From Candidatus Saccharimonadales bacterium (GTDB taxonomy: Bacteria > Patescibacteriota > Saccharimonadia > Saccharimonadales > JBGSXW01), in assembly GCA_041751215.1 (NCBI GenBank), contig JBGSXW010000003.1, positions 19,613-83,612 of the forward strand: a DNA stretch of 64,000 nucleotides. Direction: 5' to 3'. The position numbers were made by a program, and so were the translations under genes. How positions within the stretch are numbered: the first letter of the stretch is position 1; each line of letters opens with the position of its first letter. The notes under the pieces were generated by a model. That model was given only the letters and a program-made list of their open reading frames with translations. It had not been told where the DNA came from and ran no database searches. This document shows positions 1 through 64,000 of this stretch, one piece after another.

Positions 1-1
1 G

Positions 2-754
2 GCTGCCACTCCAGCAGTAAAAAACCTAGATCGTACTTTTGAAGTAACTAATATTAATGCCAATCACCATGTTTTAGCTGGACTGGCCTCTGCCGAGTCG
101 GTACTAGAGCCCAAGCAACGAGAGTCCGGAACTGTCGTCGTTGATTTAGGGGCCGGAACAACCAACGTAGTTGTGGTTGAAGAAGATGAGGTCCAACATG
201 TGGCGGTTTTGCCTATTGGTAGTATCAACATTACTAACGATCTAGCAATCGGCCTCAAGACCGATCTTGATGTGGCAGAAGAAGTTAAGCTCAAGCACGC
301 ACGAGTTGGCGGCAGTGATAGCAAGGCTCGAGCTAGGGTAGAAGTTAAAAACGGCGACGAAACCCATCGATTCGAGCGCGAGGACATCGATTCGATCGTG
401 GCAGCGCGGCTAGATGAACTGTTTGATTTAGTAGACAAAGAGCTCCACAAGATTAATCGCTCACGCAAGTTACCAGGCGGCGTAGTTTTAGTTGGTGCCG
501 GCTCACAACTACCAGGAATTGATGATTTCGTTAAAGAAAAGTTAGAGTTGCCAGCGCGGGTTTCAAAGCCCAAGCACTACACCGGAATTATCGATAACAC
601 CGACACGCCAGCTTACGCAGCAGCGGTCGGGCTGATGTTACTTGATTTACAAATGAGCCAACTAACGCGGTCTCATCATAGCGGCGGCTCGCAGCTTAAT
701 GTCGGCGGTTTAGTGGACACAATTAAGTCGGTTATTAATCGACTTCGCCCCTGA
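2..754 (+). CDS. ftsA: Cell division protein FtsA, C-terminal part (5' end outside window)
   Basis: Frame open from the window edge. GTVVVDLGAGTTNVVVVEEDEV..LPIGSINITNDLAIGL and VVLVGAGSQLPGIDDFVKEKLELPARV are actin-fold/FtsA signatures. Directly upstream of ftsZ. TGA stop at 752-754. Confidence 0.85.
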   Translation, partial: AATPAVKNLDRTFEVTNINANHHVLAGLASAESVLEPKQRESGTVVVDLGAGTTNVVVVEEDEVQHVAVLPIGSINITNDLAIGLKTDLDVAEEVKLKHARVGGSDSKARARVEVKNGDETHRFEREDIDSIVAARLDELFDLVDKELHKINRSRKLPGGVVLVGAGSQLPGIDDFVKEKLELPARVSKPKHYTGIIDNTDTPAYAAAVGLMLLDLQMSQLTRSHHSGGSQLNVGGLVDTIKSVINRLRP

Positions 755-909
755 TATCTTCTTGTCACTTTTTGTGACGCAAAACCAGCGGTTTTAGCTG
801 AGGCGGTGAGATAAATAGAGTTTTTTGTATCTGTATTGAATAAATTTTGATTACACTGCGATATAGTTCTTTGTGACCGTGCTTGGCGCTTATGCTTCCG
901 AATAAACAT

Positions 910-938
910 TTGAAACAATTGAGTCATATCTTTATACT
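910..938 (+). promoter_or_regulatory. Candidate sigma70-type promoter for ftsZ
   Basis: TTGAAA (910-915), 17-nt spacer, TATACT (933-938). Lies 44 nt upstream of the ftsZ ATG. Confidence 0.4.
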
Positions 939-981
939 ACAAGTTACTACATTGCTTTTGAACAAGGGGAGGCAAGACGCT

Positions 982-2235
982 ATGCCAGAAGTAGCACCAG
1001 CAATCGAAACATTTGCACGCATTAAAGTTATAGGTGTTGGCGGAGGCGGAGGCGCAGCCGTTAATCGTATGATTGAAGCCGGAGTTCACGGTGTTGAATT
1101 CGTGGCTATTAATACTGATGCGCAAGCTTTGCATCACTCTAAAGCTCAGACCAAACTGCACATTGGTAGAGAGACCACCAAGGGCCTTGGAGCCGGTGCT
1201 GACCCTAGTGTTGGGCAGCAAGCAGCCGAAGAATCTCGCGATGAAATTGGGCGCCTACTTGAGGGCGCAGACATGATTTTTGTAACTTTTGGCGCAGGCG
1301 GCGGTACGGGTAGTGGTGCCGGTCCGGTAGTTGCCGATCTAGCTCGACAAGCTAACATCCTAACCGTTGGAATTGCTACAAAGCCCTTTGCTTTTGAAGG
1401 CGAAAAGCGTCGACGCAACGCCGATCACGCTATCGAAAATCTCACTAAATATGTCGACACACTTATAACCATTCCTAACGATCGTTTGCTGCAGACGATC
1501 GACCGACGCACGCCACTAGTAGAAGCCTTTAAAGTAGCCGATGATGTCTTGCGCCAAGGCGTTCAAGGGATCTCTGATCTGATTACTGTTCACGGCCTAA
1601 TTAACCTCGACTTTGCCGACGTTAAAACTGTTATGAACAACGCCGGAACTGCGCTCATGGGAATCGGACATGCTAGCGGTGATAACCGAGCCGTTGAGGC
1701 CGCCCAGGCCGCTATCGAATCGCCATTGCTTGAGGTTTCGGTTGATGGAGCCCGAGGCGTGCTGTTTAACATCACCGGTGGTCCTGACATGTCGATGCAC
1801 GAGATTAACGAAGCCGCCGAAACCATCACAGGCGCAGTTGATCCTGATGCAAACATTATATTTGGTGCAACCCTTAAAGACTCCATGGCAGATGAAGTTT
1901 CAATCACCGTCATTGCCACTGGATTCGACCCAACCTATTTTGTAAATCGCAACCAAGCGCGAACTACCGGCACATCTGATGAAGAGCCAGAACGCCGCGT
2001 TGAGCCAGAAGAAAAAGCGCCCGATGTTTCGGACATTGATACCGGCAAAAAGCATGAGCCTGAACACATTCAGGCTGCAGCCGAAGAGTTCCAAAAAGAG
2101 GGCGATTCGCCAAACATTTGGGCCTATGAAGCCGAAGAAGACGACAAGTATGAAAAGCCAGCTTTCCTTCGGTTAGGACGCCGCAAGAAGAAAGATGACG
2201 ATAAGTCTGACAACACATCTGATACCGATAAATAA
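982..2235 (+). CDS. ftsZ: Cell division GTPase FtsZ
   Basis: Track ORF 883..2235 trimmed to ATG 982, which follows [26 protein letters not shown] and [15 protein letters not shown] are tubulin-type GTP-binding motifs. Charged C-terminal tail. Confidence 0.97.
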
Positions 2236-2259
2236 GTCCATTTTACAACGCAAACAGTA

Positions 2260-2289
2260 TTGCCATGCGGGTAACGCTAGTGCTATCAT
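2260..2289 (+). promoter_or_regulatory. Candidate promoter of the nrdR-nrdJ unit
   Basis: TTGCCA (2260-2265), 18-nt spacer, TATCAT (2284-2289). Confidence 0.3.
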
Positions 2290-2300
2290 CTGAGGTAGAT

Positions 2301-2316
2301 ACACCACATATGGTGA
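2301..2316 (+). promoter_or_regulatory. Putative NrdR box
   Basis: ACACCACATATGGTGA is a near-palindrome (CACCAcATATGGTG). By eye it matches 12/16 positions of the published NrdR-box consensus acaCwAtATaTwGtgt. Lies just downstream of the candidate -10. Confidence 0.45.
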
Positions 2317-2351
2317 TCGATCCTTAACCAAAACATAAACGAAGGAATTTT

Positions 2352-2816
2352 ATGAGGTGTCCTCAGTGTCAAGTTAACGAGTCGAAGGTGGTGGAATCAC
2401 GCGACGTCGCCGAAGGCGAGTCAATTCGCCGTCGTCGTGAGTGTTTGGCTTGTGGGCATCGCTATACCACCTATGAGCGCTTAGAGCGGCCAAATTTGGT
2501 GGTAGTAAAAAACGACGGTACCAGGCAACTTTTTAACCGGGAAAAACTTTTAGCCGGTTTAACTAGGGCCTGCGAAAAAACTCCAGTAACTCACCTCGAA
2601 CTAGAAGAGGTGGTAGCACGGGTAGAAAAGCGACTCCATGAAGCAGGAGACAGTGAGGTGAGCTCCCGCCATATTGGTGAGTTAATCATGAAGGAACTAG
2701 CAGATCTAAATGATGTTGCGTATGTTCGCTTCGCCAGTGTTTATCGGAGATTTACTGACATCGCAAGCTTTGAGCGTGAACTATCACGCATGAAGAATCG
2801 AGAGGGCGGTAGTTAG
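2352..2816 (+). CDS. nrdR: Transcriptional repressor NrdR
   Basis: MRCPQCQ..ESKVVESR..RRRRECLACGHRYTTYERLE is the zinc ribbon, followed by an ATP-cone. SD GAAGGA upstream. Confidence 0.95.
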   Translation: MRCPQCQVNESKVVESRDVAEGESIRRRRECLACGHRYTTYERLERPNLVVVKNDGTRQLFNREKLLAGLTRACEKTPVTHLELEEVVARVEKRLHEAGDSEVSSRHIGELIMKELADLNDVAYVRFASVYRRFTDIASFERELSRMKNREGGS

Positions 2817-2828
2817 AAAAGAGCATAG

Positions 2829-2847
2829 CAGAAGGGCTTCTGTTCTT
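2829..2847 (+). terminator. Weak hairpin after nrdR (possible attenuator)
   Basis: CAGAA-GGGC-TTCTG followed by TTCTT. Confidence 0.2.
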
Positions 2848-2966
2848 CGGGCACGCACAAGTTACTAGGTGGAAGCCTAGTAGGTAGTTGTCGCACTCGG
2901 AGAGGAGCAGCCACGGGAGGTGTGTTCCAAAAGCAAAACATTAAAGTACTTAGTGAGGGTAGCTAA

Positions 2967-5738
2967 ATGGCACAAACAACAGCACTCGGCATACGCCGGC
3001 ACTTTACCAAACCAGGAGTTCAAGCTTACGACATGTTGTCGTGGGTCAAACGCGACTCCATAATCACCAATCCAATGACGGGTAAAAACGTCTTTGAGCA
3101 ACTTGGTGTTGAGTTTCCAGACGACTGGTCACTTAACTCTATTAACATTGTGGCCCAGAAGTACTTTACCGGTACCCCAGGCACTAAGGGTCGAGAAGCT
3201 TCGCTTAAGACTTTAATCGATCGAGTGGCCGACACTATCACTCGTCATGGCTTAAAGGAAGGCTACTTCGTTGATGACGAAGAGGCCGAAACCTTTAACG
3301 CCGAACTAAAATACATACTTGCTACTCAACGTGCCGCCTTTAACTCTCCCGTTTGGTTCAATATTGGTGCTCACGAGCGCTCACAGCAGGCTAGCGCCTG
3401 TTTTATCTTGGCAGTTGATGATGACATGCGCTCAATCCTTAAATGGTACGAGGAAGAGGGAATGATCTTTAAGGGTGGTTCTGGTTCTGGAATCAACCTC
3501 AGTACGCTTAGATCATCACACGAATCTCTTGGCAAAAGCGCTGGAACGGCCTCTGGCCCACTATCGTTTATGCGCGGCGCCGACTCATCGGCTGGAGCAA
3601 TTAAGAGCGGTGGTAAAACTCGCCGAGCCGCCAAGATGGTCATTCTTAACTCCGACCACCCAGACATCGAAGAATTTATCTGGTGCAAAGCCATCGAAGA
3701 GCGTAAAGCTCGAGTTCTACAAACCGCTGGCTACGACATGGACCTTGATGGCAAGGACTCCTTCTCGGTTCAGTACCAAAATGCTAACAACTCAGTGCGC
3801 GTTAACGATGAGTTTATGAAAGCGGTCGAGGAAGATCGAGATTACGATCTTAAAGCCGTTAAAGACGGACGCAAGATTAAGAGCATCTCAGCCAAAGATA
3901 TCTTTAGGCAGGTCGCCGAAGCCGCCTGGGAGTGCGCTGATCCTGGAATGCAGTTTGATACTACAATTAACAAATGGCACACCACGCCCAACGCTGGTCG
4001 CATTAACGGTTCTAACCCTTGCAGCGAGTACATGCACCTGGACAACTCAGCCTGTAACTTAGCTTCGCTTAACTTACTCAAGTTTAGCGACGAAGAAGGC
4101 ACCTTTGATGTCGAAAGCTTTAAGCACACTACCGAGATCATGTTTACAGCTCAAGAAATCTTGGTCGGTTACTCGGTTTATCCAACTGAGCGCATCACCA
4201 AAAACGCTAAGAAATACCGTGAGCTAGGAATTGGCTACGCTAACTTAGGCGCGCTGTTAATGGCTAAGGGTTTACCTTACGACTCCGATGAAGGACGCGC
4301 TTTAGCTGCTACGATTACCGCCATGCTAACTGGTCACTCTTACGCCACTAGCGCCAAGCTAGCTCGCCGCGTCGGTCCGTTTGCCGGCTACCACAAAGAC
4401 CGCGACAACATGATCAACGTCCTTAAGATGCACCGCAACGAAGTTAAGAACATCGACGCTTCATTAGTTCCTGAAGAAATGCTCAGCGCAGCTGCTAGCT
4501 TCTGGGACGAAGCAGTTGAACAGGGTCAGCAGTACGGTGTGCGCAACTCACAAGCCAGCGTCTTGGCGCCTACTGGCACCATTGGCCTGATGATGGACTG
4601 TGACACCACTGGTATCGAGCCAGATCTTGGCTTGGCAAAGACCAAGAAACTGGTCGGCGGCGGAACAATGACCATTGTTAACCAGACCGTTCCTCGAGCC
4701 TTGCGGGCTCTTGGCTACAGCCAGCATCAGATTAACGACATTGTTGAATACATCGACGTCGAAAAGACCATCACCGGCGCACCGCACCTAAAAGAAGAGC
4801 ATCGACCGGTCTTTGCTTGCTCAATGGGCGACAATTCGATTCACTACATGGGTCACGTTAAGATGATGGCTGCTGTCCAGCCATTTATCTCCGGTGCTAT
4901 CTCTAAGACCGTTAACATGCCCGAAGAAGCAACTGTTGAAGACATCGAACAGCTTCACCTCGAAGCCTGGAAGATGGGTCTTAAGGCCGTTGCTATCTAC
5001 CGCGACAACTGTAAGGTTGGTCAACCACTATCGATGACCAAAAAGGCCGGGGCAGAGGACAAACCAGCCGAAGTTGTTGCAGCCGCAGCAGCAGTTGCCG
5101 CTCCAACCACTGCCGGCATCAGGCGCGAACTGCCAAAAGCTCGATCGGGTAAGACCTATGAATTTACCGTCGCTGACGTAAAAGGCTACTTCACAGTAGG
5201 CGAATACGAAGACGGAACTCCTGGCGAACTATTTATGCGAGTTTCTAAGCAGGGATCAACTATGGCCGGGATCATGGATGCGCTAGCTATCTCAGTTAGT
5301 CATGGTTTGCAGCACGGTGTGCCGCTTAGGACTTACGTCAAGGCGCTTACCAACATGAACTTTGCTCCCTCGGGCATGACCGATGACACCGAGATTCGAA
5401 CGGCTTCGTCACTAGTAGACTACGTGTTTAAGAAGCTCGCCCACGAGTATCTACCGTTTGAGGATCGACTAGAACTAGGCCTAGCCTCGCTAGAAGACAT
5501 GCCTGTAGAGCAGCAGTCGTTGCCAGTGGCCGAAGCTGCACCCAAAGAAGCAGTAGCAGCAGTAGCGCCGGAAAAGCCATCCGCAGCAAAGCCAGTTCAA
5601 GCCGAGGAAAAGCCAACAGCTAGCGGCAAGGTGAGTTCTGAAACTGCACCACTGTGCTCTAACTGCGGTAATCTGACGCAGCGAGCGGGATCGTGTTATG
5701 TTTGCACTTCCTGTGGCACCACCAGCGGCTGCTCCTAG
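2967..5738 (+). CDS. nrdJ: Class II (adenosylcobalamin-dependent) ribonucleotide reductase NrdJ
   Basis: 923 aa. GSNPCSEYMHLDNSACNLASLNL is the active-site Cys/Glu region. Also FMRGADSSAGAIKSGGKTRRAAKM. C-terminal Cys4 ribbon CSNCG..CYVCTSCG. Two Ala/Pro/Glu-rich linkers. Confidence 0.93.
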   Translation: MAQTTALGIRRHFTKPGVQAYDMLSWVKRDSIITNPMTGKNVFEQLGVEFPDDWSLNSINIVAQKYFTGTPGTKGREASLKTLIDRVADTITRHGLKEGYFVDDEEAETFNAELKYILATQRAAFNSPVWFNIGAHERSQQASACFILAVDDDMRSILKWYEEEGMIFKGGSGSGINLSTLRSSHESLGKSAGTASGPLSFMRGADSSAGAIKSGGKTRRAAKMVILNSDHPDIEEFIWCKAIEERKARVLQTAGYDMDLDGKDSFSVQYQNANNSVRVNDEFMKAVEEDRDYDLKAVKDGRKIKSISAKDIFRQVAEAAWECADPGMQFDTTINKWHTTPNAGRINGSNPCSEYMHLDNSACNLASLNLLKFSDEEGTFDVESFKHTTEIMFTAQEILVGYSVYPTERITKNAKKYRELGIGYANLGALLMAKGLPYDSDEGRALAATITAMLTGHSYATSAKLARRVGPFAGYHKDRDNMINVLKMHRNEVKNIDASLVPEEMLSAAASFWDEAVEQGQQYGVRNSQASVLAPTGTIGLMMDCDTTGIEPDLGLAKTKKLVGGGTMTIVNQTVPRALRALGYSQHQINDIVEYIDVEKTITGAPHLKEEHRPVFACSMGDNSIHYMGHVKMMAAVQPFISGAISKTVNMPEEATVEDIEQLHLEAWKMGLKAVAIYRDNCKVGQPLSMTKKAGAEDKPAEVVAAAAAVAAPTTAGIRRELPKARSGKTYEFTVADVKGYFTVGEYEDGTPGELFMRVSKQGSTMAGIMDALAISVSHGLQHGVPLRTYVKALTNMNFAPSGMTDDTEIRTASSLVDYVFKKLAHEYLPFEDRLELGLASLEDMPVEQQSLPVAEAAPKEAVAAVAPEKPSAAKPVQAEEKPTASGKVSSETAPLCSNCGNLTQRAGSCYVCTSCGTTSGCS

Positions 5739-5749
5739 AGCACTGCGCC

Positions 5750-5798
5750 GCCTAAAGCCTGCTGTCCGGCAGAGCCGGCCACACTGCTTTAGGCTTTT
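5750..5798 (+). terminator. Candidate intrinsic terminator of nrdJ
   Basis: GCCTAAAGC ... GCTTTAGGC forms a 9-bp stem enclosing an inner CCGG-CAGAG-CCGG hairpin, followed by TTTT. Confidence 0.4.
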
Positions 5799-5896
5799 GG
5801 CGCATTTCGGCGTCAGCGCCTCCGCCACTCCTTCCACCGTACGCTAAGTACGCCTTCGTCCGTTGCTCGGCGCTTCCTTGAACTGCATCCAAACGC
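5766..5896 (-). repeat. GC-rich ~130-nt repeat element, intergenic copy (inverted relative to the ileS copy)
   Basis: The reverse complement of 5818-5868 aligns by hand to 8393-8442 with 39/51 identical columns. Flanking anchors are shared in the same order: CCGGCAG, TTCGGCG and GCATCC. Confidence 0.55.
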
Positions 5897-5902
5897 AGCG
5901 GT

Positions 5903-6610
5903 CTAGGTTGCCAGACCCGAATTAGCACGAACTTTGTATACCAGATGAAGGTATGAATTTCTTAACGGTTTTACATGTGCAAGTTCGAGCATCGTAAGCT
6001 CCTTAAGTTCGGATATCTTAGTTAAGGATGGGCCGTCTATTAAGCTGGGCGTATCTTCACCACCGACCAATAACGGCGCAATCACAATGGAGACTTCGTC
6101 AATTAACTTATCTCTCGTCAACACAGCATTAAGTGTGCCGCCGGACTGAATGGTCAGCTTCCTGACATTAAAGTCTGACCAGAGTTGGCTAAATAGTCCC
6201 TCAAAGTTTATGCGCAGATCAAAATGTATAACCGATAAGTTTTCGTGCTCGATCTTCGTGGCTGGATGATCGTTCTTGGTCGTTACTAGTATTAAACCAG
6301 CGGTTTTCTCTAACAAATGTTCTACGCCTGATTTTGTTAGGTGGGGTTTACTATCAATGAGCACGAAAGTTACAGGTATTTTCTCCTGGAACATGACGCC
6401 CTCGTTTGCGCCCATTTTGGCAAAAACCTTTCCTGAGTTTAAATTGTGCAAGTCGGTTTGTTGCTCTAGCTCATGGAACTGTTTCTTCCCTTGCTTTAAA
6501 TATTCAATGTTTGCAAAGTCTGAGTCAAAATCTAGGACATCTGTGCTGCCTGTCGAAATCTTGCCATCAACTGATATAAGCATAAATAGTGTAGTGTATG
6601 GTCGGTTCAT
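5903..6610 (-). CDS. RibD C-terminal domain / dihydrofolate-reductase-like family protein
   Basis: LFMLISVDGKISTG.. and ..LTIQSGGTLNAVLTRDKLIDEVSIVIAPLLVGG.. are typical of the RibD_C/DHFR-like reductase fold. Confidence 0.7.
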   Translation of the reverse strand: MNRPYTTLFMLISVDGKISTGSTDVLDFDSDFANIEYLKQGKKQFHELEQQTDLHNLNSGKVFAKMGANEGVMFQEKIPVTFVLIDSKPHLTKSGVEHLLEKTAGLILVTTKNDHPATKIEHENLSVIHFDLRINFEGLFSQLWSDFNVRKLTIQSGGTLNAVLTRDKLIDEVSIVIAPLLVGGEDTPSLIDGPSLTKISELKELTMLELAHVKPLRNSYLHLVYKVRANSGLAT

Positions 6611-6616
6611 GCAAAG

Positions 6617-6625
6617 AGTATATCA
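6617..6625 (-). promoter_or_regulatory. Extended -10 box, 6 nt from the start codon (leaderless-type)
   Basis: The minus strand reads TGATATACT, then 6 nt, then the ATG of the 5903..6610 gene. Confidence 0.4.
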
Positions 6626-6639
6626 GCACAAGATGCTCG

Positions 6640-6648
6640 TGCTAAAAT
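6640..6648 (+). promoter_or_regulatory. Extended -10 box, 6 nt from the start codon (leaderless-type)
   Basis: TGCTAAAAT, then AGGGGC, then ATG at 6655. Confidence 0.4.
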
Positions 6649-6654
6649 AGGGGC

Positions 6655-6930
6655 ATGAAAGCCAAGATTCTTTATCACCCAGAAAGTGATCATGCGCGGA
6701 TGGTTACTGATTACGCCAGAGACTTTGAGCGGCAGGTTGGGCGGCCTTTAGAGTTAATAAGCCTAGAAACGCCTGCTGGTAGTGATCTGGCGCAGCTCCA
6801 CGACGTGACGCAGTATCCGGCTATTTTAGCGACGGATGACGAAGGCAAGTTGCTTCAAATGTGGCAGGGCGAGAAGTTTCCCATGATTCGAGAAGTAGGC
6901 TACTACCAATCTGGCCACTCGCGGCCATAG
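6655..6930 (+). CDS. Hypothetical small protein (91 aa)
   Basis: Clean ORF with a promoter-like motif. No family recognised. Size and alternating pattern are loosely thioredoxin-fold-like, but there is no CxxC. Confidence 0.5.
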   Translation: MKAKILYHPESDHARMVTDYARDFERQVGRPLELISLETPAGSDLAQLHDVTQYPAILATDDEGKLLQMWQGEKFPMIREVGYYQSGHSRP

Positions 6931-6934
6931 CGGC

Positions 6935-6945
6935 TGATATATACT
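6935..6945 (+). promoter_or_regulatory. Extended -10 region, 6 nt from the start codon (leaderless-type)
   Basis: TGATATATACT, then GTCTCC, then ATG at 6952. Confidence 0.4.
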
Positions 6946-6951
6946 GTCTCC

Positions 6952-7608
6952 ATGGCTTACAGCAAAGAGGCGTATGAATTACTAAAAGAGATCGAGTTCT
7001 TATATGAGCGATATTCTCATGAGCTTAGAGCCACGACCCAGCCCTTCTTGTTAAAAAGAGTGCAAAGTAATGTCAAAAACTATAAGTATCACCCCGAGGA
7101 CCTAGTAGTTCGGGAAACTTTACTCGAGCACATCGGCTCACTACCAATGACGGCGGTTGCGTTCTACCCTTTTATCAACGATAAGGATGTTGATCTGGGC
7201 AAAGCGCTCTCAATGTTGGCCATTCACGACATCGGTGAGCTAATTACAGGTGACGAAATCACATTTACCAAGAAGCAAGACAGTAAAAAAGCAGAATATG
7301 AGGCAGCGCTAAAGTTATTGCACTCGTCTTACCACGAACTGTATGAAGAAACAGAGAAGCGCACGTCGAAATCCGCACTGTTCGCTAAAGCAATCGATAA
7401 AATCACACCTGACATAATCGATTATCTTACTCCAGCCGATATAACCATTTGGCGCTACGAGCACTTCGTGAATATGGCAGGGGATAAGGTTGTCGATATG
7501 ATCGTGGAGCACAAGCGTCCGTACATGCTATGGAATCCTTTCATGACAGAATTTCATAAACTACTCATGGATGAACTAGAGAAGAAACTAGCTGCAGCAA
7601 TAAAGTAA
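6952..7608 (+). CDS. HD-domain phosphohydrolase family protein
   Basis: LLEHIGSL.. (His) and LSMLAIHDIGELITGD (HD dyad), with a later FAKAIDKITPD. This is the HD/YfbR-like pattern. Confidence 0.7.
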   Translation: MAYSKEAYELLKEIEFLYERYSHELRATTQPFLLKRVQSNVKNYKYHPEDLVVRETLLEHIGSLPMTAVAFYPFINDKDVDLGKALSMLAIHDIGELITGDEITFTKKQDSKKAEYEAALKLLHSSYHELYEETEKRTSKSALFAKAIDKITPDIIDYLTPADITIWRYEHFVNMAGDKVVDMIVEHKRPYMLWNPFMTEFHKLLMDELEKKLAAAIK

Positions 7609-7690
7609 TGACAGATGGTTGTGTTGCGCTCGCGACCCTACCTCAGTTATAGTTAGTTGAAACTCCGTCAAAGTGCGGATCTGGAGACCT

Positions 7691-10600
7691 ATGTCAGACA
7701 CCAAACCAGCCAAAGACCGTTCAGTATTTGCTCAACGCGAAGAGCAAATACTTGATGTGTGGAACAAGGAAAGCACCTTTGCCGAGTCGCTCAAACAGCG
7801 CGAAGGCAAGGACGTCTTTACCTTTTACGATGGCCCGCCGTTTGCCAACGGCCTGCCGCATTTTGGTCACACCCTGGTAACCAGCATTAAAGACTCAGTC
7901 GGCCGCTATAAAACCATGCGCGGTTATTATGTCGAGCGCAAAAACGGCTGGGACTGTCACGGCTTACCAGTAGAGTTTGCGATCGAAAAACAGTTTGGCG
8001 TTAGTGGTAAAAAACAAATTCTTGATCTTGGACTAGATAAGTTTAACGCTGCCTGCCGCGAGTCGGTGTTTATGTACAAGTCAGAGTGGGAGCAGTTTTT
8101 TGCCCGCGCCGGACGCTGGACCGACACCGAGAACGCTTACGCCACCATTGATACCAACTACACCGAAAGTGTTTGGTGGACGCTGTCACAAATCCATAAA
8201 AAGAACCTACTTTACCGTGGTTTTAAGAGCATGCCGTACTGCCCACGCTGCGAAACCCCACTTAGCAACTTTGAGGTAAACGAAGGCTACCGAGATAACG
8301 TTCCCGACCCTAGTTTGTTCATGAAATTTAAGCTTATCGAAGATCAGGAAGTAGCAAATACATCTGAAGCGAGTGGGATGCAAGGCGCTGGCGAGCAGCG
8401 GACGGAAGCGTACACAACGTCCGATGAAGGAGCAGCGGAGCCAGCAACGCAGCAGCGCGCCGAAGGCAGCAGAGTCAGCGTCTCTGGCGCTGAGCAGGCT
8501 GCCGGTTCAGTGTATTTGCTGGGCTGGACTACAACCCCTTGGAGCCTCCCAGGCAACGCCGCCGTTGCTGTGAATCCGCAGGCAATTTACGTCTACGCCC
8601 AAGTTGGCGACGATGTTCTTATTATGGCCAAGGAGTTAGTCGAAAAAGTCCTCAAAAACGAAGAATCCTATCATATACAGCAAGAGGTTAAGGGGAGCGA
8701 GCTAGTTGGTAAATCGTACGAGCCGTTGTTTGATCTGGGTGAAAAGACTTCAAACAACGACAAAATGTACAAAGTTTGGCCCGCAAACTTCGTTAGCGTA
8801 GAGGACGGCACCGGTGTTTTGCACGTGGCGCCAGCCTTTGGAGAAGACGACCTGAGCCTCGGCCAACAAGAAGGGTTAGATGTTCTGACAACCGTTGATC
8901 CGAGCGGTCATATCGACGCCGGAACCGGCCTAGAGGGGATTGAAGGACTTTTCTTCAAAGACGCCGATCGCCCAATCATCAAGCACCTGACCGAAAAAGG
9001 CGCTGTGTTTGTAGCCCAAACTTATTCGCACACCTATCCGTTTTGTTACCGCTGCGACAGTCCGCTGCTTTATTATGCGATATCGACTTGGTTCATTCGG
9101 GTTTCAGAGATCAAGGACCAACTGCTTAAAACAGCCGAAGACATTGAATGGACCCCAGCTCACATCAAGCAAGGGCGTTTTGGCAAGTGGCTAGAGGGCG
9201 CGCGCGACTGGGCGATTAGCCGCAATCGTTATTGGGGAGCACCAATGCCGATCTGGCAAAATGTCGACGACCCAGAGGATTACATCGTCGTTGGCAGTAT
9301 TGAGGAGCTCAAAGACCTCGCCGGAGCCGACACTAAGCTCGATGATCTTCACCGTCCGTTTATCGATGAAGTAACGTTTGAAAAGGACGGCAAAACCTAT
9401 AAGCGCATCGAAGAAGTGCTCGATTGCTGGTTTGAGTCGGGTTCGATGCCGGTTGCTCAGCGCCATTATCCGTTCGAGAACAAAGACGACTTTGAAAAGT
9501 TCTTCCCGGCTGATTACATCGGTGAGGGGCTAGATCAAACTCGTCTGTGGTTTTACGTGCAGCACGTAATTGCGACCATTCTGTTCGATAAACCAGCTTA
9601 CAGGCACGTGATTGTAAACGGCATGATCAACGCCGCCGACGGAGCAAAACTCAGCAAACGCCTCAAGAACTATCCACCAGTTGAGGATGTGTTCGCCCAG
9701 GAAGGTGCCGATACTCTGCGACTTTATTTGTTATCTAACTATCAAGCGACCGCCAATGCTGGCTACATGCGTTTTGATCGCGGTGCCATGAAAGATCTTA
9801 ACCGAAACATTATTGGAACACTTGAGAATTCGCATAAGTTCTTCTCGATGTACGCCCTAATCGATAAGTGGCAGCCTAAAGCACCCGGCCAGGAGCCAAA
9901 AGTCAGCCACGTATTAGATAAATGGCTGATTGCTCGACTCAACGAGACCATTAAGACTACCACCGAAGCCGCCGATGACTTTGAGATTGCTCGAGCCATC
10001 AATCCAGTCTTTGAGCTAATCGAGGATATGTCCAATTGGTATATTCGTCGCTCGCGCCGACGGTTCTGGAAGAGCGAGGACGACACCGATAAGCTTGAAG
10101 CCTATGAAACGCTTTGGTACTCGCTTTACCGGCTAAGTCAGCTACTTGCTCCTTGGGCGCCGTTTGCCACCGATCATTTGTGGAGAGAGTTAGTTGCTGG
10201 CACCGATCTGCCTAAATCTGTGCATCTAAGTGATTGGCCAGAAGGCGGGGCAGTCGATGAAGCTTTGATCGAAGAAATGAAAACTACTCGCGCAGTGATT
10301 AACGATGTTTTGCGCCAACGAGCCCAGGTCGGAATTAAAGTTCGCCAACCGTTACTAGAGGTTAAGTTAGGCAAGCAGCACAGTGTCAGCCAAGAGCTAA
10401 TAGACATCATCGCCGAGGAAGCCAACATTAAAAAAGTAACAATTGATAGCAGTGCAGCCGATGATAACGTTGAATTGAATACAACAATAACCGACGAGCT
10501 TAAACTCGAGGGAGTCATGCGCGACGTTGTAAGATTTGCTCAAGCTGCACGCAAACACGCCGGACTAGATGTTGAGAATCGCATCCTGCTGAGTCTTGCT

Positions 10601-10762
10601 ACCGAAGATAAAATGCTCTCCGATGCTATAAGCAAGTTCAGCGACACCATAAAGCAAGAGACGCTTGCTGTTGAACTATCAACAACGGAATCGTACGAAC
10701 ATTCTGAAGAGGTTTCACTGTCCGGAGCTAAACTGACGATCTCGCTTCAAAAGAAGTCGTGA
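7691..10762 (+). CDS. ileS: Isoleucyl-tRNA synthetase
   Basis: Track ORF trimmed to ATG 7691, after GGAG. PHFGH (HIGH motif), WTTTPWSLPGN (editing domain) and KLSKR (KMSKS motif). TGA stop overlaps the next gene (GTGA). Confidence 0.95.
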   Translation: MSDTKPAKDRSVFAQREEQILDVWNKESTFAESLKQREGKDVFTFYDGPPFANGLPHFGHTLVTSIKDSVGRYKTMRGYYVERKNGWDCHGLPVEFAIEKQFGVSGKKQILDLGLDKFNAACRESVFMYKSEWEQFFARAGRWTDTENAYATIDTNYTESVWWTLSQIHKKNLLYRGFKSMPYCPRCETPLSNFEVNEGYRDNVPDPSLFMKFKLIEDQEVANTSEASGMQGAGEQRTEAYTTSDEGAAEPATQQRAEGSRVSVSGAEQAAGSVYLLGWTTTPWSLPGNAAVAVNPQAIYVYAQVGDDVLIMAKELVEKVLKNEESYHIQQEVKGSELVGKSYEPLFDLGEKTSNNDKMYKVWPANFVSVEDGTGVLHVAPAFGEDDLSLGQQEGLDVLTTVDPSGHIDAGTGLEGIEGLFFKDADRPIIKHLTEKGAVFVAQTYSHTYPFCYRCDSPLLYYAISTWFIRVSEIKDQLLKTAEDIEWTPAHIKQGRFGKWLEGARDWAISRNRYWGAPMPIWQNVDDPEDYIVVGSIEELKDLAGADTKLDDLHRPFIDEVTFEKDGKTYKRIEEVLDCWFESGSMPVAQRHYPFENKDDFEKFFPADYIGEGLDQTRLWFYVQHVIATILFDKPAYRHVIVNGMINAADGAKLSKRLKNYPPVEDVFAQEGADTLRLYLLSNYQATANAGYMRFDRGAMKDLNRNIIGTLENSHKFFSMYALIDKWQPKAPGQEPKVSHVLDKWLIARLNETIKTTTEAADDFEIARAINPVFELIEDMSNWYIRRSRRRFWKSEDDTDKLEAYETLWYSLYRLSQLLAPWAPFATDHLWRELVAGTDLPKSVHLSDWPEGGAVDEALIEEMKTTRAVINDVLRQRAQVGIKVRQPLLEVKLGKQHSVSQELIDIIAEEANIKKVTIDSSAADDNVELNTTITDELKLEGVMRDVVRFAQAARKHAGLDVENRILLSLATEDKMLSDAISKFSDTIKQETLAVELSTTESYEHSEEVSLSGAKLTISLQKKS
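8369..8505 (+). repeat. GC-rich ~137-nt repeat element embedded in frame in ileS
   Basis: 60-65% GC by hand count for 8401-8520. Homologous to 5766-5896 in inverse orientation. Creates shadow ORFs on both strands. Encodes SEASGMQGAGEQRTEAYTTSDEGAAEPATQQRAEGSRVSVSGAEQAAG. Confidence 0.55.
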
Positions 10763-11856
10763 AAAGATTATCTAAACTAGCTTCACTCGATTGGTATCTG
10801 GTTGCCCCTGCAGCCTACCTAGTGGTTATTGGTTTAGTGATTCAGCACTCAATTATCTTTAAAACTAGGGGAGCAGAAGTTGCTTTTAATCTAGAGCCGC
10901 AGGTGTTTGCAGTTGTTTTGGCGCTGTTATGCGGGGGCTTTCTAGCTTTTGTACCTACCAGCAGTTGGCGCCGGTTCGCCCCATGGCTTTACTGGTTGAC
11001 AATTGCCATGTTGATCCTTGTGGCCTTGATTGGAGCATCCGGAGGTGGAGCAGAGCGCTGGCTGCGCGTAGGTGGTTTTCAGGTTCAGCCCTCTGAGTTG
11101 GCCAAGTTAACAACCATATTACTGCTAGCTAAAATGCTAGATAACCGCTCAGCGGCCGTTAACCGCGCTAGAACTGTCCTGGCCTCAATAGTTGTTGTTG
11201 CTATCCCTGTAGCACTGACCGCCATTCAGCCCGACCTAGGAAGTGCTCTAGTATTTGTGTTCATTTGGCTGGGCATGATCCTGGCTAGTAAAATGCGCAT
11301 AAGTCGCATCGCGATGATAATTATAGTTGTATTTAGCGCAACAATAATGTTAATTCCCTTTATGGCAGACTATCAGCAACAGAGGTTGGTAAGCTATTTT
11401 AACCCGAACAGCGACAGGTTAGGAATTAATTACAACACTATCCAGGCCGGAATCGCCATTGGTAGCGGCGGACTAACTGGCAACGGCTTAGACTCCGGAA
11501 GCCAGAGTCAGCTAAACTTTTTACCTTCGCAGCACACGGACTTTGTATTTGCAGTTACCGGAGAAAAGCTAGGTCTGGTTGGAGCCGGTTCAATATTGCT
11601 GGCCCTGACGCTCTTAACTTCTCGAATGCTGCTCGTTGCTCGGGGCTTGAGTCGTCCATTTGAGAGGGGAATCATGATTGGTGTGGCGGCTATGTTGTTT
11701 TTTCATGCTGCTGTGAACATTGGCATGAACGTCGGGCTGGTTCCGGTAACTGGCATTCCGCTACCCCTGTTGTCATACGGCGGAACCTTTATGTTTGTAA
11801 GTGTTCTCTCGGTTATTATGGTGATAATTCTAGAACATCGCACTAGACACCTTTGA
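10759..11856 (+). CDS. SEDS-family peptidoglycan glycosyltransferase (FtsW/RodA/SpoVE)
   Basis: 10-TM-type profile. FQVQPSELAKL, LPSQHTDFVFAV and PLPLLSYGGT motifs. Confidence 0.9.
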   Translation: MKRLSKLASLDWYLVAPAAYLVVIGLVIQHSIIFKTRGAEVAFNLEPQVFAVVLALLCGGFLAFVPTSSWRRFAPWLYWLTIAMLILVALIGASGGGAERWLRVGGFQVQPSELAKLTTILLLAKMLDNRSAAVNRARTVLASIVVVAIPVALTAIQPDLGSALVFVFIWLGMILASKMRISRIAMIIIVVFSATIMLIPFMADYQQQRLVSYFNPNSDRLGINYNTIQAGIAIGSGGLTGNGLDSGSQSQLNFLPSQHTDFVFAVTGEKLGLVGAGSILLALTLLTSRMLLVARGLSRPFERGIMIGVAAMLFFHAAVNIGMNVGLVPVTGIPLPLLSYGGTFMFVSVLSVIMVIILEHRTRHL

Positions 11857-11891
11857 CATGAACGTTCTCATCTGTTAGTCTAGTTTGGTCT

Positions 11892-12197
11892 ATGAAAGCA
11901 ATAATCAAAACCGGTGGAAAGCAATATCTAGTCGCCAAAGGCGATGAGATTTCTATTGAGTTGGTTGGCGAGGACAAGACTCTAACTTTTGAACCTCTGT
12001 TGGTCTTCGATGAAAAGACCCAAAAGGTTGGCAATCCAACCGTTAGTGGAGCAAAAGTTAAAGCCAAAGTACTCGAAGCAGACTACAAGGGCGAGAAAAT
12101 CCATATGGCTCACTTTCAGGCTAAAAAGCGTGTCAAAAAGATCTCTGGTCACCGCCAGCACTACAGCAAAATTCAGATTACTGACATCAGTCTTTAG
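11892..12197 (+). CDS. rplU: 50S ribosomal protein L21
   Basis: MKAIIKTGGKQYLVAKGDEI... ...GHRQHYSKIQI. Confidence 0.93.
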   Translation: MKAIIKTGGKQYLVAKGDEISIELVGEDKTLTFEPLLVFDEKTQKVGNPTVSGAKVKAKVLEADYKGEKIHMAHFQAKKRVKKISGHRQHYSKIQITDISL

Positions 12198-12287
12198 CTA
12201 AAGCTTAAAGCCAGTGCAAATCTCTAGTGATTCTGCTAGGATTGTTAGCAGAACTTAACCATAAGCGGGGGTGCGCCAAAGAAGTTA

Positions 12288-13112
12288 ATGGGCCTAACAA
12301 ATACTCGATTCCGTGTGTTCGCTTTTGCCGGCCTAGCGATAGGTCTTGTATTTTTACTGCCGGTTATTGCTTACGCGAGCGATATTGTTGAGGGCTTTAC
12401 CTCGGGGAATCGCTTGCCCTCTGGCGTCATTGTAGCCTCGACAGTCAACGAAGAAACCGAAGTAGAGCTTGCAGGTTCAGGCAATGCCGATCGAATAGTC
12501 GGCGTCATTAGCAATCAGCAAGATGGACTACTGACCTTTACCTCAAGAAACACCGATGTCTATGTTGCTACCAGTGGCACCTCCCAGGTGTATGTCAGCG
12601 ATTTAAACGGAGAAATACGCCAAGGGGACTACATCACAGCCTCGCCGATAAAAGGGGTCGGGATGGCGGCTGATGACACCACCAGCTTTGTTGTGGGAGT
12701 AGCTTTGGCTGACTACGATGTAAATAACTCAACAGCCACGACTACTGTTACAGATCGAACTGGAGGCACAAAAGAAGTTCGCATTGGCAAGTTGCAAATG
12801 GAAATCAGTCCCCGAAACATTACCGTTGGCGAGAGCAATCAGCGACAAGTGTTTGTGTCGTTTTTAGGCGAAGCTGTGGCTGGCAAGCCGGTTTCTCAGA
12901 CTCAGGTGGTGGTGGCCATGCTGTTGTTCTTTGTCTTACTGGTTCTTGAGGGGAGCATCTTGTACGGATCGATCTATAGCAGCGTAATCTCAATTGGGCG
13001 TAACCCCTTAGCGCGCCGCGCAGTTTACAAGAACTTGGCCCAAGTTGGCGGAATTTCCATCATCGTGCTGCTAGTCGGCCTCGGCGCAATCTACGTTGTG
13101 CTGACAATTTAA
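12288..13112 (+). CDS. Hypothetical membrane protein: signal/anchor, extracytoplasmic beta-rich domain, C-terminal 2-TM hairpin
   Basis: N-terminal FAFAGLAIGLVFLLPVIAYA. C-terminal VVVAMLLFFVLLVLEG..ISIGRNPLARR..GGISIIVLLVGLGAIYVVL. Directly precedes the giant gene. Confidence 0.6.
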   Translation: MGLTNTRFRVFAFAGLAIGLVFLLPVIAYASDIVEGFTSGNRLPSGVIVASTVNEETEVELAGSGNADRIVGVISNQQDGLLTFTSRNTDVYVATSGTSQVYVSDLNGEIRQGDYITASPIKGVGMAADDTTSFVVGVALADYDVNNSTATTTVTDRTGGTKEVRIGKLQMEISPRNITVGESNQRQVFVSFLGEAVAGKPVSQTQVVVAMLLFFVLLVLEGSILYGSIYSSVISIGRNPLARRAVYKNLAQVGGISIIVLLVGLGAIYVVLTI

Positions 13113-13176
13113 CAGGGGCGAAACTGAGACGCCAAAAGTTATGCACAAAAAGTGTGTACAAAACTGAACAAAACCC

Positions 13177-13206
13177 TTGTGGTTAACAGTAGTTTATTGC
13201 TAAGAT
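13177..13206 (+). promoter_or_regulatory. Candidate promoter of the giant gene
   Basis: TTGTGG, 18-nt spacer, TAAGAT preceded by TGC (extended -10). A-rich leader of about 24 nt without an obvious SD. Confidence 0.35.
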
Positions 13207-13236
13207 TAACCACAGTTAAGCCAAACAAAAAACAAA

Positions 13237-16200
13237 ATGGACGAAAACAGTACAAACAACTGGAATCAAAACCCTTCAAACACCGCTGTTGCGGACCCTC
13301 CAGTTAGTAGCAACACGACTCCGAATTACGAGGAGCCTGTAGGAGTAAGCAGTCCATCTGGCAGTGTTTCTGCCGTTGAAGCACCAACGCAAGGGCTCTC
13401 GCTTGATAGCGATCAAACAGTTTCTAGCCAGCCGAACATACCGAGCACAGAACCAACTGTATCTTCTAATGTCTCTGTTGCTGACACAGTTAACGCTCAA
13501 AGTTCAAGCGCAGCTGTTCCGACATCGCCACTGCCGCCAACTAATGCCAGCAGCAACCGAGACCGCCGCCCAACCAAGCTGATAATTGCAATCGGGGTAA
13601 CAATCGCCATGCTCGCAATTGGGGGTGGTTTTGTTTCTAGGCTACTCAACACTTCCGGAGATCAAACAGCGGTAACTCCTGCCCAATTTGACGACCAGGA
13701 TGTTGACCTGCCAGGGGCAGTGATTGACGACAGTTTGATTGCTATAGATGGCGATCGCAGCCTGGTGATTAACGGTGATGTGCTGTCTCAGGGTAGTTTT
13801 AGATTTTACAACGAAGATCAATACGGACAGATTGCTGCCGGGGACTTAACGGGCAACCAGGTGTATACTTTGCCAGATGAAAGCGGAGTACTTTGTCTCA
13901 ACAGCAATAACTGCGGGTTTGCATTATCTGATGAGGTAATTCAGGCGGGCGATCAGCTAATCATCAACAACTTAACAGGCGCGATAAGCATTCAAGGGAC
14001 GGCCAACCAGATAAACGTTGGGGCTGCTGGTAACGTTGTAACGATATCAACACCACAGAGTATTGGATTCGCTAGTGCCCCAAGGTTTAGAACCATTTCG
14101 CTGACTAATGTTGGTCGTCAGAACGGTAACATAATCTGTGACATTTCAAACAACTGTGGCTTTGCTGGCGGCGCAGGTGCGTTTGTTCAGGGTGGCAACA
14201 GCTTTGGGGCAGTAGCCGTTCTAGGGACAAATGACAACTTTGGCCTGAGCTTTGAGACCAATGGCAATAGCTGGGTGAACATAGACACAGCAGGAGAGCT
14301 CGAGGTTGTGTCGGGCAACATTAGTACTCCGGGCATATTATCGATGAGTGCCGGCGGGCTCTTAACACCTATATTTGTCGCTGCAAATGCTGGTGGCCCT
14401 GTCGCGGTATTCAACGCTAACACCACTCTAATCCGCAGTGTTACAAATGCCGAAACTGCTTTTCTCGTTCAAGGTTCTGCAGATGATAGCGTCCTAACTG
14501 TTAGCACCATTTCGAAGGAAGTCACGATCGGCGCATCCAGCATAGGAATTCCTGCGTTATTAGAGGTAAACAATACCATTGATACCCCCGCCTTTAATTG
14601 TTCGTTTGGTTGTTGGGGTATTTATAACAATGTTGCTATAGATGATTCGGACTTTCTCGGAGTATTCGGTGGCTTACGAACAAACTATAGGACAGAAGCA
14701 TCGCCATTCACCCTGAGCACTGGATACGGAGTATACATTGGTGGCGCTGTAGCTGGCGCCGGCTCTACCATCACGTCTAACTATGGACTATTCGTGCAAT
14801 CGCAGACTGCCGGAACCGATGACTATGGTATAGCAGTTGGCGTAGCTGACACGCAGACTCTTTGGATTGGCAGTACAGCCAACTCAACTACTGCTAATGC
14901 CGGCATTGCCTTTGGTTCAGGAAGAGACACAAATTTGTACCGCTCAGCAGCCAACGTTTTACAAACAGATGACTCATTGCGAGTGGAAGACAGGTTACAG
15001 GTTGGCGGTTCGGCTGCGGGCACAATTGATCAGTGCATAGGAGTCGTGCTTTTTACTTGCGACGTGACGGTAGACGTATATAACGCGTCAACCTCTACAA
15101 CAACACCAACCTACGGCATCTATAACCAGGCGGCAATTACTCAAAACACAACAAATACTGTCACGAATAGCGCCTCCTACAATCAACTTTCCCTCGGTGG
15201 GACTGGGAGTTACGCGCTGCCTAACATAGGTGTTTCTGGGGTGGTTGTCGTGGGCACGGCGGATGCAACGTTTGCCACTGGTTTGAGCGGGCAAGTCATC
15301 AGCAATTCGATTCTAGGATCGGTAGGAGAAGCTGCAGGGGTCGTTGGTAGCGTGGGTTTCCTTGGAAATTCAGCGGCTGTCGATAGCGCGTATAGCTTTT
15401 ACGCTTCGCAAAACTCCGGAAACATACAGGATAACTACGGATTGTATATTAATGATCAATCCGGAGTTGGTAGTAATAGCAACTACAACATTTACTCCGA
15501 GGGGGCAGGCCACAACTTGTTTCAGGGTCACACGGCTATTGGAGCTGATGCGGCCGTAGATCAAGCTGGTTGGACCTATCTTTTCCTAGGCGGCGGCACA
15601 GCAACTACCGCGACCAGCCAGAATGTGCTTACTGTTAACGAAGAGTTCAATGATCTAACCGTAGCAGATATTTCTAACGGCATTGTAAGCCACGTTAGCG
15701 TTAGTCAGGCAGTTGATGGTGGCGGAATTAGTGGCAGCACCAATCAGGTGGTAGTGGCAGATACCAACACCGGTTTGGTTGATGGTGTATTTGGCCAGAA
15801 CAACACCATACTTCTTGAGGGCACGGGTGCAATTGGTGGGGTGCAGGGAGTTACAAACTATATAGATGCTCAGCTTCTTCAAAATAACGTTGGCTTTGTG
15901 TACGGTGAGACCACCCTTCTTGTAGGGCCAAGTGATGGAAACGTGTCTGATATGGTCGGGAGCTTTACTGGTGTCAGCTCTGACGCACAACTTGGATTTA
16001 CTGTCGGCACGATGATCGGGCACCATGTTGGTGTTGGCGGCCCTACACTTGGTACGCTTGAAACAGGCATAGGAGTATTCGTTGAGGGAGTGAGCGGAAA
16101 CTCAAATGAGAACTACGGAATTGCTGTCGGCAACGTTACTGGGGGTGCAGAAAACTACGGTATTGCAATCGTCGCAACCGACACTCAAACCTTATGGATT

Positions 16201-19200
16201 GGCACTGGCGATGACGGCACAGACGCAGCTAGTGGTATCGGCTTCGGTTTGTCGCGCGACACCAATCTTTACCGAGGTGCAGCAGACGTCTTACAGACAG
16301 ATGACAGCCTAGTTGTTGGTGGCCGCGGAGCAATTGGTTCGACGGCATCCTTAGGGCAGGCGACGACGCTGCGCCTAGCAGAAGCCCACACCGATGAAGG
16401 ATTTGTCTATGGCATTGAAAATTACCTACAAGCAACGGCAGCCACCCAAGCGCTTAGTACTGCCGTTGGCAACCATAATGGCGTCCTTGTCGATGGCTCG
16501 AATGACGTAGGCACGATAGCCGGTAGTTTTAACGAGGTGATTTATCAAGGAACTGGCAATGTACAGACCATAATCGCGGGATTCTCAAGTGCTGCCAATT
16601 ACGGAAATACCGATAGCCTCTACGGTATTAGTGCTGGGGCTTGGAACGATGGCGCAGCCATTGTAGGAACTATGCAAGGCGCATACATAGAAGCTACAAA
16701 TCAAGGCTTAGCAACCAGTGTGGACGGCATTAACATTGCGTTGGTAAATGATGGTGGAGTTGCCAATACAGCAACGGCTATTAACATCGAATCCATAGAA
16801 AACACTGGCGGCATTGATGATGCCTACGGTATTTATATAGGCGACCAATCTGGAGTGGGTAGTGTCAGCAGTTACAACATTTACTCTGAAGGAGATGGCT
16901 ATAACTTGTTCCAAGGACATAGTGCCTTTGGTGCAAATGCCACGGTCCAAGCTGGCGCAGTGCTGAATGTTAATGAGGAATATTCCGGAGCAGGTGATGG
17001 CATTAGAGTTGAAACGTCAAAAACTGGGGCGGGCGGTAGCACGTACTCAATCAATAACTTTGTAGAACTTGTAGCTGGAGGCACGGCCACTAATGTCGGG
17101 GCCATCAGTAACAACGTCAACATTGATAATGGTTCTACGGCTAGCTCTACCTATGGAGGTATATTCCAGACCCAAGTTCATGGAACGGCAACATCGGTTA
17201 GCGGTTTGTACGTTGACCTAGGTGTCTACAGCACAGCTAATGTGGGCACTGCTCGAGGACTATGGATATACGATTCTTTTGTAGAAGGAGGAGCAACGTT
17301 CACAGATCAGTACGGCATACAAATTGGCACCCAAACTGGAGCTACTAACAACTACGGAATAGCCGTAGGTGAAGCCGATACGCAAACACTTTGGATTGCC
17401 AATACTACAGCGGACCCAACTACCGCCAATGCCGGCATTGCCTTTGGCTCATCTAGGGACACAAACCTGTACCGCTCAGCGGCGGATACGCTTAGAACTG
17501 ACGATACGCTAATTGTGGGCGGCACAATTTCTGTTCCTCATTCTGGCAGTAACAGTGAACGTTTTGGTGCTAGCACCAGCGCTACTGGTAATAACACCGT
17601 GGCTGTCGGTAACGGTGCAACTGCTAACTTTACTAACTCGACGGTAATTGGCCAAGGGGCAAGCGCTACGGGTATCGATTCTGTGGCATTAGGACAAGGT
17701 GCAACTGTCGATGGGTTGGCCTTAGCGCTAGGTAGAAGTACTACATCAACCGCCACTGGCTCGATCGCTATCGGCTACTCTGCGGACGCCACGGCTAACC
17801 AGTCAATCGCAATTGGGCGCGAAGCGCTTGCAGATGAAATTTCGTCAATTGCCATTGGCCGCGAAGCTACCACAACGGCAACCAACCAACTGGTCATCGG
17901 TTCATCGTCGTACGGCATCACATCGGCTTACCTTGGTAACGGGGTCACAGCCGCCTCCCCAGCCGGATTCGTGTTGAATGCCACTGGCGGGTCGGGAACT
18001 GATATTGCCGGCGCTAATCTAACGTTGGCTGGTGGTCGGGGAACCGGTACTGGTGTCGGCGGGAATATTATCTTTCAGTATGCAGCAGCGGGTGGTTCAG
18101 GGACGTCATTAAATGCACTAGCTACTGCTTGTAGCATCAGTGGCACTAACGGTAGCTTGAGTTGTCCGGGTGCGGGCGCTAACAGTGAGAGATTTGGTGC
18201 CAACACAGTAGCCGCAAACGCTAACTCGCTGGCAATTGGCGCATCAGCTTCGGTAACCGGCGATGGAGGAACTGCTATAGGAAGAAACGCATCAGTAACA
18301 GGGAGTGGTTCAAGTGTTGCTATCGGATATAACGTTACGGCCACCTCAACAACAGTTGGAATCGGTAGTAGTGCCAATAGTAACAGTGTCGTGGTTGGAG
18401 TGGGCGCTACTGATGCAGCTGGCGGAGGAACGGTCATCGTTGGACGCAGCGCGACGTCAGGTGCAGACGGCATCGCGCTAGGCCGATCGGCCAATGCGAG
18501 CAACCGATCTATTGCAATTGGCTATGGCGCAACAACAAGCACGCAAAACCAAATTGTTGTTGGTAGTTCGACTACAGCTTCTTCATACATAGACGAAGGC
18601 TACTTCGGTAGCGGTGTGACGTCTGCAACTCCAACATCGTTCTTGCTTAGTGCTACTGGCGGATCGGGCACAGATATTGCTGGCGCCAACTTCACCTTAT
18701 CTGGTGGCCGGGGTACAGGTTCTGCAAATGGAGGGTCAATACTGTTCCAAACTACCGCTCCAGGTGCAAGTGGCGGAGGCTTGCGAACGAGAGCAACAGT
18801 ATTAGGGCTTGCTGGTGGCACCGGCGCTGCGACCTTCCAAAACCTCAGCGACTCTGCCACAGGCTTCCAGGTGCTTGATGCTGATGGGGGAATATCAGTG
18901 CTTAGCGTCAATACAATAGATGAACATGTTGGCGTGGGCACTAACTCTGCTGCCTATAAGCTTGATGTGAATGCCGATGCGCCAGGTTCGTACGTCGCGA
19001 ACTTCTTTAACGACGGCAACGACCAAGCGCGAAATGGCCTTAGAGTGCAAGCTGGAGCAGACGACGGTTCGGGTACGACTTACTACTTAGACGCTTACGA
19101 CGGTGACGGTGACCAAGTTGGTTACCTAGCAAATGTCGGTGGAACCTTCGGGATTACTGATGTATCTGATATTAGAACCAAGACTAACGTAGAGGACACA

Positions 19201-19815
19201 GGAGTTAGTGCGCTGGAAGTTCTAGGCCAGCTTAGAATCGTTGACTTTAACCGACTGCAAGATCCAAGCGGACCGCTTATAACTGGCTTCATTGCCCAAG
19301 AAGTTCAAGGTGTTTACGACCAAGCGGTGACCGTTGGAAACGATGGCATGCTCGGTGTGCGCAAGGATGCCTTTATTCCGGTTCTAGTCAAAGGGGTCCA
19401 AGAGCTAGAGGATAGGGTAGCAGATCTGGAAACTCAGCTCTCAAACATCAACCAAATCAGCGGTGATGACATCGCCGCTAACCTAGATATCGAAACGCTT
19501 ACCGTTACAACTGCAGCTACTTTTGAGGGAACTCTGGTTGTAGAGGGCAACGCCACCTTTGCTGGCGATATATCAATCGGCGGCCACTTGCTCGGTAACA
19601 GCGATACTCGCGGTGAGCTATCGATTCCAGCCGGAGTGCTTTCGGCAACCTATAGCTTCACGACACCTTATGCGCAGACTCCAAATGTGGTGGTAACTCC
19701 AACCAATACTTTCGCGCCGAACTACCGAGTGGGCGCTACGAATAGCGGGTTCACAATCTTCTTAGAAGAAGCGGCGGCTTCAGCAGTTAACTTTAGTTTC
19801 CAAGCCCAGCAATAA
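13237..19815 (+). CDS. Giant (2,192 aa) membrane-anchored repetitive fibre/adhesin-like protein with C-terminal S74-type intramolecular chaperone domain
   Basis: Single uninterrupted ORF. One TM span (KLIIAIGVTIAMLAIGGGFVSRLL). Three copies of a ~400-440 aa module and two copies of a 210 aa module. YadA-head-like GxxAxAxG repeats. SDIRTKTNV..LEDRVADLETQL near the C-terminus. Confidence 0.85.
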   Translation: MDENSTNNWNQNPSNTAVADPPVSSNTTPNYEEPVGVSSPSGSVSAVEAPTQGLSLDSDQTVSSQPNIPSTEPTVSSNVSVADTVNAQSSSAAVPTSPLPPTNASSNRDRRPTKLIIAIGVTIAMLAIGGGFVSRLLNTSGDQTAVTPAQFDDQDVDLPGAVIDDSLIAIDGDRSLVINGDVLSQGSFRFYNEDQYGQIAAGDLTGNQVYTLPDESGVLCLNSNNCGFALSDEVIQAGDQLIINNLTGAISIQGTANQINVGAAGNVVTISTPQSIGFASAPRFRTISLTNVGRQNGNIICDISNNCGFAGGAGAFVQGGNSFGAVAVLGTNDNFGLSFETNGNSWVNIDTAGELEVVSGNISTPGILSMSAGGLLTPIFVAANAGGPVAVFNANTTLIRSVTNAETAFLVQGSADDSVLTVSTISKEVTIGASSIGIPALLEVNNTIDTPAFNCSFGCWGIYNNVAIDDSDFLGVFGGLRTNYRTEASPFTLSTGYGVYIGGAVAGAGSTITSNYGLFVQSQTAGTDDYGIAVGVADTQTLWIGSTANSTTANAGIAFGSGRDTNLYRSAANVLQTDDSLRVEDRLQVGGSAAGTIDQCIGVVLFTCDVTVDVYNASTSTTTPTYGIYNQAAITQNTTNTVTNSASYNQLSLGGTGSYALPNIGVSGVVVVGTADATFATGLSGQVISNSILGSVGEAAGVVGSVGFLGNSAAVDSAYSFYASQNSGNIQDNYGLYINDQSGVGSNSNYNIYSEGAGHNLFQGHTAIGADAAVDQAGWTYLFLGGGTATTATSQNVLTVNEEFNDLTVADISNGIVSHVSVSQAVDGGGISGSTNQVVVADTNTGLVDGVFGQNNTILLEGTGAIGGVQGVTNYIDAQLLQNNVGFVYGETTLLVGPSDGNVSDMVGSFTGVSSDAQLGFTVGTMIGHHVGVGGPTLGTLETGIGVFVEGVSGNSNENYGIAVGNVTGGAENYGIAIVATDTQTLWIGTGDDGTDAASGIGFGLSRDTNLYRGAADVLQTDDSLVVGGRGAIGSTASLGQATTLRLAEAHTDEGFVYGIENYLQATAATQALSTAVGNHNGVLVDGSNDVGTIAGSFNEVIYQGTGNVQTIIAGFSSAANYGNTDSLYGISAGAWNDGAAIVGTMQGAYIEATNQGLATSVDGINIALVNDGGVANTATAINIESIENTGGIDDAYGIYIGDQSGVGSVSSYNIYSEGDGYNLFQGHSAFGANATVQAGAVLNVNEEYSGAGDGIRVETSKTGAGGSTYSINNFVELVAGGTATNVGAISNNVNIDNGSTASSTYGGIFQTQVHGTATSVSGLYVDLGVYSTANVGTARGLWIYDSFVEGGATFTDQYGIQIGTQTGATNNYGIAVGEADTQTLWIANTTADPTTANAGIAFGSSRDTNLYRSAADTLRTDDTLIVGGTISVPHSGSNSERFGASTSATGNNTVAVGNGATANFTNSTVIGQGASATGIDSVALGQGATVDGLALALGRSTTSTATGSIAIGYSADATANQSIAIGREALADEISSIAIGREATTTATNQLVIGSSSYGITSAYLGNGVTAASPAGFVLNATGGSGTDIAGANLTLAGGRGTGTGVGGNIIFQYAAAGGSGTSLNALATACSISGTNGSLSCPGAGANSERFGANTVAANANSLAIGASASVTGDGGTAIGRNASVTGSGSSVAIGYNVTATSTTVGIGSSANSNSVVVGVGATDAAGGGTVIVGRSATSGADGIALGRSANASNRSIAIGYGATTSTQNQIVVGSSTTASSYIDEGYFGSGVTSATPTSFLLSATGGSGTDIAGANFTLSGGRGTGSANGGSILFQTTAPGASGGGLRTRATVLGLAGGTGAATFQNLSDSATGFQVLDADGGISVLSVNTIDEHVGVGTNSAAYKLDVNADAPGSYVANFFNDGNDQARNGLRVQAGADDGSGTTYYLDAYDGDGDQVGYLANVGGTFGITDVSDIRTKTNVEDTGVSALEVLGQLRIVDFNRLQDPSGPLITGFIAQEVQGVYDQAVTVGNDGMLGVRKDAFIPVLVKGVQELEDRVADLETQLSNINQISGDDIAANLDIETLTVTTAATFEGTLVVEGNATFAGDISIGGHLLGNSDTRGELSIPAGVLSATYSFTTPYAQTPNVVVTPTNTFAPNYRVGATNSGFTIFLEEAAASAVNFSFQAQQ
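14821..17530 (+). repeat. Coding repeats: conserved terminal block of a thrice-repeated ~400-440 aa module
   Basis: NYGIAVG.ADTQTLWI..GIAFGS.RDTNLYRSAA..L.TDD.L recurs starting at nt 14821, 16153 and 17350. YNIYSEG.G.NLFQGH recurs twice. Confidence 0.8.
17551..18810 (+). repeat. Coding tandem duplication, 2 x 630 nt (210 aa)
   Basis: AACAGTGAACGTTTTGGTGC at 17551 and AACAGTGAGAGATTTGGTGC at 18181. Both units end GGSGTDIAGAN.TL.GGRGTG..GG.I.FQ. Confidence 0.8.
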
Positions 19816-19820
19816 GTTTA

Positions 19821-19840
19821 GCCACTTTTCAAAAAGTGGC
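19821..19840 (+). terminator. Hairpin immediately after the giant gene
   Basis: GCCACTTT-TCAA-AAAGTGGC, a perfect 8-bp stem. No clear U-tract. Confidence 0.35.
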
Positions 19841-19852
19841 CCAAAACTTTCC

Positions 19853-19973
19853 CACTGCCACCAAAACACTCATGACCTTGGCTAGCTCAAGCCTTGGGCA
19901 GTTGCGGAGTCCGTATGAACAGTCCTCACTGCGTCAGGCCTTGCGCTAGCCAAGCTCAGTGGTTTTGGCAGAT
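19853..19973. repeat. GC-rich ~120-nt imperfect palindrome (structured intergenic element)
   Basis: The arm CACTGCCACCAAAACACTCATGACCTTGGCTAGC pairs with GCTAGCCAAGCTCAGTGGTTTTGGCAG. About 25 bp pair, with two 3-nt bulges. The centre contains a GCCTTG direct repeat. Confidence 0.5.
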
Positions 19974-20082
19974 GCGGGGTTTATGAATCTATGCCTTTTA
20001 CTTAGACTTTGCTGAGAGACCAGAGATCTAGTCGCAGGAGCCTATAACTGTTATGATTATAGAGAAGCGAGGAAGACAAAAA

Positions 20083-20841
20083 GTGACTCACATAATAGCG
20101 ATTGCCAATCAAAAAGGGGGAGTGGGCAAGACCACGACGGCTATTAATTTGGGTGCGTATTTATCGAAGCAGCGCAAGAAGGTTTTAATTGTTGATCTTG
20201 ACCCGCAGGCCAACACAACTAGCGGACTTGGCATTAACAAGAACACTCTCTCCGGATCTGTTCAGGACGTTTTATTTAACCCGCCAAGTGTTGCCGGAAC
20301 TCTACTCGAGACAGAGTTCGATGGCCTAATGCTATTGCCAGCTCGACCGGAACTAGCAACTACTGAAGTAACGCTGGTAAATGAGGCCGATAGGGAGTTT
20401 CGACTTAAAAAAGCCCTAGAGCAACTGGATTTTGACGTAATTTTGATAGACTGCCCACCGGCTTTGGGCTTGCTAACAATTAACGCTCTAACAGCGGCCA
20501 AGCACTTATTAATACCGGTTCAGGCAGAGTACTACGCACTCGAAGGCTTGGGGCAACTACTTGAAACCGTCCAGCGCATCCGCGAAGCGCTCAATCCTGA
20601 CCTAGAGCTACTGGGACTGGTACTAACCATGTTTAATAGTCGGACCAGTTTGGCTAGTGGGGTTCAGGATGAAGTAAAGCGCCATTTCGGCGACAAAGTC
20701 TTTAAAACCGTGATTCCGCGCAATGTCCGTCTGGCCGAGGCGCCGAGTTATGGCAAGCCAATTTCTGAGCATGACCGATGGAGCAAGGGTGCAAAAAGCT
20801 ATAAGCAGCTAGCCAAAGAGCTTACGGATAGATTAAAATAG
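20083..20841 (+). CDS. parA: Chromosome partitioning ATPase ParA/Soj
   Basis: IAIANQKGGVGKTTTAINL is the deviant Walker A. GTG at 20083 after GAGGAAG is preferred over the track ATG at 20053, which also remains possible. Confidence 0.9.
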   Translation: MTHIIAIANQKGGVGKTTTAINLGAYLSKQRKKVLIVDLDPQANTTSGLGINKNTLSGSVQDVLFNPPSVAGTLLETEFDGLMLLPARPELATTEVTLVNEADREFRLKKALEQLDFDVILIDCPPALGLLTINALTAAKHLLIPVQAEYYALEGLGQLLETVQRIREALNPDLELLGLVLTMFNSRTSLASGVQDEVKRHFGDKVFKTVIPRNVRLAEAPSYGKPISEHDRWSKGAKSYKQLAKELTDRLK

Positions 20842-20867
20842 AGAATGATATAAAAGGGGCAGGATAA

Positions 20868-21734
20868 ATGGCACAAAATAAAGGACTTGGTCGCGGTTTT
20901 GACTCGTTGATTCCCAACGACGTTAAGGCGGAGCTAGCGGATGATCCCTCGGGGTCAATTCGAACAAAAAAAGTGCTCATTCAAGACATTGTTCCAAACC
21001 CCGAACAGCCAAGACGGCTTTTTAAGGACCAAGCTCTGCAAGAACTTGCGATTTCGATTAAAGAACACGGCATTTTACAGCCGGTAGTGGTAATTGCCCA
21101 AGAAGATAAGTATCGATTAGTCGCCGGCGAGAGACGTTGGCGAGCTGCTCAAATAGCAGGGCTAGAAGCAGTTCCGGCCATCATCCGCACCCTAAACGAA
21201 CAGCAAGAACTCGAGATGTCCCTGATCGAGAACCTCCAGCGCGAAGACTTAACACCGCTTGAGGCAGCAGCCGCTTTTGTGAAGTTAATTAACGAGTTTA
21301 ACCTAACGCATAGCGAGATTGGTGGGCGAGTCGGCAAGGCAGAAACCACCATTAATAACATCGTCCGTCTTTTGAACTTGCCCGATCCGGCAAAGTTAGC
21401 GCTTCAACAGGGCAGAATAAGCGAGGGCCATGCGCGGCAAATCCTAGCGCTGGATGGTAACTCCAAAAAGCAGCAAGAGCTTTTAGATCTGATAATTCGT
21501 CACAAATGGACTGTCCGGCAAGCCGAGAACTTCGTTCTGGCCTATAAAGAGGGCGCCAAAGATCAAGCCGCCGCTGTTAAGCGCACCCTTAACGAAACGC
21601 CAGAAACTAAGCGCCTCAGCGACTTTATTAAAGCTCCGGTTCGAATCCAAAACATGGCCAAGGGCGGGCGACTAATAATCGACTACAAAGATCCCAAGGA
21701 TCTCGACCGAATTACCAAAAAACTCACAAACTAG
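20868..21734 (+). CDS. parB: Chromosome partitioning protein ParB/Spo0J
   Basis: GLGRGFDSLIP, GILQPVVV, VAGERRWRAA and an HTH segment. Confidence 0.93.
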   Translation: MAQNKGLGRGFDSLIPNDVKAELADDPSGSIRTKKVLIQDIVPNPEQPRRLFKDQALQELAISIKEHGILQPVVVIAQEDKYRLVAGERRWRAAQIAGLEAVPAIIRTLNEQQELEMSLIENLQREDLTPLEAAAAFVKLINEFNLTHSEIGGRVGKAETTINNIVRLLNLPDPAKLALQQGRISEGHARQILALDGNSKKQQELLDLIIRHKWTVRQAENFVLAYKEGAKDQAAAVKRTLNETPETKRLSDFIKAPVRIQNMAKGGRLIIDYKDPKDLDRITKKLTN

Positions 21735-21736
21735 AC

Positions 21737-22516
21737 TTAGTAAAATTTAGCGTCAGACAGTGGAACTATGCGTAGCACTAGTTCGCCGACCAAATTCTCA
21801 ACTGGCACTAAGCCAAGTTGATTGCGCGAGTCTAGTGATCCGGCGGAGGTTCGGTTATCGCCGCTAACAAATAGTTCGCCTTCGCCGACACGAACATCGA
21901 TGTTGCCAGTTCGTTGAGCAGGTAGGGTGTCTTCGTACTCAAGGTCAGGGTTAAAGCCGCCTGGCTGCTCGCTGTTAAAAATCGTAATGATTCCATCGGA
22001 GACTAAAACTCGGTCCCCGGGCAGTCCGATTACACGCTTGATTAGATTTTCGTTAGTTTGCGCTGGGCTTTTAAAGACTACAATTTCACCTCTGTTAGGG
22101 ATGTATTGACCGCCAGTTAAGGAAGCCCAGGTTTTACCGATCTTTACGATTATTAAGCGGTCGCCGTCATCGAGTGTCGGCACCATGCTTAGGCCGTAAA
22201 CTTGATAGGGCTGAAACAAAAACTTAACAACAACAATTGCTACAATTAACGATCCGCCGACGAGTTTTATCATTCCCCAGGCGTTGCCAAAAAACTTTTC
22301 TCGGCCCGAGGGCTTATTAGCGTCAGGGAGCGAGCTATCCGGGTGAATTGGTGGCTGATGATGAGTATCTGGGGTGTCTGAATAGGGTACACCGGCTGGG
22401 TGAGGGTCGATGTTTGGCTGATGATGAGCTGAGTGATTTTTAGGTGTAGGCGAGGGGCCAGAAACTGGTTGATTTGTAGGCTCATGACCTGTAGTATCGT
22501 GATTCGTACCTTGCAT
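21737..22516 (-). CDS. lepB: Signal peptidase I with His/Pro-rich N-terminal extension
   Basis: GLSMVPTL (Ser box), NLIKRVIGLPGD (Lys box) and FVSGDNRTSAGSLDSR. The N-terminal ~75 aa are low-complexity (HHQP repeats). Confidence 0.9.
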   Translation of the reverse strand: MQGTNHDTTGHEPTNQPVSGPSPTPKNHSAHHQPNIDPHPAGVPYSDTPDTHHQPPIHPDSSLPDANKPSGREKFFGNAWGMIKLVGGSLIVAIVVVKFLFQPYQVYGLSMVPTLDDGDRLIIVKIGKTWASLTGGQYIPNRGEIVVFKSPAQTNENLIKRVIGLPGDRVLVSDGIITIFNSEQPGGFNPDLEYEDTLPAQRTGNIDVRVGEGELFVSGDNRTSAGSLDSRNQLGLVPVENLVGELVLRIVPLSDAKFY

Positions 22517-22613
22517 AGGCTCTCATTATACCTTTTGTAATTAATTGCGAAACAAAATTGTTTACGCTTAACCGCCGGAGAAGCTATACTTAAGGACATT
22601 ACGATCACGATTT

Positions 22614-24227
22614 ATGAAGAAGAAACAACCACGTAAAAGCAATGTAGAAGGGTTCGTTAACCGTCGCCGGATGGGTACAATCGGTGACTTTAAGAGTTCT
22701 GTACCAATTAAAGATGCACCGGATCGCAAAGAAACAGCTGGTTTAAACAATCGAAGGACCGGTTTTACCGAAGAAGGGGGCTCAGACTATGACATCTTGC
22801 GCGAAAACGAGGAAACAACTGTGAACGAAGTAAGTAGCCGCCGCCTACGACGTGGGCAAAAAAAGCCTACCAAGAATCCGATCAAGCGTTGGTGGCGCTG
22901 GCGCAAAGCTCGCAGGGAGCGACTGAAGGCCAAGCGAGCTAATGAATCGAGACGCCGCAAGATTTTGCGCCGGTTCTTTAAGATACTGCTCTGGGGCTTA
23001 ATCATCGCTGCGGCTTACTTCTTCCTTAAAACCTACTTAACGATCAACAGCATTATTGAACGCGACCCCAACGAAGGGGCAATCGCGGTTTGCGAAGAAC
23101 CGTCAGCCGACGATGTTTTGACCGAAGGCGACAGCCGCGTAAACATTCTGTTGGTTGGTCACGGTGGCCCTAACCACGACGGCGGAGACTTGGCTGACAG
23201 TATTATCATAGTTAGCCTAGACGCCGTTAATAATCAGGTATCGTTGCTGAGTATTCCAAGAGACATGTACGTGGAGATTCCTGGTTTTGGCCAAGATCGT
23301 ATTAATGCCTCGCACGCTTACGGTGAACAGCGCCGAAAAGGCCAGGGAGTTAAGGTCCTAGAGCAGACTCTAGAACAAACGCTCGATACCCGAATTCACT
23401 ATTACGTTCGACTCGACTTCAAGGGCTTTATTCAGGCCGTTGATGCAGTTGGCGGTGTCAGTTTGCGGGTTACCAACCCAGTAATTAATGACTACAACTT
23501 CTCTTGGATGACCGAAGGAAGACCGCTAAACGTGCCTAAGGGTCAACGTGAACTCGATGGTTTAACTGCCTTGCTCTACGCACGCTCACGCTACACCAGT
23601 CCTCGAGGCGACTTTGATCGCAACGACCGACAGCGACAGATTTTAATAGCCCTTAAAAATGAAGTCTTAAGCGCTGGAACCTATAGCGATCCGCGCAAGG
23701 TTAACGAACTCCTAAGTGTTGCCGGATCACACGTCAGAACCAACATCGGACTAGACGAAATGCGCTGTTTGTACGACTCAGCTAGCGAAATTAGCGATTC
23801 AAGCATTATTTCTAAGGGTCTAAATGCCGAGAACTACCTAATGGGAACATCAGTTAACGGAGCTTCTGTGCAGGTTCCAAAAACTGGCAACTACAACTCT
23901 ATAAAAAACTTTGTCAGACGATTGTTTGCCGATGGGTTCATAACGCGTGAAGCGGCTCCGATCGATATCTTTAACGGGACTCGACAAGCCGGGGCGGCCA
24001 ACGACTTGTCGAACAAGCTAAAATCCTACGGCTACAACATCGGTGAAGTAGCTAACGCCCCAACTAGAGACATAATCGGCATCACTATTTACGAGCAAGA
24101 CGGCGAGGACAAACCCTACACCAAACGTTATCTCGAGAAGCGATTTGATGTAGAAGTAACAGATGGCGACTTGCCCGAGGGCATCACATCGACGGCTAAG
24201 TTTGTTATCATACTTGGGTCACAATGA
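22614..24227 (+). CDS. LytR-CpsA-Psr (LCP) family cell-envelope phosphotransferase
   Basis: Basic cytoplasmic tail, one TM, then NILLVGHGG..GDLADSIIIVSLD..LLSIPRDMYVEIPG. C-terminal LytR_C-like segment. Confidence 0.9.
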   Translation: MKKKQPRKSNVEGFVNRRRMGTIGDFKSSVPIKDAPDRKETAGLNNRRTGFTEEGGSDYDILRENEETTVNEVSSRRLRRGQKKPTKNPIKRWWRWRKARRERLKAKRANESRRRKILRRFFKILLWGLIIAAAYFFLKTYLTINSIIERDPNEGAIAVCEEPSADDVLTEGDSRVNILLVGHGGPNHDGGDLADSIIIVSLDAVNNQVSLLSIPRDMYVEIPGFGQDRINASHAYGEQRRKGQGVKVLEQTLEQTLDTRIHYYVRLDFKGFIQAVDAVGGVSLRVTNPVINDYNFSWMTEGRPLNVPKGQRELDGLTALLYARSRYTSPRGDFDRNDRQRQILIALKNEVLSAGTYSDPRKVNELLSVAGSHVRTNIGLDEMRCLYDSASEISDSSIISKGLNAENYLMGTSVNGASVQVPKTGNYNSIKNFVRRLFADGFITREAAPIDIFNGTRQAGAANDLSNKLKSYGYNIGEVANAPTRDIIGITIYEQDGEDKPYTKRYLEKRFDVEVTDGDLPEGITSTAKFVIILGSQ

Positions 24228-24994
24228 GACGACTAAGAGCAAGCAAGAACGAAGACAAGCCGGCTCGCCGGTACAATGTCATTAAAATCAGTTCGGTAAT
24301 GCACACTGTTTACAACGTGGCCTTACCGATAGCCCTGCTGTTTATGGTTAGAGCTGGATTGACCGAACTGGCAGTCATAGTTGTGCTGCTAAGTAAATGG
24401 CGAGTTTTTGCAGTTAAGCCAAGGTATTGGGTGGTTAACCTGCGCAGCAACGCCGTGGATCTAATTGTTAAGCTCGGTACCGTCGGATTTATTATTCAGT
24501 CTGAAACCTGGCCAGCTCAAGTAGCTTGGACAGCTTGGTATGTAATGTGGCTGATCTTCATTAAGCCTGGCTCTACACACGCGATGGTGAGCTTGCAGGC
24601 AATGATCGGGCAGTTTATTGGTCTCTCAGCACTCTTTTTATGGGGTAGCCAGCTTGGTTTGACCGCCTTTGTAGTAGCTAGTTGGTTTATCGGGTATTCG
24701 GTGGCTCGTCACTTCCTAAGCAGTTACGAAGAGCCCTTGGCGCGCTTAATGTCATATCTGTGGGCTTTATTTATCGCTCAGCTGGTGTGGCTGATGTGGC
24801 ACTGGTCTTTGGCTTACTTTATAGTCCCGCAAGTATCGATCTTTGCCTTGATGATTGGCTATACACTAGGCAGCGCCTACCATAACTTCCGCGAGGATAC
24901 GCTAAAAGCTCATTATGTACGGGACCAAGTGCTTTTGGTCTCTGGTATACTGGCATTATTAATAGTTCTGTCTGACTGGCGGGGCGGGTTCTAA
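24224..24994 (+). CDS. Hypothetical polytopic membrane protein
   Basis: 6-7 hydrophobic spans. ATGA overlap with the LCP gene. No family recognised. Confidence 0.6.
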   Translation: MRRLRASKNEDKPARRYNVIKISSVMHTVYNVALPIALLFMVRAGLTELAVIVVLLSKWRVFAVKPRYWVVNLRSNAVDLIVKLGTVGFIIQSETWPAQVAWTAWYVMWLIFIKPGSTHAMVSLQAMIGQFIGLSALFLWGSQLGLTAFVVASWFIGYSVARHFLSSYEEPLARLMSYLWALFIAQLVWLMWHWSLAYFIVPQVSIFALMIGYTLGSAYHNFREDTLKAHYVRDQVLLVSGILALLIVLSDWRGGF

Positions 24995-25033
24995 AAGACC
25001 AAGCAATAATAGGTAAAACTGCGGGTGAGGGTG

Positions 25034-26215
25034 ATGGAAGAAACTCCTAAGACAACAGATCAACCAGTAGCGACTAAATCGGTTCACGAGGCTCCTAAGC
25101 ACTGGCTCTTGCTGGCCTTGGTTATGCTGTGCTTCGGCGCTGGCTTTGGCGGCGGCTGGGTGGGGTCATCGGTTAACAACAGCGAGTCGCCAGTGTCTTC
25201 GTCTACTGCCCAAACAGTTATCTCTAGCGAAAGCGAGTTAATCAACGAGTTGGTTCAAGAGGTCGGGCCGAGCGTGGTATCGATAACTGCAACTAGTCGG
25301 TTCAGGCAAGGCTCCATCTACTACGGATCTAGGCTCTATGAAAGTCAGAGTGCTGGTACGGGAGTAATTGTTAGTTCAGACGGCTACATCATGACCAACC
25401 GACACGTCATCCCAGAAGGGGTTAGCAAGCTAGCGATCGTTACTTCGGACGGAACAGAGTACACAAATGTCAGAGTGGTCGGGCGAGATCCTTTTAACGA
25501 CCTGGCTTACTTAAAAATCGACGGCGTAACAAGCCTAAAAGCTGCCAAAATTGGCGATTCTTCGCAGACTCAGGTTGGAGATCGAGTTATCGCCATCGGC
25601 AACGCCCTTGGCCAGTTTGAAAACACTGTGACCTCAGGAATAATTTCGGGCCTTGGACGTCCAGTACTGGCCGGTGAGGGCGAAGATCTCGAGCAACTAA
25701 CCAATCTTTTGCAAACCGATGCCGCTATTAATCCTGGTAACTCTGGCGGGCCACTAATAAACGTTAACGGCGAGGTTATTGGCATTAACACAGCTGTTGC
25801 TGGAGAAGGCGAGAATATTGGCTTTGCTATTCCGGTAAACGATGCTGTCAGCGGCATAAAGAGCGTGACTACTCAAGGCAAGCTAGTAAAAGCTTATCTC
25901 GGAGTGCGCTACATCATGCTCAGCCCGGTTATTGCTCGTGAGGCTGGAGTCGGCGTTAATGAGGGCGCTTTAGTTGTAGCTGGAGCCGGCGAGCCTGCTG
26001 TTGCAAGTGGCAGCCCAGCCGCTAAGGCCGGGTTGAAGCTCAACGACGTCATTACCAAGATCAACGACACCGAACTCAACGAAAATCAGCCGCTCGGAAG
26101 CGTAATCGGGCGATTTAACCCCGATGATACAGTGATGCTAACAGTGGTAAGAGGCGATAGAACCTTAGAGATTGAGGCAGTTCTCGGCGAAGTGCCGCCA
26201 TCACTAATGCGCTAG
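25034..26215 (+). CDS. HtrA/DegP-family serine protease with PDZ domain
   Basis: TNRHV (His), DLAYLKI (Asp) and GNSGGPLIN (Ser). PDZ at the C-terminus. ATG at 25034 after GGGTGAGGG. Confidence 0.9.
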   Translation: MEETPKTTDQPVATKSVHEAPKHWLLLALVMLCFGAGFGGGWVGSSVNNSESPVSSSTAQTVISSESELINELVQEVGPSVVSITATSRFRQGSIYYGSRLYESQSAGTGVIVSSDGYIMTNRHVIPEGVSKLAIVTSDGTEYTNVRVVGRDPFNDLAYLKIDGVTSLKAAKIGDSSQTQVGDRVIAIGNALGQFENTVTSGIISGLGRPVLAGEGEDLEQLTNLLQTDAAINPGNSGGPLINVNGEVIGINTAVAGEGENIGFAIPVNDAVSGIKSVTTQGKLVKAYLGVRYIMLSPVIAREAGVGVNEGALVVAGAGEPAVASGSPAAKAGLKLNDVITKINDTELNENQPLGSVIGRFNPDDTVMLTVVRGDRTLEIEAVLGEVPPSLMR

Positions 26216-26218
26216 CTT

Positions 26219-27025
26219 TTATTGTGCGCGCAAACAGCTAACAAACTTACTGACTTGGCTTAACTCGAGCTGATTTCGCTTGGCAAGCTTTACTAAACTC
26301 TCGAATTGATCTGGCACGTGCTCAATCAAGACTAGGCCGCCCTCGGCTAAGTAGTTTTTGACATCTGATAAAAAGCGGCGATAGTGATCGAGTCCGTCCT
26401 CGCCAGAAACCAAAGCTTCGGTCGGTTCATGGGCAAGTTCTGGCTGATCGACTAGCTGGTCTGGGGTGAGGTAGGGAAGATTGGCGACAATTAAATCAAA
26501 CTGGCCCGACACCTTAGAAAAGAGGTCGCTTTTGCTAAAGCTGATATCGGCATCGAGTCGAGCGGCATTATCTCTGGCGACTCGGAGTGCTTCATCGGAG
26601 TTATCGACGGCTGTTACGCCAAGGTCACGCCGTTCTAGTTTTAGCGCTACTGCCAAGGCACCAGAGCCGGTTCCGACATCTAGTAGCCGTGCACCATGCG
26701 GAGCGTAGGTAAGGGCGTAGTCGATGATTGCCTCAGATTCTGGCCGCGGCGTTAAAACGTCTTCATTAATCTTAAATTCGTGTCCGTAAAACTCTTTGCG
26801 TCCGCTAATTTGCGCTACCGGTTTATTAGTTAGGCGAGTAGCTAACAGATGAGCCAAGCGTCCTTCTTCGTCTTGAGTCAGTTTTTTGTCGTCGTGAGCT
26901 AGCAGCTCGGCACGATCCATCTTTAAAGCCTCGCCCAGCAACAGCTGAGCATCCAGTCGGGCAGAAGTAATGCCCTCGCGGTCTAAAATGCTCGTTCCAA
27001 GACTAAGCCAATCGCGGATGGTCAT
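26219..27025 (-). CDS. prmC: Release-factor glutamine N5-methyltransferase PrmC/HemK
   Basis: LDVGTGSGALAV (SAM motif) and IVANLPYL (NPPY-type motif). In an operon with prfA. Confidence 0.9.
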   Translation of the reverse strand: MTIRDWLSLGTSILDREGITSARLDAQLLLGEALKMDRAELLAHDDKKLTQDEEGRLAHLLATRLTNKPVAQISGRKEFYGHEFKINEDVLTPRPESEAIIDYALTYAPHGARLLDVGTGSGALAVALKLERRDLGVTAVDNSDEALRVARDNAARLDADISFSKSDLFSKVSGQFDLIVANLPYLTPDQLVDQPELAHEPTEALVSGEDGLDHYRRFLSDVKNYLAEGGLVLIEHVPDQFESLVKLAKRNQLELSQVSKFVSCLRAQ

Positions 27026-27546
27026 TGGATATGCTCCAGTATTTCGTCTACCGTTGTCTCTAAATCTCGATCTGAAGTGTCAATAAGTACTTGATTTAGC
27101 GACTTGGCGTCTTCTTCTGCGCGTTCGATCATATCTAGCATGCGCTGTTTGAATAAAGGGTTAGTAGTGTGTGGATCCTCGCCTCGTTCTGCTAGTCGGG
27201 CCTCAAGGGCATCGGGATTTACGTGCAGACGAAAGACTTTAGAGAATCGTGGGTAGTAGGCGCTTTCGTTCAGCGCACCACCACAAAAGAATAGTACGCC
27301 GCTCGCGGCTCCAAACACTGCTTCAACTTTTTTCTTATCCCAAAGCCAGCCGTTAACCTCATACCAGTCTTCACTTACTTCGTATCCAGGAAATTCAACG
27401 GGTTGCTCGGTCTTGATGTTGGCATAGTACCCAAAAGCATCATCAGTGTTAATGACTTCATAGCCTCGCTTGACTAGCTCATTGCCAATAGTCGTCTTGC
27501 CTGAAGTTGAAGGGCCGTTAATCAGAAACACACTCGCCTTGGTCAT
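27022..27546 (-). CDS. P-loop NTPase / small-molecule-kinase-like protein
   Basis: [17 protein letters not shown] is a Walker A. 174 aa. Start and stop overlap prfA and prmC by 4 nt each. Confidence 0.65.
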
Positions 27547-28595
27547 TGACGGCTCATTTCTTTCTCTTGCTGCTTAAGAGCCTCGATTAAATCGTCAATT
27601 TCACCGTTAAGAGCGCCGGGGATGTTGGAGCGCGAGAAGCCGATGCGGTGATCGGTAATGCGATCTTGAGGAAAGTTATAAGTGCGAATCTTTTCTGAGC
27701 GATCACCAGTACCAATTTGTGCTAAGCGTTGGATCGATTGTTCGGCCTGCTGATCTTCGAGCTGCTTGGCGAGCAGGCGAGAGCGTAAAACACCCATAGC
27801 TTTGGCGCGGTTCTTAATCTGCGACTTCTCATCCTGGCAGGTAACAACTAAGCCAGTTGGCTCGTGGGTAATACGTACAGCCGAATCCGTAGTGTTAACA
27901 GATTGACCACCGTGGCCACTAGCACGGTAGTAGTCAATTTTAAGGTCGCTTTCTTTGATCTCGACGTCTTGTTCCTCGGCCTCTGGCATTACTGCTACGG
28001 TTGCGGTAGAAGTGTGAATTCTTCCTTGAGATTCGGTGGAGGGAACGCGCTGAACGCGGTGCACGCCAGACTCAAATTTGAGCTGACCGTAAGGGGAGTC
28101 GCCCTTAACGCTAAAAATAATCTCTTTATAGCCGCCAACTTCAGATGGGGATTCGTCGATCAGTTCAACTTTGAGTCTATGCTGTTCGCAGTAACGGGCG
28201 TACATGCGGTAAAGGTCGCCAGCAAACAAGGAGGCTTCGTCGCCGCCAGCGCCAGCGCGGATCTCGACAATAATGTTCTTTGGGTCGTTTGGGTCTTTAG
28301 GAATTAGCGCATCTTCGAGTTCAGATTCTACTGTAGCCAATTTGGCCTGAAGTTCAGGAACTTCGGCTCCGGCCAGCTCAGACAGCTCCTTATCGGAGCC
28401 ACTAACCATGTCATTTGCTTCTGAGAGATCGTTTTTAATCTGATCTTTACGATCAAACATGCTAATAATGCCCTCAAGCTCGTTAATGCGCCTAGACTTG
28501 TCGGCAAATTCAGGATCACTAAAAGCATCCGGTTTAGCTAAAAAGTCGGATAACTGCTGATACTCGGCTCGTAGTTCTGATTCTTTATGGTCCAT
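27543..28595 (-). CDS. prfA: Peptide chain release factor 1
   Basis: [14 protein letters not shown] (PxT tripeptide region) and [19 protein letters not shown] (GGQ). Confidence 0.95.
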
Positions 28596-28630
28596 AGTCT
28601 TGAGATAGTATTACATACTTTTTAAAACCA

Positions 28631-28752
28631 CGCTTGCCGTCAAACCACTGGGGTTTTTGCTGTCCGCCACGCGGGCCGAGGACCAACCGCAGGGCATTCC
28701 GCAGGCCCCGAAGTGAGACAGCAAAAATACCAAGTGTGCTTTGACGGTTGCG
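28631..28752. other. GC-rich ~122-nt nested-stem structured element between rpmE and prfA
   Basis: CGCTTGCCGTCAAA pairs with TTTGACGGTTGCG. CACTGGGGTTTTTGCTGTC pairs with GACAGCAAAAATACCAAGTG. The 60-nt core is GC-rich and contains the direct repeat CCGCAGG..CCGCAGG. Confidence 0.45.
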
Positions 28753-28764
28753 TGAAAGTTTTGC

Positions 28765-28808
28765 GCGCCTTTATGAAAAGGCGCAAGCCACCCTCACTGG
28801 TAAGTGAG
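28765..28808 (-). terminator. Two hairpins just downstream of rpmE
   Basis: CTCACT-GGTA-AGTGAG (28793-28808) and GCGCCTTT-ATGA-AAAGGCGC (28765-28784). No strong U-tract. Confidence 0.35.
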
Positions 28809-28811
28809 AAC

Positions 28812-29258
28812 CTAACTTTCTTTAGGAGTTTCAGCTTCAGCTGCAGGCTTCTCAGCCTCAACCTTAGCACCGCGCATTTTTGGATCTTCGCGAACAATCT
28901 TAGATTTTGCCACTGGTGCACCAATCTTTTGAACTTCTTTTCCAGATTCGCCGCGGGCAGCCTTACGGTTAGCAGATTTCTTAGCCTTAGCAGCCGCTGA
29001 CTTGCGTCGTTCCTCGGCTTGCTGAGCTTGTTTCTTGAAGCGATCAACTCGTCCTTCGACGTCGACAATCTTTTCTTCGCCGGTGTAAAACGGGTGAGAA
29101 GCGCTAGAGATGTGTACAGATACTAACGGATATTCGGTTCCATCAAGAGTGATAGTTTCTTTAGTTTTTACGGTAGAGCGTGTCAAAAAAGTGGCGTCGT
29201 TATTGACGTCTTTAAACACGACTGGGCGGTAGTTGTCTGGGTGTAAGTCTTTCTTCAT
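28812..29258 (-). CDS. rpmE: 50S ribosomal protein L31 (type B, no Cys motif) with ~65-aa Lys/Ala-rich C-terminal extension
   Basis: [17 protein letters not shown]....[26 protein letters not shown], then ..[16 protein letters not shown]... Confidence 0.9.
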
Positions 29259-29269
29259 TGCAAGGAGCG

Positions 29270-29298
29270 AGTATACACATCTGATAGACAGAGGTCAA
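29270..29298 (-). promoter_or_regulatory. Candidate rpmE promoter
   Basis: The minus strand reads TTGACC, 17-nt spacer, TATACT, then 11 nt to the ATG. Confidence 0.4.
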
Positions 29299-29358
29299 GC
29301 TTCTTTATGCTCGGACAGCGCTATGAGCGACCGATAACCATAGTTACTAGTCAATGGG

Positions 29359-29387
29359 TTTACAGAAACACGCTAACGTTATATAAT
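29359..29387 (+). promoter_or_regulatory. Strong candidate promoter reading into the GC-rich cassette
   Basis: TTTACA (29359-29364), 17-nt spacer, TATAAT (29382-29387). Confidence 0.5.
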
Positions 29388-29406
29388 AGTCCGGTCCAGA
29401 TTGGAC

Positions 29407-29419
29407 TAGAGGGAAGACT
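29407..29419 (+). repeat. Left arm of perfect 13-bp inverted repeat
   Basis: TAGAGGGAAGACT. Its reverse complement occurs at 29883-29895. Extension AGAGA/GGTG (to 29432) pairs imperfectly with 29867-29880. Confidence 0.8.
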
Positions 29420-29438
29420 ATCAGAGAGGGTGAGTTAG

Positions 29439-29816
29439 TTGGACACAATCCAACAATCAGAAGCAACGATCCAGGAGCGTCTCGACAAGCTCCGAGAGAA
29501 CGGCCACCTGCGCCACTACCACCACACGTGGAGAACGAGGCAGGCCAGTCGGCTCATCGAGGAGCTCAGCGGGATCCGGAAGCGGATCGGCGAAGAGGCG
29601 TTCGAGGAGTTCCTCCAGCTCGAGGTCCACTCGAATGACCTGCCGAGCATCGAAGGCACTTCGCTGTTCGAAGGCGACCTCGATGTTCTGCTGTCCGCCT
29701 GGTGGCTGCTCCACGAGATCGTGACGCGAGAGGTGCAGGCCAATCCCGACGACCACCCAGACGGCATGATCGTCGACATCCGGACCATCGTCCACAGCCT
29801 GCCCGCCGCGGCCTGA
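29439..29816 (+). CDS. Hypothetical 125-aa protein with foreign (high-GC) codon usage
   Basis: TTG start directly after an in-frame TAG, with GAGGGTGA 6 nt upstream. About 99 of the last 113 codons end in G/C by my count. The other open frames here lack that bias. Confidence 0.55.
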   Translation: MDTIQQSEATIQERLDKLRENGHLRHYHHTWRTRQASRLIEELSGIRKRIGEEAFEEFLQLEVHSNDLPSIEGTSLFEGDLDVLLSAWWLLHEIVTREVQANPDDHPDGMIVDIRTIVHSLPAAA

Positions 29817-29824
29817 TCGATCCT

Positions 29825-29867
29825 GGCTGTGGGGGAGCAATACGGTTCACTCCGTACCCCCACAGCC
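29825..29867 (+). terminator. Long nested hairpin after the cassette ORF
   Basis: GGCTGTGGGGG-AGCAA-TACGG-TTCACT-CCGTA-CCCCCACAGCC. No U-tract. Confidence 0.45.
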
Positions 29868-29882
29868 ACCGATCATCTCTAC

Positions 29883-29895
29883 AGTCTTCCCTCTA
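29883..29895 (-). repeat. Right arm of perfect 13-bp inverted repeat
   Basis: AGTCTTCCCTCTA is the reverse complement of 29407-29419. Confidence 0.8.
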
Positions 29896-30053
29896 AACAA
29901 CCTTGTGTGGCAAGTTGAGCTATATTTAAAGAACTTTTAATTACTCAGCTTGCTATAGAATTTTGCCAATGCTAATAGAACCAGCCTTACTACCAGTCAA
30001 ACTAAGCCAGATTTTGCTTGACCAGCCAAGCAGGATTGAGATAGGTTGAGCGG

Positions 30054-30716
30054 ATGGCTAGTGGCGGTTCATATGAGCGAGGAATTGATTATCTTAACGG
30101 GGAGAGTCGTAGGGTCTTAGACAAAGCAGTCTCAGGAGCGGCTTTAGTTGCTGGCGCGCTGCCTATAGCTGTGGCTGCAACCATCTCGGCCCGAGAGCAC
30201 GGTCTTCGCAACGTGCTATTTACTCAGAAGCGAGTCTGGGGCCCAGATCCTAACTTTGCTATAACCAAGTTCCGAACCCTTCCTCCAGAGATTAACGGTG
30301 GTGTTTATCGATTGTGTGATCCGCGGGCATCAAAAGCCGCTAACTTTATGCGTCGAACCGGCATGGACGAGCTGCCACAGTTGCTTGATGTCTGGCGAGG
30401 ATCAATGACCACGCTAGGGATAAGAACAGTCCTGCAAACACATTTAGATGATCGGAATAGCGCCGACCCGTCGTTGTTTGCCGACTGGTATCATGCTCAA
30501 CAAAGCACAAAACCATCGTTAACTGGCGCCGGGGCGCTTTGGTATCATGACGCCGATCCAGACCCCTCAGACCCAGACAGTGTTCTTATTAATGTTATGA
30601 AGCTTGATCTTGAGTACATAGAAACCGCTTCGCTCGATACCGACCTAAAGTTTTTAGCGAGCATTCCTGGAACCATTGGCTCAATAGCAATCGACTACCT
30701 AAAACAAGAAGGCTAG
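30054..30716 (+). CDS. Divergent bacterial sugar transferase family protein (polyprenyl-phosphate glycosyl-1-phosphate transferase-like)
   Basis: RRVLDKAVSGAALVAGALPI.., then ..FTQKRVWGPDPNFAITKFRTL.. and ..RRTGMDELPQLLDVWRGSMTTLG... This matches the family pattern R.lD..(TM)..Q.RvG..g..F...KFRTM...lDELPQl.NVl.G.MS.vG. Confidence 0.7.
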   Translation: MASGGSYERGIDYLNGESRRVLDKAVSGAALVAGALPIAVAATISAREHGLRNVLFTQKRVWGPDPNFAITKFRTLPPEINGGVYRLCDPRASKAANFMRRTGMDELPQLLDVWRGSMTTLGIRTVLQTHLDDRNSADPSLFADWYHAQQSTKPSLTGAGALWYHDADPDPSDPDSVLINVMKLDLEYIETASLDTDLKFLASIPGTIGSIAIDYLKQEG

Positions 30717-30811
30717 CCCCACCCTCCCAGGGGGCAAACCGGCCAACTAGAGAGCGGACAACTGTACGCCCTACAAATTTAGCTCACATAAACTTAGAGG
30801 GTTGTTAAAAG

Positions 30812-30820
30812 TGCTAAAAT
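30812..30820 (+). promoter_or_regulatory. Extended -10 box
   Basis: TGCTAAAAT lies 40 nt upstream of ATG 30861, which has a GGAG SD. Confidence 0.35.
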
Positions 30821-30860
30821 CAATACAGGAATTAATACATATTTAACATTGGAGTAAAAA

Positions 30861-31073
30861 ATGGCTAAGTCAGAAGAAAAGCAGGCAAAAGCAAGCAATA
30901 ACGCCTCGGCACACGCTAGCTCGGGCGGTGCGTACTTTCTAGGATTCGTGGGTGCGTTCACGTATTACATCGTATCTACAGATGGTCTGTGGATGCTAGC
31001 GATCGGTTTCTTAAAAGCACTAGTCTGGCCAGCAATCTTAGTCTACAAACTGTTCGAGCTGCTTTACGCCTAA
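30861..31073 (+). CDS. Hypothetical small membrane protein (70 aa, 2 TM)
   Basis: GGAYFLGFVGAFTYYIV and LWMLAIGFLKALVWPAILVY are hydrophobic spans. SD present. Confidence 0.5.
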   Translation: MAKSEEKQAKASNNASAHASSGGAYFLGFVGAFTYYIVSTDGLWMLAIGFLKALVWPAILVYKLFELLYA

Positions 31074-31092
31074 AAACACTCAAACTCTAAAG

Positions 31093-31101
31093 TGCTAGAA
31101 T
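31093..31101 (+). promoter_or_regulatory. Extended -10 box, 6 nt from the start codon (leaderless-type)
   Basis: TGCTAGAAT, then AAGCTT, then ATG at 31108. Confidence 0.4.
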
Positions 31102-31107
31102 AAGCTT

Positions 31108-32268
31108 ATGGCTAAGCGTAAGCGACTTTCTAACATAAAAAAGACCTGGATACTTGTAGCGGCAGCAGTGGTAGTTTTAGTAATCGCAGGACTGTTGCTC
31201 CGAGACAATATTTATCGGCAGTTCTTTAAGCCAACTCAGACTACTTTGCCTCAAGGCATCCAAGAACTACCGGAGCAAAGACAGCGACTCATCGAATACA
31301 AAACCAACCTAGACGTGCCCTGGGAAATTGCCTTTTTGCCAGACGGCGACATGTTAGTAACCGAGCGAAGCGGAAAGCTGCGCCGTTTTGGCAAGAACCC
31401 TCAGAGTTTTACGATCGACGGAGCTGCTGGTCAGTCGGGCGAGGGGGGTCTGCTTGGACTTGCTGTTCATCCAGACTTTGCCAGCAATCAAATGATTTAT
31501 GTGTACCTAACAAAAGTTAGTGGTGCAGGCCACATTAACCAGGTCGATCGATACAAGCTCTCAGGTGAACGCCTGACTAATAAAACTACTATCATCGCTA
31601 ATATTCCCGGCTCAACCTATCACGACGGCGGGCGGTTAGCTTTTGGCCCAGATGAGAAGCTCTACATTCTTACGGGTGATGCTGGAGTTGAACAGTTAGC
31701 ACAAGACGTAAACTCACTGGCCGGGAAGGTGCTGCGCCTTAATGATGATGGCTCTACTCCCAGCGACAACCCCTTTGATAGTCCGATTTACTCTTACGGA
31801 CACCGCAACCCCCAAGGCTTGGCATGGGACAACAAAGATCAACTTTGGATAACCGAACATGGACCGTCCGGACTAGAAACCGGCTATGACGAAGTGAACC
31901 TTATTAAATCGGGAGGAAACTACGGTTGGCCACTAATTCGTGGAGATGCCACCCAAAGCGGCTTAATAACTCCACTGGCTCAGTCTGGATCAAATGAAAC
32001 CTGGGCACCATCGGGCACTGTCTGGTACCGTGGTTCGCTATTCTTCACGGGGCTACGCGGCGAAAGCCTGTATCAAGCGATCCTAAATGACAATAAGGTT
32101 ACAAAAGTTGTAAGTCACTTCAGAGAGCGCTTTGGGCGACTGCGGGCTGCTACGCTAGGCCCTGATGGCTATCTGTATGTCTCAACCAGCAACCGAGACG
32201 GGCGAGGTGCGCCAAAATCAAACGACGACAAGATTATTCGCATCGATCCAGACATATTTTTTGAATAA
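31108..32268 (+). CDS. PQQ-dependent sugar (glucose/sorbosone) dehydrogenase family protein, membrane-anchored
   Basis: VPWEIAFLPDGDMLVTERSGKL, GEGGLLGLAVHPDF, HDGGRLAFGPD, YSYGHRNPQGLAWD and EHGPSG..DEVNLI..GGNYGWP. Confidence 0.85.
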   Translation: MAKRKRLSNIKKTWILVAAAVVVLVIAGLLLRDNIYRQFFKPTQTTLPQGIQELPEQRQRLIEYKTNLDVPWEIAFLPDGDMLVTERSGKLRRFGKNPQSFTIDGAAGQSGEGGLLGLAVHPDFASNQMIYVYLTKVSGAGHINQVDRYKLSGERLTNKTTIIANIPGSTYHDGGRLAFGPDEKLYILTGDAGVEQLAQDVNSLAGKVLRLNDDGSTPSDNPFDSPIYSYGHRNPQGLAWDNKDQLWITEHGPSGLETGYDEVNLIKSGGNYGWPLIRGDATQSGLITPLAQSGSNETWAPSGTVWYRGSLFFTGLRGESLYQAILNDNKVTKVVSHFRERFGRLRAATLGPDGYLYVSTSNRDGRGAPKSNDDKIIRIDPDIFFE

Positions 32269-32291
32269 ACAAAAGCACTCTAAAAACTTTC

Positions 32292-32300
32292 TGGTATAGT
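32292..32300 (+). promoter_or_regulatory. Extended -10 box, 6 nt from an ATG (leaderless-type), heading the acidic-protein cluster
   Basis: TGGTATAGT, then AGATAC, then ATG at 32307. This opens an 11-codon mini-ORF, MNGVDAYDDAR (32307-32342). Confidence 0.35.
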
Positions 32301-32443
32301 AGATACATGAACGGGGTAGATGCGTATGACGACGCGAGGTGACTTTGTAAAAAAAGTTATAGCTTCCCAAGGCTTTAACGAGCGGAAGCAGTTTTTTCTT
32401 GCGGATCTAGATGAAATAAAAACACATTTTGTTAAGAAACTAA

Positions 32444-33133
32444 GTGGCTCTCATGCCGAGTGCAGCGAGCTATAAAATGGGAATACCTGACTTTGGTACA
32501 AGCGAGCTAGCAGAGGAGCGCTTGCGCAGTCAGGAGTACGAAGAAGCCAGAGAAATTCAGCAACGGCTAGAGGCCCTCGATCCCAGCATCAGCGATGAAG
32601 ATCACGACGTAGTTCTTAGGCTTGTTCGTCTAGAACAAACTCCCGAAGCCGAAGGCCTGGAGCTAGATTCAATGGATTTAGTTGAGGGGATGGCGGTGTT
32701 CGAAGCTCACATCGATACGGTGTGTTCTGGCGAGGAACCGTCGATATTTAGCCTAGATGAACGCGATTTACTAGTCGGCGCCAAAAACTGGCTACTAGGG
32801 TCCGAGGACCAAGAAGTCAGACAGATGGGCAAAGTCATAGCCGGCGCGCTAGTTAGAGACAAGATAGCTAATCTCGCTAAATCTAGGCTTCCAGATGCAG
32901 ACAAGTTACTTACCCAAGTCGATCGGTCATTGCATAAGGTCTACACTGACTATGTTGAGGAAGTCCAAAGCGATGAAGGCCGAGATGACGATGATGGCTC
33001 AGGAGGAACACGAGTTCGTGAACCCGATAACCCGATGAGTCCAAATAGTCCAATTGGTTCAGCTTCTGTTGTGATTGAAACAGAGGTAGAGTCAGGCGAT
33101 CAGGACGAAACAAAGTTAAGTCTGGTAGTATAA
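32444..33133 (+). CDS. Hypothetical acidic protein (start uncertain: GTG 32444, ATG 32453 or ATG 32477)
   Basis: Long ORF with no family recognised. An alternative model places a basic 51-aa ORF at 32320-32475, ending 1 nt before ATG 32477. Confidence 0.55.
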   Translation: MALMPSAASYKMGIPDFGTSELAEERLRSQEYEEAREIQQRLEALDPSISDEDHDVVLRLVRLEQTPEAEGLELDSMDLVEGMAVFEAHIDTVCSGEEPSIFSLDERDLLVGAKNWLLGSEDQEVRQMGKVIAGALVRDKIANLAKSRLPDADKLLTQVDRSLHKVYTDYVEEVQSDEGRDDDDGSGGTRVREPDNPMSPNSPIGSASVVIETEVESGDQDETKLSLVV

Positions 33134-33175
33134 AAAAGTACTGTTGATTCAACCTAACGCGAGGGGAGATAAGTA

Positions 33176-33853
33176 ATGAGCAAACTAGTAATTAGTTTAA
33201 TTGTAGCCGGTCTAGTGGTTGTCGGTGGCGGTGCAGCCTATGTATTAATGAGCGGTGATGACGAAAACGACGAGGCCGCAACGTCTCAGTCCAACGAGGC
33301 AGACCAGTCAGAGAGTGAGAACAGCGAGGCTACCTCTGAGTTTGCACCAGTTTCTACAGATGGCGTAGCGTTTGTCGCCACCATTAAGACTGCTGCCGGC
33401 GGACAGAACGTAAACGCTACGATGGAATACGACGGAGAAGCTAATTATCGCTATAAATCAGTCCAACAGGGTCAAAACCTTGAAGTTATAACCACACCGG
33501 AGGCTTCATACATGAAGCTTGGCAACCAAGGTTGGTTTAAATATGCCTCGGGCACCAACCAAGCGAACGTGAACACCGATGATTATCAGTATGATGAAGC
33601 CAAGCTAGCGGACTATAAAGCAAACTCAACCTACAAGGGAACTGGCAGCTGTATTGCTGGAACCTGTGACATCTGGGAAGTTACCAGTGCTGGCAGCGGG
33701 ACCGCAACGATCTACTTAGATAGTTCTAATCAGAGAATTGTTCAGGTCAAAACTACTATAAACAACACTCAGAGCACCATCACATACGACTATAAGAGCG
33801 TAAAGATTACACCGCCAGCTAACGCCAAAACCTTCCCAAACTACGCTCAGTAG
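33176..33853 (+). CDS. Hypothetical membrane-anchored extracytoplasmic protein
   Basis: N-terminal anchor LVISLIVAGLVVVGGGAAYVL, acidic linker, then a beta-rich domain with a Cys pair (GSCIAGTCD). SD GGGGAG. Confidence 0.65.
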   Translation: MSKLVISLIVAGLVVVGGGAAYVLMSGDDENDEAATSQSNEADQSESENSEATSEFAPVSTDGVAFVATIKTAAGGQNVNATMEYDGEANYRYKSVQQGQNLEVITTPEASYMKLGNQGWFKYASGTNQANVNTDDYQYDEAKLADYKANSTYKGTGSCIAGTCDIWEVTSAGSGTATIYLDSSNQRIVQVKTTINNTQSTITYDYKSVKITPPANAKTFPNYAQ

Positions 33854-33951
33854 CAAGACAGTAGGACTAACATTGACAAAGCATAACTATTATGCTACAT
33901 TTGTTGTACAGTTATAAACAACAAAAACAAACGAACAACAAAGGAAGCAAA

Positions 33952-34269
33952 ATGCCAGAGACAGAGCTACTAGAACCCGGATACGACCACGAACTTATGG
34001 CGGCTTTTGAACAAGACGTTGTTGATCCTATCGAAGAAATTACCCCTGATGATGCTGACTTTATTGAAGCGTTTGCCCCGAGCGATGCCGATCAAGAGGC
34101 CGATGAAGCTTCAGAAATAGCCGGACAGTACATGTATCCGCTTGGTCACCTTAATGAAACCGTTGGCGTTCCAAAGACTGAACAAAAAGTTAGTACAAAA
34201 ATGCTATTCGATGACGATAATCGCGCTCCAGAGCGAGTGGGGTCTAGTCGCGGCGGCGGCTTGATATAA
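33952..34269 (+). CDS. Hypothetical highly acidic protein (105 aa from ATG 33952)
   Basis: Track ORF 33892 trimmed to the ATG after AAAGGAAG. About a quarter of residues are Asp/Glu. Confidence 0.5.
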   Translation: MPETELLEPGYDHELMAAFEQDVVDPIEEITPDDADFIEAFAPSDADQEADEASEIAGQYMYPLGHLNETVGVPKTEQKVSTKMLFDDDNRAPERVGSSRGGGLI

Positions 34270-34280
34270 GGTAGAACACC

Positions 34281-34589
34281 ATGCATGCTCCGGCCGAAAT
34301 GATTCCAGACCACGAGATAGCCGGGTCTGGAGGTAGCGAGTTTACTCCGGAGCTTGAAGTTGAGCCCGTTGTGCCATCGATTGAAGCTGCAAATCGTGAA
34401 TTTGCAGCTTTAGATCGGATTGCTCAAGAAGACGAAGCCAAAGAGGCGATTGAGCGCGAGACTAAAGAAGCTACCGATGACCAGGAATTTGCGGATGAGT
34501 GGAATAGAACCAGTCCAGATAAGTACTTTACAGATAAGAATCTAGAAAAATTGGATGAGCATTTTCATCCGGTACACAAAAAGTTTTAA
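34281..34589 (+). CDS. Hypothetical acidic protein (102 aa)
   Basis: Lies 11 nt after the previous stop. Its TAA overlaps the next ATG (TAATG). Confidence 0.5.
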   Translation: MHAPAEMIPDHEIAGSGGSEFTPELEVEPVVPSIEAANREFAALDRIAQEDEAKEAIERETKEATDDQEFADEWNRTSPDKYFTDKNLEKLDEHFHPVHKKF

Positions 34590-35410
34590 TGACCATGACA
34601 GAAGATCAAGACAGTATCTACATCCCTGAAGCAGCGCACGATTTGCCCTTTGCTGGTGGCTACACGGTGACCGGTGATGAATCGGCTCATGCGATCTCAA
34701 TAGACGGCGGACTCGCCGACGGATGGTCGCCCTACAACCGCTACTTAGACGGCGATAAGTGGACAGTTAAAAATGTTCAGCGCAACTACAATCTTGTTAG
34801 CGAGAGTATTAATAGCGAGGGTTTTAGAGAATATCTCGACCTGGTAGATGAGCTGCCTGATTATGGGCTTAACGTTATCAACTTTCATCCACTAATTGCT
34901 CAAGACTGGCCCAGCAGTGAAGATGATGCCGACCCGCAGTGGCTGGTGGTAACAGATCTGGTGGATGACCTAAGATTTAGTGACGCACTGTCTGGCGATT
35001 TCCTGAATCGCCCCCGCGACGGAGCTATGCTTCGGGACTGGCTGAGTTCGGTAGTTGGCTACTATGAACAGAAGGTTATTTCCAGCGAGCCTATTATCAC
35101 TGGCTTAGCCGATCCTCGTATGTATGCTTGGTCAGAGGGGGAGGCGCCCGTGCTAGTCGAACTTGAGGGCTATTTTGTTAGTCCAACCAAGCGACTGCAA
35201 ATTGCCTCATACCAAGAAGAACTCAGCTTAGCGATGCGTGAGATAGTCGCAACCTTTAATCAGATACGAACAAAAGTCGAGGATCCATTCTCCGTTAAGC
35301 AACAGATCAGAGATTGTGCCGAGGTATTCATAGCAGCAATCGAAGCTCGGGGTGGTTACGATGGTCATGCTGTTGATTACATCAACCAGAGTTTACAAGA
35401 AGATCTTTAG
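34589..35410 (+). CDS. Hypothetical protein (273 aa)
   Basis: Translationally coupled to the previous ORF. Acidic. No motif recognised. Confidence 0.6.
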   Translation: MTMTEDQDSIYIPEAAHDLPFAGGYTVTGDESAHAISIDGGLADGWSPYNRYLDGDKWTVKNVQRNYNLVSESINSEGFREYLDLVDELPDYGLNVINFHPLIAQDWPSSEDDADPQWLVVTDLVDDLRFSDALSGDFLNRPRDGAMLRDWLSSVVGYYEQKVISSEPIITGLADPRMYAWSEGEAPVLVELEGYFVSPTKRLQIASYQEELSLAMREIVATFNQIRTKVEDPFSVKQQIRDCAEVFIAAIEARGGYDGHAVDYINQSLQEDL

Positions 35411-35542
35411 GGTTGAACTCGAGAGTTACATCTGTTAAGATTGCCTAGTTAATAACGAAGCAATGTGTAGAGGAATCCTCGTGCTGACTGGACTCAACCG
35501 GTCAAACACGTAGCTGCACATGAAGAACGAAAGGATTTTCCA

Positions 35543-36343
35543 ATGAGCGTGACAGTAGATGTCAAAGAACTCTTAAAGAGTGGGGCCCACTTTGGGCACA
35601 AAACTAGTAGATGGCACCCTAAAATGGCGCCGTATATTCACAGTAAGCGCGGAAGCGCTCACATTATTGATTTGGTGCAAACCGCAGAGCTTTTAGAAGA
35701 AGCTCTAACATTTGTCACTAAAACCGTTAGCGAAGGCAAGCAAGTGTTGCTTGTTGGCACCAAGCGCCAAGCTCACGAAGTGCTAGAAGAAGCAGCCGAA
35801 AAAACCGGTATGCCTTACGTTACCAAGCGTTGGCTCGGTGGCATGATCACCAACTGGCCAACCATGTCTGGACGCATCAAACACCTCAAGCAACTTGAGG
35901 AAAAAATGGAATCTGGCGAACTTGGAGCTAAATACAACAAGCTTGAAGTTCAGCGGTTCCAAGAAGAAATCGATAAGCTCAATCACTTGTTTGGCGGCAT
36001 AAAAGATATGCAGGGAATTCCTGGAATTGTCTTTATCGTCGATGTCGTAAAAGATGATCTAGCGGTTAAAGAAGCTCGCCGTTTGGGCATTCCAGTTATT
36101 GGGATTGTGGACACCAACGCTGACCCAACCTTGATCGACTACCCAATTCCTTGCAACGACGATGCCATCAAAGCAATTACTTTAGTTGTAGATTATCTAA
36201 TGCAAGCCATCGAAGCCGGTAAGGCTAAGCGTGCTAAAGCAGCACCAGTTGTCGACAAAGACGACGCTGCTCAGGACGAAGAAACCAAAGCGCCAGTGAA
36301 GCGTGTAGTTGGGAAAGCAGTTGTAAAGGAGGAGGAAGACTAA
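35543..36343 (+). CDS. rpsB: 30S ribosomal protein S2
   Basis: LLKSGAHFGHKTSRWHPKM..., ..KRWLGGMITNW.. and ..IVDTNADP.. Confidence 0.97.
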   Translation: MSVTVDVKELLKSGAHFGHKTSRWHPKMAPYIHSKRGSAHIIDLVQTAELLEEALTFVTKTVSEGKQVLLVGTKRQAHEVLEEAAEKTGMPYVTKRWLGGMITNWPTMSGRIKHLKQLEEKMESGELGAKYNKLEVQRFQEEIDKLNHLFGGIKDMQGIPGIVFIVDVVKDDLAVKEARRLGIPVIGIVDTNADPTLIDYPIPCNDDAIKAITLVVDYLMQAIEAGKAKRAKAAPVVDKDDAAQDEETKAPVKRVVGKAVVKEEED

Positions 36344-36939
36344 TGGCAGTTGATATCGAACAAGTAAAAAAACTTAAAAACATGACCGGTGTTGGTATAA
36401 CTGACGCCAAAAAGGCTCTAGAAGAAGCCGGCGGTGACTTTGACAAGGCTCTAGAAGCCATGCGCGTTAAGGGTATGGCCCGAGCCGATAAAAAGGCCGA
36501 CCGCGAAGCTCGTGCTGGTGTCGTCGATGCTTACGTTCATAGTGGTCGCATTGGGGTTTTAGTAGAAGTTAACTGCGAAACTGATTTTGTAGCTCGCACC
36601 GACGACTTTAAGAACTTTGTGCACGATATTGCTATGCACATTGCTGCTAGCGCGCCAGAGTTTATAGACGTAGCCGACGTTACCGAAGAAGCAACCAACA
36701 AAGAACTAGAGTTAATTGCTCAGGAGCTCAAGAACGAAGGCAAGCCAGCCGATATGATCGAGAAAATCTCGGCCGGCAAGTTAGCCAAGTGGCACCAAGG
36801 TGCAGTGCTTCTAAAACAGCCTTACATCAAGAATCCGGATCAAAGCGTGGAAGATTATCTTAAAGAAACCATCGCAAAACTTGGCGAAAACATCGTCATC
36901 CGCAGCATGCACCGTGTAGAATTAGGTGAGAACTCTTAA
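36343..36939 (+). CDS. tsf: Elongation factor Ts
   Basis: VKKLKNMTGVGITDAKKALEEAGGDFDKALEAMR and LVEVNCETDFVART. Confidence 0.95.
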   Translation: MAVDIEQVKKLKNMTGVGITDAKKALEEAGGDFDKALEAMRVKGMARADKKADREARAGVVDAYVHSGRIGVLVEVNCETDFVARTDDFKNFVHDIAMHIAASAPEFIDVADVTEEATNKELELIAQELKNEGKPADMIEKISAGKLAKWHQGAVLLKQPYIKNPDQSVEDYLKETIAKLGENIVIRSMHRVELGENS

Positions 36940-36972
36940 ACTACGCAATAGTTCAAATCTAAGGGGGTAGAC

Positions 36973-37530
36973 ATGGCTCTAACAGTTGACGAAGCAAAAC
37001 CAAAGATGCAACAAGCAGTCGATCGGCTGCTAGAAGATCTTAAGAAATTACGAACCGGCCGAGCCAGCTCGAGCATGGTTGATGGCGTATCAGTCGAAGT
37101 TTACGGACAAAAGATGCCGCTTAATCACTTAGCTTCAATTACCGCAGTTGACGCGCAGATGATTCAGGTTTCGCCGTTTGACCCCAATAACCTTGATGCA
37201 ATCTCATCAGCGATTCGAGATGATAGTTCGCTTGGACTTAATCCAGCTGATGACGGCAAGGTGATTCGTTTACCAATTCCGGCAATGACTGCCGAGCGGC
37301 GCCAAGAAGTTGTAAAACAACTCAAAGAACGAGTTGAGGACAGCTTTGTTAGTCTGCGCAATATTCGCCACGAAGTCATCAACACTGCCAAGCAAGACTG
37401 GAAAGATAAGAACATCAGCGAAGATGACCTAAAGCACGCAACCAAGCGAGTTGACGAACTACACGATGAATTCAAAAAAACCATCGAACAAATGTCTAAG
37501 GACAAAGAAACTGAAATAATGACCATCTAG
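36973..37530 (+). CDS. frr: Ribosome recycling factor
   Basis: LRTGRASSSMVDGVSVEVYGQKMPLNHLASI.. and ..IRLPIPAMTAERRQE.. Confidence 0.95.
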   Translation: MALTVDEAKPKMQQAVDRLLEDLKKLRTGRASSSMVDGVSVEVYGQKMPLNHLASITAVDAQMIQVSPFDPNNLDAISSAIRDDSSLGLNPADDGKVIRLPIPAMTAERRQEVVKQLKERVEDSFVSLRNIRHEVINTAKQDWKDKNISEDDLKHATKRVDELHDEFKKTIEQMSKDKETEIMTI

Positions 37531-37560
37531 TCGGTTTAAAGGGAGGGTAGAGCAATAAAC

Positions 37561-38268
37561 ATGTCATCGAGTTCTTTGGTGCAAACGCCGCAGCATATTG
37601 GCTTTATTCTTGATGGAAATCGCCGCTGGGCTCAAGCCCAAGGACTGCCAAAACTAGAAGGTCATCGCCGCGGATACGAGCACCTAAAAGCCATTGTTCG
37701 CCACGCTCACAGCAGGGGCGTTAAGTTTGTATCGGCCTACATTTTTTCTAGCGAAAACTGGAATCGATCCAAATCCGAAGTGTCATATCTAATGGGCTTG
37801 GCACTCAAAGTTGCAACTCAGGACATCGAAGAACTGCACAAAGACAATGTACGCGTACGGTTTTTAGGTCGACGCGACGGATTGTCCGACAAGCTAGTAA
37901 AGGCGATTGCAAATGCCGAAGAAAAGACCAAGCACAACACCAAAGGCACCCTTGCACTTTGCTTTAACTACGGTGGTCAGCAAGAAATTGTCGATGCTCT
38001 TAAGTCGTTAGTCGATAAAGGTGTTAAGTCCGAGGATGTAACTGAAGCCTTAATAGAACAAGAACTCTATGCATCCGACATTCCAGCTTTAGATTTAATA
38101 ATTCGTACCTCTGGAGAAAAGCGTTTAAGTAATTTTATGCTCTGGCGCGCAGCCTATGCTGAGTTATACTTTGCACAAATGCACTGGCCTAGCTTTACAA
38201 TTAACGACTTAGACGACGCGCTAGCAGACTACGCTAGTCGTGAACGAAGATTCGGAGGAGGCAAGTGA
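37561..38268 (+). CDS. uppS: Undecaprenyl diphosphate synthase
   Basis: IGFILDGNRRWA, SAYIFSSENWNRS, IRTSGEKRLSNFMLW and RRFGG. Confidence 0.93.
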   Translation: MSSSSLVQTPQHIGFILDGNRRWAQAQGLPKLEGHRRGYEHLKAIVRHAHSRGVKFVSAYIFSSENWNRSKSEVSYLMGLALKVATQDIEELHKDNVRVRFLGRRDGLSDKLVKAIANAEEKTKHNTKGTLALCFNYGGQQEIVDALKSLVDKGVKSEDVTEALIEQELYASDIPALDLIIRTSGEKRLSNFMLWRAAYAELYFAQMHWPSFTINDLDDALADYASRERRFGGGK

Positions 38269-39350
38269 TGTTATTCTTGGGTCTGGTTTTTTTTGTAATT
38301 TTAATTCTGGTCCATGAATTCGGACACTTTATCGTGGCTCGCCGCAATGGGGTCAAGGTCGAGGAGTTCGGAGTGGGATTTCCACCCAAGCTAATCGGCA
38401 AGCGCTTCAAGAAAGGCGACACCGAGTACACCATCAACTTGCTGCCGCTTGGTGGGTTCGTTCGATTAAAGGGCGAGAACGAGGCCGATAAGAGCGAGGG
38501 AAGCCTCGGTGCAACCAGTTACTGGTCTAAAACCAAGATTATGTTTGCTGGTGTGGCCATGAACTTTTTAACTGCTGCGGTTCTACTGACAGGGCTAGCA
38601 CTGGTTGGCATGCCAAACTTTGTCGACAATCAATTTAGTGTTGATTGGGATTCTAATGTTGTTGATCAGTCGGTGGCCGTTGGCTCCGTAGAGGACGGTT
38701 CTCCGGCTTCTGACCTGGGGATGAAAACTGGCGACCGCTTAGTTTCAATTAACGGCGAGGCAATTGAGACTAAGCAAGGGCTTATTGAAACCACAAGTAG
38801 CCTGGCGGGTGAGAGCATAGAGTTGACCTATGTTCAGGCCGGTCAAGAGATTACAACCGACGTTACGCTATCAGACGGCGAAGACGATAAAGGCTATCTA
38901 GGGGTTTTCACCGTAGAGCTAGAAAAAACCAAGTACGGCGTGACTGCTCCAATTGTCGGTCTGGGAACTGCTATCCAGTTAACGGCGCTGACAGCTCAGG
39001 GCTTGGGCGCTCTGTTTCTAGATTTAATAACAGGCGACTTTGGGGCTGCATCAAAGGCGGTGTCCGGGCCGGTTGGGGTAGTGTCGTTGCTAGGTGACTT
39101 TGGCGGCTTTGGCTTTGCTTATCTGATCTTCTTTATCTCGACGATCTCTTTGACTCTGGCGGTTATAAACGCCATGCCGATTCCGGCACTAGATGGTGGT
39201 CGCTGGTTTATAATGACTCTCTTTAAGGTTTTTAAAGTTCCGCTTAACCAGCGAACAGAAGAGATTATTCACGGTACTGGATTTGCCTTACTGATGCTAT
39301 TGATCGTGCTTATTAGCATTGTTGATGTGAATCGGTTTATCTTGAAATGA
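38265..39350 (+). CDS. Site-2 (M50) intramembrane zinc metalloprotease, RseP-like, with PDZ
   Basis: LVHEFGHFIVAR (HExxH), PDZ segment and NAMPIPALDGG. Confidence 0.85.
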   Translation: MMLFLGLVFFVILILVHEFGHFIVARRNGVKVEEFGVGFPPKLIGKRFKKGDTEYTINLLPLGGFVRLKGENEADKSEGSLGATSYWSKTKIMFAGVAMNFLTAAVLLTGLALVGMPNFVDNQFSVDWDSNVVDQSVAVGSVEDGSPASDLGMKTGDRLVSINGEAIETKQGLIETTSSLAGESIELTYVQAGQEITTDVTLSDGEDDKGYLGVFTVELEKTKYGVTAPIVGLGTAIQLTALTAQGLGALFLDLITGDFGAASKAVSGPVGVVSLLGDFGGFGFAYLIFFISTISLTLAVINAMPIPALDGGRWFIMTLFKVFKVPLNQRTEEIIHGTGFALLMLLIVLISIVDVNRFILK

Positions 39351-40078
39351 GTGCAGCCCAAGACGACGTCCAAACTGGCTGGGGTCCGATTGCGGCCGTA
39401 CTGTACGGGATAGTCGCTTACTTGGGGCCACAGATTATCGTCGGTTTGTTAATTGGAATCGCCATCGGCGTGTTTGGTTTGTCTGCGGAGTCATCCTGGC
39501 TGGGAGAAGACGCCAGTATTTTTGCTAAAGCAACGCTAGTTACGGTATTCTCGGCTGCAACTTTAACGCTCCTTTGGCTATACGTCAGAACTCGGGGGGG
39601 CTTAAAGGCACTCGGGATCAGAGGTATTCCACTCAAGCAGTATTGGCTGCTTTTGCTAGCTATTGGGATCTATCTTATCGGCATGATTACGGCACTTAGC
39701 TTAACCAAAGCTTTGTTGCCTGGAGTGGATCTTGAGGAGGAGCAAATTACTGGCTTTGAGAATGCCGGGGGCTTTGTGCAGCTGCTGCTGGTTGGTCTTG
39801 CACTGACAGTGATCGTGCCTGTTACCGAGGAGGTGTTGTTTCGAGGATTTCTATTTAAAGGCTTAGCTACAAAAATGAGCTGGCCGATTGCGGCAGTGAT
39901 TTCGAGCATTTTATTTGGTTTGGCGCACTTGCAGCTAAATGTTGGAATAGACACCTTTGTTTTTGGCATGGTGGCCAGTTGGTTGGTGGTTCGCACAAAC
40001 TCCGTGGTGCCTGCTATACTTTTGCATGTAATTAAGAATGCTCTGGCCTTTGCCTTTGTGTTTGTAATTGGGACGTAA
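39347..40078 (+). CDS. CPBP (CAAX) family intramembrane protease
   Basis: VTEEVLFRGFLF, FGLAHL and LLHVIKNA motifs in a polytopic protein. Confidence 0.8.
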   Translation: MSAAQDDVQTGWGPIAAVLYGIVAYLGPQIIVGLLIGIAIGVFGLSAESSWLGEDASIFAKATLVTVFSAATLTLLWLYVRTRGGLKALGIRGIPLKQYWLLLLAIGIYLIGMITALSLTKALLPGVDLEEEQITGFENAGGFVQLLLVGLALTVIVPVTEEVLFRGFLFKGLATKMSWPIAAVISSILFGLAHLQLNVGIDTFVFGMVASWLVVRTNSVVPAILLHVIKNALAFAFVFVIGT

Positions 40079-40086
40079 GAACCACT

Positions 40087-41331
40087 ATGAGACTCTCGAA
40101 ACTATTTACTAAAACCAGAAAAGACGCACCATCGGATGAAGCGGCCAAGAATGCTCAGCTTCTAATTAAAGCCGGATATATTCACAAGGAAATGGCCGGC
40201 GTTTACAGCTACTTGCCACTAGGACTGAATGTTTTAAACAAGATCTCAGATATCGTTCGCGAAGAAATGAACGAAGTCGATGGTCAAGAAATCCTGATGA
40301 CCGCACTACAGCTAAAAGAGCGCTACGAAGCTACGAATCGCTGGGATGACGCCGTGGTCGACAACTGGTTTAAGACCAAACTCGCTAACGGGCAAGAGTT
40401 AGGCTTGGGTTTTTCACACGAGGAAAATCTATCGCCGATTGTTAAACAATACGCGCATTCCTACAAAGACTTTCCGGTGTCGATTTATCAGATTCAGACA
40501 AAATTCAGAAACGAGCTTCGGAGCAAGAGCGGGTTGATGCGCGGCCGCGAGTTCTTAATGAAGGACATGTACTCGTACTCTTTATCTCAGGAGCAGCACG
40601 ACGAATACTACGAGCGAGTCAAAGCGGCTTATCTTAAGGTTTATGACCGACTAGGAATTGGCGACAAAACTTTTGTGACGTTTGCCAGCGGAGGCAGTTT
40701 TAGTAAATACAGCCATGAATTTCAGACACTCTCTGAGGCTGGCGAGGACATTATTTACTTGGACCGTCAGAAAAAGCTAGCGATCAACAAAGAAGTTTAC
40801 AACGATGAGACCATTGCCGAGCTCGGCGTTAAAAAGGAAGAACTCGAAGAAGTAAAAGGTATTGAAGTCGGAAATATCTTTAGTCTTGGCACTAAGTTTT
40901 CAGAGCCATTTGACGTTAGCGTGACCAACGAACAAGGCGAAAGCCTAACTGCCATTATGGGCTGCTACGGCATCGGCATTAGCCGACTCATGGGCACTGT
41001 CGCTGAACTTATGAGCGACGACAAAGGACTAGTTTGGCCAAAGAACATCGCACCAGCTCAAGTTTACCTAGTAAGGCTAGGGGATGATGAAAAAGTTGTG
41101 GCACAAGCCGACAAGCTCTACGCTGATCTTAAGAGCGCTGGCTTAGAAGTGCTTTACGATGACCGAGATCGCCGCGCCGGCGAGAAGTTTGCCGATGCTG
41201 ACCTTACCGGCATACCACTAAGAGTTGTGGTTAGTGATCGAACCGAAGGTGATAACTTTGAGTCAAAGGCTCGAAACAGCGACGAGACAGAAAATCTTAC
41301 TTTGGCTCAAATCGTAGAGCGCTCTAAGTAG
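40087..41331 (+). CDS. proS: Prolyl-tRNA synthetase, short bacterial-type form lacking the INS editing domain
   Basis: MRLSKLFTKTRKDAPSDE..AQLLIKAGYI..GVYSYLPLG, RGREFLMKDMYSY (motif 2) and GCYGIGISRLMG (motif 3). Only ~45 aa lie where INS normally sits. Confidence 0.9.
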   Translation: MRLSKLFTKTRKDAPSDEAAKNAQLLIKAGYIHKEMAGVYSYLPLGLNVLNKISDIVREEMNEVDGQEILMTALQLKERYEATNRWDDAVVDNWFKTKLANGQELGLGFSHEENLSPIVKQYAHSYKDFPVSIYQIQTKFRNELRSKSGLMRGREFLMKDMYSYSLSQEQHDEYYERVKAAYLKVYDRLGIGDKTFVTFASGGSFSKYSHEFQTLSEAGEDIIYLDRQKKLAINKEVYNDETIAELGVKKEELEEVKGIEVGNIFSLGTKFSEPFDVSVTNEQGESLTAIMGCYGIGISRLMGTVAELMSDDKGLVWPKNIAPAQVYLVRLGDDEKVVAQADKLYADLKSAGLEVLYDDRDRRAGEKFADADLTGIPLRVVVSDRTEGDNFESKARNSDETENLTLAQIVERSK

Positions 41332-41464
41332 CAATTACGGCGCGAGTTATATAATTTCAGCTGCTTTAGATGCGCTCACCTCTGTAAAATGATGACAATA
41401 GCACAATGACTTATATCGTGCTTATGCTTGGCCGACCATCCCTTGACAGCGTACAATAAAAAAA

Positions 41465-41613
41465 GCCTGTTAGGTTATGCATGTTTGTTAAGTGAGCCGG
41501 CTGAGCAATCAGCCGAAACGGATATAGGGCGCGGAAGCGTATCAAGACAGATACGCTGACAAGCCTTAGACCCGTTTTACAGGCGAATGATCAGACGGCA
41601 AAGCTGAACAGGC
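41465..41613 (+). promoter_or_regulatory. Structured 5' leader / small RNA candidate upstream of mreB
   Basis: GCCTGT (41465) can pair with ACAGGC (41579) or with AACAGGC (41607). Inner hairpins are CGGCTGA-GCAA-TCAGCCG and AGCGTATC-AAGACA-GATACGCT. AAACGG pairs with CCGTTT. Candidate promoter TTGGCC-18-TACAAT at 41428-41457. Confidence 0.35.
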
Positions 41614-41637
41614 ATTAGCTAATAGGGTTTAGATATC

Positions 41638-42681
41638 ATGGCAGAAAAAAAACGCGGCGTTGGCCGATACATTAGTCACAATATTGCTGTCGATCTTGGC
41701 ACGGCTAATACTTTAGTGTCGGTTGACGGACACGGAATTATTATCAACGAGCCAAGCGTGGTTGCGACTAATCGCAAAACAAAAAAAGTGATTGCTATTG
41801 GCAAAGAAGCTAAAAAAATGGTCGGTCGCACGCCTAAATCAATTATTGCTGCGCGTCCGTTGGTTGATGGTGTGGTTAGCGACTTTGAAATTACCGAGCA
41901 CATGTTAAAGCATTTCGTAAGCACCATTCACAAGAACCACCGAGTGCTTGTGAGCCGTCCTCGCATGGTGGTTGGTTTACCTTCTGGTGTTACCGAAGTC
42001 GAGAAGCGCGCGGTCGAAGAAGCAGCCAAGAGCAGTGGTGCCAGAAGGATATATTTGATAGAAGAGCCGGTTGCCGCCGCAATTGGTGCTGGACTGGATA
42101 TTACCGATGAGCGAGGTTGTATGGTGGTAGACATTGGTGGCGGAACTACAGAGATCGCGGTACTCGCTAGTGGCGGTGTAGTGGTGGCGAGAAGCCTTAG
42201 AATCGCTGGTGATGAAATGACCGAAACTATAATTCAGTTTGTTCGGGATGAGTACAATCTGCAAATTGGTGAACGCACAGCCGAGGACATAAAAACCAAA
42301 ATTGGCGCGGTTTATTCTCACTCCGACACTAAAAGCATGATGGTACGCGGTCGCAATGTCATAACTGGGTTACCGCAAGAGATTGAATTAACTTCTGATG
42401 TTGTCCGAATGCCACTTAGCAAACAGGTTCGTCCAATTGTTGACGGCGTAAAAACCATTTTAGAAGAAACTCCGCCCGAGCTAATATCGGACATCATGCA
42501 GCGAGGTATTGTTGTGGCCGGCGGCGGCGCTTTGGTCGCCGGACTAGATCATTTAATTAAGCAAGAAACCCACATTGACGTGGTTGTGCCCAAGAACGCG
42601 CTAACCGCAGTAGTCGAGGGAGCAGCAATTGCCCTGCGAGAATCAGATCGTTATAAAGATGTGCTGATGAGCTCTAATTGA
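41638..42681 (+). CDS. mreB: Rod-shape-determining actin homologue MreB
   Basis: IAVDLGTANTLV, VVDIGGGTTEIAV and GIVVAGGGALV. Confidence 0.95.
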   Translation: MAEKKRGVGRYISHNIAVDLGTANTLVSVDGHGIIINEPSVVATNRKTKKVIAIGKEAKKMVGRTPKSIIAARPLVDGVVSDFEITEHMLKHFVSTIHKNHRVLVSRPRMVVGLPSGVTEVEKRAVEEAAKSSGARRIYLIEEPVAAAIGAGLDITDERGCMVVDIGGGTTEIAVLASGGVVVARSLRIAGDEMTETIIQFVRDEYNLQIGERTAEDIKTKIGAVYSHSDTKSMMVRGRNVITGLPQEIELTSDVVRMPLSKQVRPIVDGVKTILEETPPELISDIMQRGIVVAGGGALVAGLDHLIKQETHIDVVVPKNALTAVVEGAAIALRESDRYKDVLMSSN

Positions 42682-42724
42682 GCACATACGGGCGCTTTCT
42701 GTTTCTAATTTTGCACCCAGGGCT

Positions 42725-42730
42725 TAAAAT
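42725..42730 (+). promoter_or_regulatory. -10 box, 6 nt from the mreC start (leaderless-type internal promoter)
   Basis: TAAAAT, then TTAGAT, then ATG at 42737. Confidence 0.3.
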
Positions 42731-42736
42731 TTAGAT

Positions 42737-43462
42737 ATGAATGAATCTAACCGCGCGCCAATTTTTATCAGCATCGTCATTGTTTTATTGGTCGCCGTTC
42801 GGCTAATCTCGGGGCTGGATCCGGTGGCTCGCGCCTATGATGGAATCCTTAACCCGATTACCAGCAGAATCAATAAGCTTACAGTTGGCAACGAAGTTGT
42901 GACTGGAGGTTCGCCGGCTGAACTCGAGCTTAAGCAACTAAAAGAAGAAAATAGGTTGCTACGCGATCAATTGTCGTTTGCAGGTGACTTGCCGTACGAA
43001 ACAATTGCAGCCGACGTTATGCGTAAACGAACAAACGGTCCGCGCAAATATGTATCAATTAACCGCGGATCGTCTGATGGCCTAAAAATAGGCGATTCGG
43101 TATTGAGCGCGGGAGTTTTAGTTGGAGTTGTCAGCAGTGTTAACCGTGGATCGTCCGATGTTCAGCTGGTAACGGACGCTCAGTTTCGAGCAACTGCGCG
43201 CGCAGTTGATAGCAGCGCTCAGGGTGTGGTGACAAACCAATACGGTAGTACCAGCTTTAACTTGGTACCAAGGGAACTAAGTGAGGGCAGCGTAATCGAA
43301 ACCGATGGCTCTGACGAAGTATTTCCTCCCGGCTTAGCCATTGGCAAAACCGGTAGCTTAGTGGCAAGCAACAACTCTGTCTTTAATCGCTACGTGTTGG
43401 TGCTGCCAATAAACCCCGGCCAGCTAGACACAGTGATTATAATTGTCGGAGAAGACTTTTGA
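42737..43462 (+). CDS. mreC: Rod-shape-determining protein MreC
   Basis: N-terminal TM, coiled coil LKQLKEENRLLRDQL, beta-domain. Position between mreB and mreD. Confidence 0.85.
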   Translation: MNESNRAPIFISIVIVLLVAVRLISGLDPVARAYDGILNPITSRINKLTVGNEVVTGGSPAELELKQLKEENRLLRDQLSFAGDLPYETIAADVMRKRTNGPRKYVSINRGSSDGLKIGDSVLSAGVLVGVVSSVNRGSSDVQLVTDAQFRATARAVDSSAQGVVTNQYGSTSFNLVPRELSEGSVIETDGSDEVFPPGLAIGKTGSLVASNNSVFNRYVLVLPINPGQLDTVIIIVGEDF

Positions 43463-43944
43463 TTGCGCTACTGGCAATAACTATTGTCGCTAGTTTATTG
43501 CAGTACTTTATATTTGAACCAGTTTTAGGAATCGTCCCGCAGCTTAGTGTGTTGGTGCTAGTTTGGCTCAGCGGCATGGCAAAGCCATCGCAGCTGGCTT
43601 GTGTGGCTTTAGTAAACGGCCTAATGGTGGCTATTTTAGTTCCCGGGCCATCTTTGGCTATTGCGGCTGGCTACGGGCTGTTCGGGCTCCTCTTAGCTTG
43701 GTTTGAAGCCGGCCGTGCTGATGGGCATAATCATTTTGATACGGAACTTTTGGATCAGAATTCTTTAGTGGGCTTTGTAGCGCTCGGATCGATTTGTGTA
43801 ACTTTGTTGCCGGTTGTCTTCATAATTCCCACCGGCTATTTATCGGTCGCAGTCGTCAACGCTTTAATTACCAGTCTGGTTACAGCGCTTCTTGCTGCGG
43901 TTATCTATAAGTTTTATAGAGGGTGGGTGAGCAGTGGGCGCTAG
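43459..43944 (+). CDS. mreD: Rod-shape-determining protein MreD (by position and topology)
   Basis: Small polytopic membrane protein. TTG start overlaps the mreC stop. Confidence 0.6.
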   Translation: MIALLAITIVASLLQYFIFEPVLGIVPQLSVLVLVWLSGMAKPSQLACVALVNGLMVAILVPGPSLAIAAGYGLFGLLLAWFEAGRADGHNHFDTELLDQNSLVGFVALGSICVTLLPVVFIIPTGYLSVAVVNALITSLVTALLAAVIYKFYRGWVSSGR

Positions 43945-45865
43945 GCGAAGATCACCACTTAAATCTAAAAGCGGTAATCATGATAATGATTTTCTTGGGT
44001 TAGGATTGGCCGAAGACTGGATGCAGAGTTTGTTGTCGGGAGGGGTGGTGGTTGATGAGCGGGACGCAGGAAATCACAGCCAGGCTCGGGGCCGGATTTT
44101 GTTGATGGTAGCCGGCCTCATGATTGTATTTGTTGTCTTGTTTGTTCGACTATTCACCATGCAAGTAATGTCGTCGGATCAATACTCGGCCCAAGCTAGC
44201 GGGAATCGCATTCGAGAGATTGTAGAATACGCACCCCGAGGGCGAATATTTGATCGAGGCAATAAAGTGCTGGCCGATAATACACTCTCGTTTCAACTGA
44301 GTGCGGTTCCGTATTTAACTGACCGTGATTCAAACGAGAGGGCGGCCGACTTGCAGCGGATCGCAAAGATTCTGGATCGACCTGCAAGCGAGCTGGCCTC
44401 ATTGCTAAATGCCAAGGGGCTTGAGTTTACCGAACCAGTAGTTGTAGCCGAGCGAATTACTCACTCTCAGGCTTTGAAACTCTCGGCGAGCATCCCTAAA
44501 CTTGACGGATTTTCCTTAGATGAAATACCCATCAGAACTTATGAACGTCGCGGTGCTTTGTCGCACATCATTGGCTATACCGGACGCGTCAGTGAGGCGG
44601 ATTTAGAGAATGATCAAACCGAAAAGCTACTTTTAACGGACTATGTCGGTAAAGACGGAATCGAGAAAACGTATGATGAGATTCTGCGCGGAACCAACGG
44701 ATGGCAGCGGATTGAGGTGGATGCGCTAGGGCGACCGGTTCGCATCTTGGGCAAGCAGGCTCCTCGGCCGGGTCAAGATATTCACCTAACGATCGACTTT
44801 AAAACTCAGAAGGGGCTTACCGATGCTCTGCGTCAGGAAATGAAGCGAGCAAAAGTTCGCAAGGCTTCGTCGGTGGCGGTGGATCCAAGAGACGGTTCTG
44901 TAATTGCTATGGTTAGCCTGCCAAGTTACGACAACAATTTATTTGCTAAGGGTATATCAACTAAGGACTTTAATCGTCTAGTAAACAATCCAGACCAGCC
45001 ACTACTAAATAAATCGATTGCCGGTGGTTATGTGACCGGCTCAATAATTAAGCCCTTAGTGGCCGCGGCCGCACTGCAAGAGGGCGTAGTTGATCAAAAC
45101 ACTGTGATCGTTGACCGAGGTTTTATTGATGTCGTAAGTGAGTATCAGCCCGGAGCCTACTTTAGGTTTAGGGGTTGGAATCCGGCTGGTTTAGGGCCAA
45201 TGACGGTGCGCAGTGCAATTGCTATGAGCTCAAACATTTACTTCTTTACGGCTGGCGGTGGACACGGAGGCATTGATGGCTTGGGCGAAGAACGCCTAAC
45301 GCATTACTACCGGGAGTTCGGCTTGGGCTCTTTGTCGGGAATTGACATTCCTGGCGAGATTGATGGACTAGTTCCGGATGCCGAGTGGAAGCAGGCAAAT
45401 CGGGGCGATTCTTGGTACGTCGGCGACACTTACAACATTTCGATTGGGCAGGGTGACTTAATCATTTCGCCGCTGCAAATCACCATGGCCGAGGCTGTAG
45501 TGGCTAACAAAGGAAGTCTCTGGGAGCCGTATTTGCTCAAGGGGGCCGAGCCAACTCTGCGACGAGAACTTAAAATTGATGACAAAAACTTTACTCTTGT
45601 TCATGAGGGTATGCGCGAGGTGTTAACCAACGGTTTAACCTGTGAGTGCATTTTTGACCAGGTTCCAGTTAAAGTAGCCGGAAAAAGCGGAACGTCTGAA
45701 ACCGACCCGGATTCTGGCCGTCGTCCTCACGGTTGGTTCACGGCGTTTGCACCGTATAACAATCCCGAAATGGTCATAACTGTGTTTTTAGAAGAAGGGT
45801 TTAATGGTACTGAGTTTGGTGCTCCGGTAGCGGCTAGAGCGCTCGAGCTTTACTTTAAGCGTTAG
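43934..45865 (+). CDS. mrdA: Penicillin-binding protein 2 (class B transpeptidase)
   Basis: TM anchor and pedestal domain, then SIIK (SxxK), SSN (SxN) and KSGT (KTG-type). Confidence 0.9.
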   Translation: MGARRRSPLKSKSGNHDNDFLGLGLAEDWMQSLLSGGVVVDERDAGNHSQARGRILLMVAGLMIVFVVLFVRLFTMQVMSSDQYSAQASGNRIREIVEYAPRGRIFDRGNKVLADNTLSFQLSAVPYLTDRDSNERAADLQRIAKILDRPASELASLLNAKGLEFTEPVVVAERITHSQALKLSASIPKLDGFSLDEIPIRTYERRGALSHIIGYTGRVSEADLENDQTEKLLLTDYVGKDGIEKTYDEILRGTNGWQRIEVDALGRPVRILGKQAPRPGQDIHLTIDFKTQKGLTDALRQEMKRAKVRKASSVAVDPRDGSVIAMVSLPSYDNNLFAKGISTKDFNRLVNNPDQPLLNKSIAGGYVTGSIIKPLVAAAALQEGVVDQNTVIVDRGFIDVVSEYQPGAYFRFRGWNPAGLGPMTVRSAIAMSSNIYFFTAGGGHGGIDGLGEERLTHYYREFGLGSLSGIDIPGEIDGLVPDAEWKQANRGDSWYVGDTYNISIGQGDLIISPLQITMAEAVVANKGSLWEPYLLKGAEPTLRRELKIDDKNFTLVHEGMREVLTNGLTCECIFDQVPVKVAGKSGTSETDPDSGRRPHGWFTAFAPYNNPEMVITVFLEEGFNGTEFGAPVAARALELYFKR

Positions 45866-46027
45866 AATCTTAAATGTTATAATGTCGGTGGCCCAACTCA
45901 GACGTGGCTAATTTTTACCCAGACAAAACTTGCAATCAAACAGAAAATACAGTAGTTTTAATGTTTTAAAGAGAGTGATTATTCGCAGTCTCGCATTTAT
46001 AAGAGACAGTGAAGAGAGTAGGGAGAT

Positions 46028-46489
46028 ATGAAGAAAGAATTCCATTTAACCAGGGAGGGGATTGCAAAGCTCAAAGAGGAGCTGAAGACTTTAGCTGGCA
46101 AACGATTTGATGTCGCCGGCAAGCTAAAAGCTGCGCGCAGCCAAGGTGACTTGGCCGAGAACTCTGAGTACCAGACAGCCCGAGAAGAACAAGTTCAAAT
46201 CGAGCAAAGAGCGGCTGAAATCGAGCACATCCTGACCAACGTCGAGGAAATTAAAAGCAACAAAAAGAGCAGCAAAGTTATTTTAGGATCAACCGTTAAT
46301 CTAAAAGACGGCCCAAGTGGCGATAGGACGTTTTCAATTGTGGGATCTGTTGAGGCAAATCCAGCTGAGAACAAAATTTCTGACGAATCACCAATTGGAC
46401 AAGCCTTACTCGGTAAAAAAGTCGGCGATAAAGTAGAGATTGACCTACCAGCCGGCAAAAAGACGTATACAATAAAGAGCATCAGTTAA
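46028..46489 (+). CDS. greA: Transcription elongation factor GreA
   Basis: LTREGIAKLKEELKTL.., ..ARSQGDLAENSEYQTAREEQ.. and ..ISDESPIGQALLGKKVGD.. Confidence 0.93.
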   Translation: MKKEFHLTREGIAKLKEELKTLAGKRFDVAGKLKAARSQGDLAENSEYQTAREEQVQIEQRAAEIEHILTNVEEIKSNKKSSKVILGSTVNLKDGPSGDRTFSIVGSVEANPAENKISDESPIGQALLGKKVGDKVEIDLPAGKKTYTIKSIS

Positions 46490-46519
46490 GCTCCGGCAGC
46501 AACTTAAGTAGGAAAAGTT

Positions 46520-48064
46520 ATGGCCGATAACTACTGGCTCAATTCTATAGTTGATGAAATTGAACAGCGCCACCCCGACGGGGAGGTGTTGGTTGAGTCT
46601 GGGGCTTCGCCATCGGGTATTTATCACTTTGGTCACTTGCGCGAAGTTATAACTTGCGATGCGATCTTGCTAGAACTGCGGCGCCGTGGACGTCAAGCGC
46701 GTCATGTCCACTTCGTTGATGATCTTGATGCTCTGCGCAAAATTCCTGTAAACATTCCAGATGAGTACGAAAAGTATTTAGGAATTCCGCTTTGCGATGT
46801 TCCAGCCCCCGACGGCTCAGACCGTTCGTACGCCGATTACTTTGTTCAAGACCTAATCGATACCTGTAAGGTCCTTGGCATTGAAGTTGAGTTTATTCGA
46901 TCACACGAAAAGTATCGAACAGGGTTTTTTGTACCGGCTATAGAGCGAGCTATCGAGCGAGCCGATCAGGTTCGAAAAACTCTAGAAGAAGTTTCTGGAC
47001 ACAAACTTGATGAAAACTGGTCGCCGATTCAGGTTCTCGAGGGCGAGTACCTAAAGAGTCGAAAATTTGTGGCCATTGATACTAATAGCAAAACAATCCA
47101 GTTTGAAGAGCGCGAAGGCGGCACGGGAACCGTCGCCTACGACAAAGGAGAAGTTAAACTTGATTGGCGCATCGACTGGCCGGCTCGTTGGTGGCTGTTA
47201 CCGGTACATGCCGAGCCAGCAGGTCGTGATCACTCAACTCGAGGCGGATCTTTTGACACTGGTCTAGCAATCCTCAAAGACGTTTTTGACACCGAAGGCC
47301 TGGTGGCAGTGCCTTACGATTTTGTGAACTTAGCCGGCGATCCAAAAAAGATGAGCGCTAGCCGCGGCACCGGCATTCAGGCCAAGGAGATCGCTAAAGT
47401 TTTACCTCCGGAAGTTGTCAGGTTTTTTATGCTGCGCTATCCACCAAGCAAACGACTGTATTTTGACCAAGTCGATGGCATGACCCGACTAGTTGATGAG
47501 TTTGCTGAACTAATCTCAAAAGAGAGAAGCGAAGCCGAACAGCAACTGCTTAGTCTTTGCACTCAACCACTGGGCGATAAAGTGGTGGTGTCGCCGGTTC
47601 CTTTTTCTCACTTAGTCGAAAGTTACCAAGCTGCCCTCAAGGACCCAGAGGCTACTCTAAATGTCCTGCGTCGCACCGAATACAAAGACGACATAGACGC
47701 CAACCAAGAGATCATCAAGCACGAGCTAGAGTTTATCGATGCGTGGCTCGAGCACTGGGCGCCCGAAGACGTGAAGTTCTCCCTTCAAGATACCGTAGAC
47801 GTGAGCAGCTTGAGCTCGGCTCAAAAGAGCTATCTAGCTGAGCTTGCAAGTAAAGTTGAGTCAGCGCCAAAAGAAGCCGACGGGGAGTGGTTCCATAAAG
47901 CAATTTATGACTTCAAGGACAGTAGTGGGCTTGAGCCAAAACAACTGTTCACGACTCTATATCAGGTCATCTTAGGTAAGGATTCTGGTCCGCGTGCTGG
48001 CTGGTTCTTATCGATGCTAGACCGAGACTGGTTGATAAAGCGCTTACGCGAAGCTGGCTCATAG
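46520..48064 (+). CDS. lysK: Lysyl-tRNA synthetase, class I
   Basis: SGASPSGIYHFGHLREV (HIGH-type) and KMSASRGTG (KMSKS-type). Size and layout fit class I LysRS. Confidence 0.88.
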   Translation: MADNYWLNSIVDEIEQRHPDGEVLVESGASPSGIYHFGHLREVITCDAILLELRRRGRQARHVHFVDDLDALRKIPVNIPDEYEKYLGIPLCDVPAPDGSDRSYADYFVQDLIDTCKVLGIEVEFIRSHEKYRTGFFVPAIERAIERADQVRKTLEEVSGHKLDENWSPIQVLEGEYLKSRKFVAIDTNSKTIQFEEREGGTGTVAYDKGEVKLDWRIDWPARWWLLPVHAEPAGRDHSTRGGSFDTGLAILKDVFDTEGLVAVPYDFVNLAGDPKKMSASRGTGIQAKEIAKVLPPEVVRFFMLRYPPSKRLYFDQVDGMTRLVDEFAELISKERSEAEQQLLSLCTQPLGDKVVVSPVPFSHLVESYQAALKDPEATLNVLRRTEYKDDIDANQEIIKHELEFIDAWLEHWAPEDVKFSLQDTVDVSSLSSAQKSYLAELASKVESAPKEADGEWFHKAIYDFKDSSGLEPKQLFTTLYQVILGKDSGPRAGWFLSMLDRDWLIKRLREAGS

Positions 48065-48244
48065 AGTAAACTAGTGGCAGAAGCTGTTTGATAATTCACT
48101 TTTAGAGTTAAAGCTGGAGTCGGTTTTGCGAAAACTGTGAAGGATGAGGATAGCGTATCGAATGACTACGGTGACGAATTCTGAACAGTTTGCAGCCAAC
48201 CGAAATAGCTTTAGAATGAAAGGGAATTTTTAAACAGGTTCATA

Positions 48245-49543
48245 ATGCTCGACATTCAATTCATTCGAGAAAACAAAGATCAAGTTAAGCAAGCCGCAGC
48301 CAATAAAAAGGTTGAGGTTGATATTGATCGCTTGCTGGAGCTTGATGGGCAGCGACGGGAGCTAATTCCACGACTAGAAGACTTGCAGCGTCAGCGAAAT
48401 GAGCACGCTCAGAGCTTACAAAGCGGCCAACCAACTCCAGAGCAAATCGAGCAAGGCAGACAACTCAAAGAGCAGGCAGCTGACCTTGAGTCACAGCTAG
48501 ATCAAGTAGAAGGCGGATTGAACCAGCTTATTCGTAGCGTTCCCAACGTTCATTTATCGGACGTACCGATTGGTGCCAGCGAGGATGACAACGTGGTCGT
48601 TAAGACAGTTGGCGAGAAACCACATTTCGAGTTTGAGCCTAAGAGTCATGTTGAACTGGCAGAAGGTAAGGGCTGGATAGACAAAGAGCGAGCCGCGAAA
48701 GTATCCGGCGCTCGATTCGCCTATCTAAAAGGGGACTTGGCGCGCTTACAGTTTGCGATCATTCAATTTGTTATCGATACTCTTGGTGACGAAGCAAAGC
48801 TTCAAGAAATAATTACAGCCAACAACTTGTCGGTGTCAGCCAAGCCATTTGAGCCGATTTTGCCACCAATGATGGTGCGCACAGACGCATACGAAGCCAC
48901 AGCCCGCCTCGATGCCGAAGAGACTACATACAAGCTAGCCGACGACGAGCTATGGCTTAACGCCAGCGCCGAACACAGTCTCTGCAATATGTATATGGAT
49001 GAGATTCTGCCGGCTAAAAGTTTGCCCCTTCGTTATATCGGCTATGCAACGAGTTTTCGTCGTGAGGCTGGTACGTACGGCAAAGACATGGAAGGCATTC
49101 TGCGGCTTCATCAGTTCGACAAACTCGAGATGGAAGTTTTCTCGGATGCCAGCAGCGGCCTAGAAGAGCATAAGTTTCTCGTAGCAGTGCAAGAATATCT
49201 GGTTGGGCAACTAGGGCTTAGTTATCAGGTAGTACAAAAGTGTACAGCCGACATCGGAAAACCTAACGCCCAAGGAGTAGACATTGACACCTGGATGCCT
49301 GGTCAAGATAAGTACCGCGAAACCCACACCGCCGATTACATGACCGACTATCAGGCCCGCCGACTCAAGACTCGTGTGCGACAAGATGACGGCTCGGTAA
49401 CACTTGTGCACACAAACGATGCAACAGGGTTTGCTCTCGGAAGAATTATGATTGCGATCATCGAAAACTACCAAACCGCAGAAGGTAACGTCCGAATTCC
49501 AGAAGCACTTAAAAAGTATATGAACGGAAGGGAACAAATATGA
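48245..49543 (+). CDS. serS: Seryl-tRNA synthetase
   Basis: MLDIQFIRENKD.. begins the coiled-coil arm. FRREAGTYGKD and GRIMIAIIENYQ. Confidence 0.95.
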   Translation: MLDIQFIRENKDQVKQAAANKKVEVDIDRLLELDGQRRELIPRLEDLQRQRNEHAQSLQSGQPTPEQIEQGRQLKEQAADLESQLDQVEGGLNQLIRSVPNVHLSDVPIGASEDDNVVVKTVGEKPHFEFEPKSHVELAEGKGWIDKERAAKVSGARFAYLKGDLARLQFAIIQFVIDTLGDEAKLQEIITANNLSVSAKPFEPILPPMMVRTDAYEATARLDAEETTYKLADDELWLNASAEHSLCNMYMDEILPAKSLPLRYIGYATSFRREAGTYGKDMEGILRLHQFDKLEMEVFSDASSGLEEHKFLVAVQEYLVGQLGLSYQVVQKCTADIGKPNAQGVDIDTWMPGQDKYRETHTADYMTDYQARRLKTRVRQDDGSVTLVHTNDATGFALGRIMIAIIENYQTAEGNVRIPEALKKYMNGREQI

Positions 49544-49926
49544 TCGAGCGCATGGAAATAAGCGGCGTGCACTACAAGCTAAACGACGACATCAAAAAGT
49601 ATGTCGAGAAAAAAATCGGTCGACTAGATCGCTTTGTGCCAGCAGCTATGCGAGATGCCGTACATGTTGAGGTTAAACTCGATGAAAAGCGTAAAGGCGC
49701 CGACAAATTTATGTGTGAGGTTGTACTGCACTTGCCTCACGACATTATTACCGTTAAAGAAACCACAATTAATATTTTTGCAGCTGTCGACATTGTCGAA
49801 GCAAAGCTCAAAAACCAATTAAAAAAGTACAAGGAAAAAAACACCAGCCATACTGCTGATCGCAAGAAAACGTTTAGCAGACTCAGAAAGTTGGCTGACC
49901 GCGACTATTGGGGGAAGCAGAATTAA
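49540..49926 (+). CDS. hpf: Ribosome hibernation / translation inhibitor factor (RaiA/HPF, short form)
   Basis: ISGVHYKLNDDIKKYVEKKIGRLDRF.. and ..AAVDIVEAKLKNQLKKYKEK. Confidence 0.85.
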   Translation: MIERMEISGVHYKLNDDIKKYVEKKIGRLDRFVPAAMRDAVHVEVKLDEKRKGADKFMCEVVLHLPHDIITVKETTINIFAAVDIVEAKLKNQLKKYKEKNTSHTADRKKTFSRLRKLADRDYWGKQN

Positions 49927-50004
49927 CCAAACGAGTTTAGAATTTATCTCGCAGATGTGGGATAATGAGGTTCGATATCTGGTGGGACAGGGAGTATTTA
50001 GATC

Positions 50005-52602
50005 GTGAAAAAGACACTAACAAAAATCTTAGGGGATCCACAACGTAAGGTCGTTAAGCGGCTAGAGAAGCGTGTTAAAGAAGTTAATGACTTTGGCCCG
50101 AAGCTAGCCAAGTTAAGCGATGCTCAGCTTAAAAAGAAGACCGCCGAGTTTAAGGCCCGTCTAGAAAAGAAAGAAACTCTCGATGACATACTGCCCGAAG
50201 CTTTTGCTGTGGTTCGAGAAGCATCCGGGCGCACCATTGGCATGCGCCACTTTGACGTTCAGTTGGTGGGCGCAATGGCGTTGCATGACGGCAACGTAGC
50301 CGAGATGAAAACCGGCGAAGGCAAGACCTTGGTCGCAACGCTAGCGGTGTATCTAAATGCATTAACTGGCAAGGGCGTGCATGTGGTCACCGTCAACGAT
50401 TACTTGGCTCAGCGCGACGCCGGTTGGATGGCAGAAATTTATGATTTCTTGGGACTGAGCGTGGGCGTAGTCATACCAGAAAAGACCTTTATTTATGACG
50501 CAAAGTTTAACAACAGCGATCATGAGGATCCTAGGTTTAAGCACCTTCGACCGGCCGAAACCCGCCGCGAAGCTTATGACGCCGATGTCACGTATGGAAC
50601 AAACAACGAGTTTGGCTTTGACTATCTGCGCGACAACATGGTTAGAGAGCTAAGCCAGCTTAGACAGCGCGAATTAAACTTTGCAATCGTAGACGAAGTC
50701 GACTCGATCTTGGTAGACGAGGCCCGAACTCCGCTAATTATTTCTGCCGCTGCATCAAATAGCGGCAGTAGCTACAGCACTTTCGCTCAAATCGCTCGTC
50801 GACTAACGCCAGACGATTACGAAAAGGACGAAAAACGTCGTAGCGTCGGACTCAAAGATGAGGGTGTTGAAAAAGTCGAGAAGTGGCTCGGCGTAAAAAA
50901 CCTTTACGCACCAGAAAACGTCCGAATGATTTATCACATGGATCAAGCACTGCGCGCCGAAACACTGTTTAAGCGAGACAAAGACTACGTGGTTAACGAA
51001 GGCGGCGAAGTGGTTATTGTCGATGAGTTTACCGGTCGTTTGATGCCTGGTCGTCGCTATAACGAAGGATTACACCAGGCAATCGAAGCCAAGGAAGGCG
51101 TTGAGGTTCTGCAAGAATCTATGACGCTCGCCACCATTAGTTTTCAGAACTACTTTAGGCTCTATAAAAAGCTTTCTGGCATGACCGGTACTGCCAAAAC
51201 CGAAGAAGAAGAGTTTCAGCAAATCTACGACCTCGATGTTATTGAAATTCCTACCAACATGCCAATCGCCCGAGAAGATCGAGGAGACAAGATCTTTAAG
51301 TCGGAAGCCGGCAAATTTAAAGCCATCGTAGCGCAGGTCAAAGAACTGCAAGAAAAGGGACAACCAGTTCTAATCGGTACAGCCTCAATTCAAAAGAACG
51401 AAGTTCTCTCTGAGCTACTCAGTAAGTCGGGCGTGCCCCACAAAGTTCTAAACGCCAAAAACAACGAGGGCGAGGCAGCGATTGTTGCAAAGGCCGGGCA
51501 AAAGGGTGCAGTTACGCTAGCTACCAACATTGCCGGTCGTGGTACCGACATTGTCTTAGGCAAGGGCATAACTGACCTGGGCGGATTATACGTTTTGGGC
51601 TCAGAGCGACACGAAGCGCGGCGAATCGACAACCAGCTGCGCGGCCGCGCCGGACGTCAGGGCGATCCCGGTGTCACGCAGTTTTTTGTATCCGCCGAAG
51701 ACGACCTAATGCGAATCTTTGGTGGTGAACGAATTGCTTCAGTAATGAATCGGCTCGGAGTCGGGGATGATGAACCAATCGAGAACCGCACCCTTTCAAA
51801 AGCCCTAGAAACTGCCCAGAAAAAGGTCGAGGATCATAACTTTGATTCCCGTAAGCACGTTGTTCAGTACGACGATGTTATGAACCGTCACCGCAAGGCT
51901 ACATACACCTTGCGTCGCCAAATCCTAGAAAGCAAAGATATTTCCGAGAAAGTAACCCAGCTAATAGAAAATCAAGTTCAGGCCTTTGCACCGAAGCCAG
52001 ATGAAAAAATAGCTGATTTAGTCAACGATGCCAACGTGGTATTTCATTTTGATGACACCGCAAAGCGCAGCTTAAAAAAGGCCAATATCGAAAACTTCTC
52101 AGAGCTTTTAGCTAAGCAAGTAAAGCGACTGCGGTCTGCTAAAACTGAGGAATTTGGCAAGGATATGATGCTTCAAGTTGAGCGCGAAATTCACCTGCAA
52201 ATACTCGACAACTTATGGATGCAACATCTAGAAAATATGGATCACCTGCGCGAAGGCATTAACTGGCGCTCGGTTGGACAAAAGGATCCTCTGGTTGAAT
52301 ACCGCCGGGATGGTCAGCAGTTGTTTGAACAAATGCAGGCTGGCTTAGAAATTGAGGTGGTGCGCGCCTTATTCCACGCCGAGCTTAGACGCGAAGTTGA
52401 GCCCGATGAGCCGATTGAGACGGAACTAACCAGAGCAGCGCGGAGTTCGATCGAACAGTCTGATACCTCACAGAGTGGCTCAAGTAGCAAAGCGAGCGAA
52501 TCTCGATCTTCGGCTAGCAAAGCCAAGCCTGCCGGTAAGCACACTGATGCTCGCAAAAAGAAGAAACAGCAACGAAAAAACCGCAAAAAAAATCGAAACT
52601 AG
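50005..52602 (+). CDS. secA: Preprotein translocase ATPase SecA
   Basis: MKTGEGKTLVATL, DEVDSILVDEARTPLIIS and TNIAGRGTDI. GTG start after AGGGAG. Basic C-terminal tail. Confidence 0.97.
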   Translation: MKKTLTKILGDPQRKVVKRLEKRVKEVNDFGPKLAKLSDAQLKKKTAEFKARLEKKETLDDILPEAFAVVREASGRTIGMRHFDVQLVGAMALHDGNVAEMKTGEGKTLVATLAVYLNALTGKGVHVVTVNDYLAQRDAGWMAEIYDFLGLSVGVVIPEKTFIYDAKFNNSDHEDPRFKHLRPAETRREAYDADVTYGTNNEFGFDYLRDNMVRELSQLRQRELNFAIVDEVDSILVDEARTPLIISAAASNSGSSYSTFAQIARRLTPDDYEKDEKRRSVGLKDEGVEKVEKWLGVKNLYAPENVRMIYHMDQALRAETLFKRDKDYVVNEGGEVVIVDEFTGRLMPGRRYNEGLHQAIEAKEGVEVLQESMTLATISFQNYFRLYKKLSGMTGTAKTEEEEFQQIYDLDVIEIPTNMPIAREDRGDKIFKSEAGKFKAIVAQVKELQEKGQPVLIGTASIQKNEVLSELLSKSGVPHKVLNAKNNEGEAAIVAKAGQKGAVTLATNIAGRGTDIVLGKGITDLGGLYVLGSERHEARRIDNQLRGRAGRQGDPGVTQFFVSAEDDLMRIFGGERIASVMNRLGVGDDEPIENRTLSKALETAQKKVEDHNFDSRKHVVQYDDVMNRHRKATYTLRRQILESKDISEKVTQLIENQVQAFAPKPDEKIADLVNDANVVFHFDDTAKRSLKKANIENFSELLAKQVKRLRSAKTEEFGKDMMLQVEREIHLQILDNLWMQHLENMDHLREGINWRSVGQKDPLVEYRRDGQQLFEQMQAGLEIEVVRALFHAELRREVEPDEPIETELTRAARSSIEQSDTSQSGSSSKASESRSSASKAKPAGKHTDARKKKKQQRKNRKKNRN

Positions 52603-52711
52603 ACAAACAGTAGGTAGTAACGAGTTGCAAACCGCCACCGCTTATGGTTATCTTGTAGGGTAATAACGTGCCTGTTTTGGTACATAAAATAACGGATAGA
52701 AAAGGGGTTAT

Positions 52712-53323
52712 ATGCCACCAAGCAATCCACAAGATCCAAGTCAAACACCGGCCGAGCCGGTCGGCATGCCACCAGCAGCCGATGAGCCAGTAGCGCCGGT
52801 CGAACCGCCTACTGAAGAAGCTAACAATGATGTATCGGCACCAGATCCGATGCCGCCAATGAGCACCGATGCGCCAGCCGATCCGGTTGTGCCCGCTCCA
52901 GAAGTAGCAGCACCAGATTTGGGTGTTGGTGACGATAATCCAGTGCCGAGCCCTGCTCCAATGCCGGGTGTTGATGAAACACCAGCAAACGGAGAGGGCG
53001 ATAGTCAAGGCGATGACACTACACCTCCAGCCATGCCTCCTGCAGATGGGGGTGGTTTTGGTGGCGATAGCACAAATCCGCCAGCCGGCGGTGGTATGAA
53101 TGACGGGGCAGCAGCCCCGTCGTCAATCCCTTCTGGCGACGTTCCAGCAGTTGGTATGGTTGGCGCTACGACGCCAGTCGCACCAAATGTTGGAGCAGCT
53201 GTTAGCTCTGGAATGCAGGACATGCAATCTAGCGGACCTAATGTGTCTAAAATAGTTATGATTGTTGGTTTTGTCTTTGGCTTTATAGCTATTGCTGCAG
53301 CCGGAGCCTTTCTTTTAGCCTAG
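52712..53323 (+). CDS. Hypothetical Pro/Ala/Asp-rich tail-anchored membrane protein
   Basis: SD AAAAGGGG. About 175 aa of low-complexity PxxP/acidic sequence, then a single C-terminal TM IVMIVGFVFGFIAIAAAGAFLLA. Confidence 0.6.
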   Translation: MPPSNPQDPSQTPAEPVGMPPAADEPVAPVEPPTEEANNDVSAPDPMPPMSTDAPADPVVPAPEVAAPDLGVGDDNPVPSPAPMPGVDETPANGEGDSQGDDTTPPAMPPADGGGFGGDSTNPPAGGGMNDGAAAPSSIPSGDVPAVGMVGATTPVAPNVGAAVSSGMQDMQSSGPNVSKIVMIVGFVFGFIAIAAAGAFLLA

Positions 53324-53346
53324 GCGCTCATCAAACAGAGGGCTAG

Positions 53347-53355
53347 TGCTATAAT
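53347..53355 (+). promoter_or_regulatory. Extended -10 box, 8 nt from the prfB GTG (leaderless-type)
   Basis: TGCTATAAT, then TATTAGCT, then GTG at 53364. An in-frame TAA at 53352 excludes a longer ORF. Confidence 0.4.
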
Positions 53356-53363
53356 TATTAGCT

Positions 53364-54455
53364 GTGAACGACTTAGAGCAGGCAATTTCTGAATTAAAGT
53401 GGGCGGTTGATGATGCAACGGCTCGACTTAACATTAAGTCGCAAACCGCTGAGCTCGCAGCTCTAGAGGAGCAAATGAGCAAGCCTAATTTTTGGGATGA
53501 CGCCAACAAGGCGCAAACACTTAGCAAGCGCCACGCACAGCTTAAGGCAGCAATTGAGCCCTGGGTTGAGCTAAGCAAGGAGGTCGTTGAATTGCAGGAG
53601 TTTGCGTCGATGGACGACGATGCTCTAACGGCCGAAATTAAACAACGACTCAATCGTGCTCAGAAAAGCTTAGATGAACACAAGTCAGAATTAAGCCTGT
53701 CTGGTAAATATGATGCCTATGATGCCATTGTTAATATTCACGCTGGTGCCGGCGGGCTAGATGCACAAGATTGGGCGCAAATGTTGATGAAGATGTATGC
53801 AAAGTGGGCAGATAAAGAGGAACTCAGTCTTGAAGTTATAGATGAATCAACCGGGGAAGAGGCCGGGATAAAAAACGCCTCAATCAGTATCGGCGGACGC
53901 TTTGCCTATGGACGCCTAAAAGGGGAGCACGGAGTGCATAGGCTGGTTAGGATGAGTCCGTTTAACTCGGCGAACTCCCGCGAAACCTCCTTTGCCCAGG
54001 TTGAAGTGTTGCCGCAAATCGACGAGCCAAGCGAACTTGAACTAGACGAGAAAGACTTAAAAATTGATGTTTACCGAGCCGGAGGCCGTGGTGGCCAGTC
54101 GGTTAACACCACTGATTCGGCAGTACGAATAACTCACGTACCAACTGGCATATCAGTAGCGATTCAAAACGAGCGCTCACAGCTCCAAAATAAAGAAACG
54201 GCCCTAAAGCTTATAAGATCAAAGCTCGCTCAACTGGCCGTAGAGCAACACGCGGATGCGCTCTCCAAAATTAAGGGGCCAAGCAAAGAGGCCGCTTGGG
54301 GTAATCAAATACGCTCATACGTTTTGCATCCATACACAATGGTTAAAGATAATCGCACAAAATTTCAGACTTCAGATGTTGATGGAGTGCTCGGCGGCGA
54401 CCTAAACGAATTTATTGAAGCCTACCTAGCAACTCTGTTAGGGGACTCAAACTAA
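53364..54455 (+). CDS. prfB: Peptide chain release factor 2 (single frame, no programmed frameshift)
   Basis: RMSPFNSANSRETSFA (SPF) and [20 protein letters not shown] (GGQ). The N-terminus is continuous in one frame. Confidence 0.93.
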   Translation: MNDLEQAISELKWAVDDATARLNIKSQTAELAALEEQMSKPNFWDDANKAQTLSKRHAQLKAAIEPWVELSKEVVELQEFASMDDDALTAEIKQRLNRAQKSLDEHKSELSLSGKYDAYDAIVNIHAGAGGLDAQDWAQMLMKMYAKWADKEELSLEVIDESTGEEAGIKNASISIGGRFAYGRLKGEHGVHRLVRMSPFNSANSRETSFAQVEVLPQIDEPSELELDEKDLKIDVYRAGGRGGQSVNTTDSAVRITHVPTGISVAIQNERSQLQNKETALKLIRSKLAQLAVEQHADALSKIKGPSKEAAWGNQIRSYVLHPYTMVKDNRTKFQTSDVDGVLGGDLNEFIEAYLATLLGDSN

Positions 54456-54496
54456 AGCCGATTTGCAAAGAAAAGTAGCCAGTTTAAAAGTGCTTC

Positions 54497-54505
54497 TGCT
54501 AAAAT
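54497..54505 (+). promoter_or_regulatory. Extended -10 box, 7 nt from the ftsE GTG (leaderless-type)
   Basis: TGCTAAAAT, then AGTCGAC, then GTG at 54513. Confidence 0.4.
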
Positions 54506-54512
54506 AGTCGAC

Positions 54513-55193
54513 GTGATCCTATTTGATAGAGTTTCAAAACAGTACAACAAGAACTCGATTGCCCTAAATCGCATCAGCCTACACGTCGAGCCCAAAGAAT
54601 TCGTACTTCTAGTAGGAACGAGCGGTGCTGGTAAGTCGACTTTGATGAAGCTAATTACCCGGGAAGAAAAGCCAACTTCTGGGAAGATTGTTATTGGCGG
54701 AATTGATTACAACGAGCTTAAAGATAGAAATGTCCCGCTTTTGCGACGCAAAATCGGTGTGGTATTTCAGGACTTTAAGCTATTACCAAACCGCACAGCG
54801 TTTGAAAACGTAGCCTTTGCTCTTGAAATTGTCGGTATGTCCAAGCGCGAGATTGAACACACAGTGCCGAAAGTACTCGAGCTAGTAGGGCTTAAAGACA
54901 AGGCTCACCAATTTCCGAGCCAGCTATCTGGGGGCGAACGACAGCGTGTCGCCATTGCGCGAGCGGTGGTTAGGCAACCCAAGATTTTAGTTGCCGATGA
55001 ACCGACCGGTAACTTAGACCCCAAGCACGCCTGGGACATTATTCGGATTTTGCAAAAAATTAATCAACACGGCACTACAGTATTGCTAAGTACACACAAC
55101 CAAGAGATCGTGAACAAGCTAAAACGTCGTGTCATTACGATATCTGACGGTCAAATTGTTAAAGACCAAGCCAGAGGGGTCTATAAGGCATGA
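54513..55193 (+). CDS. ftsE: Cell division ABC ATPase FtsE
   Basis: GTSGAGKST (Walker A), [14 protein letters not shown] (signature) and [12 protein letters not shown] (Walker B). Confidence 0.93.
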
Positions 55194-56128
55194 AGACTTG
55201 GCTAAAACGCAACCTAATTACACTTGGACGAGTTTGTCACGCCGGCGTGCGCAACTTTTTTAGGAATGCTTGGCTAACAACAGCAGCCACAGCGGTCATG
55301 ACGGTTACGCTCACAATTGCTCTCTCGGCTGTAGTGATTAACATGGCGCTCTCAGACACAATTGACGACATAGCCAAAGATGTTGCAGTTTCAGTTTATG
55401 TCTATGATGGTGTAGAGCAGCCTGAGTTGGACGCGCTGAGGCTGGCGCTGACAGGGAACGAGGTGGTAGACAGTGTTAACTACATCAGCAAAGAGGAAGC
55501 TTTGTCTATCTTTCAGGAAAGAAACCAAGACAGCCCGGAGATTCTAAAGGGCCTATCTGTCACAGACAATGTTTTACCAGCTTCTTTTGAAGTAAATCTT
55601 AAAGATCTGTCGAGAGTTGATGAAATTGTAGCCCTGACAGAGCAAGAGCAATTTAGCGACACGGTCGAAGAAACCAGTGTTAACGAAGAGCGCCGAAAAT
55701 CGATTGATCGAATTGCCGGTGGACAGCAGTTTATAACCAGAGCCAGCGTTGCGGCCGGAGTTATATTTGGCGTAATCTCAACACTTATAATTTTCAACAC
55801 CATCAGAATGGCTATCTTTACCCGCAGCTACGAAATAGAAATCATGAAGCTGATTGGGGCTACACCGGGTTACATAAGGGGACCGTACTTGTTTGAAGCT
55901 TCGCTCTACGGTGTTATTGCGGGTATCTTGGCTTTTGTGACGGTCTATACCGGCTTGCTAGGGCTCGGCACCAAAGTGGAGCAACACATAAAAGTAAACG
56001 ACACCATCGACTTCATGAACGAATATTGGTACCTAGTATTTGGTGTGATGATAGGGGCAGGTGTACTGATTGGCTTTATATCTAGCGGCGTAGCAATGGC
56101 CAAGTATTTACGCATTAGCAAGTGGTAG
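55190..56128 (+). CDS. ftsX: Cell division permease-like protein FtsX
   Basis: NFFRNAWLTTAATAVMTVTL, a large extracytoplasmic loop and 3 C-terminal TMs. Overlaps ftsE (ATGA). Confidence 0.88.
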   Translation: MKTWLKRNLITLGRVCHAGVRNFFRNAWLTTAATAVMTVTLTIALSAVVINMALSDTIDDIAKDVAVSVYVYDGVEQPELDALRLALTGNEVVDSVNYISKEEALSIFQERNQDSPEILKGLSVTDNVLPASFEVNLKDLSRVDEIVALTEQEQFSDTVEETSVNEERRKSIDRIAGGQQFITRASVAAGVIFGVISTLIIFNTIRMAIFTRSYEIEIMKLIGATPGYIRGPYLFEASLYGVIAGILAFVTVYTGLLGLGTKVEQHIKVNDTIDFMNEYWYLVFGVMIGAGVLIGFISSGVAMAKYLRISKW

Positions 56129-56245
56129 TCAGGTAATTGCTAAAGCATTTAACTAAATACTTAAAGGTTCCGCAAACAACAGAGTGGGCAGATTAAATTT
56201 GACTTTGACTAATTCTACATAAGCGCTATAATTAAGCGACACATT

Positions 56246-57412
56246 ATGAATGCGGTCAAACAAACACTCCTATCAAAAAAAGTTCTCGTAATTGCACTGG
56301 CAGTGGCTTTGTCTGCTGTTATTTTCTTTGCAGCTATTAAGCCGGCCATTGCGGTTAATTTAGCCGAGCTGCAAGAAGAGATAGCCCGGCTAGAAGGTCG
56401 GATCGGCAATAACAAGGAAACTTTAACTGAAATTAGAAGCCAGAAGGACACCTTAGAGAACCGAATCGCATCGCTTAACTCCGAAATTGCTGAGATCGAC
56501 GACCGCATAAGACTAACCGAACTTAAGATTAAAGAACTAGAAATTCAAATTGACGCCAAAACCAAAGAGCTTGACGAGCAAAAAGAGCTTCTGGGCGAAA
56601 ACCTCAAGCAGCTTTATAAGACCGGCGATTTATCGACGCTTGAATTGCTGGCATCAAGTGATAGCTATACCGATTTTATAAATGACCAAGAGTATCTTGA
56701 GCGAATCAAAGCTGGTATTCAAGAATCAGCCGACAAAGTTGAGGCACTCAAAAATCAACTCGAGAAACAACGAGACACCCAAGAGCTGCTGCGGATCGAG
56801 CAACGGAATCAAAGAGAAGCGGTGGCTGGGAAGAAAGCCGAACAAAACGAGCTGCTTGCTGAAACCGAAGGACAGGAGTCTCGATATCAGACCATCGTAT
56901 CTAGAGATAACAGAGCACTAGAGGAGGCCTACTCAGCTCTAAACGCCGAATTGGCCAGGCGAGCTGTAAATAATACTGGCCAGACTTACTTTGGTACTGG
57001 AAGCTATCCGTTTGCCACTGCATGTACTAATCCTTACCCAGCTCCATGGGGAGAAAGTAACTGCTGGTACCATCCTTATGTTGATGCCGGCGGGTATCCG
57101 TATCGACAGTGCACGAGCTACGTGTTTTGGCGCCGCGGTAACATTGGCCGACCAGTTCCAGGCTACATGGGTAACGCTGCTCAGTGGCCAGGATCAGCTT
57201 CCGCTGCTGGCTACAAGGTTAACTACACACCAAAGAAGGGCGCAATTGGCGTCATTCCAGGTGGCTTCGGTCACGTGTTCGTAGTTGAAGAAGTTTTAGG
57301 CAACAACCAGGTGCGAGCAAGTCAGTACAACGATCCAGGCCAGAACGGTGGTCAGTGGGGCATGTACAGCGAGGTTATTTATAACACGTCTGGGCTTGTC
57401 TTTATTCACTAA
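56246..57412 (+). CDS. Secreted coiled-coil + CHAP-domain peptidoglycan hydrolase (PcsB-like architecture)
   Basis: Signal/anchor, ~230-aa heptad-rich region, then YRQCTSYVFWR (Cys) ... GFGHVFVVEEV (His), the CHAP pattern. Confidence 0.8.
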   Translation: MNAVKQTLLSKKVLVIALAVALSAVIFFAAIKPAIAVNLAELQEEIARLEGRIGNNKETLTEIRSQKDTLENRIASLNSEIAEIDDRIRLTELKIKELEIQIDAKTKELDEQKELLGENLKQLYKTGDLSTLELLASSDSYTDFINDQEYLERIKAGIQESADKVEALKNQLEKQRDTQELLRIEQRNQREAVAGKKAEQNELLAETEGQESRYQTIVSRDNRALEEAYSALNAELARRAVNNTGQTYFGTGSYPFATACTNPYPAPWGESNCWYHPYVDAGGYPYRQCTSYVFWRRGNIGRPVPGYMGNAAQWPGSASAAGYKVNYTPKKGAIGVIPGGFGHVFVVEEVLGNNQVRASQYNDPGQNGGQWGMYSEVIYNTSGLVFIH

Positions 57413-57501
57413 ATGCTTGCGGTTAAGCCAGCCTTTAGGTAGCGTTAGTGTAAAGCAAGAAGCAATCATTAAGACAGAAGGGGCTACTCGGTAGTGTTGT
57501 T

Positions 57502-58731
57502 ATGAAAGAGATTAAGTTTTATCAGCCTAATCCCACTGCACGTCGTGGCTGGGTGCAGCCAGCAGCCATTGTCCTTGGCTTTGTACTCGTCACGATCTTA
57601 GCCTTTGGCGCTGGTATTTATGCGCAAAGATCTGGTTGGATTAACGATGTTTTAAATAAATCATCAAATGATAAAGTTGGGCTGCCTGACGACCTTAACT
57701 ACGAATCCGTCGAAGAGCTTTATGACGTTTTGCGCAAACAATACGACGGTGAGCTAAGCGAAGAAGAACTACTCAATGGCCTTAAGTCTGGGTTGGCCGA
57801 AGCAGCCGGCGATCCGTACACAACTTATCTAGACGAGGAAGATGCTGCTCAGTTTGAAGAGGATCTTAATGGAGTCTTTGTGGGTATCGGCGCCGAGTTG
57901 GGTAAAGAAAACGGCAGCTTGATCATCGTTGCACCGATAGACGGCTTTCCGGCAGCCGAAGCTGGCTTATTGCCTAAAGACAAAATTCTAGCGGTCGACG
58001 GTGAAGATGCCACTGGCATGACGATCGAAAAGGCCATTAGCCTAATAAGAGGCGAAGAAGGAACCGATGTGCGATTGCTTATCGGACGAGGCACAACGCA
58101 AAAGGAATATGTAATTACCCGCGAGACTATAACTGTACCAAGCGTTAACAGTGAGGTTAAAGAGGGGAACATTGGCTACATTAGGATTACTCGATTCGCC
58201 AACGATACGGCGTCGCTGGTTGATAAGGCCGCTCAAGAGCTTAAGTCTCAGAATGTGTCAGCAGTTATCTTAGATTTGCGTAATAACTCGGGTGGATTAT
58301 TGCGCGCGGCGGTTGATGTGTCCAGTTTGTGGCTAGACGGCAAGGTGGTCGTGGAGCAACGTCAGGGCGGCCTTACCGTCGACTCTGTTTACTCGGCCAA
58401 TAATCCAGCGCTTGCTGGACTTCCAACTATAGTATTGATAAATCCTGGTAGTGCTAGCGCCAGTGAGATTGTTGCCGGCGCCTTAAGGGATCACAAGGTA
58501 GCAACATTGCTTGGTGAAACCAGCTTTGGCAAGGGGAGCGTTCAAGAATTAGAAGAACTATTTGGCGGAGGATTGCTCAAGGTAACCGTAGCCCGCTGGT
58601 ACACGCCAGGCGGAGTGAACATTGACGAAGCGGGTCTGACTCCAGATGTAAAAGTTAAACTAACGGTAGACGACATAACTGCTGGCCGCGACCCGCAACT
58701 AGACGAAGCAATCAAACGATTCAAGCAATAG
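57502..58731 (+). CDS. C-terminal processing (S41) peptidase with PDZ
   Basis: VGIGAEL.., a PDZ segment, LDLRNNSGGLL and GSASASEIVAGALRD..GETSFGKGS. Confidence 0.9.
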   Translation: MKEIKFYQPNPTARRGWVQPAAIVLGFVLVTILAFGAGIYAQRSGWINDVLNKSSNDKVGLPDDLNYESVEELYDVLRKQYDGELSEEELLNGLKSGLAEAAGDPYTTYLDEEDAAQFEEDLNGVFVGIGAELGKENGSLIIVAPIDGFPAAEAGLLPKDKILAVDGEDATGMTIEKAISLIRGEEGTDVRLLIGRGTTQKEYVITRETITVPSVNSEVKEGNIGYIRITRFANDTASLVDKAAQELKSQNVSAVILDLRNNSGGLLRAAVDVSSLWLDGKVVVEQRQGGLTVDSVYSANNPALAGLPTIVLINPGSASASEIVAGALRDHKVATLLGETSFGKGSVQELEELFGGGLLKVTVARWYTPGGVNIDEAGLTPDVKVKLTVDDITAGRDPQLDEAIKRFKQ

Positions 58732-58796
58732 CAGCTTGCTAAGGTGTCCGGCATCAGTTATCATGAGTGCTGATTAATAGGCCAGGGAGGCATTTG

Positions 58797-60410
58797 GTGG
58801 CAGCAAAGACTGCAACTAAGTATATTTTTGTTACAGGTGGTGTCTTGTCGGGGCTCGGCAAGGGTATCACTGCCGCCTCCATCGGGAACATTCTTCAGGC
58901 CCGCGGTCACTCTGTAAATATCCAGAAGCTCGACCCTTATCTAAATGTTGATGCCGGTACTTTAAATCCTGCCGAACACGGCGAATGCTTTGTTACAAAA
59001 GACGGGGCAGAGACCGATCTTGACCTTGGTCACTACGAGAGATTTTTAGATGTTGAGTTAACGCAAAAGAGCTCGGTTATGAGCGGGCGTATTCTCCTGA
59101 GATTAATAAAAGATGAACGAGCCGGTAAATATCTTGGCAAGACGGTTCAGGTTGTGCCTCACTTTACTAACGCCATTCAGGACGCAATTGTCGAAGCCGG
59201 TGAGGGGTTTGACATTCATATCGTTGAGATCGGCGGAACCGTCGGTGATTATGAGTCGCCAGCCTTTTTTGAAGCCATTCGAGAACTACAGGGCAGAGTC
59301 GGCAAGGAGCACTGCCTTTATGTTCACGTTGTTTACTTGCCATATTTAGGCACCAGCAAGGAAATAAAGACTAAGCCTGCTCAAAACGCTACAAGGGACC
59401 TGCGTGCTCTAGGAATTTTGCCTGACGTACTAGTAGCTCGAAGCGAGGTATCCGGAGACGACCCAAGCATTAAGTCCAAATTAAGTGCATTCTGTGGAGT
59501 AGAGCCAGCGGGGATCGTCTTGCTGCCCAACGCCCAGACTGTTTACGAAGTTCCGATTACTCTAGAAGATGCCGGCATCGGTGACTATATCGCAAACAAA
59601 CTCTACATAAAGGGCAAGCGACCCGCCCACAAGCAGTGGAGAGAGCTGGTAAAGGAAGCTACCGCTGAGCGCAACCAACACGTAAAGGTTGGAGTGGTAG
59701 CTAAATACCTAGACAACGAGGACACCTACATGTCAGTCTTCGAGGCGCTAAAAAGCGCTGCCTGGAAGCATAAGGTTGAAATCGACATTGTATGGGTTGA
59801 CGCGGAAAAGATCGAAAAGGAAGGTCCTACAGAAAGTCTGAAAGGACTTGACGGCATTCTAGTACCAGGGGGATTTGGTTCCCGTGGAGTTGAAGGTAAG
59901 GTCATAGCCGCACAGCATGCCATCAAACATCAAACTCCGTACTTGGGACTATGCTTAGGAATGCAGGTAGGGGTGGTGGCGTTTGCACGCAACAATGGGT
60001 TCCCCGAAGCCACAACTGCTGAGATCGAGCCAGAAGCCAAAGATCCGGTCATCTACGTTATGGAGGGGCAGGAAGCAATCTTAGGAACGGGCGGAACCAT
60101 GAGGTTAGGCGACTACGAGTGCGTAATCGATAAACACTCGAAGGCCTACAAGCTTTACGGTAAAAAATCAGTCAATGAGCGTCATCGTCATCGGTTTGAA
60201 TTTAACAATCATTACCGAGAGGCTTTGGTTGAATCCGGCCTAAAACTTGCAGGTGTGTCCCCAGACAATAAACTAGTTGAACTAATTGAAATCGAAGACC
60301 ACCCATTCTTTATGGCTAGCCAGTTCCACCCAGAGTTTAAATCTCGACCAAATCGCGCCCACCCCATGTTTGACGGCTTTGTTGCGGCGCTGGCTAAGAC
60401 CAGACGCTAA
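58797..60410 (+). CDS. pyrG: CTP synthase
   Basis: GTG at 58797 after GGGAGG gives V(M)AAKTATKYIFVTGGVLSGLGKGITAAS. GLCLGMQ is the glutaminase Cys. FHPEF. Confidence 0.95.
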   Translation: MAAKTATKYIFVTGGVLSGLGKGITAASIGNILQARGHSVNIQKLDPYLNVDAGTLNPAEHGECFVTKDGAETDLDLGHYERFLDVELTQKSSVMSGRILLRLIKDERAGKYLGKTVQVVPHFTNAIQDAIVEAGEGFDIHIVEIGGTVGDYESPAFFEAIRELQGRVGKEHCLYVHVVYLPYLGTSKEIKTKPAQNATRDLRALGILPDVLVARSEVSGDDPSIKSKLSAFCGVEPAGIVLLPNAQTVYEVPITLEDAGIGDYIANKLYIKGKRPAHKQWRELVKEATAERNQHVKVGVVAKYLDNEDTYMSVFEALKSAAWKHKVEIDIVWVDAEKIEKEGPTESLKGLDGILVPGGFGSRGVEGKVIAAQHAIKHQTPYLGLCLGMQVGVVAFARNNGFPEATTAEIEPEAKDPVIYVMEGQEAILGTGGTMRLGDYECVIDKHSKAYKLYGKKSVNERHRHRFEFNNHYREALVESGLKLAGVSPDNKLVELIEIEDHPFFMASQFHPEFKSRPNRAHPMFDGFVAALAKTRR

Positions 60411-60472
60411 CCTAAGAGAGTTAGGGTTGTGGCATCGTTGCCAAAGACCTTAAGCTGGTTTAGGATAAGAGT

Positions 60473-60916
60473 ATGGATGAATCAACACAAACACCAGCTG
60501 CACCAGCACCTCAGCCGACTCAAAATAACGCCGGAACCAAACGACTGCTATTAGTAGAAGATGACATGGGCTTAGCCAATGTCTACAAGACGCGCCTAGA
60601 GGCCGAAGGTTTTGAAGTTAAACACGTGCCAAACGGTGAAGACGCCTTATCGACAGCCATCGAGTTTAAGCCAGACCTAATTTTGCTAGATGTTATGATG
60701 CCCAAGATCAGTGGCTTTGATGTTCTGGACATTATTCGCAACACACCAGAGACCGCTAACATCAGAGTCGTTATGCTCACAGCGTTGAGTCAGCCTAAAG
60801 ATCAAGAGCGCGCCAAGCAGCTTGGAGTAGATGATTACTTAGTTAAATCACAAGTTGTTATCGCCGATGTAGTGCAGCGCGTAAAGTATCACTTGGGATT
60901 AGCCGACGAAGCCTAA
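60473..60916 (+). CDS. Stand-alone response-regulator receiver domain protein (CheY-like)
   Basis: LLVEDD, DLILLDVMMPKISG (phospho-Asp), MLTAL and YLVKS (Lys). No output domain and no adjacent kinase. Confidence 0.85.
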   Translation: MDESTQTPAAPAPQPTQNNAGTKRLLLVEDDMGLANVYKTRLEAEGFEVKHVPNGEDALSTAIEFKPDLILLDVMMPKISGFDVLDIIRNTPETANIRVVMLTALSQPKDQERAKQLGVDDYLVKSQVVIADVVQRVKYHLGLADEA

Positions 60917-60955
60917 GGCTTGCAGACGGTTCAAGAGAGAAGATAAAAGTAGCAG

Positions 60956-61228
60956 TTAGACTATAGAAACTTCGGTTCGGCGCACGGTTTTACCGGTAAA
61001 GCGTCGAACTTTTGTTTCACGGAAGGCAACAACGCCATCTTTTGCGGCAAAGATGGTAAAATCTCGTCCCATCTTTGTGCCTGGGCCGGCTACTTTCGTG
61101 CGTCCAATTTGGCGAACAATAACAGATCCGGTTGTGACTTTTTCGCCACCAAAGGCTTTAACGCCTAGACGCTGGCCTGGACTGTCGTGAACGTTTTTAC
61201 TGGAACCACCGGCTTTGGTATGACTCAT
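60956..61228 (-). CDS. rpmA: 50S ribosomal protein L27
   Basis: MSHTKAGGSSKNVHDSPGQRLGVKAFGGEKV..GSVIVRQIGRT. Confidence 0.93.
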   Translation of the reverse strand: MSHTKAGGSSKNVHDSPGQRLGVKAFGGEKVTTGSVIVRQIGRTKVAGPGTKMGRDFTIFAAKDGVVAFRETKVRRFTGKTVRRTEVSIV

Positions 61229-61232
61229 ATCC

Positions 61233-62381
61233 TTACTTTCTCTTTAAGACCAACAATTCGCGTCCGACAACTTGTTCGGGACGGCGATAAATAAGTGGCT
61301 GGTCGGCATACTTAAATTCCTGGCGATTATACTCAAATTTCTCGAGGTAGTCAACTATTGGCAAGCGTTTTGGCCGATTATTTACAAACCAAGCTGGCAC
61401 TGCGAGCACCAAAGGAGTGCTACTCGGGATCTGAGAGGCTAGATTTGTAAGGGTGTTTTCTAAAAGCCCATTAACCTCTGACATTACGCGTTCAAGCTTA
61501 GCGTCAGAGGGGGCTTGGGCCATCGGCTCACCTAAATAGATTTCCGCCACCACAGCACCAATCTTGGCTTCCCAGCGGTGAGTTGCAGCATCGGCTTCTT
61601 CAACCATTACACTGTGCCTTGTATTTGTAAGCTCAGAGTACCACTCCAGATTTGTCTGGGCGGCTTTGACCATGCGAGGATCAAGATCTGAGCCCCGGGT
61701 CTCGTAACCGAGCTCCAACGCCTCCATTAAAACAGTGCCAGTTCCGCAAAAGGGATCTAAGATTAGCGATTCTTTAGGAGCTTGAGCCAGATTGATCATT
61801 AAGCGGGCCAGCTTGGGCGGTAACATGCCAACTTTAGCATCTCGGACGGGCTTTTCGCGGTCTCGCTTTGTAAAGCGCTCAATATTTTGTACGGCTGTAG
61901 TTTTACCGATAAGCAATGAGCGATTGTTTAAGCAAACTAAAAATTCGACGCCACCAGGGGAGTCTAGTCGATTGTGCCAAACCTTGGCGGCGTTAAGAAC
62001 TCCGTCCGAACCAGCCGGAACAATCCGGCAACTCACACCTTTGGCCTTAAGGCCGCGCTTAAGTGTTAGTAGTTGCCGCTGAAGTCTTTGCGCTAAGAAC
62101 TTATCGCCGTAAACGCTTAGCCCAATTTTTAGCTTACCCGTGCTGCCTTGATGTTGCTTGAGTGCTAATCGCTCGAGCTCTCGCATCAAGTTTCCGCTTT
62201 GTTCTGGCTTAAGCTCGGTTAAGACCTCGGCTGATTTTAAAGCTCCGCCCAGGCGAGATAAATCGACAACGTCCTTAACAACCGCAACCTCAGAAGAGAA
62301 GGGCGATACTTGCTCATAGCAGCTTTCTAACTCAGCCAAACTAAGTTCCGGCTGACGGCCTAGAATAACAAGACATTTCAT
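61233..62381 (-). CDS. SAM-dependent methyltransferase (UPF0020/Trm11-like putative RNA methylase)
   Basis: Track ORF trimmed to ATG 62381 (MKCLVILGRQPELS..). ILDPFCGTGTVLMEA is SAM motif I. Confidence 0.7.
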   Translation of the reverse strand: MKCLVILGRQPELSLAELESCYEQVSPFSSEVAVVKDVVDLSRLGGALKSAEVLTELKPEQSGNLMRELERLALKQHQGSTGKLKIGLSVYGDKFLAQRLQRQLLTLKRGLKAKGVSCRIVPAGSDGVLNAAKVWHNRLDSPGGVEFLVCLNNRSLLIGKTTAVQNIERFTKRDREKPVRDAKVGMLPPKLARLMINLAQAPKESLILDPFCGTGTVLMEALELGYETRGSDLDPRMVKAAQTNLEWYSELTNTRHSVMVEEADAATHRWEAKIGAVVAEIYLGEPMAQAPSDAKLERVMSEVNGLLENTLTNLASQIPSSTPLVLAVPAWFVNNRPKRLPIVDYLEKFEYNRQEFKYADQPLIYRRPEQVVGRELLVLKRK

Positions 62382-62388
62382 TGCTATT

Positions 62389-62405
62389 ACTATAACAGCT
62401 ATAAT
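62389..62405. promoter_or_regulatory. Back-to-back -10 boxes in a 31-bp divergent intergenic region (both leaderless-type)
   Basis: The minus strand has TGTTATAGT, 7 nt, then ATG at 62381. The plus strand has TATAAT (62400-62405), 7 nt, then ATG at 62413. Confidence 0.4.
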
Positions 62406-62412
62406 AGTTGTT

Positions 62413-63492
62413 ATGTCAGAGGCTAAAACCGTCAAGGCCCCTAAAAAAGGCGAAAACAAGGTTCGAATTGTTTTACTAGCTATTGGAATCTTGGCGGTGG
62501 GAGTTTTGTTATTTACTAACCGCGAGGTTATTGGTGAAACGTGGGAGTTGTTAAAAACCCTTAACGTTTGGATTGTTTTAGCAATTCCTGTGCTGCAGCT
62601 AACTAGCTACTCGTTTTTAGCGCTTTATTATCGCTCGTTCTTTAGTGCGCTTGGGCATAAGCTTCGCTACCGATTGTCCTTCGAGTCAGTTGCTGCCCTG
62701 GCTTTTGTTAACCAGGTCTTGCCCTCAGGTGGCTTGTCTGGTATTTCCTATTTGGCTTATGCCTGGCGCAACGTCGCACCTCTCGGCACAACTACGATGA
62801 TTCAGATTTCTCGTTATGTGCTGAGCCTGATTGCTTATGTCGTAATCCTAACTACTGCCTCGGCTGTATTGTTCTTTAGCGAAGAGGGGATTAGCACAGA
62901 GATCAGGTTGGTGTTGTTGGTATTGATTTTCTTTACGTTCATTTGTGCACTTGGCTTCTTCCTAGTCATTAAATATTGGAAGTACAGTGACGGATTTTTG
63001 CACTGGTTTGCGAACAAGATAAACAGTTTTGCACGTTGGATTAGACGAAAACCAGCAAAATACGTACTGATTCAAGAAAAACCTCTCAAGAAAACATTAA
63101 ATGAGTTTCACAGCAAAATACTGTTGGTAGCCAAAGAGCGAAGAAAACTACTTCGGCCATTGTTCTGGGTGTTTATGAGTACACTAACTGAGAACCTCAT
63201 AGTCTATACGGCATTTTTAGCAATCGGAGTAACCATCAATCCAGCAATTTTAATTCTAGGATTTGCTGCAGCTAATGTTGCAGGGGTTATTTCGGTGATA
63301 CCAGGCGATGTCGGGGTTCATGAACTGGTCTTGGTGTTGGTCTTAAGTAGTTTTGGCGTGGATAGCGCAGCCGCTATATCGGCAGCACTGCTTTACCGCG
63401 TCTTTAACAAGTTGATTATCTTGCCAATCGGGTTCTACTTTTACAACCTAGTCTTAAAACCGGCCGAGCAAGTCGAGCTGAAGAATGGCTAA
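62413..63492 (+). CDS. Flippase-like / lysylphosphatidylglycerol-synthase TM-region family membrane protein (UPF0104-like)
   Basis: 8-TM profile. The N-terminal basic stretch followed by VRIVLLAIGILAVGVLLF.. is typical of the family. Confidence 0.65.
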   Translation: MSEAKTVKAPKKGENKVRIVLLAIGILAVGVLLFTNREVIGETWELLKTLNVWIVLAIPVLQLTSYSFLALYYRSFFSALGHKLRYRLSFESVAALAFVNQVLPSGGLSGISYLAYAWRNVAPLGTTTMIQISRYVLSLIAYVVILTTASAVLFFSEEGISTEIRLVLLVLIFFTFICALGFFLVIKYWKYSDGFLHWFANKINSFARWIRRKPAKYVLIQEKPLKKTLNEFHSKILLVAKERRKLLRPLFWVFMSTLTENLIVYTAFLAIGVTINPAILILGFAAANVAGVISVIPGDVGVHELVLVLVLSSFGVDSAAAISAALLYRVFNKLIILPIGFYFYNLVLKPAEQVELKNG

Positions 63493-64000
63493 CGCCGAGG
63501 TCTTAACCCTTAGTGTTGGCGAGTTTGTATCGTTAGTTAATCAAACTCTCGAATACGCATTACCGATTGTTATAGTCGAGGGCGAGGTCTCAAGCTTTAA
63601 AGTAAGCAAAAATCGTTGGATCTACTTTGATTTAAAGGACGATGAAGCTTCGGTTCGCTGCTTCGGTACTGTTTATCATCTAAAGACCCCGATCGAGGAC
63701 GGCATGCTAGTCAAAGTTACCGCCACGCCACGTTTGCATCAGCTCTACGGATTTTCCCTCAATATTCAGTCACTGGCTCCAAGTGGCGAAGGTAGTTTGA
63801 GGCGGGCCTTCGAGTTGCTTAAAAAGAAGCTAGAAGATGAGGGGCTCTTCGACACGGCTCGCAAGCGCGCATTGCCTGTCATACCGCAAAAGGTTGGCTT
63901 GATTACTTCTTCTGAAGCGGCTGCCTATGCCGACTTTACCAAAGTGCTTGGGCAGCGGTGGGGAGGACTGGAGATTCAATTGGCCAATGTTCATGTGCAG
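63485..64000 (+). CDS. xseA: Exodeoxyribonuclease VII large subunit, N-terminal part (runs off the window)
   Basis: ATG at 63485 overlaps the previous stop. LSVGEFVSLVNQTLE..IVEGEVSSFKVSKNRWIYFDLKDDEASVRC.. (OB fold), ..LLKKKLEDEGLFD..KRALP..PQKVGLITSSEAAAYADF.. Confidence 0.85.
   Translation, partial: MANAEVLTLSVGEFVSLVNQTLEYALPIVIVEGEVSSFKVSKNRWIYFDLKDDEASVRCFGTVYHLKTPIEDGMLVKVTATPRLHQLYGFSLNIQSLAPSGEGSLRRAFELLKKKLEDEGLFDTARKRALPVIPQKVGLITSSEAAAYADFTKVLGQRWGGLEIQLANVHVQ

Follow-up and report, generated by a model that had tools for sequence, protein, structure and literature searches.

Known palindromic elements and the present repeat family

The closest described systems are the Rickettsia palindromic elements RPE-1 to RPE-10 (Ogata et al., Science 2000; Genome Res 2002; summarised in PMC10969869), and a review of 2024 still singles out Rickettsia for an unusually high frequency (PMC10969869). 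MITEs within genes are also known, including ERIC/IRU, QMITE1 of Coxiella, Nezha and other cyanobacterial MITEs (PMC10969869). In classic MITEs, which are deletion derivatives of DDE insertion sequences, the terminal inverted repeats are common to the whole family, target-site duplications are present and a related IS exists. REPs are by definition confined to extragenic DNA; they are short palindromes with a conserved 5' tetranucleotide, and REP/REPIN systems have tens to hundreds of copies and a cognate RAYT gene. GC-rich mobile hairpins of organelles include the yeast mitochondrial GC clusters, the double-hairpin elements of Allomyces and byp of Magnusiomyces.

An in-frame insertion in the isoleucyl-tRNA synthetase gene (ileS) of a Saccharimonadales bacterium and the repeat family to which it belongs were compared with these systems. 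The window, i.e. the whole stretch of DNA analysed, is 64,000 nt long. Like the RPEs, the family is composed of geneless palindromic repeats of ~100-180 bp which reside in spacers and also, in frame, in numerous unrelated housekeeping genes of reduced-genome bacteria; in both, one hydrophilic reading frame is used, the peptide lies in loops and the mobilising enzyme is unknown. The family differs from the RPEs in being found in Saccharibacteria/Patescibacteria and not in Rickettsia, and there is no sequence relationship between the two. It also conserves an internal core with invariant loops, has a copy-specific terminal stem which can include host codons, and shows copies in several phyla (judged by record labels and GC) as well as conservation of copies at the same site. 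The RPE criteria of a stable repeated hairpin of ~100-150 bp and in-frame presence in many genes are met. Membership by sequence is not, as six insert peptides found no match in Pfam or NCBIfam at E<=10. NCBIfam presumably has an RPE1 model. The element acts like an RPE and is not an RPE member.

With MITEs the family shares small size, lack of autonomy, hairpin formation, multiple copies and possible in-frame fusions. The classic-MITE criteria of shared terminal inverted repeats and a fixed-length target-site duplication are not met, and no parent IS was found near the copies. REP/REPIN elements and IS200/IS605-derived palindromes are likewise strand-specific imperfect hairpins, often placed directly after stops between convergent genes; both are not known to produce target-site duplications, and mobilisation in trans via single-stranded DNA is plausible. 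In contrast to REPs, the present element has no GTAG or REP motif, its arms carry a direct repeat (GAGCAGCGGA) and not only inverted ones, and it seems to be present in few copies per genome. Neither a RAYT nor a TnpA gene was found near the copies. With copies in genes, a single 105-nt core hairpin and two copies in 64 kb, the REP/REPIN criteria are not met. The organellar hairpins are also GC-rich, mobile and present inside protein genes of a compact genome, but they are much shorter, and byp is skipped by the ribosome. For the present family read-through translation is simplest, because every intragenic copy is frame-preserving and stop-free.

The insertion in ileS

The exact IleRS protein of the window is on record with the Pfam domains tRNA-synt_1, Anticodon_1 and DUF5915. 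A protein search gave 8000 homologues at E<=1e-50, and the solved structures 1ILE and 8C8U were matched. The identity test for IleRS was met, with class I catalytic, CP1 editing (WTTTPW motif) and anticodon-binding domains. The features of the gene are as follows.

7691..10762, + strand: host gene ileS, isoleucyl-tRNA synthetase, 1023 aa counted from ATG
8348..8509, + strand: in-frame insertion of 54 codons (162 bases), E220-S273 = EVANTSEASGMQGAGEQRTEAYTTSDEGAAEPATQQRAEGSRVSVSGAEQAAGS, lacking in 115/120 homologues
8344-8556, - strand, and 8373-8573, + strand: shadow ORFs over the insert

The initial annotation had described a segment of this IleRS as overlong, and alignment with close and distant relatives, nearly all of which are without it, confirmed this. 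The comparison set was formed by the 120 best homologues (58-65% identity), and the frequency of inserts is established only for these. The spacing from PDPSLF.KFKL to TTTPWSLPGN is 85 residues in the window IleRS and exactly 31 in the 115 homologues that do not have the extra codons. The loop of 1ILE at this position has ~5 residues (218-222), and the inserted segment is without counterpart in 1ILE or 8C8U. The GC content of 8366-8510 is 66%, compared with 49% in the remainder of ileS; the earlier counts of 39/60 (8401-8460) and 36/60 (8461-8520) were exact, and the shadow ORFs reported on both strands were found. The segment had also been read as low-complexity, which did not hold, since it is instead a conserved structured hairpin with strong covariation. 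In the AlphaFold2 model, residues 218-270 show pLDDT of 24-33 and no secondary structure, with confident beta-strands (200-215 and 274-280) on either side. The insert is predicted to extend the tip of a beta-hairpin as a disordered loop, in agreement with the surface-loop tolerance that had been inferred. The translated insert includes the peptide stretch EVANTSEASGMQGAGEQR...AEQAAGSVYLLGW.

IleRS proteins bearing an insert do not form one clade. Seven internal insertions of at least 12 residues were found among the 120 proteins. Five of the seven are at the site of the window insert, in five proteins of at least three lineages. A protein profile made of the insert plus short flanks (A5) returned only short insert-free IleRS fragments.

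Architecture of the ileS copy

The DNA of the insert and the adjoining host codons are composed of an outer stem (P0), a core hairpin (P1 to P3) and a second hairpin (P4).

8353..8368, + strand: 5' arm of outer stem P0, AGCAAATACATCTGAA, pairs with 8506-8520 in minimum-free-energy folds
8369..8465, + strand: conserved core hairpin with P1, CAAGG loop, P2, CGAGCAGCGGA // GAAGGAGCAGCGGAG region and P3 apical hairpin
8466..8502, + strand: second hairpin P4, CAGCG-TCTCTGG-CGCTG, followed by the GCAGGCTGC tail (from folds)
8506..8520, + strand: 3' arm of outer stem P0, TTCAGTGTATTTGCT, overlaps host codons S-V-Y-L-L

P0 of this copy has an exact complementary run of 10 nt. The Y-L-L of its 3' arm belongs to a conserved strand, xAYLLGWTTTPW, which is found in insert-free homologues too. 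The covariance model of the family, R1, matches 8365-8474 with 82.7 bits (E=5e-23). P3 is slightly degraded, having GTCCG where GTACG is expected. The P4 module, with compensatory changes in its stem, is also present in loci L002 and L003, in the intergenic copy described below and in most other in-frame copies. The insert had been said to contain an imperfect direct repeat; its first unit, GGCGCTGGCGAGCAG, is situated at 8384 as described, and the second unit at 8486, not 8485. The repeat is a component of helices P2 and P4 and no separate feature. The IleRS inserts of loci L004 and L005, at the same site as the window insert, are hairpins of other sequence which R1 does not recognise. By eye, the L004 insert retains P4-like motifs; it was excluded from family membership.

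The second copy in the nrdJ spacer

The second copy of the window occupies the entire spacer between two convergent genes.

2967..5738, + strand: nrdJ-type ribonucleotide reductase (from the ORF), stop TAG 5736-5738 inside the P0 3' arm of the intergenic copy
5734..5907, - strand: intergenic element copy between the convergent nrdJ and RibD_C-domain genes
5751..5793, - strand: P4 hairpin of the intergenic copy, CCTAAAGC...GCTTTAGG
5903..6610, - strand: RibD_C-domain gene (PF01872)

Homology of the insert to an inverted spacer element downstream of nrdJ was stated in the initial annotation, and a non-significant similarity would have counted against the mobile-element reading. The similarity is highly significant. 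Within the window, blastn aligned the two copies over 140 nt with 67% identity, inverted (E=1.4e-12), and the local alignment score was 47 against 12.8 +/- 2.4 in 2000 shuffles (z=14.5). The hand alignment of 8393-8442 to the reverse complement of 5818-5868 was reproduced with 39/51 identical columns. R1, which was built from relatives, matches the spacer copy at 5786-5896(-) with 89.6 bits. Its scan of the 64 kb gave these two copies only, the next-best match having 10 bits.

The spacer copy begins a few bases from the stop codon of the RibD_C gene and shares its orientation, and its P0 arms overlap the stop codons of both flanking genes. The minus strand folds with -73 kcal/mol (z=-2.6) and the plus strand with -59.9 kcal/mol. 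The nrdJ orthologue in L004/L005 has the Pfam domains Ribonuc_red_2_N, Ribonuc_red_lgC and TSCPD. A role of the spacer copy as an intrinsic terminator was considered, the hairpin and a TTTT run being suggestive by eye, and was rejected as the terminator scan calls none on either strand.

The repeat family and its secondary structure

The family was found with a degenerate 43-nt pattern, giving 20 loci in GTDB genomes and 30 in JGI metagenomes. The matches represent ~46 true copies, 41 of them unique, and there are weaker model hits in addition. Most copies come from MAGs of Saccharibacteria/Saccharimonadales. Re-scanning of the same loci with R1 revealed four confident copies in L056, three in 8 kb of L012 and two each in L028, L033 and L046. 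Because further copies were found at already-known loci, the family is a dispersed repeat. The element possesses no protein-coding capacity.

The core hairpin is ~105 nt long, with helices P1, P2 and P3 separated by conserved purine-rich internal loops. Compensatory double changes were observed in 17 of the 28 pairs of the consensus structure, and the pair counts were 997 Watson-Crick, 72 G·U and 12 A·C. The copies form two size classes of ~117-136 nt and 157-181 nt, the longer of which has the P4 hairpin. Most copies are closed by a near-perfect P0, differing in sequence from copy to copy. The core is conserved across contigs of 42-73% GC with several phylum labels.

The Rfam 15 covariance models, among them those of group I/II introns, SRP RNA, 6S RNA and IS605-associated RNAs, gave no match for the window copies at E<=10 and none for eight further loci at E<=5; the search was functional, since tRNAs were recovered in the same loci. 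A resemblance to SRP RNA or group II domain V, suggested by short motif similarities, was not supported by Rfam and was rejected. The element had no match in the viral contigs and the phage and plasmid collections searched, and full-text literature searches found no description of it. The family is apparently undescribed.

When the ORFs up to 5 kb away from copies were clustered all against all, only syntenic housekeeping genes recurred and no mobilising gene, and Pfam analysis of the neighbours of the copy-rich L012 and L056 revealed no transposase. One LAGLIDADG ORF was present among these neighbours. Inspection of the flanks of ~50 copies showed no consistent target-site duplication, GACC/GACC being seen in GluRS copies only. 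No presence/absence polymorphism of an R1-family copy was found between close strains; the sole close pair, L004/L057, concerns a different 75-nt hairpin which is not of the R1 family.

In-frame copies and their host proteins

Seventeen intragenic copies were identified by the DNA search, and all 17 are in sense orientation and stop-free and maintain the open reading frame of the host. No gene is split by any copy. The hosts are IleRS, GluRS, CysRS, TsaD, DnaG, Der, YchF, UDG and a CrtI-like oxidoreductase; Pfam confirmed TsaD, YchF, DnaG, UDG, Der, GluRS, CysRS and an FAD amine oxidase. A search with a profile built from the translated element matched 52 proteins among 1.84 billion representatives and added further hosts, including RluD-type, MsrA, FolD, an MGMT domain and Dus with two copies. 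In-frame copies are present in ~19 unrelated host protein families. Most of the 52 matches are 48-100 aa long and look like ORFs called over copies, as judged by length with contexts unchecked. The insert-only peptide profile (A2) gave no match at E<=10 in a 5.8-billion-protein index, for which the profile is too short.

The typical hydrophilic frame is ..LDAVQGxGEQRTEPYxKYGEGAAQxxTPQSA.., and a different frame is used over the first half of the element in the TsaD copies of L034 and L038. Each of the six frames is free of stops in many copies (13-30 of 41), but what is encoded antisense is hydrophobic and Cys-rich, so that selection at the peptide level can explain the bias for sense orientation. 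The encoded peptide is poorly conserved, whereas the nucleic-acid structure covaries.

Origin of the insertion

We consider it likely that the ileS insert is a selfish palindromic element like those of Rickettsia, spread via a strand-specific single-stranded intermediate and tolerated in frame; the mobility, the single-stranded intermediate and the mere tolerance of the loop are inferred. According to this proposal, 8348-8509 would be a palindromic repeat of ~120-180 nt, non-coding and non-autonomous, which was copied into ileS in frame and depends for its mobility on an unidentified enzyme acting in trans. Copies would persist only where the harm is small, that is in intergenic spacers, often directly after a stop codon, and in protein loops or linkers if their length is a multiple of three and the hydrophilic frame is read. 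Translation of the ileS copy would add a disordered loop of 54 residues to the tip of the beta-hairpin leading into the CP1 editing domain. The analysis establishes the homology, the multi-copy family, the covarying structure, the ORF-preserving sense copies, the near-absence in IleRS relatives and the predicted disordered loop. The earlier idea of a small GC-rich repeat that landed in coding DNA and is tolerated as a loop is supported, with the movement itself inferred and not shown. Its description as MITE- or REP-like is borne out by a multi-copy repeat found both between genes and in frame, with the refinement that consistent duplications of the target site, as in a classic cut-and-paste MITE, are missing.

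Some observations speak against a selfish element. There is no transposase or mobilising gene near any copy and no consistent target-site duplication, no strain polymorphism was found, and the 64 kb contain only two copies. Conservation at the same site along with compensatory changes is not predicted by neutral decay of a dead insertion, and the conservation of the core over such a range of GC and phylum labels is unusual for a MITE.

Unlikely, though a serious contender, is the explanation that the element is or became a functional structured RNA module kept by host selection, a mobile origin not being excluded. As such it could tune translation or mRNA stability through a structure located at domain boundaries, or give rise to a small RNA derived from transcripts, for example of the tRNA operon in L033. 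Third-codon-position identity between same-site copies is 0.74-0.87 in the core against 0.40-0.41 elsewhere in the host genes, with no broad recombination patch in the flanks of the pairs, and double compensatory changes separate the pairs L002/L003 (4), L026/L041 (5) and L048/L034 (9). Separate insertions of several family members at the same site would look like conservation in place, and covariation can stem from selection among element lineages for transposition competence. G·U outnumbers A·C six to one, hence the fold is kept on the sense strand, and the sequences of the internal loops are conserved despite very different contig GC. The majority of intergenic copies share the orientation of a neighbouring gene, and two lie interspersed among tRNA genes of their own strand (tRNA-Leu and two tRNA-Met), but 4-5 are antisense to both neighbours. 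Moreover, 115/120 IleRS manage without the insert, the host genes and sites are heterogeneous, the ileS copy of the window has the degraded P3 and no known RNA family was matched.

The chance is slim that the element is not passive, being either a guide-directed homing element without a gene of its own or a host-selected mRNA structure. Its conserved core could then act as RNA or as single-stranded DNA, or its variable 5' arm could pair with the flank on the 3' side. This reading would explain the outer stems which include host codons and change together with them, the recurrent hairpins at the IleRS site and the same-site nucleotide conservation. Slimmer still is the chance of guide-directed homing taken by itself, in which the 5' arm pairs with the target immediately 3' to the site of insertion and the two form P0 afterwards. 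Repeated insertion at one place in IleRS would follow from a guide matched to conserved codons. Exact complementary runs of at least 8 were found in 12/39 cognate flank pairs and in 0.95% of non-cognate pairs, in a test confined to the adjacent 16 nt; duplex folding of long flanks separated cognate and non-cognate pairs poorly. In the window, L002 (14/14 pairs) and L003, the IleRS 3' arm consists of the host codons V-Y/F-L-L(-A-W), of which the 5' arm within the insert is the reverse complement, and likewise the 3' arm in MsrA is F-R-I-L-L. Between L002 and L003, two P0 positions changed on both arms, one of them with a Y-to-F change of the host. However, both arms seem to be inside the insert in GluRS, YchF site A and one TsaD copy (L048), and P0 can travel with the element, because the L012 paralogues and the L046 tandem copies, and only these, have a common P0. 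Quasipalindrome (hairpin-templated) mutation or snap-back synthesis could lengthen the stem into the flank with no need of targeting. The clustering of five of the seven large IleRS insertions at one site in at least three lineages favours a guide, but the differing sequences of L004 and L005 there indicate a permissive or fragile site instead. We know of no enzyme associated with such an element.

An old lineage-specific insertion domain of IleRS, with the spacer likeness due to chance or a stray ileS fragment, is very improbable: aminoacyl-tRNA synthetases often vary in loop length at this position, and P0024 and P0027, mutual nearest relatives, have a related insert, but the ileS/spacer similarity far exceeds chance, and the same core at dozens of intergenic sites and in frame in ~19 unrelated host families, covarying in structure with a poorly conserved peptide, refutes it.

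Removal of the segment as an intron, intein or translational bypass, or a template/variable repeat pair of a DGR, is scarcely credible: P0 brings the insert ends together, all genic copies are sense and the window has one intragenic and one intergenic copy, yet stop-free, in-frame copies in 17/17 cases would be unnecessary under excision or bypass, so that membership in these classes is not met (by sequence only, without expression data); the insert is far smaller than known inteins (~130 residues or more) and its ends, E220 and S273, are not the usual junction residues; Rfam has no group I or group II match; and the DGR pair was rejected as a reverse transcriptase is absent from the vicinity and, unlike DGR repeats, the core is common to many genomes and genes (the adenine-specific pattern was not checked).

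Significance of the family

Taken as a selfish palindromic element, the ileS insert represents a second in-frame palindromic family, unrelated to that of Rickettsia and in another reduced-genome lineage (Saccharibacteria). Its hosts span aminoacyl-tRNA synthetases, DnaG primase, TsaD, GTPases and repair enzymes. The covariance model accounts for odd low-complexity loops, GC spikes and shadow ORFs in genes of Patescibacteria and also flags spurious small ORFs, and the copies are insertion markers for strain typing. The core with its invariant internal loops and the outer stems which track the host provide handles for seeking the mobilising machinery. The family is an independent system for studying the movement of such elements, the tolerance of proteins for inserts or the use made of them, and it suggests that compact genomes repeatedly accommodate mobile hairpins through translation.

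An in-frame repeat element in ileS

The initial annotation had drawn attention to an unusually long segment in IleRS and to its similarity with an inverted intergenic copy. The window protein was aligned with its 120 best homologues (58-65% identical; the few named ones are Saccharimonadales or Patescibacteria). The spacing from PDPSLF.KFKL to TTTPWSLPGN is exactly 31 residues in 115 of the 120 and 85 in the window, and the 54 extra codons are absent in those 115. The GC content is 66% for 8366-8510 against 49% in the remainder of ileS. The earlier GC counts (39/60 and 36/60) were identical on recomputation, and the hand alignment with 39/51 identical columns was reproduced exactly. In blastn, 8381-8512 matched the reverse complement of 5741-5880 over 140 nt (67% identity, E=1.4e-12), and a shuffle test of the insert and the spacer gave z=14.5. 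The ileS insert is real and its similarity is beyond chance.

Features of the element copies in the window
7691-10762, forward strand: ileS, 1023 aa
8348-8509, forward strand: in-frame extra segment of ileS, 54 codons, from the IleRS alignment
5734-5747 and 5894-5907, reverse strand: outer stem of the intergenic copy, holding the stops of the two convergent genes

With the nrdJ TAG (5736-5738) and the stop of the RibD_C-domain gene (5903-5905, reverse strand) both lying in its outer stem, the intergenic copy fills the spacer exactly. No further blastn match to the ileS insert was found within the window. R1, a covariance model of the element core, scored the two copies at 82.7 and 89.6 bits, and with filters off found nothing else above 10 bits in the whole 64 kb.

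Diverged direct repeats (65-83% identity, 1.2-2.5 kb apart) lie at 14803-17483 within a 2192-aa ORF. It has faint YadA_head and clear Peptidase_S74 matches and resembles a large, repetitive protein of the surface or tail-fibre-like type.

The 53-58 inserted residues stand in for about 5 residues (218-222 of T. thermophilus IleRS, 1ILE; 212-216 of 8C8U), directly before the LLxWTTTPWT strand leading into the CP1 editing domain. The AlphaFold2 model of window IleRS (44 homologues, mean pLDDT 78) left residues 218-270 without secondary structure at pLDDT 24-33, between confident strands 200-215 and 274-280. This predicted disordered excursion at a beta-hairpin tip fits, without being a measurement, the tolerated surface loop proposed in the initial annotation, and supports it.

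Distribution of the element family

The initial annotation had proposed looking for further copies, and pattern and R1 searches found a dispersed family in GTDB and JGI loci. A degenerate pattern based on the best-conserved block, CAAGGNNNNGNCGAGCARCN{7,10}CGTACN{5,6}GTNCG, matched 20 loci among GTDB contigs (one genome per species) and 30 among JGI metagenomes. Six look like chance matches, and the others align over about 110 nt. R1, made from the pattern-found copies, revealed overlooked ones in the fetched loci (L numbers): three confident copies in 8 kb plus one marginal match in L012, four within about 2.6 kb in L056 (region 5671-9289), two in L028, two in L033, the tandem copies of L046, a weaker second copy in each of L007, L010, L027 and L054, and marginal matches in L014, L017 and L042. 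The L056 copies adjoin a LAGLIDADG endonuclease ORF (5671-6210) and a pentapeptide-repeat protein. No recurrent gene and no transposase was seen among the genes neighbouring the copies.

Selected copies in other loci
L022:6357-6457, sense: copy in the rpoB-rpoC spacer (genes identified by N-terminal sequences only) of a MAG labelled Deltaproteobacteria (unverified); locus GC 45%
L046:1104-1295: tandem copies with a common outer stem
L033:2398-3019, reverse strand: two R1 copies amid tRNA-Leu(CAA), tRNA-Met and tRNA-Met, all on the same strand and few bases apart

Transcription of these tRNAs would include the L033 copies, and tRNA processing could then free them as discrete RNAs. By unverified record titles, the hosts are mostly Saccharibacteria or Saccharimonadales MAGs, with a Magasanikbacteria MAG (one locus), a 'Verrucomicrobiia' MAG (two contigs), a 'Myxococcales' MAG (one contig) and a 'Deltaproteobacteria' MAG (one contig). 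A high-GC subfamily (L046, L030, L036, L037, L047, L015, L027) lies on contigs of 65-73% GC, above the 42-56% of loci labelled Saccharibacteria; the family may thus cross phyla, or these contigs may belong to a different host group. Phage and plasmid collections and viral contigs gave no match to the element, and full-text literature searches turned up no description of it.

Fold of the element

RNAalifold on 41 unique copies predicted one irregular hairpin of 28 pairs, 17 with compensatory double changes. Column pair 16-94 is GC in 26 copies, AU in 9, UA in 5 and CG in 1, with none broken; pair 25-83 is CG in 15, UA in 9, AU in 8 and GC in 5.

Parts of the core hairpin, from outside to inside
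P1, outermost core helix: typically TTGGATGCAg / aTGCGCCAA
Internal loop inside P1: invariant CAAGG facing YRACGCmGyA
P2: helix, covaries freely
Conserved region inside P2: CGAGCArCGGA facing GArGGAGyAGCGsAG; the GCAGC motifs pair with an A.A mismatch
P3, apical hairpin: CGTAC, loop of 5-6 nt, GTACG

Over all pairs, 997 are Watson-Crick, 72 G.U and only 12 A.C. Since A.C is G.U viewed on the opposite strand, this excess indicates that the fold is kept on one strand as single-stranded nucleic acid. For the intergenic window copy, too, the element strand is the one with the more stable fold (-73 kcal/mol, z=-2.6, vs -59.9 kcal/mol). In many copies a further hairpin, P4, is present; its stem shows compensatory changes and its tail, GCAGGCTG, is conserved. 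An outer stem of 8-23 pairs, P0, closes the whole element in nearly all copies, so that they fall into two classes by length (about 117-136 nt and 157-181 nt). The element matched no known RNA family, and no Rfam family matched any copy tested.

Copies inside genes

The DNA-level search, independent of reading frame, placed 17 copies within long ORFs. All 17 are in sense orientation and all 17 keep the ORF open.

Host genes of the intragenic copies (Pfam-confirmed where tested)
IleRS: window, L002, L003
GluRS: L007, L009
CysRS: L018
TsaD: L048/L053 and L034/L038/L043
DnaG primase: L026/L044, L041
Der/EngA: L014
YchF, two distinct sites: L054/L040 and L049
UDG-superfamily protein: L017/L035/L042
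CrtI-like FAD oxidoreductase: L039

The usual frame reads ..LDAVQGxGEQR(T/S)EPYxKYGEGAAQxxTPQSA.., and a single-base difference in loop length can put half of the element in another frame (L034, L039). When a profile of the usual peptide was searched against 1.84 billion representative proteins, 52 matched at E<=0.001 (P0132-P0183). Most are 48-100 aa and, judged by length with contexts unchecked, look like spurious ORFs called over copies. The long matches include an RluD-type pseudouridine synthase, an MGMT-type DNA-binding domain protein, MsrA, FolD, and a 295-aa dihydrouridine synthase (Dus, P0165) with two in-frame copies (at about residues 75-120 and 166-209). One further match, without any Pfam hit, is a C-terminal fragment that resembles the product of the putative RNA methyltransferase gene preceding the L010 copy. 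In pilin-like proteins, and in another protein assigned to TsaE on its motif alone, the match is in an N-terminal extension.

With ten host sites the chance of an all-sense outcome is about 0.001. Each of the six frames of the core is often open (13-30 of 41 copies). The exclusive sense orientation can be explained by selection on the peptide, as translation of any of the three antisense frames would give hydrophobic, Cys-rich products. No gene split by a copy occurs among the copies found; together with the open sense ORFs, this argues against excision or bypass.

Outer stem and host codons

The 16 nt preceding P1 were compared with the downstream flank for exact complementary runs. Runs of at least 8 occur in 12/39 cognate flank pairs vs 0.95% of non-cognate pairs, and runs of at least 7 in 21/39 vs 4.4%. 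The P0 sequence is copy-specific, and is common to paralogues in L012 and to the tandem copies in L046.

Outer stem of the ileS copy in the window
8353-8368, forward strand: 5' arm, reverse complement of the 3' arm, within the insert
8506-8520, forward strand: 3' arm, TTCAGTGTATTTGCT, coding S-V-Y-L-L

The Y-L-L of the 3' arm belongs to the strand conserved in insert-free IleRS homologues. In the IleRS copy of L002, P0 is a 14/14 match (AGCAAGTAGACGGC / GCCGTCTACTTGCT) extending imperfectly into L-A-W codons; that of L003 has 13 pairs, 2 of them G.U. As read from the sequences, both arms differ between L002 and L003 at two P0 positions, one with a host Y-to-F change. In MsrA (L058) the 3' arm consists of host codons F-R-I-L-L, and in GluRS, YchF site A and one TsaD copy both arms appear inside the insert. 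Candidate explanations for the host codons are snap-back synthesis during insertion, copying the neighbouring flank; later hairpin-templated (quasipalindrome) stem extension and correction, with the coding arm fixed by selection; and guide-like pairing that selects the target.

Conservation and recurrence at the same sites

Third-codon-position identity in the core of same-site pairs from different genomes is 0.87 (L002/L003), 0.76 (L007/L009) and 0.74 (L034/L038), against 0.40-0.41 elsewhere in the same genes. A sliding window showed no broad recombination patch: the peak does not extend beyond the element. Double compensatory changes number 4 in L002/L003, 1 in L007/L009, 3 in L034/L038, 5 in L026/L041 and 9 in L048/L034. 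The fold may be under selection in place, copies may be kept alike by homogenisation with one another, or separate insertions of distinct family members may have hit one site.

Internal insertions of at least 12 residues are only seven among 120 IleRS, five at the insert site and two smaller ones elsewhere. Besides the window, the site carries extra residues in P0024 (+61), P0027 (+53), P0017 (+25) and P0037 (+20). Over about 150 nt, both window copies can be aligned with the inserts in P0024 (L002) and P0027 (L003). These two proteins are mutual nearest relatives, and the window IleRS is near none of the four. The nearest relatives of P0017 (P0050, 89% identical) and P0037 (P0072, 84%) are without insert. 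Between the ileS loci L004 (P0017) and L057 (P0050) a clean 75-nt hairpin insert is present/absent in DNA flanks about 90% identical by eye.

Insert at the same ileS site in L004
L004:10631-10723: region with the 75-nt hairpin-forming insert

The L004 insert has GGCTCTGC and AGGCTGCTCC motifs in common with the P4 module, and L005 has a different, AT-richer 60-nt hairpin there. Both fold as hairpins (z=-2.9 and -3.3), and R1 recognised neither. Because the five carriers do not form one clade and the hairpins differ, the IleRS loop either gained palindromic DNA on several occasions or underwent many precise losses of it. A plain 'dead insertion' does not account for the same-site conservation, the host codons in P0 or this hot spot.

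Nature of the element

The mobile-repeat interpretation of the initial annotation is supported, with mobility and mechanism themselves inferred. The element is probably a selfish, non-autonomous palindromic repeat behaving like Rickettsia palindromic elements (RPE). Like RPE it is dispersed, hairpin-forming and also intergenic, and in a bacterium with a reduced genome it lies in frame in loops of housekeeping proteins that are unrelated to one another. It is not counted as a member of the RPE families, since six insert peptides matched no NCBIfam or Pfam model at E<=10. RPE were still treated as an extreme case in a 2024 review (PMC10969869). The element would be translated in one benign frame within such loops. 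It may move via a single-stranded intermediate, which the strand asymmetry and the absence of target-site duplications fit; the enzyme is not identified. A host-level RNA function, itself compatible with a mobile origin, is possible and considered unlikely. Guide-directed homing, in which P0 pairing would choose the target, is more doubtful still. The element does not qualify as a classic MITE on two defining features, as it lacks both family-wide terminal repeats and consistent target-site duplications.

If the short peptide matches are spurious, such annotation artefacts could be flagged by the covariance model. The ileS insert of the window is one instance of a wider, apparently undescribed family, which makes it more interesting than a lone odd loop.

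Follow-up and report, generated by a model that had tools for sequence, protein, structure and literature searches.

How does a small gene with the codon usage of a high-GC organism come to lie in a genome of 48% GC, and does so sharp a break in composition mean that it arrived recently? The question is raised by a GC-rich small gene (29439-29816, + strand) sited between rpmE and a sugar-transferase gene in the window, the 64-kb stretch of Saccharimonadales DNA that was analysed. An earlier note had read this unit as a recently captured cassette, possibly mobile, bracketed by a perfect 13-nt inverted repeat and perhaps donated by an actinobacterial host. We compared the unit with its counterparts in related genomes and folded its predicted transcript. 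The features are listed here in window coordinates.

29359-29387, + strand: sigma-70-type promoter TTTACA-17-TATAAT, 11 of 12 consensus positions
29394-29406, + strand: 5'-leader hairpin GUCCA-GAU-UGGAC, or a palindromic operator; present in the MFE and centroid folds
29407-29419, + strand: left arm of the inverted repeat, TAGAGGGAAGACT, within the 5' leader; the MFE fold pairs it with 29883-29895
29426-29433, + strand: Shine-Dalgarno (SD) sequence GAGGGTGA, read from the sequence, 5 nt upstream of the TTG start
29438-29454, + strand: local hairpin at the start codon, GUUGGA / UCCAAC, which sequesters the start codon in the predicted fold
29439-29816, + strand: protein-coding orphan gene, 125 aa, pI 5.0, predicted helical; identified by codon periodicity and an orthologue in the sister lineage L083
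29471-29871, no strand: GC-rich core of 401 bp (64.3% GC), which scores highest among the GC segments of the window
29814-29875, + strand: long 3' stem-loop that starts at the stop codon, -37.6 kcal/mol, z -5.3, with no U-tract after it
29883-29895 (region 29876-29895), + strand: right arm of the inverted repeat, AGTCTTCCCTCTA, a perfect 13-nt complement of the left arm
29898-30053, + strand: AT-rich spacer ahead of the sugar-transferase gene, 40% GC, part of the ~700-bp stretch absent from the empty site

A GC-rich coding frame between rpmE and a sugar-transferase gene

Mean GC content across the 64 kb is 48.4% (sd 3.1%, 400-bp windows). The GC-rich core extends from 11 codons inside the ORF to the foot of the 3' hairpin, and both arms of the inverted repeat lie outside it in sequence of ~41-43% GC. 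The five hand counts of G+C that had first drawn attention to the unit are exact (39/60, 37/60 and 40/60 inside; 30/60 and 23/60 in the flanks), and a recount likewise finds G or C at the end of 99 of the last 113 codons. GC1/GC2/GC3 of the ORF are 0.67/0.37/0.83. The other 54 long ORFs of the window have a GC3 of 0.473 +/- 0.036 with a maximum of 0.54, which places this ORF ~10 sd above them and bears out the claim that its codon usage is unlike that of all other genes in the window. At two-fold pyrimidine-ending codons C/(C+T) is 0.91 vs 0.46 (maximum 0.65) elsewhere, isoleucine is ATC in 10 of 10 cases, and leucine is CTC or CTG in 15 of 16. Translational selection for C-ending codons was considered as the cause of the high GC3 and dropped, because rpmE has only 0.59 C at its Y-ending codons and a GC3 of 0.40, and because the GC-rich island is also rich in G-ending codons.

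Two orthologues of the gene were available, one in the window and one in L083. GC3 > GC1 > GC2 in both, and the GC3/GC2 periodicity is undiminished in both. Among the six frames, the + frame has the best cross-species conservation score (101, against a null of 27.6 +/- 4.9), while the direct antisense frame scores 85. The two proteins align co-linearly over their full length (BLASTP E 9e-10 over 117 aa, 23% identity), and their similarity of 51% positives lies 15 sd above shuffled sequences. Under neutral drift, the frame would remain open with a probability of ~0.03-0.05 per lineage and ~0.002 jointly, with frameshifts uncounted. The earlier view that this is a real coding frame is upheld by the periodicity, the six-frame score, the co-linear ORF of L083 and the conserved signals described below. 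The + strand ORF is a real, stand-alone, clade-restricted orphan gene that is evolving fast.

Its rate of change is also what a decaying relic would show. dN is 0.885 and dS is 0.84 between the window and L083, and dN/dS is ~1.05, which fits a non-functional relic as well. Under this alternative, the unit would be foreign GC-rich DNA without a functional protein, and its long ORFs would be a by-product of GC-richness. The near-saturated nucleotide identity of each codon position (0.43/0.54/0.44), the four frames that are open across the GC-rich region, and the want of a homologue or a confident fold all agree with such decay. Against it stand the intact co-linear frame in two lineages, the amino-acid similarity and the periodicity given above, together with expression signals that are 73-80% conserved vs 48% for neutral spacer. 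We regard the relic as unlikely.

The 125-aa product is predicted to be a soluble, acidic, mostly helical cytoplasmic protein (GRAVY -0.49). AlphaFold2, given a single sequence as input, predicted five helices for the sense product (pLDDT 50) and mostly coil for the antisense product (pLDDT 43), a contrast that is weak evidence for the + frame. A Foldseek search of PDB with this low-confidence model returned only matches at E > 3, which are meaningless. Searches of Pfam, PHROGs, PADLOC and NCBIfam with both orthologues gave no significant match, and a PDB profile search gave only matches at E >= 0.1. Among the latter, matches to the 'RLxxLexxG' helix of Lrp/AsnC regulators were judged spurious, since a full HTH domain would not fit. 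The product had no match in the 5.8-billion word-indexed protein search. The sole HMMER match among 1.84 billion representatives was P0001, a 1032-aa tandem-repeat protein in which 12 weak repeats were summed, and it was set aside as an artefact. No match was found by blastn and tblastn against phages and plasmids, or with the protein in the IMG/VR and JGI metagenome scans. Rfam gave no match at E <= 1 across 3.5 kb and none at the gathering threshold across 64 kb, and a tRNA search found none. For the neighbouring sugar-transferase protein, a GTDB genome scan found only relatives of <=34% identity in unrelated phyla, and a word-indexed protein search returned the query itself only. The richness in histidine was dropped as a clue to metal binding because it is not conserved in L083. 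Public gene calls (NCBI, Logan) place the gene on the antisense strand, where the annotated product has 127 aa. The real product is thereby missing from protein databases, which may under-represent the family, and homology searches are blind to such genes. From its evolutionary tempo only, the protein would resemble those with conflict or accessory roles, for example in immunity, anti-defence or interaction with a host.

A probable old gain with undecayed composition

The species order, with the window and L083 as sisters and L085 as the outgroup, was taken from nucleotide identity of the L31 gene and prfA. L083 (L31 83% identical, 51% GC) carries the unit at the equivalent site between rpmE and the sugar-transferase gene. 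Its orthologous unit is co-linear, with 66% GC and an ORF GC3 of 0.81. In L085, the sugar-transferase start lies 88 bp from rpmE, and its ATG directly follows ACTAGTCAAT, which corresponds to 29346-29355 of the window; homology resumes at 30054. The search for an empty site in a relative was thus rewarded, and the empty site points to an insertion of the unit at some stage. The unit is also absent from 84 more distant loci (80 L31 loci and four others). The gene appears to have been gained once, before the lineages of the window and L083 split, so that it is old and not recent. For a lineage-specific orphan gene in reduced-genome Saccharimonadales, a member of the CPR, the gain can be placed on the tree by way of the outgroup.

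The idea of a recent capture does not survive the comparison with L083, where the orthologue has matching composition and differs at dS 0.84, near the 1.0-1.8 of the neighbouring genes. The Lawrence-Ochman amelioration framework, which deals with horizontally acquired ORFan genes and small islets of atypical composition, predicts that their GC3 decays. The unit resembles acquired ORFan islets in its atypical composition and codons, its narrow clade, the outgroup empty site, the lack of homologues and the fast protein evolution. GC3 and the top-scoring GC segment both set it apart from the resident genome, and its distribution is patchy, with the unit present in the window and L083 and absent from the orthologous site of L085. 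Unlike typical acquired islets, it has no detectable donor and is old (dS ~0.84; dN 0.885) with GC3 undecayed; it also has a conserved near-consensus promoter of resident type and a conserved leader. Divergence like that of the neighbours should have brought GC3 to <=0.72 even from a donor with GC3 1.0. Both lineages still stand at 0.81-0.83, so some other factor holds GC3 up. A sharp GC and GC3 island therefore need not mean recent transfer, as the same island is found in the sister lineage at saturating divergence.

A GC-rich core with the codon usage of a high-GC genome makes foreign origin the simplest inference, and the gene is probably foreign. Composition is the sole basis for this statement, as no donor was found. 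The suggested actinobacterial source in particular gains no support, since the protein, phage, plasmid and metagenome collections searched hold no homologue, and these collections gave neither an identifiable donor nor homologues elsewhere.

The mobile reading was that of a recently captured non-autonomous cassette with the 13-bp terminal inverted repeats as its ends and a high-GC actinobacterial donor. It draws on the sharply atypical composition, the perfect repeat around the ORF and the empty site of L085. The age and the matching composition of the L083 orthologue speak against it, and so do the edges of the insertion. The indel relative to L085 is ~700 bp long, from ~29356 to 30053, and takes in the promoter and a 156-bp spacer that lie outside the repeat. 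The flanks read ...GATTGGAC / TAGAGGG... and ...CCCTCTA / AACAACC..., with no direct repeat and hence no target-site duplication. The 13-mer (<=2 mismatches) occurs in the 64 kb only as the two arms. It is missing from 80-83 related loci, the orthologous L083 site aside, and an IMG/VR scan with the leader pattern found no copy; blastn of the GC-rich island against the window returned only the self-match. No transposase, integrase or reverse transcriptase lies within ~10 kb, and no homologue was found in the protein or DNA collections searched. The claim of a mobile unit bracketed by the repeat thus fails on the wider indel, the missing duplication and the lack of other copies, and we consider the cassette very improbable. 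Like MITEs, the unit has a perfect 13-bp inverted repeat with arms ~0.5 kb apart. Unlike them, it has a repeat that is not at the insertion boundaries, no target-site duplication, a single copy in the window and none at related loci beyond its orthologue, and a left arm that is conserved within a selected leader. Integron cassettes are promoterless ORFs with an attC site, associated with intI/attI, whereas this unit carries its own conserved promoter. No integrase was seen among the neighbours between 20 and 35 kb, and the hairpin has, by eye, no R''/R' GTTRRRY core sites. A retron or DGR was rejected, as there is no reverse transcriptase nearby.

Another way to combine foreign composition with age is recurrent allele replacement, in which conserved flanks serve as recombination anchors and divergent GC-rich alleles are imported in each lineage from an external pool. 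The saturated interior between conserved ends, the high GC3 that persists in both copies and the adjacent sugar-transferase gene, which is also unusually divergent (49% identical vs 72% for L31), would all suit it. However, no member of such a pool was found in the databases searched, and the dS of the ORF (0.84) is not above the 1.0-1.8 of its neighbours, as simple co-divergence predicts. Replacement seems improbable to us.

Expression signals and the predicted transcript

The promoter, the SD, the TTG start directly after an in-frame TAG (29436-29441) and the 3' hairpin are all present as had been claimed, and most can be followed into L083. Transcription would be expected to start at about 29393-29395. 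Both promoter hexamers and the 17-nt spacing are identical there, while the spacer sequence differs. The leader hairpin keeps the same stem with a loop change from GAU to AAU, and the SD core GGTGA is conserved. The start-codon stem of L083 is GUUGGC / GCCGAC, in which one A-U pair is replaced by C-G, a compensatory change, and one U-A pair by U-G. TGATCGA at the foot of the 3' stem-loop (arms 29824-35 and 29857-68) is conserved as well, and the L083 contig (SRR27710318_10351) breaks off within the stem. Between the window and L083, the leader has 80% identity, vs 48-49% for the spacer upstream of it and the body of the ORF. Taken together, the promoter hexamers, leader, SD, start-codon hairpin and stop region are 73-80% conserved vs 48% in the neutral spacer. 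A consensus scan made no terminator call for the 3' stem-loop. On the minus strand between 29200 and 30100, the only promoter-like site is that of rpmE, and no antisense promoter was seen.

The perfect 13-nt inverted repeat exists at 29407-19 and 29883-95. As a repeat it is not rare, with 2 perfect 13-nt inverted repeats spaced 50-600 nt observed in the whole window vs 0.9 expected. For a repeat placed as here, with its arms in the 5' leader and the 3' region of this particular unit, the chance expectation is 4e-5. When the two ends of the transcript were co-folded in silico, as had been proposed, both arms paired. The MFE and centroid folds include this pairing and five further predicted pairs between TCTCT (29876-29880) and AGAGA (29423-29427), a 13+5 bp end pairing in a transcript of z -6.5. 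The duplex between the arms reaches -31.0 kcal/mol vs -17.3 +/- 3.1 for shuffled 3' arms (z ~ -4.4). Control folds of the sugar-transferase and rpmE mRNAs gave z -0.08 and z +1.27. The repeat is best read, from these predicted folds, as pairing of 5' and 3' UTRs within one mRNA and not as transposon ends. The left arm is 12/13 conserved in L083, where it reads TTGAGGGAAGACT (A to T at the second base), and the contig stops inside the 3' hairpin, short of the right-arm position. A right arm in L083 reading AGTCTTCCCTCAA, if found, would be a compensating change that supports RNA or DNA pairing under selection. The 3' hairpin may end transcription before the right arm, in which case the arms would never be on one RNA; given the missing U-tract, read-through past the stem-loop to 29895 is possible.

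It had been suggested that the end pairing could occlude the SD, and on this point the folds say otherwise. The SD is unpaired in the MFE fold, with an unpaired probability of 0.54 when the 3' arm is included and 0.36-0.39 when it is not, so direct occlusion of initiation is not predicted. The start codon is instead held by its separate local hairpin, with an unpaired probability of 0.00-0.01 whatever 3' end was tried.

A DNA-level function for the repeat was also weighed. In an invertible, phase-variable segment, a recombinase would flip the DNA between the 13-bp arms and uncouple the ORF from the promoter at 29359-29387. The layout would allow it, as the promoter is just outside the left arm, the arms enclose the SD, ORF and hairpin, and the antisense strand is open. 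Invertons are expected to show both orientations and a nearby invertase, yet three independent assemblies (window, L082, L083) carry this segment in one and the same orientation, no recombinase gene lies within ~10 kb, and the antisense ORFs give no sign of function. We give this mechanism scarcely any weight.

The RNA itself might be the primary product, as a closed, structured, GC-rich transcript of possibly dual function whose GC3 is kept high by RNA selection or by GC-biased gene conversion at a locus prone to recombination. Folding energies are in keeping with this: the transcript has a z of -6.5, the ORF by itself -3.2 and the partial transcript of L083 -2.8, against the values near or above zero for the neighbours. 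GC3 exceeds the limit of free amelioration, and conservation of the leader structures includes one compensatory pair. However, Rfam holds no match, and strict three-base periodicity, a conserved start and stop and amino-acid similarity mark a translated frame. The two orthologues (49% nucleotide identity) share no alignable internal RNA structure, and two sequences are too few for covariation. We judge a primary RNA product distinctly unlikely.

The explanation that we prefer, with a probability of about one half, is an old, once-gained, probably foreign orphan gene whose frame and expression signals were kept while its sequence was free to change, and whose UTRs pair. According to this account, ~0.7 kb of DNA would have entered the spacer between rpmE and the sugar-transferase gene once, in the ancestor of the window and L083 and after the split from L085. 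Selection since then has retained the open frame, the near-consensus promoter, the structured leader, the SD, the start-codon hairpin and the 3' stem-loop, and the amino-acid sequence has changed almost freely (dN/dS ~1). The repeat arms would occupy the untranslated regions at either end of one transcription unit. By pairing in the RNA, they may fold the mRNA into a closed, compact shape that resists nucleases. Translation would be gated mainly by the local start-codon hairpin.

More tentatively, the gene can be seen as compositionally insulated, with a directional force that has held GC3 at ~82% in a 48% GC genome throughout the divergence of two lineages while the protein turned over. We lean against this stronger proposal but keep it in view. 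Such a force might come from selection that favours a closed and hyper-structured mRNA; GC-biased conversion is another candidate, if this surface-polysaccharide locus is prone to recombination. Were the gene insulated in this way, atypical composition would here reflect unusual constraint and not recent horizontal transfer, and the RNA architecture (5' hairpin, end pairing, start-codon hairpin and 3' stem) would be selected as much as the protein.

Comparison with known structured mRNAs

Nothing in the unit is a new kind of system. The mRNAs of hok/sok-type type I toxins use fold-back inhibition and encode a membrane peptide of ~50 aa. The unit is like them in that its mRNA is predicted to be compact and very stable, with paired ends and a start region in local structure. 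Type I toxin-antitoxin pairs combine a hydrophobic membrane toxin with an antisense RNA, whereas the product here is a soluble, acidic protein of 125 aa and no antisense promoter was found on the minus strand around it.

Two mRNAs with pairing between their untranslated regions are closer. In the hbs mRNA of B. subtilis, a 14-bp long-range interaction of the 5' and 3' UTRs modulates cleavage by RNase Y (PMC5737220). The likeness lies in a short (~0.4-0.5 kb), monocistronic, strongly expressed and structured mRNA with 13-14-bp pairing of leader and 3' UTR and a strong SD; the unit has extended complementarity of 13 perfect and 5 further pairs. In contrast to hbs, the pairing of the unit is only predicted, its right arm lies downstream of a possibly terminating stem-loop, and the proteins are unrelated. 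In the icaR mRNA of S. aureus, a UCCCCUG motif in the 3' UTR pairs with the SD region (PMC3868564). Similarly, the C-rich, anti-SD-like 3' motif CUUCCCUCU of the unit is predicted to pair with the purine-rich leader motif AGAGGGAAG. Unlike in icaR, this leader motif is upstream of the functional SD, which the 3' motif leaves unmasked in the predicted folds. If the pairing is real, it would extend mRNA closure of the hbs and icaR type to Patescibacteria.

Composition and coding strand of the island

The GC-rich island between rpmE and a sugar-transferase gene is an orphan gene that is restricted to one clade and evolves fast, with a conserved expression architecture and a persistently high GC3. 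It belongs to a known kind, the lineage-specific ORFan or islet. An earlier note had read it as a recently captured cassette bracketed by a 13-bp inverted repeat. The real gene, foreign-like codons, insertion relative to an empty site and plausible pairing of transcript ends stand, recency and repeat-bounded mobility do not, an actinobacterial donor is unsupported, and occlusion of the SD is not predicted.

Features of the locus
28812-29258 (-), rpmE, encoding L31
29407-29419, left arm of the inverted repeat
29439-29816 (+), island ORF
29814-29875, 3' stem-loop
29883-29895, right arm of the inverted repeat
30054-30716 (+), sugar transferase

The sequence of 29359-29897 matches the description in the earlier note; on recount, its five G+C hand counts and the 99 G/C-ending codons among the last 113 of the ORF agree exactly. 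Across the whole window, no GC-rich segment scores higher than 29471-29871 (401 bp, 64.3% GC); the average over the window is 48.4% (sd 3.1%, 400-bp windows). The ORF has GC1/GC2/GC3 of 0.67/0.37/0.83, and its codon usage is foreign-like against a GC3 of 0.473 ± 0.036 (maximum 0.54) in the remaining 54 long ORFs. The ORF prefers the codons of high-GC genes (Ile 10/10 ATC, Leu 15/16 CTC/CTG, Asp 8/9 GAC, His 8/8 CAC). Further local GC-rich stretches occur at 52748-53184 (60.6%), 8369-8583 (65%) and 51597-51679 (72%). Unlike that of the island, the pattern of ORF 52712-53323 (GC1 0.72, GC2 0.58, GC3 0.37) reflects amino-acid composition, not codon bias.

Four frames are open across the island. 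Open antisense frames are expected because sense codons that end in G or C exclude TTA, CTA and TCA, which are stops on the opposite strand. Both public annotations chose the direct antisense frame (NCBI 127 aa, Logan 112 aa), and the sister-lineage contig L083 was called likewise. Hence, the true 125-aa product is missing from protein collections.

Public antisense gene calls
Window, 29457-29840 (-)
L082, Logan contig matching the window, 3404-3742 (-)
L083, 2-412 (+)

The evidence favours the + frame as the coding frame. On this strand GC3 > GC1 > GC2, and the antisense frame would require a GC1 of 0.84. The promoter, SD, start and stop of the + strand are kept in L083. Of the six frames, the + frame aligns best across species (score 101; shuffled mean 27.6 ± 4.9), and the direct antisense frame scores 85. 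The BLASTP alignment of the window and L083 island proteins spans 117 of 125 residues (E 9e-10). Single-sequence AlphaFold2 models weakly favour the sense product (pLDDT 50, five helices) over the antisense one (43, mostly coil).

Relatives, empty site and tempo of evolution

By its nearest named L31 homologue, the organism is Saccharimonadales-like. The Logan contig (SRR28170463) is identical to the window at each of 901 aligned bases. L083, from SRR27710318 (identity to the window 83% for L31 and 87% for prfA), carries a homologous unit immediately upstream of rpmE. Its promoter has the same -35 and -10 hexamers at 17-nt spacing; its leader is 80% identical, with a GUCCA-NNN-UGGAC hairpin and a left repeat arm conserved at 12/13 positions; its SD reads GGTGA. 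The ORF, 122-125 codons long, is co-linear and ends in ...PAA followed by TGATCGA, as in the window, and the contig stops inside the 3' hairpin, ahead of where the right repeat arm would lie. GC1/2/3 are 0.70/0.42/0.81, and the island is 66% GC within a 51% GC locus.

The outgroup locus L085 (ERZ27247820; L31 72% identical to that of the window) is placed outside the window and L083 pair by L31 and prfA nucleotide identities. Its sugar-transferase gene, 49% identical to that of the window, begins at a distance of 88 bp from rpmE. Homology with the window extends from the leader of rpmE to ACTAGTCAAT (window 29346-29355) and resumes at the sugar-transferase ATG. L085 therefore lacks ~700 bp (29356-30053). 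This stretch takes in the promoter and an AT-rich spacer of 156 bp, which lie outside the inverted repeat, and the unit is an insertion relative to this empty site, as proposed. No island homologue was found in 80 JGI loci (L31 54-81% identical, best-segment values) and four more; in most of the distant relatives examined, rpmE has rpsB-tsf-frr on its upstream side. A single gain by the common ancestor of the window and L083 is the simplest history.

Divergence between the window and L083 (dN, dS, dN/dS)
Island ORF: 0.885, 0.844, about 1.05
L31: 0.125, 0.99, 0.13
prfA: 0.082, 1.2, 0.07
prmC: 0.19, about 1.8, 0.11

The dS of the island ORF resembles that of its neighbours, which fits co-divergence with the genome and is at odds with both recent arrival and independent acquisition. 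With a homologue in L083 and such a dS, the unit is not recently captured. Neither lineage has lost the open frame despite a dN/dS of about 1; in substitution-only neutral simulations, it stays open with a probability of 0.03-0.05 per lineage. Expression signals are 73-80% conserved between the window and L083, versus 48-49% for the upstream spacer and ORF body. Given the intact frame and conserved signals, we read the ORF as a translated gene whose sequence evolves under weak constraint or diversifying selection rather than as a dead relic.

Expression signals, inverted repeat and RNA

The promoter TTTACA-17-TATAAT is present (11/12 consensus positions), the TTG start directly follows a TAG as claimed, and the hairpin, with arms of 12 bp, and the perfect 13-nt inverted repeat are confirmed. 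Perfect 13-nt inverted repeats at 50-600 nt spacing are not unusual in the window as a whole (2 observed, 0.9 expected); for a repeat that joins the island leader to its 3' region, only 4e-5 are expected by chance. The other repeat (40103-40115 / 40697-40709, within ORF 40087-41331) is probably a chance match. The island repeat does not delimit the insertion, which extends beyond it; it shows no target-site duplication, no further copies were found in the window, in related loci beyond the orthologous L083 site or in IMG/VR, and there is no recombinase gene near the island. It is therefore not a transposon terminus, and the repeat-bounded mobile cassette is contradicted.

The two arms would lie in the 5' and 3' untranslated regions of a single transcript. 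When 29393-29900 is folded in silico, they pair (13 bp plus AGAGA/UCUCU) in the MFE and centroid structures, which makes pairing of the transcript ends plausible. The end duplex is -31 kcal/mol versus -17.3 ± 3.1 for shuffled 3' arms. Occlusion of the SD by this pairing is not borne out in the predictions, where the probability that the SD is unpaired is 0.54 when the 3' arm is included and 0.36-0.39 when it is left out. A separate 6-bp hairpin encloses the start codon (predicted unpaired probability <=0.01); L083 keeps this hairpin, one of its pairs showing a compensatory change from A-U to C-G. The closest documented mechanisms are those of B. subtilis hbs mRNA, where a 14-bp 5'/3'-UTR interaction modulates RNase Y cleavage (PMC5737220), and icaR mRNA, where the 3'-UTR pairs with the SD (PMC3868564); the predicted island pairing is nearer to hbs. 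The 3' stem-loop (-37.6 kcal/mol, no U-tract) might end transcription ahead of the right arm. No Rfam family reached the gathering threshold across the 64 kb, and window 1-64000 contains no tRNA genes.

Persistence of high GC3, origin and neighbours

Amelioration was modelled as third positions drifting freely toward the genome GC3 of ~0.48. Third-position identity between the window and L083 is 0.44, or ~0.5 substitutions per site per lineage under free drift, at which the expected GC3 is <=0.72 even with a donor GC3 of 1.0; the dS of the neighbours predicts 0.62-0.72. The actual GC3 of 0.81-0.83 in both lineages (binomial SE ~0.034) exceeds this, so plain amelioration after one old transfer is strained, and something seems to keep GC3 high. 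An unlikely cause is translational selection, since GC3 is 0.40 in rpmE and C makes up only 0.59 of the third bases at its two-fold codons ending in a pyrimidine. Both island mRNAs fold more stably than dinucleotide shuffles: z is -6.5 for the complete window transcript and -3.2 for its ORF taken alone, and the partial transcript of L083 scores -2.8. Neighbouring mRNAs show no excess stability (-0.08 and +1.27). Selection on RNA structure and GC-biased conversion are candidate causes.

From composition alone, we infer a foreign, high-GC origin. A word-indexed search of 5.8 billion proteins found no homologue of the island protein, and full HMMER over 1.84 billion representatives gave a single match, rejected as a tandem-repeat artefact. 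No homologue was found in IMG/VR and JGI metagenomes, in phage and plasmid collections (DNA and six-frame searches), or in Pfam, PHROGs, PADLOC, NCBIfam and PDB. With a homologue absent from every collection searched, the suggested actinobacterial donor is unsupported. Protein databases may miss relatives because gene calls are systematically antisense.

The adjoining sugar transferase, a small Bac_transf, is unusually divergent (49% against its L085 orthologue, L31 72%). Among 185,579 GTDB species genomes, none of its relatives exceeds 34% identity, and in the 5.8-billion protein search it matched only itself (E <= 1e-20). In another Saccharimonadales contig, L135, an IS30-like transposase (319 aa, 641-1600 (-)) lies immediately upstream of rpmE, and more distant relatives have rpsB-tsf-frr-uppS there, which makes the spacer upstream of rpmE a repeated site of insertion and of synteny breaks. 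L31 itself is a cysteine-less type B protein with a ~70-aa lysine/alanine-rich C-terminal extension, whose length differs among relatives (proteins of 104-182 aa).
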